Origin: Promethearchaeota archaeon
GTDB lineage: Archaea; Asgardarchaeota; Lokiarchaeia; Sigyniarchaeales; SOKP01
DNA: 14,782 nt
Reading direction: 5' to 3'
Assembly: GCA_016840165.1 (NCBI GenBank)
Contig: JAEOSU010000078.1
Coordinates: 1 to 14,782, forward strand
Part shown: in pieces, positions 1 to 14,782 of the stretch
Numbering within the stretch: the stretch's first letter is position 1
Layout of the letters: each line of letters begins with the position of its first letter
Program-made: the position numbers and the translations under genes
Notes under the pieces: model-generated
Database searches by the model: none
The model's input: the letters and a program-made list of their open reading frames with translations, nothing else
What the model was told of the DNA's origin: nothing

Positions 1-936
1 ATTACCTTTATCAATACTTTCGTGGATGAGATGTTTGTTTTCATTACCACAATTAGGACACTTACGTCGTCCCTCAGCTTTCTCAATGGTTAATAGCTCA
101 TCTGTAGATCCGGGGATACCGGGTGCTGCCCCGGAGGCGCTAGTTCCTTTAAGTTCTTCTAAATCCGCACTGATCTCTGCAGGAGTTACCTCTTTAACTT
201 CACTTTTAAATTCTGGTTCTATGGCTGCTGCAGCCTTGTCTGCTTCGGTTTCAGGTTCTAAGCTTGATTCTGCTCTTAATTGTACTGCATCGGATTCTTT
301 ATAATGCTCCCCTTTTTCTAGAGCTTGCAAGAAGTTAGTGTCATCACCTTCCTCAAAAATAACCTCATTTTGTAATCCTGCTCGTTCTGCGTCTATTTGT
401 CGAGCCCATTGTCCTGATTTTACCTTTTCTTTTACATTGCAAGCATTTCCTTGCCATACATATACCTTATTTCCTAAATCTAATACAAAACAATCTTCGG
501 TATCTAAAGATTCTTTGTTGTAGGGAACTTGTATCATTTTCATCGCATCTATTCCCTCAAATTCTTCTGAAGAGACACGATATAAAACGTTGATGTGTTC
601 AGAAAATTGAGCATAATCTCCAGTAACAACATCTTTTAACATGGTCCTCGCAACATTTTTTTCAACTACTTTCATGGCTCCCATACTATTAACTAGTTTT
701 AAAAATTCAGGAGTCTCTTGATTCTGATCAACAGTGATAATTTTTGCGGCTCCTCCTCTTTGTTGATCAAGAGTACGTGCTTGAGCGGCTCCAGCAGTTT
801 TCTCGTCTACACTACATTTATTTCCAATCCATACATAAATTGTTTTGTCATCATCGATGATATAGACGTCCCCAGTAGAAAACACAGGATTATTAATCTC
901 TTGAAGTTGGCCTTGATTGACCATAAAAATTTTCAT
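1..936 (-). CDS. Two-domain gelsolin-family protein (Asgard 2DGel-like) with acidic linker and C-terminal CxxC Zn-ribbon start; 3' end lies outside the window
   Basis: Translated by hand; it is missing from the ORF track, probably because it has no stop codon in the window. ATG at 936, open for 312 codons to the edge. Domain 1 (FSTGDVYIID..IYVWIGNKCSVDEKTAGAAQARTLDQQRGG..VDQNQETPEFL) matches the gelsolin G1 pattern (F.GD.Y..W.G..CS.DE..A....LD...G....Q..E...F). Domain 2 is LYRVS..QVPYNKESLDTEDCFVLDLGNKVYVWQGNACNVKEK..FEEGDD..F. An E/A/P-rich linker and RRKCPNCGN follow. Confidence 0.93.
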   Translation of the reverse strand, partial: MKIFMVNQGQLQEINNPVFSTGDVYIIDDDKTIYVWIGNKCSVDEKTAGAAQARTLDQQRGGAAKIITVDQNQETPEFLKLVNSMGAMKVVEKNVARTMLKDVVTGDYAQFSEHINVLYRVSSEEFEGIDAMKMIQVPYNKESLDTEDCFVLDLGNKVYVWQGNACNVKEKVKSGQWARQIDAERAGLQNEVIFEEGDDTNFLQALEKGEHYKESDAVQLRAESSLEPETEADKAAAAIEPEFKSEVKEVTPAEISADLEELKGTSASGAAPGIPGSTDELLTIEKAEGRRKCPNCGNENKHLIHESIDKGN

Positions 937-940
937 ATTA

Positions 941-1005
941 CATCCTCAAAATTTTTTAAAAAGTTATTAAGAATATAGGGTCAGTATTTTTAAGTATTTA
1001 TAAAT
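941..1005 (-). promoter_or_regulatory. Putative archaeal TATA box (TTTATAAA, 997-1004) and Shine-Dalgarno-like GAGGA (943-947) for the gelsolin gene
   Basis: TTTATAAA lies about 60 nt upstream of ATG 936, and GAGGA lies 6 nt upstream of the ATG on the minus strand. The AT-rich background lowers specificity. Confidence 0.5.
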
Positions 1006-1027
1006 CGTCTAGGTGAAAATAAATAAT

Positions 1028-2455
1028 TTACTTAAAATCTTTTAACGCAAGACCGATTCGTTTAATAGTTTCTGGAATATCATCGATATCAATTGAAGAA
1101 TAGGCAATACGAATACCATTTATGTTTTCTTCTAAATTTTGGATCGGGATTACGCCCACTTTATATTGTTTTAGAAGATGATCAGCAAAATCTATTGCAC
1201 TAATGGCAGTAGGATCTAGATTTATAAAAACAAAAAAGCCTCCCGCATTTGGATCTACTGTAAGAAGGGGGTCATTCATTTTATTTAAAAGATTATTTAT
1301 CATTTCATATCTTTGTTTTAAAATTTCGACTATTTTATCCCTCTTCTTAATAATGTCATTAAATTTGTTTTCCTCTATTAATTTCATAGCTACAGTTTGA
1401 TAATAGTGATTGCAATTAGAGAGAGTACTTCTATTGAAAGCTGAGAGTTTGTTATCTATTTCTTTTTTAAGTGTTTCCAATTCCTTATCATCACTTATCC
1501 ATTTCTTTTTTAATCCAATCGTTGCAAATCCCACTCTCCCACCATACATTAATAATTCCTTGGTAATACCATCTAATTTGATAGGAATAATATTTTCTTC
1601 TAATTGCTGAAGGTCATAGAATATAGAGCATTGATTCACTTGATTAGAAAACACGTATGGCTCATAAGCATCATCTATAAGAGTAATAATTGGTATATCA
1701 TAATCTGAATTAATTTCCTTTAGATTATCGATTATTTCATTAACTTCTTCTCTTGTGGGGATAAATCCTGTAGGATTATTTGGAAAGCTTAATAATATAA
1801 CGAGTTTATTCTGATTATCAATAACAGTTTTCATCGCATCATTAAAACCTTTTACGTTAAATTTTTTATCGATAAAGAATTCAAAGGATTGAATTTTCGC
1901 ACCTAAATATCTAGTAACAATATTATCATAATTTCCCCACCTTTTATTCGGTATAATGATGTAATTAGAGCGATCAAGAAAAAGAGCACAACTTAAAAAA
2001 ATAGCATTAGTAACACCAGCGGTTACTATCGGATTAGTAATATATTTATCTAACTTAATTATCTCTTTTTGTTGAGTTGATTCATCATATAATGACTTCT
2101 TGATTATCCATTTTTTCCAATTTTCTCTCAATTTCTGGAGTCCTGGGATTGATGCATATGTTACTAAATCGCTAATCTCAGTATTTTGAAAATAATTCTT
2201 TACATCTTCTATATAACAAGGTACCCAATTTGAGGATCCTCCATCTATAAACTTATTCTCAAAAGAATAAGCAACTCCAATAGTTCCATTTAACTCCGCT
2301 TCGACTTTAGCTCTCCCTGACCAAAAAAAAATTCCTTCTGGCAAAAAAATCCTTTTTCCTAATTCTGAAAAGGCAGAATAAAGAGGTGTTTTATTTATTA
2401 TATCAAAATCCATAGTAAAAAGGTTCAAAGTATTTTTTTTACTAAAATTTTCCAT
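1028..2455 (-). CDS. PLP-dependent aminotransferase class I/II (aspartate aminotransferase-like)
   Basis: Fold-type I motifs: FPNNPTG, DDAY (PLP-pyridine Asp), KLDGITKE..GGRVGF (PLP lysine and Arg), GGFF and the C-terminal IRIAYS Arg. The real start may be the second ATG at 2413 (MDFDII...), which would leave a more plausible divergent promoter gap. Confidence 0.92.
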   Translation of the reverse strand: MENFSKKNTLNLFTMDFDIINKTPLYSAFSELGKRIFLPEGIFFWSGRAKVEAELNGTIGVAYSFENKFIDGGSSNWVPCYIEDVKNYFQNTEISDLVTYASIPGLQKLRENWKKWIIKKSLYDESTQQKEIIKLDKYITNPIVTAGVTNAIFLSCALFLDRSNYIIIPNKRWGNYDNIVTRYLGAKIQSFEFFIDKKFNVKGFNDAMKTVIDNQNKLVILLSFPNNPTGFIPTREEVNEIIDNLKEINSDYDIPIITLIDDAYEPYVFSNQVNQCSIFYDLQQLEENIIPIKLDGITKELLMYGGRVGFATIGLKKKWISDDKELETLKKEIDNKLSAFNRSTLSNCNHYYQTVAMKLIEENKFNDIIKKRDKIVEILKQRYEMINNLLNKMNDPLLTVDPNAGGFFVFINLDPTAISAIDFADHLLKQYKVGVIPIQNLEENINGIRIAYSSIDIDDIPETIKRIGLALKDFK

Positions 2456-2494
2456 GAAATAAATATTTAAGCATCAAAAACTTAATAACAAATT

Positions 2495-3088
2495 ATGAGC
2501 CAAGAAAATAATCGAACTAATGAGATTCAAGAAAAGAAAAAAGAAAGCCTAATATTAAAAGGTTGGAAGGAATTTATGGCAGAAATTACCGAGGGATATA
2601 AAAAGTTCCAAAATTTTTATGAGGAACAAGCTAAAAAAAATCAAGATGCATGGAATAAAAATAAGGATAAGATAGTACAATTTTTCGATAATTCAAAAAA
2701 GAATTGGGATACAATGTTGATGGAATGGGGTTCTGAATTAGAAAAATTACAAACAGAAAATAAAGAACAATGGGATAAAAATAAAGAGAATATAGAAAAG
2801 TTTTTTAAAGAATCCAAGACAGCATGGGATACAAAATTTTTAGAATGGAAATCAGAGATTAATAGGCGGCAATCCGAAAGTCTTGCTGAATGGGAAGCGC
2901 GAAAGCAAAAGATTAGTGAAGATATAAAATCATGGCAGGAAAAAACTAAACATAATTGGGAACAAGGTTTAAAGGCTTGGCGTAGAGAAATGATAAAGGG
3001 TTCTTACATGTTTCTAGTATTCATGATTCCGATCTTGATTGTAATCTTCGTTATCGTTGCTTTAATTAATTGGTTATTACCTGATTAG
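2495..3088 (+). CDS. Hypothetical tail-anchored membrane protein with Trp-periodic amphipathic helical repeats
   Basis: 197-aa ORF with a K/E-rich helical body, regularly spaced W/F, a 40-aa internal repeat, and one hydrophobic segment at the extreme C-terminus (YMFLVFMIPILIVIFVIVALINWLL). No N-terminal signal peptide is visible. Confidence 0.85.
   Translation: MSQENNRTNEIQEKKKESLILKGWKEFMAEITEGYKKFQNFYEEQAKKNQDAWNKNKDKIVQFFDNSKKNWDTMLMEWGSELEKLQTENKEQWDKNKENIEKFFKESKTAWDTKFLEWKSEINRRQSESLAEWEARKQKISEDIKSWQEKTKHNWEQGLKAWRREMIKGSYMFLVFMIPILIVIFVIVALINWLLPD
2651..2890 (+). repeat. Degenerate 120-bp (40-aa) tandem repeat inside the tail-anchored protein
   Basis: WNKNKDKIVQFFDNSKKNWDTMLMEWGSELEKLQTENKEQ (from 2651) versus WDKNKENIEKFFKESKTAWDTKFLEWKSEINRRQSESLAE (from 2771). 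A third in-register TGG starts at 2891. Confidence 0.85.
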
Positions 3089-3119
3089 AATTTAAAGTAT
3101 CTAATTTTTTGAATCGATA

Positions 3120-3779
3120 ATGTTAGAAATTTTATTATTTTCTTTTCTTGTTGCTCTTACTGGAGCTTTATCTCCAGGGCCACTTCTGACCTATACGATA
3201 TATAAATCATTTAAAGAAAAGAGAGGATATTTAGAAGGTATTTATATTATATTGGGGCATGCAACCATTGAATTAATACTAATATTGTTCTTATTAGCAG
3301 GAGCCTCCTTTTTCTTCCAAAATATCTATATTTTAACCATAATAGGAATAGTAGGAGGATCTTTTTTGATACTTTTTGGAATCATATCGATAAAAGATGC
3401 GTTGAAAATTGAAAATAATCTTAATCTCTTTCAATCATCATCAAATTATAATCGGTTTAAAGGAAATAGTTTTATCGGTGGTATTTTGGTCACCTTATCA
3501 AATCCATTCTGGGAATTCTGGTGGGCAGTGGTGGGATTAGGTTTTATGGTTAATTTTAATATTAATTTTTTTAATCCGTTAGGGTTAATACTCTTTTTTA
3601 TTGGTCATGAGTTAGGAGATATTATATGGTATGTTCCAATATCAATTTCAGTATACTTTGGGGGGAGATCATTAAATTCAAGAATATATAAATATGTTAT
3701 AGTGCTCTGTGGGATCTTTATGATCATATTCGGCTTGTATTTAATATTTAATATTATCTTTTTCCCTCCTATTTCTTAA
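3120..3779 (+). CDS. LysE/RhtB-family translocator (amino-acid exporter-like membrane protein)
   Basis: N-terminal ALSPGP motif, a G(I)L(V)TLSNP..W motif in the second half, about six hydrophobic segments and a 219-aa length are all typical of the LysE superfamily. Confidence 0.88.
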   Translation: MLEILLFSFLVALTGALSPGPLLTYTIYKSFKEKRGYLEGIYIILGHATIELILILFLLAGASFFFQNIYILTIIGIVGGSFLILFGIISIKDALKIENNLNLFQSSSNYNRFKGNSFIGGILVTLSNPFWEFWWAVVGLGFMVNFNINFFNPLGLILFFIGHELGDIIWYVPISISVYFGGRSLNSRIYKYVIVLCGIFMIIFGLYLIFNIIFFPPIS

Positions 3780-3943
3780 AATTTGCTTCTTAAACCTAAA
3801 TTAGATAGAATTCTTTGTCCTCTGTATATAATATTTGTATATTATTAACCAATATCAAGGATATACGTATTTTTATTATGTGAGAAGAAGATTCGTATTT
3901 AGATCTTAATATATTAAGAATAAAATGACTAATTTAATGGACC

Positions 3944-4810
3944 ATGAAGGATAAGGAAATGATTAATTGCCCAGTTTGTGGTACCAAATTTATTCCTAGA
4001 AGTTTTTATCCAGAAGACGCTATTTTTTCAACTATGGATGGGAAAAAATTGTCAGGATTTAACGGATATATTAGTAGTAGAGGTGTAAAACCCCTAGAAG
4101 TAATTTTAAGTACTTGGAAAACGTATTGCCCTAACTGTAATTATATCCTCAATTTTGTAAAGGAAATTGTACGAAAAGAGAAACTCCATATTCAAAAAGC
4201 ACCATCTAAAGAGGTCTCAAGTAAATATAATAGTTATTATTTTGGATTTCCCTTTGGAGATTATAGCCAATATCTTAAAAAAGTATCTAGAAAGATGGAA
4301 GAGGGAATCCAATCAATTCTAAACGATTTAGATTTTGAAACATGGGAAAATTTGTATATAATTGAGGATCATTTCAAATTCTTGGTAAAATTCTATGCAA
4401 ATTTAGAACACTACTGCGATACGAAACTTGGAATGGAGGATGAAAAAGATCTCATTGCTAAGGTTAGAAAATTAAAACTTACTGAAGATCTTGAACAGAA
4501 TCTATTAGAATTAAATGTTGTTAAAGATAAACTAATTAAAGGAGATTATGAACTCTCTTCAGAAGAACAATCTTCAATTCGAACAGTATTAGTAAGGTTT
4601 GTTCTTTTCTTACTTAAAAAACGACTAGAAACTTTGATAAACAAAAAAGATTTACTTAAGGGATACGAATTCCTTAATAGAATCGATCTCGAGTCGGAAA
4701 TTAAAGGCTATATTAGCCACTATTTATATTCCACTTTTAATAGTGATCCAAAAAGTAAGAAACAGATTAATAACTTTTTACAAAATATCTTTGAAGAAGC
4801 TCAAATATAA
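3944..4810 (+). CDS. Hypothetical protein with split N-terminal Zn ribbon (CPVC...CPNC) and helical C-terminal domain (possibly degenerate HEPN-like)
   Basis: 288-aa ORF with CPVC at aa 9-12 and CPNC at aa 62-65. The C-terminal part is helical and contains LLELNVVKDKLIKGDYELS. Confidence 0.8.
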   Translation: MKDKEMINCPVCGTKFIPRSFYPEDAIFSTMDGKKLSGFNGYISSRGVKPLEVILSTWKTYCPNCNYILNFVKEIVRKEKLHIQKAPSKEVSSKYNSYYFGFPFGDYSQYLKKVSRKMEEGIQSILNDLDFETWENLYIIEDHFKFLVKFYANLEHYCDTKLGMEDEKDLIAKVRKLKLTEDLEQNLLELNVVKDKLIKGDYELSSEEQSSIRTVLVRFVLFLLKKRLETLINKKDLLKGYEFLNRIDLESEIKGYISHYLYSTFNSDPKSKKQINNFLQNIFEEAQI

Positions 4811-4830
4811 AAAATAAGAATCAACTTAAT

Positions 4831-6876
4831 TTAGCTCTCAAATAAACCTAAATTCGGATCTAAAAATTGATTTTGACACATAGGACACGAATTGTATCTT
4901 GAAAGCCAATCAGCTACGCAAAGATAATGGTAAGTACTTCCACAGAAAGGACAAGTTATGACTTGATTCCTGCTAAAATCAATATTTTTATGACATACCG
5001 TACACTGAACATTAGACGCAGAAACTCCTGCCCTTATTTTAACCTTATTAGATAAAATTTCATCTAGTTTAGCTTTTTCGACTTGATATAATCCTAAACT
5101 TGTATTCAATTGATTGATTTTCGCTTCAATTTCACCGATTCGTTCTTTTAATTCTCCTTCTGTCAATCTTTCAGCAAGAAATGCTGATAATGCGAAATTA
5201 AAAGGTAAACCCTCGAAATTTTCAGCTTGTTTAGTAATCTCAGTAATCTCAGCGAATAGAATTGATTCTTCATCAATTAAATCTTTAAAACTTCTGAAGA
5301 TTTTATTAACTAGGATAGACAACAAGAATGTAACCTGTTGCTTTTTTCGATTGAAATTTTTTTCCCAATAACGAATGATATTATACATATCAACATTACT
5401 GTCTTTATACTTACCAAGTGCATTATACACATCTTCTTTAATGACCTCAATTTGTTGCTTATAATTTTTAATAATATCTCTTACCTTTCGTAATTGAGGT
5501 AACTCCTCCCTTATAATTAAAGAAGTTTCATCTTCATACGAACTAATAATTTTATTTACTTGGGAAAGTTTCTTATCTACTAAATTCCTAACTTCTATTC
5601 GTAGACTTTCATCTTTTATACTCATCAAATAATTTGCATATTCTTCCTTTCTACGATAAATCTCAGAGCTCAGACTTGATAACGTTTTCTTTAACGAATT
5701 AGTAATATTTTCATAGGGTTTTAGAAACTTATCGAAACTCAATAACCAAGAATCAAATTTATCAATAAGCGCTGATAATAAATCGATTTTACTATAAAAA
5801 GTATCAATAATCTTTACAAATTCATCCGTTTCTTTGTCATCAACGGTGCTAATCATAGATTGAAATTTTTTATCTAATCCATTGAAATATAGATTAACGA
5901 TTTTAGAAAGAAGATCAGTAAATTTTTCCTTTAATAGAGCCTCTCTGTTGAATTTTCCCTTCTGTTGAGTCTCATCTATACCATATTCCTTATCTAATTC
6001 GCTAATTTCTTTTAAAATAACATTGAAATTTTCGCTAATATATGACAAAATAAATGATTTCATTTCATTTTTAAGAGATTTGATAACCTCTTTTCGCTCT
6101 AAGACATTAATAAACTCCTCTTCTTTCTCGAATTCTTCAAAAAACTCTTTTTTATACAAGAAATAGATTATATCATGATAAAAATCTAATTTTTGCTTTT
6201 CTTTACTAAGTATAAATTGATATAACTCATCAAAATGAAAAGAATAGGTTTGTTCTTTTTTCAATTTTGTTTTTCTTTTACTATCTGCCTCAACTAGACT
6301 AATGAGAAATACATTTAATGCTTTAATTTCTTCCCATAGTAATAAATCATTTGGTATTTTGTTTAATTTAAAGTTTAAATTTTTAACTTTATTTGCTCTT
6401 ATCCATATCTCTCTTTCATTTTTATATTCTTTTTCAATTGGAGCAAGATTTTTCTTCAAATCTGGTAGAATATCATTAATATCATTTGTAATCTTTTTTG
6501 CCAATATAATATAATTATTCAGAAACGAATTTTGCTTTAAATGGCGCTTAATACTGCCAGCATTAGAGATAAGGTTTCCTAAATTACGTGATATAAAGTT
6601 TAATTCCTCGATAATATCTGATTTAAGAATTATATAATTTTCTTTCGGAATATCTATTAGATATTGTTGGATAAATGAAATTATTTCAAGCACATAATTT
6701 GAATATTCGTCGAGAAGATGAAAGCGAAACTTATTCTCAAGATAGTCCTTCAGTTCGGTTGATTTTTCAGTTTGTGATTGGATATTTGAGATCTCCTCCT
6801 TGGTTTTAAGTATTTCTGACTTATTATATGCCTTTAACTCTCTAATATTATCAAACTTATTATCAAAAAAAAGCAT
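4831..6876 (-). CDS. Large helical/coiled-coil protein with C-terminal C4HC3 RING-type zinc finger (candidate E3 ubiquitin ligase)
   Basis: 681 aa, mostly K/E/L-rich helical sequence. Residues 625-667 (nt 5004-4876) read C-x2-C-x13-C-x2-C-x4-H-x2-C-x3-W-x6-CPMC. An SD-like GGTG lies 7 nt upstream of ATG 6876. Confidence 0.85.
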   Translation of the reverse strand: MLFFDNKFDNIRELKAYNKSEILKTKEEISNIQSQTEKSTELKDYLENKFRFHLLDEYSNYVLEIISFIQQYLIDIPKENYIILKSDIIEELNFISRNLGNLISNAGSIKRHLKQNSFLNNYIILAKKITNDINDILPDLKKNLAPIEKEYKNEREIWIRANKVKNLNFKLNKIPNDLLLWEEIKALNVFLISLVEADSKRKTKLKKEQTYSFHFDELYQFILSKEKQKLDFYHDIIYFLYKKEFFEEFEKEEEFINVLERKEVIKSLKNEMKSFILSYISENFNVILKEISELDKEYGIDETQQKGKFNREALLKEKFTDLLSKIVNLYFNGLDKKFQSMISTVDDKETDEFVKIIDTFYSKIDLLSALIDKFDSWLLSFDKFLKPYENITNSLKKTLSSLSSEIYRRKEEYANYLMSIKDESLRIEVRNLVDKKLSQVNKIISSYEDETSLIIREELPQLRKVRDIIKNYKQQIEVIKEDVYNALGKYKDSNVDMYNIIRYWEKNFNRKKQQVTFLLSILVNKIFRSFKDLIDEESILFAEITEITKQAENFEGLPFNFALSAFLAERLTEGELKERIGEIEAKINQLNTSLGLYQVEKAKLDEILSNKVKIRAGVSASNVQCTVCHKNIDFSRNQVITCPFCGSTYHYLCVADWLSRYNSCPMCQNQFLDPNLGLFES

Positions 6877-6931
6877 TGAATAGCACCATTATACTTATAA
6901 ATTAATTCACAACTAAACGAAATATCTAATC

Positions 6932-6946
6932 ATTAAAATTTTTTGT
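6932..6946 (-). promoter_or_regulatory. Putative BRE/TATA element ACAAAAAATTTTAAT upstream of the RING gene
   Basis: A purine-rich run followed by TTTTAAT about 55 nt upstream of ATG 6876. A near-identical element lies upstream of the proteasome beta gene. Confidence 0.4.
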
Positions 6947-7016
6947 GATAAATCTTACAGAAATAGGGATATTATGATTTTGACATAATTTTTGATATAA
7001 GGGAGAATAAAATAAA

Positions 7017-7634
7017 CTACTCTCCTAATTCATCAATCTCAATATGTTTCTCTTTTGCCCCATCTTTGGTTATAATAAGAAGATCAATTCCATTCCCTGT
7101 CATTGCATCACGTTTTATAGCATTTCTGATGGTTTTTTCCACTAACTGAGTTCCCTCTTCAATGGTCAAATTAGGTTTATATTCTGCTTCTAAAATTCCG
7201 ACTGACATTAACATACCAGTACCCGTAACGCCATAATCATCAGGGATAAGAGAACCAATTGCATCTAAAGAATATAGCTTCGGTCCATCCTCATCTACAC
7301 CTGCAACAACAATATTAGTATATAAGGGAGCCATTTTTCGGGAATAAAGAAAGTTGGAAATTAATTTTGCCAAACTTTTTGTTGTTATCCTCTGTCCAGC
7401 ATCTAATTGATAGAGGTTTGCTTGAGCTCTCATAATCCTTACCAGAATCTGAAAATCGCCAATAAGACCATATGCAGCAAGTCCGATATGATCGGTTATT
7501 TTAAATACTTTTTGCGTCGATTTATTTGTTACTGTATATCCCCAAGTCGCTCTTCTGTCGTTGCCCAAAATAACGCCATCTTTACATTTAATGGCAACTC
7601 CGACTGCTCCTGGAACCATAATTTCTTGAGACAT
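7017..7634 (-). CDS. psmB: 20S proteasome beta subunit, non-catalytic type (Thr1 replaced by Ala)
   Basis: Ntn-hydrolase/proteasome beta motifs: KDGVIL.ND.RAT.G, KVFKITDHIG..YG..GD.Q.L, VAGVD..GP.LYS.D..GS, TGTG and RDAMTGNG. The usual G-TTT reads G-AVG. Confidence 0.95.
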   Translation of the reverse strand: MSQEIMVPGAVGVAIKCKDGVILGNDRRATWGYTVTNKSTQKVFKITDHIGLAAYGLIGDFQILVRIMRAQANLYQLDAGQRITTKSLAKLISNFLYSRKMAPLYTNIVVAGVDEDGPKLYSLDAIGSLIPDDYGVTGTGMLMSVGILEAEYKPNLTIEEGTQLVEKTIRNAIKRDAMTGNGIDLLIITKDGAKEKHIEIDELGE

Positions 7635-7702
7635 TTTCTGTACCTTTTAAAAATTAAAAAATTGATTATTTTAACTTAATAGTTATAAGAAAATGAGAAT
7701 TA

Positions 7703-7716
7703 ATTAAAATTTTTGT
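7703..7716 (-). promoter_or_regulatory. Putative BRE/TATA element ACAAAAATTTTAAT upstream of psmB
   Basis: The same motif as at 6932-6946 with one fewer A, about 68 nt upstream of ATG 7634. Confidence 0.4.
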
Positions 7717-7861
7717 TTTAAATTATAAAAGACTGTGAATCGGTAATCATCATCAAATATTTCAGAACATACAAAATCCTGAAAAATACAATAATATCAT
7801 CTGTTAATAAAAGCTTCTTATAATAGCTATTTATTTTATGATAAAATGTAAGAGCTTAAAC

Positions 7862-7886
7862 TTTTAAATATAGCTATCTATATTTA
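7862..7886 (+). promoter_or_regulatory. Putative TATA box (TTTTAAATA) overlapped by a 9-4-9 inverted repeat upstream of the LRR cluster
   Basis: TAAATATAG (7865-7873), spacer CTAT, then CTATATTTA (7878-7886). The arms are perfect and lie 50-70 nt upstream of ATG 7935. Confidence 0.4.
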
Positions 7887-7934
7887 TCTCTATCGAAAGA
7901 CATCAAATTATAACTTCTTCATGGTAAAACACTC

Positions 7935-10900
7935 ATGGATTATAATTTTCATATGCGGCAAGGTCAGATAAAATTTAAGAATGGCAATTATCGAGAAGCT
8001 ATAAAAGAGTTTAAGCAAGCCCTTAATTATAAATTAGAAGACACAGTAGCATGGGTTTTCCTCTCAAATACATACTCAAGTTTACAAGAATATGATAATA
8101 TGCTTGAATCTATGAGAAATATTATTAAGTATAATCCTAAAATAAAAGACGAAAACGATATGTTCTATGCTCTTCCTCCAATTGCAAAAAATATTAATAA
8201 AATTATAGAATTATGTACAAATGCTATAAAGAATCCAGCTGAATTTAAGGGAGAATGGTCATTAGTTGGAAGTTATTTTTTAACTAAAAAAGAATATAAT
8301 AGAGCAGAAATAGCTTATCTAGAAGCTATAAAGCAACATCCGGAGATACCCCTAGCAAAGCTATCCTTAGCTTCTGTCTATTTTAAGAATGAAAAACTTG
8401 AAGAAGCGCTTGAGTTAACTGACAATGTGGTTAAAGCTTTTCCTCATCTTTTACATGCCATAATAATGAAAGCAAAAATATTAGCAAAAATGGAAGAAAT
8501 TGATCAAGCCATTTTCTTTTGTGATATGGCACTAAAAGAGGATCCATTATTAGAACCAGCAGTTACTCTTCGGTTGGAGTTAGAAAAAAAGCAAGGGAAA
8601 TCAACAATAAATAACCTAAACCCTATGGAAATTTATGAGAATGTCGAAGTTAGAAGGGATCAAAAAGATTTTTTATTAGAATTAGAAAAATTAAATAAAA
8701 GAACCATTAAACCATTAGCTTGGGCTGAAATGGAATTATCAACGCTTTCTGGGTTTGTCGTGAGAGCAGGGTATATAACAGAATTAAATTTAACCTTTAT
8801 AGATAAAATTCCTCCTTCTATAAGAAACTTGAAGTATTTAAAATCGCTTTTAATACCGCATAGGATGGATCCTAAAGGATTTCCTGATGGTGTTGAGGAT
8901 CTTCAAAATCTTGAATTCCTTTTATACCAAAATTCACTAACAACTCCGGGAATTTTTCGAGGAGTAAATCCAGAAGCCAGATATCTTACTAATAAAATCT
9001 GCAAGTTAAAATCGTTAAAAGTACTAAATATACGGGATTCTTATGGCATTACACATTTACCAAAATGCTTGGCAGATCTCCCTCACTTAGAAGAAATTAA
9101 TGTGGGGAATTGCCATATACTCAACCATATCCCTGATGAAATTAAGGTTCAATTCAAACCAATAGGTGACGACTTCCGTCTCAAGTTGATTCGCAGAACT
9201 CCCAATTATAAAAATCCAAATCAAGGTTGGGAAGGCTCCAAATTTATTGTGATACATGAAAATGAACCTTTGATTGAGGAAGAAACAAATATTTACATTG
9301 ATGTTCCGGAATTACATCCAAAAGAACTAATAGTCCTTAATGAATTATTGAGAAATATGTATACTAAAGAAGAATTAACTCAAATGGGAAAAAATCTTAA
9401 ACAAATGCCTTCAATGATGAATAAGCAATATATTAAAAAGCTGGGGCCAATATATACAAGTAGAGATGGGTATATAAGGGAATTGACTTTAAATAGGATT
9501 CGAGCAGAAGAAAGTCTTCCAGAAAGCATTCTTTCTTTAAGTATGCTTGAAAAATTAGTAATTACTCCCTCACACCGGCATATATCTATACCAGACAATA
9601 TTGGAGTCTTAACTAATCTAAAAGAATTGGAAATTCATAATATAATTAAAATCCCCAAAACTCTTAATGAGCTTAAGAATCTTGAAAAACTGACTATTTC
9701 AAGCAAAGTTCCACTTCAAGATTTGTCAGGATTAACTAGATTACGAGAATTAAAATTGACATTACCGGAGACAGGTAATTTAAATGGTTTAGAAACTCTT
9801 CATTCCCTTAATTCCTTAACACTTTATAATCCAAGTAAAGAACTACTATTACAAATTTCTAAAATTCCAAAACTTGAGAATCTAGAACTATATTATATCA
9901 AATCTAATGAAATTCCTGAGAGTTTAGGAAAACTTAAATCTCTTAAAAGTTTAAAGATAAGTAATAGTCCTAAGTTGGAAAAGCTTCCTAAAAGCTTGGA
10001 AAATCTCTGTAATCTACAAACCTTAATAATAAATTACTGTTCATTAAGTCAATTTTCTATCTCTATTAATCATCTGCCAGCATTGCGTATCCTTTCCTTA
10101 AATAGTTGTAAATTAATGACTTTACCTTCGGGTATTAGTTATTTAGAAAAAGAAATTGATATTGATATTGATAATAATCCATTAGACCCTAATATAATCC
10201 TATGTGATCTTAATAAAGATTTGATTGATAAAGAAGAAGCAATCAATCAACTAAGTTTTATTATTAATAAATGGGAGATTAATAAACCCGATCGCTGCAA
10301 TCAAGAAGATCCTCATCATAATCCTGATAATGTTAAACGTGAAGCGATTAAGGCTCTTCTTAATATAGCAAACATGAAGAATATAGAGGAACCCTTAAAT
10401 AATCATTTAAAACAGATATTAGAAGAAATTATTTGTCATAAGGATCCAAAGCTTAGATCGTTTATACTTACGAACTTAACAGACCTTCTCCCCTCATATC
10501 TCGAAGATGCTTTGCAGATACTTATTACTAGTGAAATTAGTCATTTAAACTTAAAAAAAGTATATTATCTTCTCAAATACCAAATACAAAATAAAGAACT
10601 TCTCAAAAGACTCTTGATTCGTTTATCAAGGGCGTTTCGTGTCATACCTTACGAAGCTGGAACTCTATTTGAATTATGGTCTATCTTAACGATAAAAGAT
10701 CATACTATAATGTTTGATGAAGCTGCTTATTATTCACTGGCATTTCCTACGGTCCAAGATCTGAAAGAAGTAGGATTTGGTTATGTAGCAGATGATGATC
10801 ATGTCGTTGGACTTTCACTTAAGGGTTTTGGTTTACAATATTTACCAGAATCTATTAAAGACTTTAAAAAACTCCAATATTTAGAATTACAAGACAATAA

Positions 10901-12056
10901 TATTTCAGAACTTCCTTTATGGATCGGAGAAATGCAATTTATTATAAATTTAAACCTTAAAAGAAACAATATATCTTCATTACCATCCAATATTTCCGAA
11001 CTAAGGAAAAAAATTAAAATCAATCTCTCTCAAAATCCTATTAGTAGGATATATGAAGAAGATTTTAAAAAATATTACGAGAACTACATTAATAGTTCTC
11101 ATATTCATGAAAATGATGCTAAAGTCTTGAGTTTGATATCATATATATTTGGGAAACAATTATCAATGTTTTGGAAAGAAGAAGCAGATTATTTAGAAAA
11201 TAAAGTTAATTCTTTCGTATTAGATGAGGGTGGAAGGGTAATATCTCTTATTCTGCACGATTTTAATCAATCCAAGATTACTTACTTTCCTGAAGAAATC
11301 TTTAATTTAGAAAAACTTGAAAAATTGGAAATATCTAAAAGTTATACTCTTAATAATTATTCTGAGAATATTCAAACTCTAAAGAATCTTACCTACCTTA
11401 ACCTTAAAGATAATAATTTACAAATTTTTCCTGAATGGATTACAAAAATAACATCCTTGAAAGAATTAATTCTTTCGGGAAATTCCATACAAGAGATCCC
11501 CAATTCTATTAAAAATTTAAAAAATTTAACTCTTTTAGATCTAAGTTATAATTCATTATCGAAAATTCCCTTAGTTATATTCGAAATGGAAAATCTATCA
11601 ATTTTATCCTTAATGGGAAATGAAATTGAAGTTATTGATGATTCAATTGAAAACATGAAAAACCTGAAAGAATTATATCTCGGAAATAATAATTTGAAGA
11701 AGTTACCTGAAACAATAAGTTTGTTAGAATCATTAGAAAACCTGAGTATATCTTATAATGAACTAACTAATTTACCTAATTACTTAGGAAATTTACGCAA
11801 TTTAAAAAATTTAAACGTTTCAGGGAACAAATTATCTAACCTACCTCCAAATTTCTGTTCATTGACAGCATTAGAAAATTTAGATTTAAGCGATAATCAA
11901 TTTAAATCGATATCCGACTGTATTGCCGACATCCCTAACCTAGAACGCTTGAACCTAAGTTATAATGAAATGGATGCGCCTTCACCCGTATTAAATTCTG
12001 TTCGAGGAATTATTTTTAAAAGAAAACGTAATCCTGAATATGATTATACGTTTTAA
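7935..12056 (+). CDS. Multidomain TPR + leucine-rich-repeat protein (N-terminal TPRs, four LRR modules, internal HEAT-like helical region)
   Basis: Residues 1 to ~215 show TPR patterns (GNYREAIKEFKQALNY, EYNRAEIAYLEAIKQHP, LEEALELTDNVVKAFP, IDQAIFFCDMALKEDP). There are many LxxLxLxxN repeats, including ten regular ~23-aa repeats at the C-terminus. I saw no Walker A/GTPase motif and no transmembrane segment. Confidence 0.92.
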   Translation: MDYNFHMRQGQIKFKNGNYREAIKEFKQALNYKLEDTVAWVFLSNTYSSLQEYDNMLESMRNIIKYNPKIKDENDMFYALPPIAKNINKIIELCTNAIKNPAEFKGEWSLVGSYFLTKKEYNRAEIAYLEAIKQHPEIPLAKLSLASVYFKNEKLEEALELTDNVVKAFPHLLHAIIMKAKILAKMEEIDQAIFFCDMALKEDPLLEPAVTLRLELEKKQGKSTINNLNPMEIYENVEVRRDQKDFLLELEKLNKRTIKPLAWAEMELSTLSGFVVRAGYITELNLTFIDKIPPSIRNLKYLKSLLIPHRMDPKGFPDGVEDLQNLEFLLYQNSLTTPGIFRGVNPEARYLTNKICKLKSLKVLNIRDSYGITHLPKCLADLPHLEEINVGNCHILNHIPDEIKVQFKPIGDDFRLKLIRRTPNYKNPNQGWEGSKFIVIHENEPLIEEETNIYIDVPELHPKELIVLNELLRNMYTKEELTQMGKNLKQMPSMMNKQYIKKLGPIYTSRDGYIRELTLNRIRAEESLPESILSLSMLEKLVITPSHRHISIPDNIGVLTNLKELEIHNIIKIPKTLNELKNLEKLTISSKVPLQDLSGLTRLRELKLTLPETGNLNGLETLHSLNSLTLYNPSKELLLQISKIPKLENLELYYIKSNEIPESLGKLKSLKSLKISNSPKLEKLPKSLENLCNLQTLIINYCSLSQFSISINHLPALRILSLNSCKLMTLPSGISYLEKEIDIDIDNNPLDPNIILCDLNKDLIDKEEAINQLSFIINKWEINKPDRCNQEDPHHNPDNVKREAIKALLNIANMKNIEEPLNNHLKQILEEIICHKDPKLRSFILTNLTDLLPSYLEDALQILITSEISHLNLKKVYYLLKYQIQNKELLKRLLIRLSRAFRVIPYEAGTLFELWSILTIKDHTIMFDEAAYYSLAFPTVQDLKEVGFGYVADDDHVVGLSLKGFGLQYLPESIKDFKKLQYLELQDNNISELPLWIGEMQFIINLNLKRNNISSLPSNISELRKKIKINLSQNPISRIYEEDFKKYYENYINSSHIHENDAKVLSLISYIFGKQLSMFWKEEADYLENKVNSFVLDEGGRVISLILHDFNQSKITYFPEEIFNLEKLEKLEISKSYTLNNYSENIQTLKNLTYLNLKDNNLQIFPEWITKITSLKELILSGNSIQEIPNSIKNLKNLTLLDLSYNSLSKIPLVIFEMENLSILSLMGNEIEVIDDSIENMKNLKELYLGNNNLKKLPETISLLESLENLSISYNELTNLPNYLGNLRNLKNLNVSGNKLSNLPPNFCSLTALENLDLSDNQFKSISDCIADIPNLERLNLSYNEMDAPSPVLNSVRGIIFKRKRNPEYDYTF

Positions 12057-13458
12057 AAATGAGGTGTGCAAATTGAGATTAAAAATATATAATCCTGATC
12101 TAGTAGATTGTTCTTCAAGTGTGAATATGTTAATGCCTAGCCCAGAATCTATGGGGATGATTGTGAATTTATTCTGGGAGATCATTAAATCAAATGCTGT
12201 GGAATCAATATTGTCCCATTCTTTTAAGTTAGAATTTGATAGTGGTGTTTTTGTATTAATTTCACCAGAAGGACGAACTCATGGTTCTTTAAACATTCAT
12301 ATGGAAGGAATATATCCTCTAAAAAACCTTAATTTAAGATCAAGTGATGCAGATCGTGAGAACAAAATTTATGGTTGTTTTATTGAATCTATCGAAAGTG
12401 TTTTTAAAAGAGATAATTTTGAAGAAAGAGTAGATTATTATGATCAAATCAGTCAGATATTGGTTAATGAAGCTGGCTTAAGGGGTGTAAAAAAAGGAAT
12501 TGCATTAATCCAAGCAATTCTAGGTAGTGCATATAGATTGATTCCGAAGATAATTCAAGAGCAAGAACTACTTAATTTTGAACTAAATGCTCGAATTATT
12601 TGGAAAGCATGGTCTTCATACTATGAGATCCCGGGAATTGGTCATGTTCAATGTGGAGAAATAGATCATATAAGCGCAAGCACTAATAACATGGAATTTT
12701 ATCTCGGAGATCTATGTTTAGGGGGTCATAATGGTCGTTCTGAGGGAGATAAGCATTTTGCAGATATTCAAAAAGCTATTAATAACGTTTATCCTAAATA
12801 TACCATTAAAGAAGTTGGTGATAGCTCTTCTGAAATTGATGGACGAATAGCATTATATAATAAATCTTTAGCCGAAGAAAGGTTTAATCTTGAACCCAAA
12901 GGAATACTTTTCGGTAAACCTATTAATCAAGAAGAAAAAGTAAATTTACTTAATATATTTAGTGATTCCAAATTTCACCCATATTGTATCAAACTTCATG
13001 ATAATCATGTAATATCTTTAACTATTGACAATCCAGAAGTAGACTCATTATTTTCTTATCTGAGAGAGTTGCATTATCTGACAGATTTAATCATTAATAA
13101 TCTCCCTCCTATTGAAAAATTAGATTTTAAAACCTTAAAAAGTCTTAAATCTTTAATATTAAGAAATTGTCATGAAGTCCATGCTATAACAGATTCATTA
13201 GCGGGTCTAGAAACTATAAAAATTCTACATTCTAATAGAATAACAAGCTTACCTAAAACATTTGGGAAACTAACGCACCTCAAAAGAATTGAAGTGATTG
13301 GTTGTGAACGATTAAATTCATTTCCAATTGAAATGAGGGAATTAAATATTTCAACACTCAAAGTTATATATTCTCCCTTGCTAACAGAAGCTAATATTAA
13401 TAATAATATAGAGAAATGCAAAAATTATTTCAATAAATTCTTTTCTAAAAAACGGTGA
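12040..13458 (+). CDS. Protein with unknown N-terminal alpha/beta domain and C-terminal LRR module; likely true start TTG at 12073
   Basis: C-terminal LRRs (LHYLTDLIINN, LKSLKSLILRNC, LTHLKRIEVIGC) are preceded by the same cap motif as in the upstream gene (DNHVISLTI). The SD-like GAGGTG at 12061-12066 sits 6 nt before an in-frame TTG at 12073. Confidence 0.8.
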   Translation: MIIRFKNEVCKLRLKIYNPDLVDCSSSVNMLMPSPESMGMIVNLFWEIIKSNAVESILSHSFKLEFDSGVFVLISPEGRTHGSLNIHMEGIYPLKNLNLRSSDADRENKIYGCFIESIESVFKRDNFEERVDYYDQISQILVNEAGLRGVKKGIALIQAILGSAYRLIPKIIQEQELLNFELNARIIWKAWSSYYEIPGIGHVQCGEIDHISASTNNMEFYLGDLCLGGHNGRSEGDKHFADIQKAINNVYPKYTIKEVGDSSSEIDGRIALYNKSLAEERFNLEPKGILFGKPINQEEKVNLLNIFSDSKFHPYCIKLHDNHVISLTIDNPEVDSLFSYLRELHYLTDLIINNLPPIEKLDFKTLKSLKSLILRNCHEVHAITDSLAGLETIKILHSNRITSLPKTFGKLTHLKRIEVIGCERLNSFPIEMRELNISTLKVIYSPLLTEANINNNIEKCKNYFNKFFSKKR

Positions 13459-14213
13459 ATTACATGGAAAAATCAATGCTACAAATCATAAATTATCCTC
13501 CTAAATTTCCCAAATCAGTTCACCTTTATATTACAAATGCATGCAATTTAAACTGTGTAAAGTGCCATTATAGAAACTCAGATGATGAACTCGTTCACTT
13601 AAAATTTGAGAAATTAAAGAAACTTTTCTATGAGTGGAAATACTATGGTTTAACTTCCATTGCTATCGGAGGAGGAGAACCCTTAATGCATCCAAAAATT
13701 ATCGAGATTGTAAAATTGGGCAGATTATTTGGATTCCACATGGCGGTCACCACAAACGGAACCCATTTATTACCAATCAATGCTCATCGAATCCATATCT
13801 CATATGACAAAATTCACCCTACATGGAAAGATGAATCTCTGATAAGAAGAGCAATACATTTTTACAAAGGATTAGGATCTAAGGTTGGTATTAATCATAT
13901 TGTCTCGAGTTTAGATTCAATTAGATATATTGATTTTGCATTTCCAGAAATCGACACTTTATTGCTCATACGGGAAAAACCTGTGTCTAAATTTAATGAT
14001 TGGGAATCAATTCCTCGTAAAAGAAAATATTGGATAGAAGGTTGTATTGAACATGGTCATTGCGAACAAGGAATATTAAGTTTTCATCTTGGACCAACGT
14101 TAGAAACATCAATTTGTTCGAATATTAAAGAAACAATTAAATATACATCTTTAGAAAAAACTTGGAAAGAGTTAATAAAAGTGAAATGTCCGATTAGAGA
14201 TGCTCAATGTTAA
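13455..14213 (+). CDS. Short radical SAM enzyme with Cys-rich (twitch/SPASM-like) C-terminus
   Basis: CNLNCVKC (CxxxCxxC), GGGEP, TTNG and five C-terminal Cys (GC.EHGHC..G...ICS...CP...C). The GTG start overlaps the upstream TGA stop (GTGA); alternative ATG starts lie just downstream. Confidence 0.92.
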   Translation: MNYMEKSMLQIINYPPKFPKSVHLYITNACNLNCVKCHYRNSDDELVHLKFEKLKKLFYEWKYYGLTSIAIGGGEPLMHPKIIEIVKLGRLFGFHMAVTTNGTHLLPINAHRIHISYDKIHPTWKDESLIRRAIHFYKGLGSKVGINHIVSSLDSIRYIDFAFPEIDTLLLIREKPVSKFNDWESIPRKRKYWIEGCIEHGHCEQGILSFHLGPTLETSICSNIKETIKYTSLEKTWKELIKVKCPIRDAQC

Positions 14214-14227
14214 TTTTTTCGTTTTTT
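14214..14227 (+). terminator. Oligo-T archaeal-type terminator after the radical SAM gene
   Basis: TTTTTTCGTTTTTT directly follows the TAA stop at 14213. Confidence 0.5.
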
Positions 14228-14468
14228 GAAATATAATAAGAAAGAATCCGTATTAATTCTTTAAAAAGCTTATATGTAGTAAAATTTTCCGTGAGTTTTC
14301 AATGAGGATTGAAAATTTACTATCCATAAGCTCTGTTTTTGATAAGAATATTATGATAATGATGAAATATAAAGAGTTTTAATTCTATAATCATTAAGCA
14401 TTCAATTTTCACTAAAATTAATTATGTACTTAAAATGATTATTTAATCCTCTTCATCATGCATCTTCA

Positions 14469-14717
14469 TTACAAAATCCATATTCTGATCTCTAAAATAC
14501 CATTATTATATTCCAGTTAGTTCCATTATTACTAATTATTTATGATCAAATAATTGATGGGATCATATTCATAGCGAACGATAAATTTTCATTCAAATTT
14601 TTTTGCTTCTCCTTAAAGGCATAAAAAAAAATACTGTAAAGACCATTTCCTCAATATTAGTATTTGAAGTATTGTGTTGATACAAAAATTCATTCATTTT
14701 TTTTTCAATGATCACCT
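14469..14717 (-). pseudogene. Possible decayed small gene with an Hsp20/alpha-crystallin-like C-terminal motif
   Basis: On the minus strand, SD-like AGGTGAT (14717-14711), ATG at 14697, short interrupted frames across A9/T9 runs, then YNNGILEIRIWIL* at 14510-14469, preceded by in-frame stops. Confidence 0.25.
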
Positions 14718-14782
14718 ACCAATAAATCATTCAATAATATCCTTTAATATTAATAATGATTTTTTGTCGTAATTTTTTATGC

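Follow-up and report, generated by a model that had tools for sequence, protein, structure and literature searches.

Organization of the locus

The window, that is, the whole 14,782-nt stretch of DNA that was analysed, is an entire contig, whose sequence ends at position 14782. It holds three tightly joined, co-directional open reading frames (Table 1), which encode a TPR and LRR scaffold protein, a protein with an N-terminal domain that we designate X and a C-terminal LRR (X-LRR), and a small radical SAM enzyme, R. At the first junction, the TAA stop of gene 1 ends at 12056 and ATG 12040 of gene 2 gives a 17-nt overlap; alternatively, the in-frame TTG 12073 leaves a 16-nt gap, and we favour this TTG as the start of X because homologues begin with M-[KR]-x-[FL]-K-I-Y-N. 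At the second junction, GTG 13455 overlaps the TGA stop at 13456–13458 (GTGA), and the database entry for the R protein has 249 amino acids (aa), the length obtained from ATG 13464.

The open reading frame coordinates and both junctions bear out the description of three overlapping or near-touching genes in a first-pass annotation of this DNA, which had also correctly recorded a 300-bp upstream intergenic region and an oligo-T tract after the last gene. This tract follows the TAA stop of R as T6-CG-T6, a putative archaeal-type oligo-T termination signal. The TATA-like TTTAAATA occurs once in the upstream region and is not enriched over chance in AT-rich DNA, so that a promoter at this position is only putative.

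Table 1 Coordinates of the genes and signals of the locus within the window
Feature	Position	Strand	Remarks
Upstream intergenic region	7635..7934	+	Exactly 300 bp; TATA-like TTTAAATA at 7863-7870
TPR+LRR scaffold gene (gene 1)	7935..12056	+	1373 aa
X-LRR gene (gene 2)	12040..13458	+	ATG 12040 gives 472 aa; TTG 12073 is probably the true start
Asp23-Cys24 codons of X	12106..12111	+	Invariant N-terminal [VI]-D-C-[ST] motif; candidate site of R action
Radical SAM gene R (gene 3)	13455..14213	+	252 aa from GTG 13455; 249 aa from ATG 13464
Stop codon and T6-CG-T6	14211..14228	+	Read directly in the sequence; putative termination function

The product of gene 1 has TPR at about residues 1–220; the rest comprises four ‘cap+LRR’ blocks and a middle part that is helical. 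TPR and LRR are the only families that Pfam and NCBIfam detect in this protein, with no NTPase or enzymatic domain, and in the product of gene 2 they detect LRR alone. An NLR/STAND-type sensor was considered and rejected, as neither library detects a NACHT or NB-ARC NTPase in gene 1 or gene 2, in agreement with the earlier statement that the locus has no STAND ATPase. The LRR parts also match XopL, XopAE and XopAC models, through LRR only and far under the cut-offs. In the product of gene 2, the X domain spans about residues 12–270 and the LRR about residues 320–440 (nt ~12997–13360), where weak LRR matches cover 326–437; residues 1–300 have no domain match.

X and R form a conserved pair

X lies directly upstream of R in approximately 35 loci from four R clades, down to 29% identity, with a spacing of −14 to +46 nt in most of them. 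LRR is absent from most of these loci. What is conserved is the X–R pair and not the trio, and the LRR parts are a lineage-specific addition to it. The first-pass annotation had proposed a coupled module of two LRR sensors and an enzymatic effector acting in immunity; a single conserved coupled unit is indeed present, but the immune module is not supported in that form, as the invariant core is X–R and mostly LRR-free.

The three-gene order itself recurs in other genomes and in metagenome contigs from two genera, with identities of 29–37% for the TPR-LRR protein and 55–62% for R. Full-length gene 1 orthologues lie directly upstream of X–R in loci L021/L027 and L020/L026, TPR-head orthologues are found only in genomes G108 and G052, both at X–R loci, and TPR-LRR orthologues occur nowhere but upstream of X–R, in 6 of approximately 13 evaluable Loki-clade loci. 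X-LRR fusions carry two different LRR types and probably arose twice. Chance adjacency of unrelated genes has to be considered in a 3.6-Mb genome where about 20 open reading frames match LRR_8, the more so as lokiarchaeial genomes are LRR-rich. Against it stand the recurrence of the same order with overlapping or near-touching junctions across two genera, the confinement of TPR-LRR orthologues to X–R loci and the existence of the fusions. Because the order recurs despite the many LRR_8 matches, the adjacency of the trio is not accidental; this explanation, whose probability we regard as negligible, is refuted, and the radical SAM–LRR linkage that the earlier annotation would have given up, had it never been seen in related genomes, is indeed seen again.

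The pair is sparsely distributed: among 400 Asgard genomes, 8 have R, and among the 154 genomes of the order, 12 have X. More distant X–R clades lie on contigs of approximately 50% GC that are rich in ORFans and encode a TrwB/T4CP-like ATPase, a transposase and an MNT-type nucleotidyltransferase; these contigs look like mobile elements. PHROGs applied to the neighbours in these clades returned only transposase and generic radical SAM matches, a scan of IMG/VR with the R alignment found no relatives, and 185,579 species genomes contain no relative of the R clades of 40–44% or 29–33% identity. By hhalign, X is unrelated to the ‘Y’ proteins found in clade B flanks, and likewise to the open reading frame downstream of R in L044.

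Each locus encodes a single R alongside between one and three X paralogues, arranged X-X-R or X-R-X; such an arrangement is expected of a maturase with several substrates. The sequence of X changes about twice as quickly as that of R: the median identity is 31% for X and 67% for R, and X is the lower of the two in each of 55 locus pairs.

R is a minimal radical SAM enzyme

R is a member of the radical SAM superfamily, as shown by its match to PF04055 (E = 7e-12, 46 bits, cut-off 29.5). It has a CxxxCxxC motif at residues 30–37 (nt 13542–13565), in which C30, C34 and C37 are invariant, and an invariant SAM motif of the GGE type, GGGEP, at residues 72–76. Its tail of approximately 55 residues contains four more invariant cysteines, 197, 203, 221 and 245 (nt 14043–14189), whose spacing, C-x5-C-x17-C-x23-C, is R’s own. 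The AF2 model (pLDDT 86) shows a radical SAM barrel, with SuiB, viperin, PqqE, BlsE, SkfB and MoaA as the nearest folds at Z 19–21 (SkfB at Z 18.9 and BtrN at Z 14.5). Peptide- and protein-modifying SPASM/twitch enzymes (SuiB, PqqE, SkfB, EpeE and anSME) are thus among its neighbours. PflA is more distant (Z 12.0–12.1, against 19–21), and R does not group with the glycyl radical enzyme activases.

No curated family claims R: it falls under every cut-off, that of viperin included, and its HMM matches cover only the first ~100 residues. The four C-terminal cysteines fall short of the seven-Cys SPASM motif with its two auxiliary clusters. Together with model strands at 209–212 and 217–219, they are consistent with a putative twitch domain, a shortened C-terminal domain in which 3–4 Cys around a β-hairpin ligate one auxiliary cluster. 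R is a minimal radical SAM enzyme with one probable auxiliary Fe-S cluster. R has no match to the PqqD-like RRE domain, and only about 20–29 residues precede its cluster motif. The lack of both an RRE and the full seven-Cys SPASM motif speaks against a maturase.

X is a family without an assignable fold

The X family comprises 60 representatives among 1.84 billion proteins and has no Pfam model, and a PDB profile search with X gave no match at E ≤ 10. In our wide structure search (VIA-align), the best match was a CdiI immunity protein at Z 5.9, which is not a convincing fold match, and neither profile nor fold searches reveal a recognizable nucleotide-binding or catalytic fold. Look-alikes in the ESM Atlas belong to unnamed clusters only, with scores of at most 0.90, a recognition under the reliable level, and no viral structure in BFVD matches X under E 0.07.

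A PD-(D/E)xK nuclease, whose hallmark is a set of conserved acidic and Lys catalytic residues, is an unlikely reading of X: the motif residues are not conserved across the family, the G-E-x-D-x-I stretch being retained in the closest relatives only and Ile211 alone being near-invariant family-wide, and no nuclease of this restriction-endonuclease fold stands out in the fold searches. X also lacks the RVxG[FWY] loop of glycyl radical enzymes; its invariant glycines form a P-G-L-x-G before a helix.

The Asp-Cys tail of X as a candidate substrate

Conservation in X peaks in segment 13–27 (column mean 0.58, against 0.28–0.47 elsewhere), where D23 and C24 do not vary in any of the 26 motif-bearing rows. 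The segment has an AF2 pLDDT of 55–64 inside an otherwise confident model, which is typical of a tail that would become ordered only on a partner. Thirty-six R-adjacent X copies retain [VIL]DC[ST]. The cysteine is lost from intact X copies where neither the locus nor the genome has an R: L117 reads VVD-S-SS, and L116 and L119 have no such segment, although these orphan copies represent only about two independent lineages. Across 17 loci, we found no conserved small open reading frame up to 500 nt upstream or 800 nt downstream of the pair, and therefore no RiPP-type peptide precursor; with neither an adjacent precursor gene nor an RRE in R, the pair does not have the make-up of a RiPP radical SAM maturase system.

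Building on what is observed, namely the X–R linkage, the phyletic pattern, the motifs and the fusions, we propose that R may act as a protein maturase on X, with the flexible N-terminal tail as its substrate, a proposal to which we give about an even chance. A role as maturase of the protein encoded next to it suits R better than that of a stand-alone effector, and the data suggest an undescribed enzyme–substrate pair rather than a recognized immune system. R would remove a hydrogen atom from the invariant Asp-Cys of X or from a position beside it, the exact residue being a guess, and the cysteine would be converted, at a similar guess, to a formylglycine-type aldehyde or a thioether cross-link, for example. 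In the lineage studied here, the X–R module has gained LRR scaffolds, in the form of the C-terminal LRR on X and the dedicated 1373-aa TPR+LRR protein upstream, and modified X may act while held on partner proteins by them.

Alternative explanations

X and R could instead both be enzymes, or one an enzyme and the other a binding protein, in a small-molecule pathway, for example viperin-like nucleotide modification or a cofactor or metabolite step, with Cys24 as a catalytic residue or ligand. We think this unlikely, yet it has several points in its favour: viperin superposes on R as closely as any maturase does (Z 20.1, rmsd 2.5 Å, 211 residues), BlsE and MoaA are equally close, and MoaA, BlsE and viperin are among the best partial HMM matches of R, which has no RRE. 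This equal nearness of R to the small-molecule enzymes viperin, BlsE and MoaA and to peptide maturases also counts against a maturase, as does the possibility that Asp-Cys is a catalytic or metal-binding residue of an X that needs an R-supplied substrate; loss of Cys24 along with R would be expected there too. The HMM matches, however, stop after the first ~100 residues and lie far under the cut-offs, and we know of no viperin with the four invariant C-terminal cysteines of R. Several X per R, an X that changes twice as fast and a motif in a disordered tail would be unusual for a partner enzyme, and X has no nucleotide-binding or catalytic fold that we recognize. It is far less probable still, and in our judgement very improbable, that X is a divergent Ntn-type self-processing hydrolase that cuts Asp23|Cys24 to expose an N-terminal nucleophile, with R separate or regulatory. 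Hydrolases of this type combine such a nucleophile with a four-layer αββα fold. Asparaginase-type Ntn enzymes have an Asp|Thr cleavage site, Cys24 sits just ahead of the first strand in the X model, all of the approximately 50 best Foldseek PDB matches of X are 20S proteasome subunits (E 0.004–0.1), and the weak BFVD matches include GlmS, whose N-terminal domain is an Ntn fold. The proteasome matches, however, have a TM of about 0.1 and an rmsd of about 20 Å; VIA-align places proteasome and Anbu at Z 2.4–2.9 over 58–74 residues, with proteasomes absent from the wide search; hhalign of X with the window’s own proteasome subunit and with a GATase domain gives a probability of 0.1%; and the PDB profile search was empty.

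The trio might also be a cytoplasmic immune or conflict system in which the LRR and TPR proteins are sensors and the radical SAM enzyme, with X, the effector; we rate this as improbable. LRR and TPR are recognition scaffolds whose linkage to X–R recurs, the spread of R and X is patchy with varied genomic contexts, and the distant clades sit among the ORFans and mobile-element genes described above. Weighing against it, PADLOC-DB 2.0 contains no families for genes 1 and 2 and matches gene 3 only through a partial pVip core (positions 2–88 of 257), so that a known anti-phage system was rejected, as was viperin membership of R, which scores 48.2 bits against the NF038283 cut-off of 180, over residues 20–112 only. 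We detected neither an NTPase, nuclease or TIR domain nor any other known effector domain, IMG/VR gave no match, and the majority of X–R loci are LRR-free. The two loci whose flanks were inspected for defence islands, L028 and L029, are surrounded by housekeeping genes (glutamine synthetase, glutamate synthase, GT87, esterase and M48 peptidase). Because defence-island context, a PADLOC match beyond this partial core and an NTPase are all missing, an immune role is unsupported. The remark in the first-pass annotation that the combination is not a described system stands, with no match in the family or defence-system libraries searched.

Comparison with known systems

A close parallel to our maturase proposal is anSME with its sulfatase, in which a radical SAM enzyme that has no RRE acts on one Cys (or Ser) near the N terminus of a full-size protein. 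anSME is also near R in fold (Z 15.9–16.1) and in a PDB profile match (E 4e-4). However, anSME is approximately 370 aa long with a full SPASM domain and two auxiliary clusters, whereas R has 252 aa with four C-terminal cysteines and no SPASM motif. The anSME target C/S-x-P/A-x-R differs from the [VI]-D-C-[ST]-[STA] of X, which speaks against a maturase, and X has no sulfatase domain by Pfam. There is an experimental precedent in archaea for whole-protein modification by a radical SAM enzyme from a neighbouring gene: CrpC of Methanococcus voltae modifies the same-cluster protein CrpA on cysteine (PMC13692751). In CrpC, which has three clusters in total, an RRE is combined with a SPASM domain; CrpA is rich in cysteine and contains several ranthionine cross-links (PMC13692751). 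Unlike these, X has a single conserved cysteine and R no RRE.

The twitch enzymes BtrN, SkfB, MoaA and SpeY resemble R in being small, with one auxiliary site, predicted in the case of R, after the barrel and a β-hairpin between the C-terminal cysteines, but share only 12–19% identity with it; BtrN, MoaA and SpeY have small-molecule substrates. Prokaryotic and Asgard viperins (pVip) share the radical SAM core and superpose closely, as given above, but the obligate partner of R is X and not a kinase. The IpaH/SspH NEL ligases, XopL and XopAC, like X-LRR, join an LRR to a separate functional domain. In those effectors the LRR is N-terminal, whereas in X-LRR it is C-terminal, and X is unrelated to NEL, XL-box and Fic domains.

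Implications

Few radical SAM enzymes modify whole proteins, and each gave new chemistry: formylglycine, protein thioethers and methylated MCR residues. In the present case, an unannotated protein family is tied by its invariant Asp-Cys tail to a radical SAM enzyme of very small size. Putting all parts together, an R without an RRE might render the Asp-Cys tail of the new-fold X reactive or cross-linked, the pair might spread on mobile elements, and TPR/LRR wiring in Lokiarchaeia might turn it into an NTPase-free recognize-and-respond complex that serves in conflict or immunity; we regard this combined reading as a long shot. The repeated recruitment of LRR and TPR in Lokiarchaeia and the mobile-looking relatives make the pair a candidate for a so far undescribed role in Asgard archaea, linked to recognition or to conflict. 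Should that role fail, two orphan families would still gain a function, and if the combined reading is true, a recognize-and-respond complex would exist in Lokiarchaeia, the closest archaeal relatives of eukaryotes.

The X–R pair is the conserved unit of the locus

The conserved unit of the locus is a pair of adjacent genes that encode X, the family-less N-terminal domain of the X–LRR protein P0002, and the radical SAM enzyme R (P0003). The R family has ~50 tight members at 40–81% identity, followed by a gap before generic radical SAM matches at E 1e-5. Its distribution is patchy: apart from the window's own genome, 6 of 153 genomes of the order have an orthologue, and among 400 Asgard genomes 8 do (the window's genome counted); an X-domain protein is encoded immediately upstream of R in all six of the former. 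Of 154 genomes of the order, 12 encode X, 7 of them with R alongside. Scans of species genomes and metagenomes, with X placed relative to R by X and R HMMs and BLAST clustering, added ~40 loci; X lies upstream of R in ~35 of these, mostly at a spacing of −14 to +46 nt, and the others are cut by contig ends. The R tree comprises a Loki clade, two clades at 40–44% identity and an outer clade at 29–33%, and X is kept in every clade.

The window is a complete contig of 14,782 bp and ~29% GC, and its close relatives are from genomes of Promethearchaeota (Lokiarchaeia). Read from the sequence, the gene junctions of the operon are those of the first-pass annotation: gene 1 ends in TAA at 12056, and gene 2 starts either at ATG 12040 (17-nt overlap) or at an in-frame TTG 12073 (16-nt gap), the latter matched by gene 2 homologues, which open with M-[KR]-x-[FL]-K-I-Y-N. 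The GTG of gene 3 (13455) overlaps the TGA of gene 2 (13456–13458) as GTGA; the database entry for P0003 has 249 aa, a length counted from ATG 13464. The 300-bp upstream spacer holds a single TATA-like box, a frequency no higher than chance for such AT-rich DNA, and T6-CG-T6 follows the gene 3 stop. The remaining genes encode a gelsolin, a RING protein and a proteasome beta-like subunit. The proteasome subunit (PF00227, E 2e-52) begins M-S-Q-E-I-M-V-P-G and then A-V-G-V, with Ala at the expected catalytic Thr1 position, and from this residue may be inactive; downstream of it on the minus strand lies the gene for a 681-aa protein whose C-terminal part is a RING finger (zf-RING_2, E 1e-6). The proteasome-like gene had no match at the related loci searched and so is not conserved beside the operon.

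Features of the window and of related loci (L numbers; positions within each locus)
Feature	Location	Strand	Remark
Gene 1, P0001	7935-12056	+	TPR and LRR
Gene 2, P0002	12040-13458	+	X-LRR
Gene 3, P0003	13455-14213	+	R
TATA-like box	7863-7870		upstream spacer of the operon
RING-finger protein	4831-6876	-	681 aa
Proteasome beta-type subunit	7017-7634	-
Region of 'cap' segments	8658-13458		P0001 and P0002
Intact X without R	L116:5045-6076		Asp-Cys motif lost
Intact X without R	L117:4944-5975		Asp-Cys motif lost
Intact X without R	L119:1834-2511		Asp-Cys motif lost
X fragment without R	L115:5131-5322		motif kept, but broken, 63 aa
Distant-clade contig gene (example)	L055:4141-7161
Distant-clade contig gene (example)	L053:10894-11646
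Distant-clade contig gene (example)	L059:11789-12421
Distant-clade contig gene (example)	L059:1947-2864
Flanking ~200-aa paralogue, clade B2 (example)	L053:5109-5756
Flanking ~200-aa paralogue, clade B2 (example)	L053:7169-7759

LRR and TPR proteins are optional partners

P0001 (1373 aa) combines N-terminal TPRs with several LRR blocks; neither an NTPase nor an enzymatic domain was found in it. A large TPR–LRR gene lies immediately upstream of X in 6 of the ~13 Loki-clade loci with enough upstream sequence, at a junction of +1, +30 or −17 nt in five and across a 564-nt gap in the sixth (L042); these loci are scattered across the poorly resolved R tree. The TPR head has true orthologues (E at most 1e-36) in two genomes only, G108 and G052, at an X–R locus in each, and the remaining matches are generic TPR. 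The window, L027 and the proteins P0059 and P0060 have X joined to a short irregular LRR, whereas the LRR fused to X in P0075 is long and canonical, probably an independent event; in L029 a small LRR gene lies downstream of X–R. With ~20 ORFs matching LRR_8 in the 3.6-Mb genome, chance adjacency is excluded, and the tight co-directional trio of the first-pass annotation stands. The LRR/TPR parts therefore accompany X–R as dedicated, yet optional, partners.

A similar 'cap' segment, ending in a G-[FY]-x-V/L...L-x-L strand, precedes the P0002 LRR as well as every LRR block of P0001. The P0002 LRR also aligns over 84 aa (32%) with LRR block 2 of the P0001 orthologue in L021, which suggests that cassettes were shuffled between genes 1 and 2.

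X–R outside the Loki clade

The non-Loki clades lie on contigs of 46–56% GC on which the majority of genes have no family match; those that do include a TrwB/T4CP-like ATPase, a transposase, an MNT-type nucleotidyltransferase and a second radical SAM gene. None of these clades was found among 185,579 species genomes. Mobile elements or unbinned hosts are therefore their putative source. Contigs of the clades with R at 40–44% identity carry many small co-directional genes and resemble mobile elements. In clade B2 (L051–L059), ~200-aa paralogues without family match stand on both sides of X–R, preceded by a conserved 270-aa protein, which suggests that X–R is here part of a larger conserved operon; hhalign found no relationship between the ~200-aa protein and X.

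The X domain and the R enzyme

Residues 1–300 of P0002 (472 aa) have no match in Pfam, NCBIfam or PADLOC, and weak LRR matches are confined to residues 326–437. The X family comprises 60 proteins, from a full HMM search across 1.84 billion representatives; Pfam matches nothing outside the fused LRRs in 38 aligned members, and the X profile has no match among PDB sequences. The AF2 model of X is confident (pLDDT 82, pTM 0.80), with no convincing structural neighbour: the top VIA-align match, a CdiI immunity protein (Z 5.9), is under the usual noise level. An Ntn or proteasome-like fold is unsupported, as Foldseek gave only weak proteasome matches (TM ~0.1; VIA-align Z 2.4–2.9) and hhalign nothing against the proteasome subunit or an Ntn amidotransferase; a PD-(D/E)xK nuclease reading is likewise unsupported.

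R, with 252 aa, belongs to the radical SAM proteins (PF04055, 46 bits). Its NCBIfam matches are all confined to the first ~100 residues and far under cut-offs (best, tungsten-cofactor maturase, 55 bits versus 380; viperin, 48 versus 180), and in PADLOC it has only a partial pVip core match. C30/C34/C37, GGGEP at 72–76 and four C-terminal cysteines (197, 203, 221 and 245) are invariant. The last four flank a predicted hairpin, an arrangement that in the model fits a putative twitch-like single auxiliary cluster, not a seven-Cys SPASM domain. No RRE was found in R. By predicted fold, its neighbours are effectively tied, with SuiB at Z 21.4, viperin at 20.1, PqqE at 19.8, BlsE at 19.1, SkfB and MoaA at 18.9, anSME at ~16, BtrN at 14.5 and PflA at 12.

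R may act on X

Each X–R locus has a single R and one to three X paralogues. X diverges at about twice the rate of R: the median identity of X is 31% and that of R 67%, and X has the lower value in 55 of 55 locus pairs. The most conserved stretch of X is the N-terminal segment 13–27, in which Asp23 and Cys24 are invariant; despite this conservation, the AF2 model gives it a pLDDT of 55–64, as would be expected of a tail ordered only when bound to a partner. The motif [VIL]DC[ST] is retained in 36 R-adjacent X copies, distant clades included, whereas the Cys is lost in all intact copies without R: L117 reads VVD-S-SS, and L116 and L119 are without the segment. Two further R-less copies are broken fragments. 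No conserved short ORF was found beside X–R. Because of the X paralogues per R, the rate difference, the motif in the tail, the loss of Cys from orphans and the lack of a short ORF, a maturase–substrate pair fits best, with Cys24 as the proposed site. A catalytic role of Cys24 in X, dependent on the product of R, would leave the same co-loss pattern.

The first-pass annotation read the three genes as a possible recognise-and-respond module with two LRR sensors and enzymatic effectors. An immune reading of this kind is compatible with the maturase model, and the patchy distribution, the variable genomic contexts, the relatives on mobile-element-like contigs and the recognition scaffolds speak for it. 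However, PADLOC calls no system, neither an NTPase nor a known effector domain was found, L028 and L029 have housekeeping flanks (glutamine synthetase, glutamate synthase, GT87, esterase and M48 peptidase), and IMG/VR holds no relatives. In a survey of Asgard defence, radical SAM appears only in the titles of viperin references and LRR only in the definition of bacterial NLRs (PMC11291487). We consider an immune role unlikely.

For the proposed maturase–substrate reading there is a recent experimental precedent in CrpC/CrpA, in which an archaeal radical SAM enzyme modifies a neighbouring whole protein on cysteine (PMC13692751).
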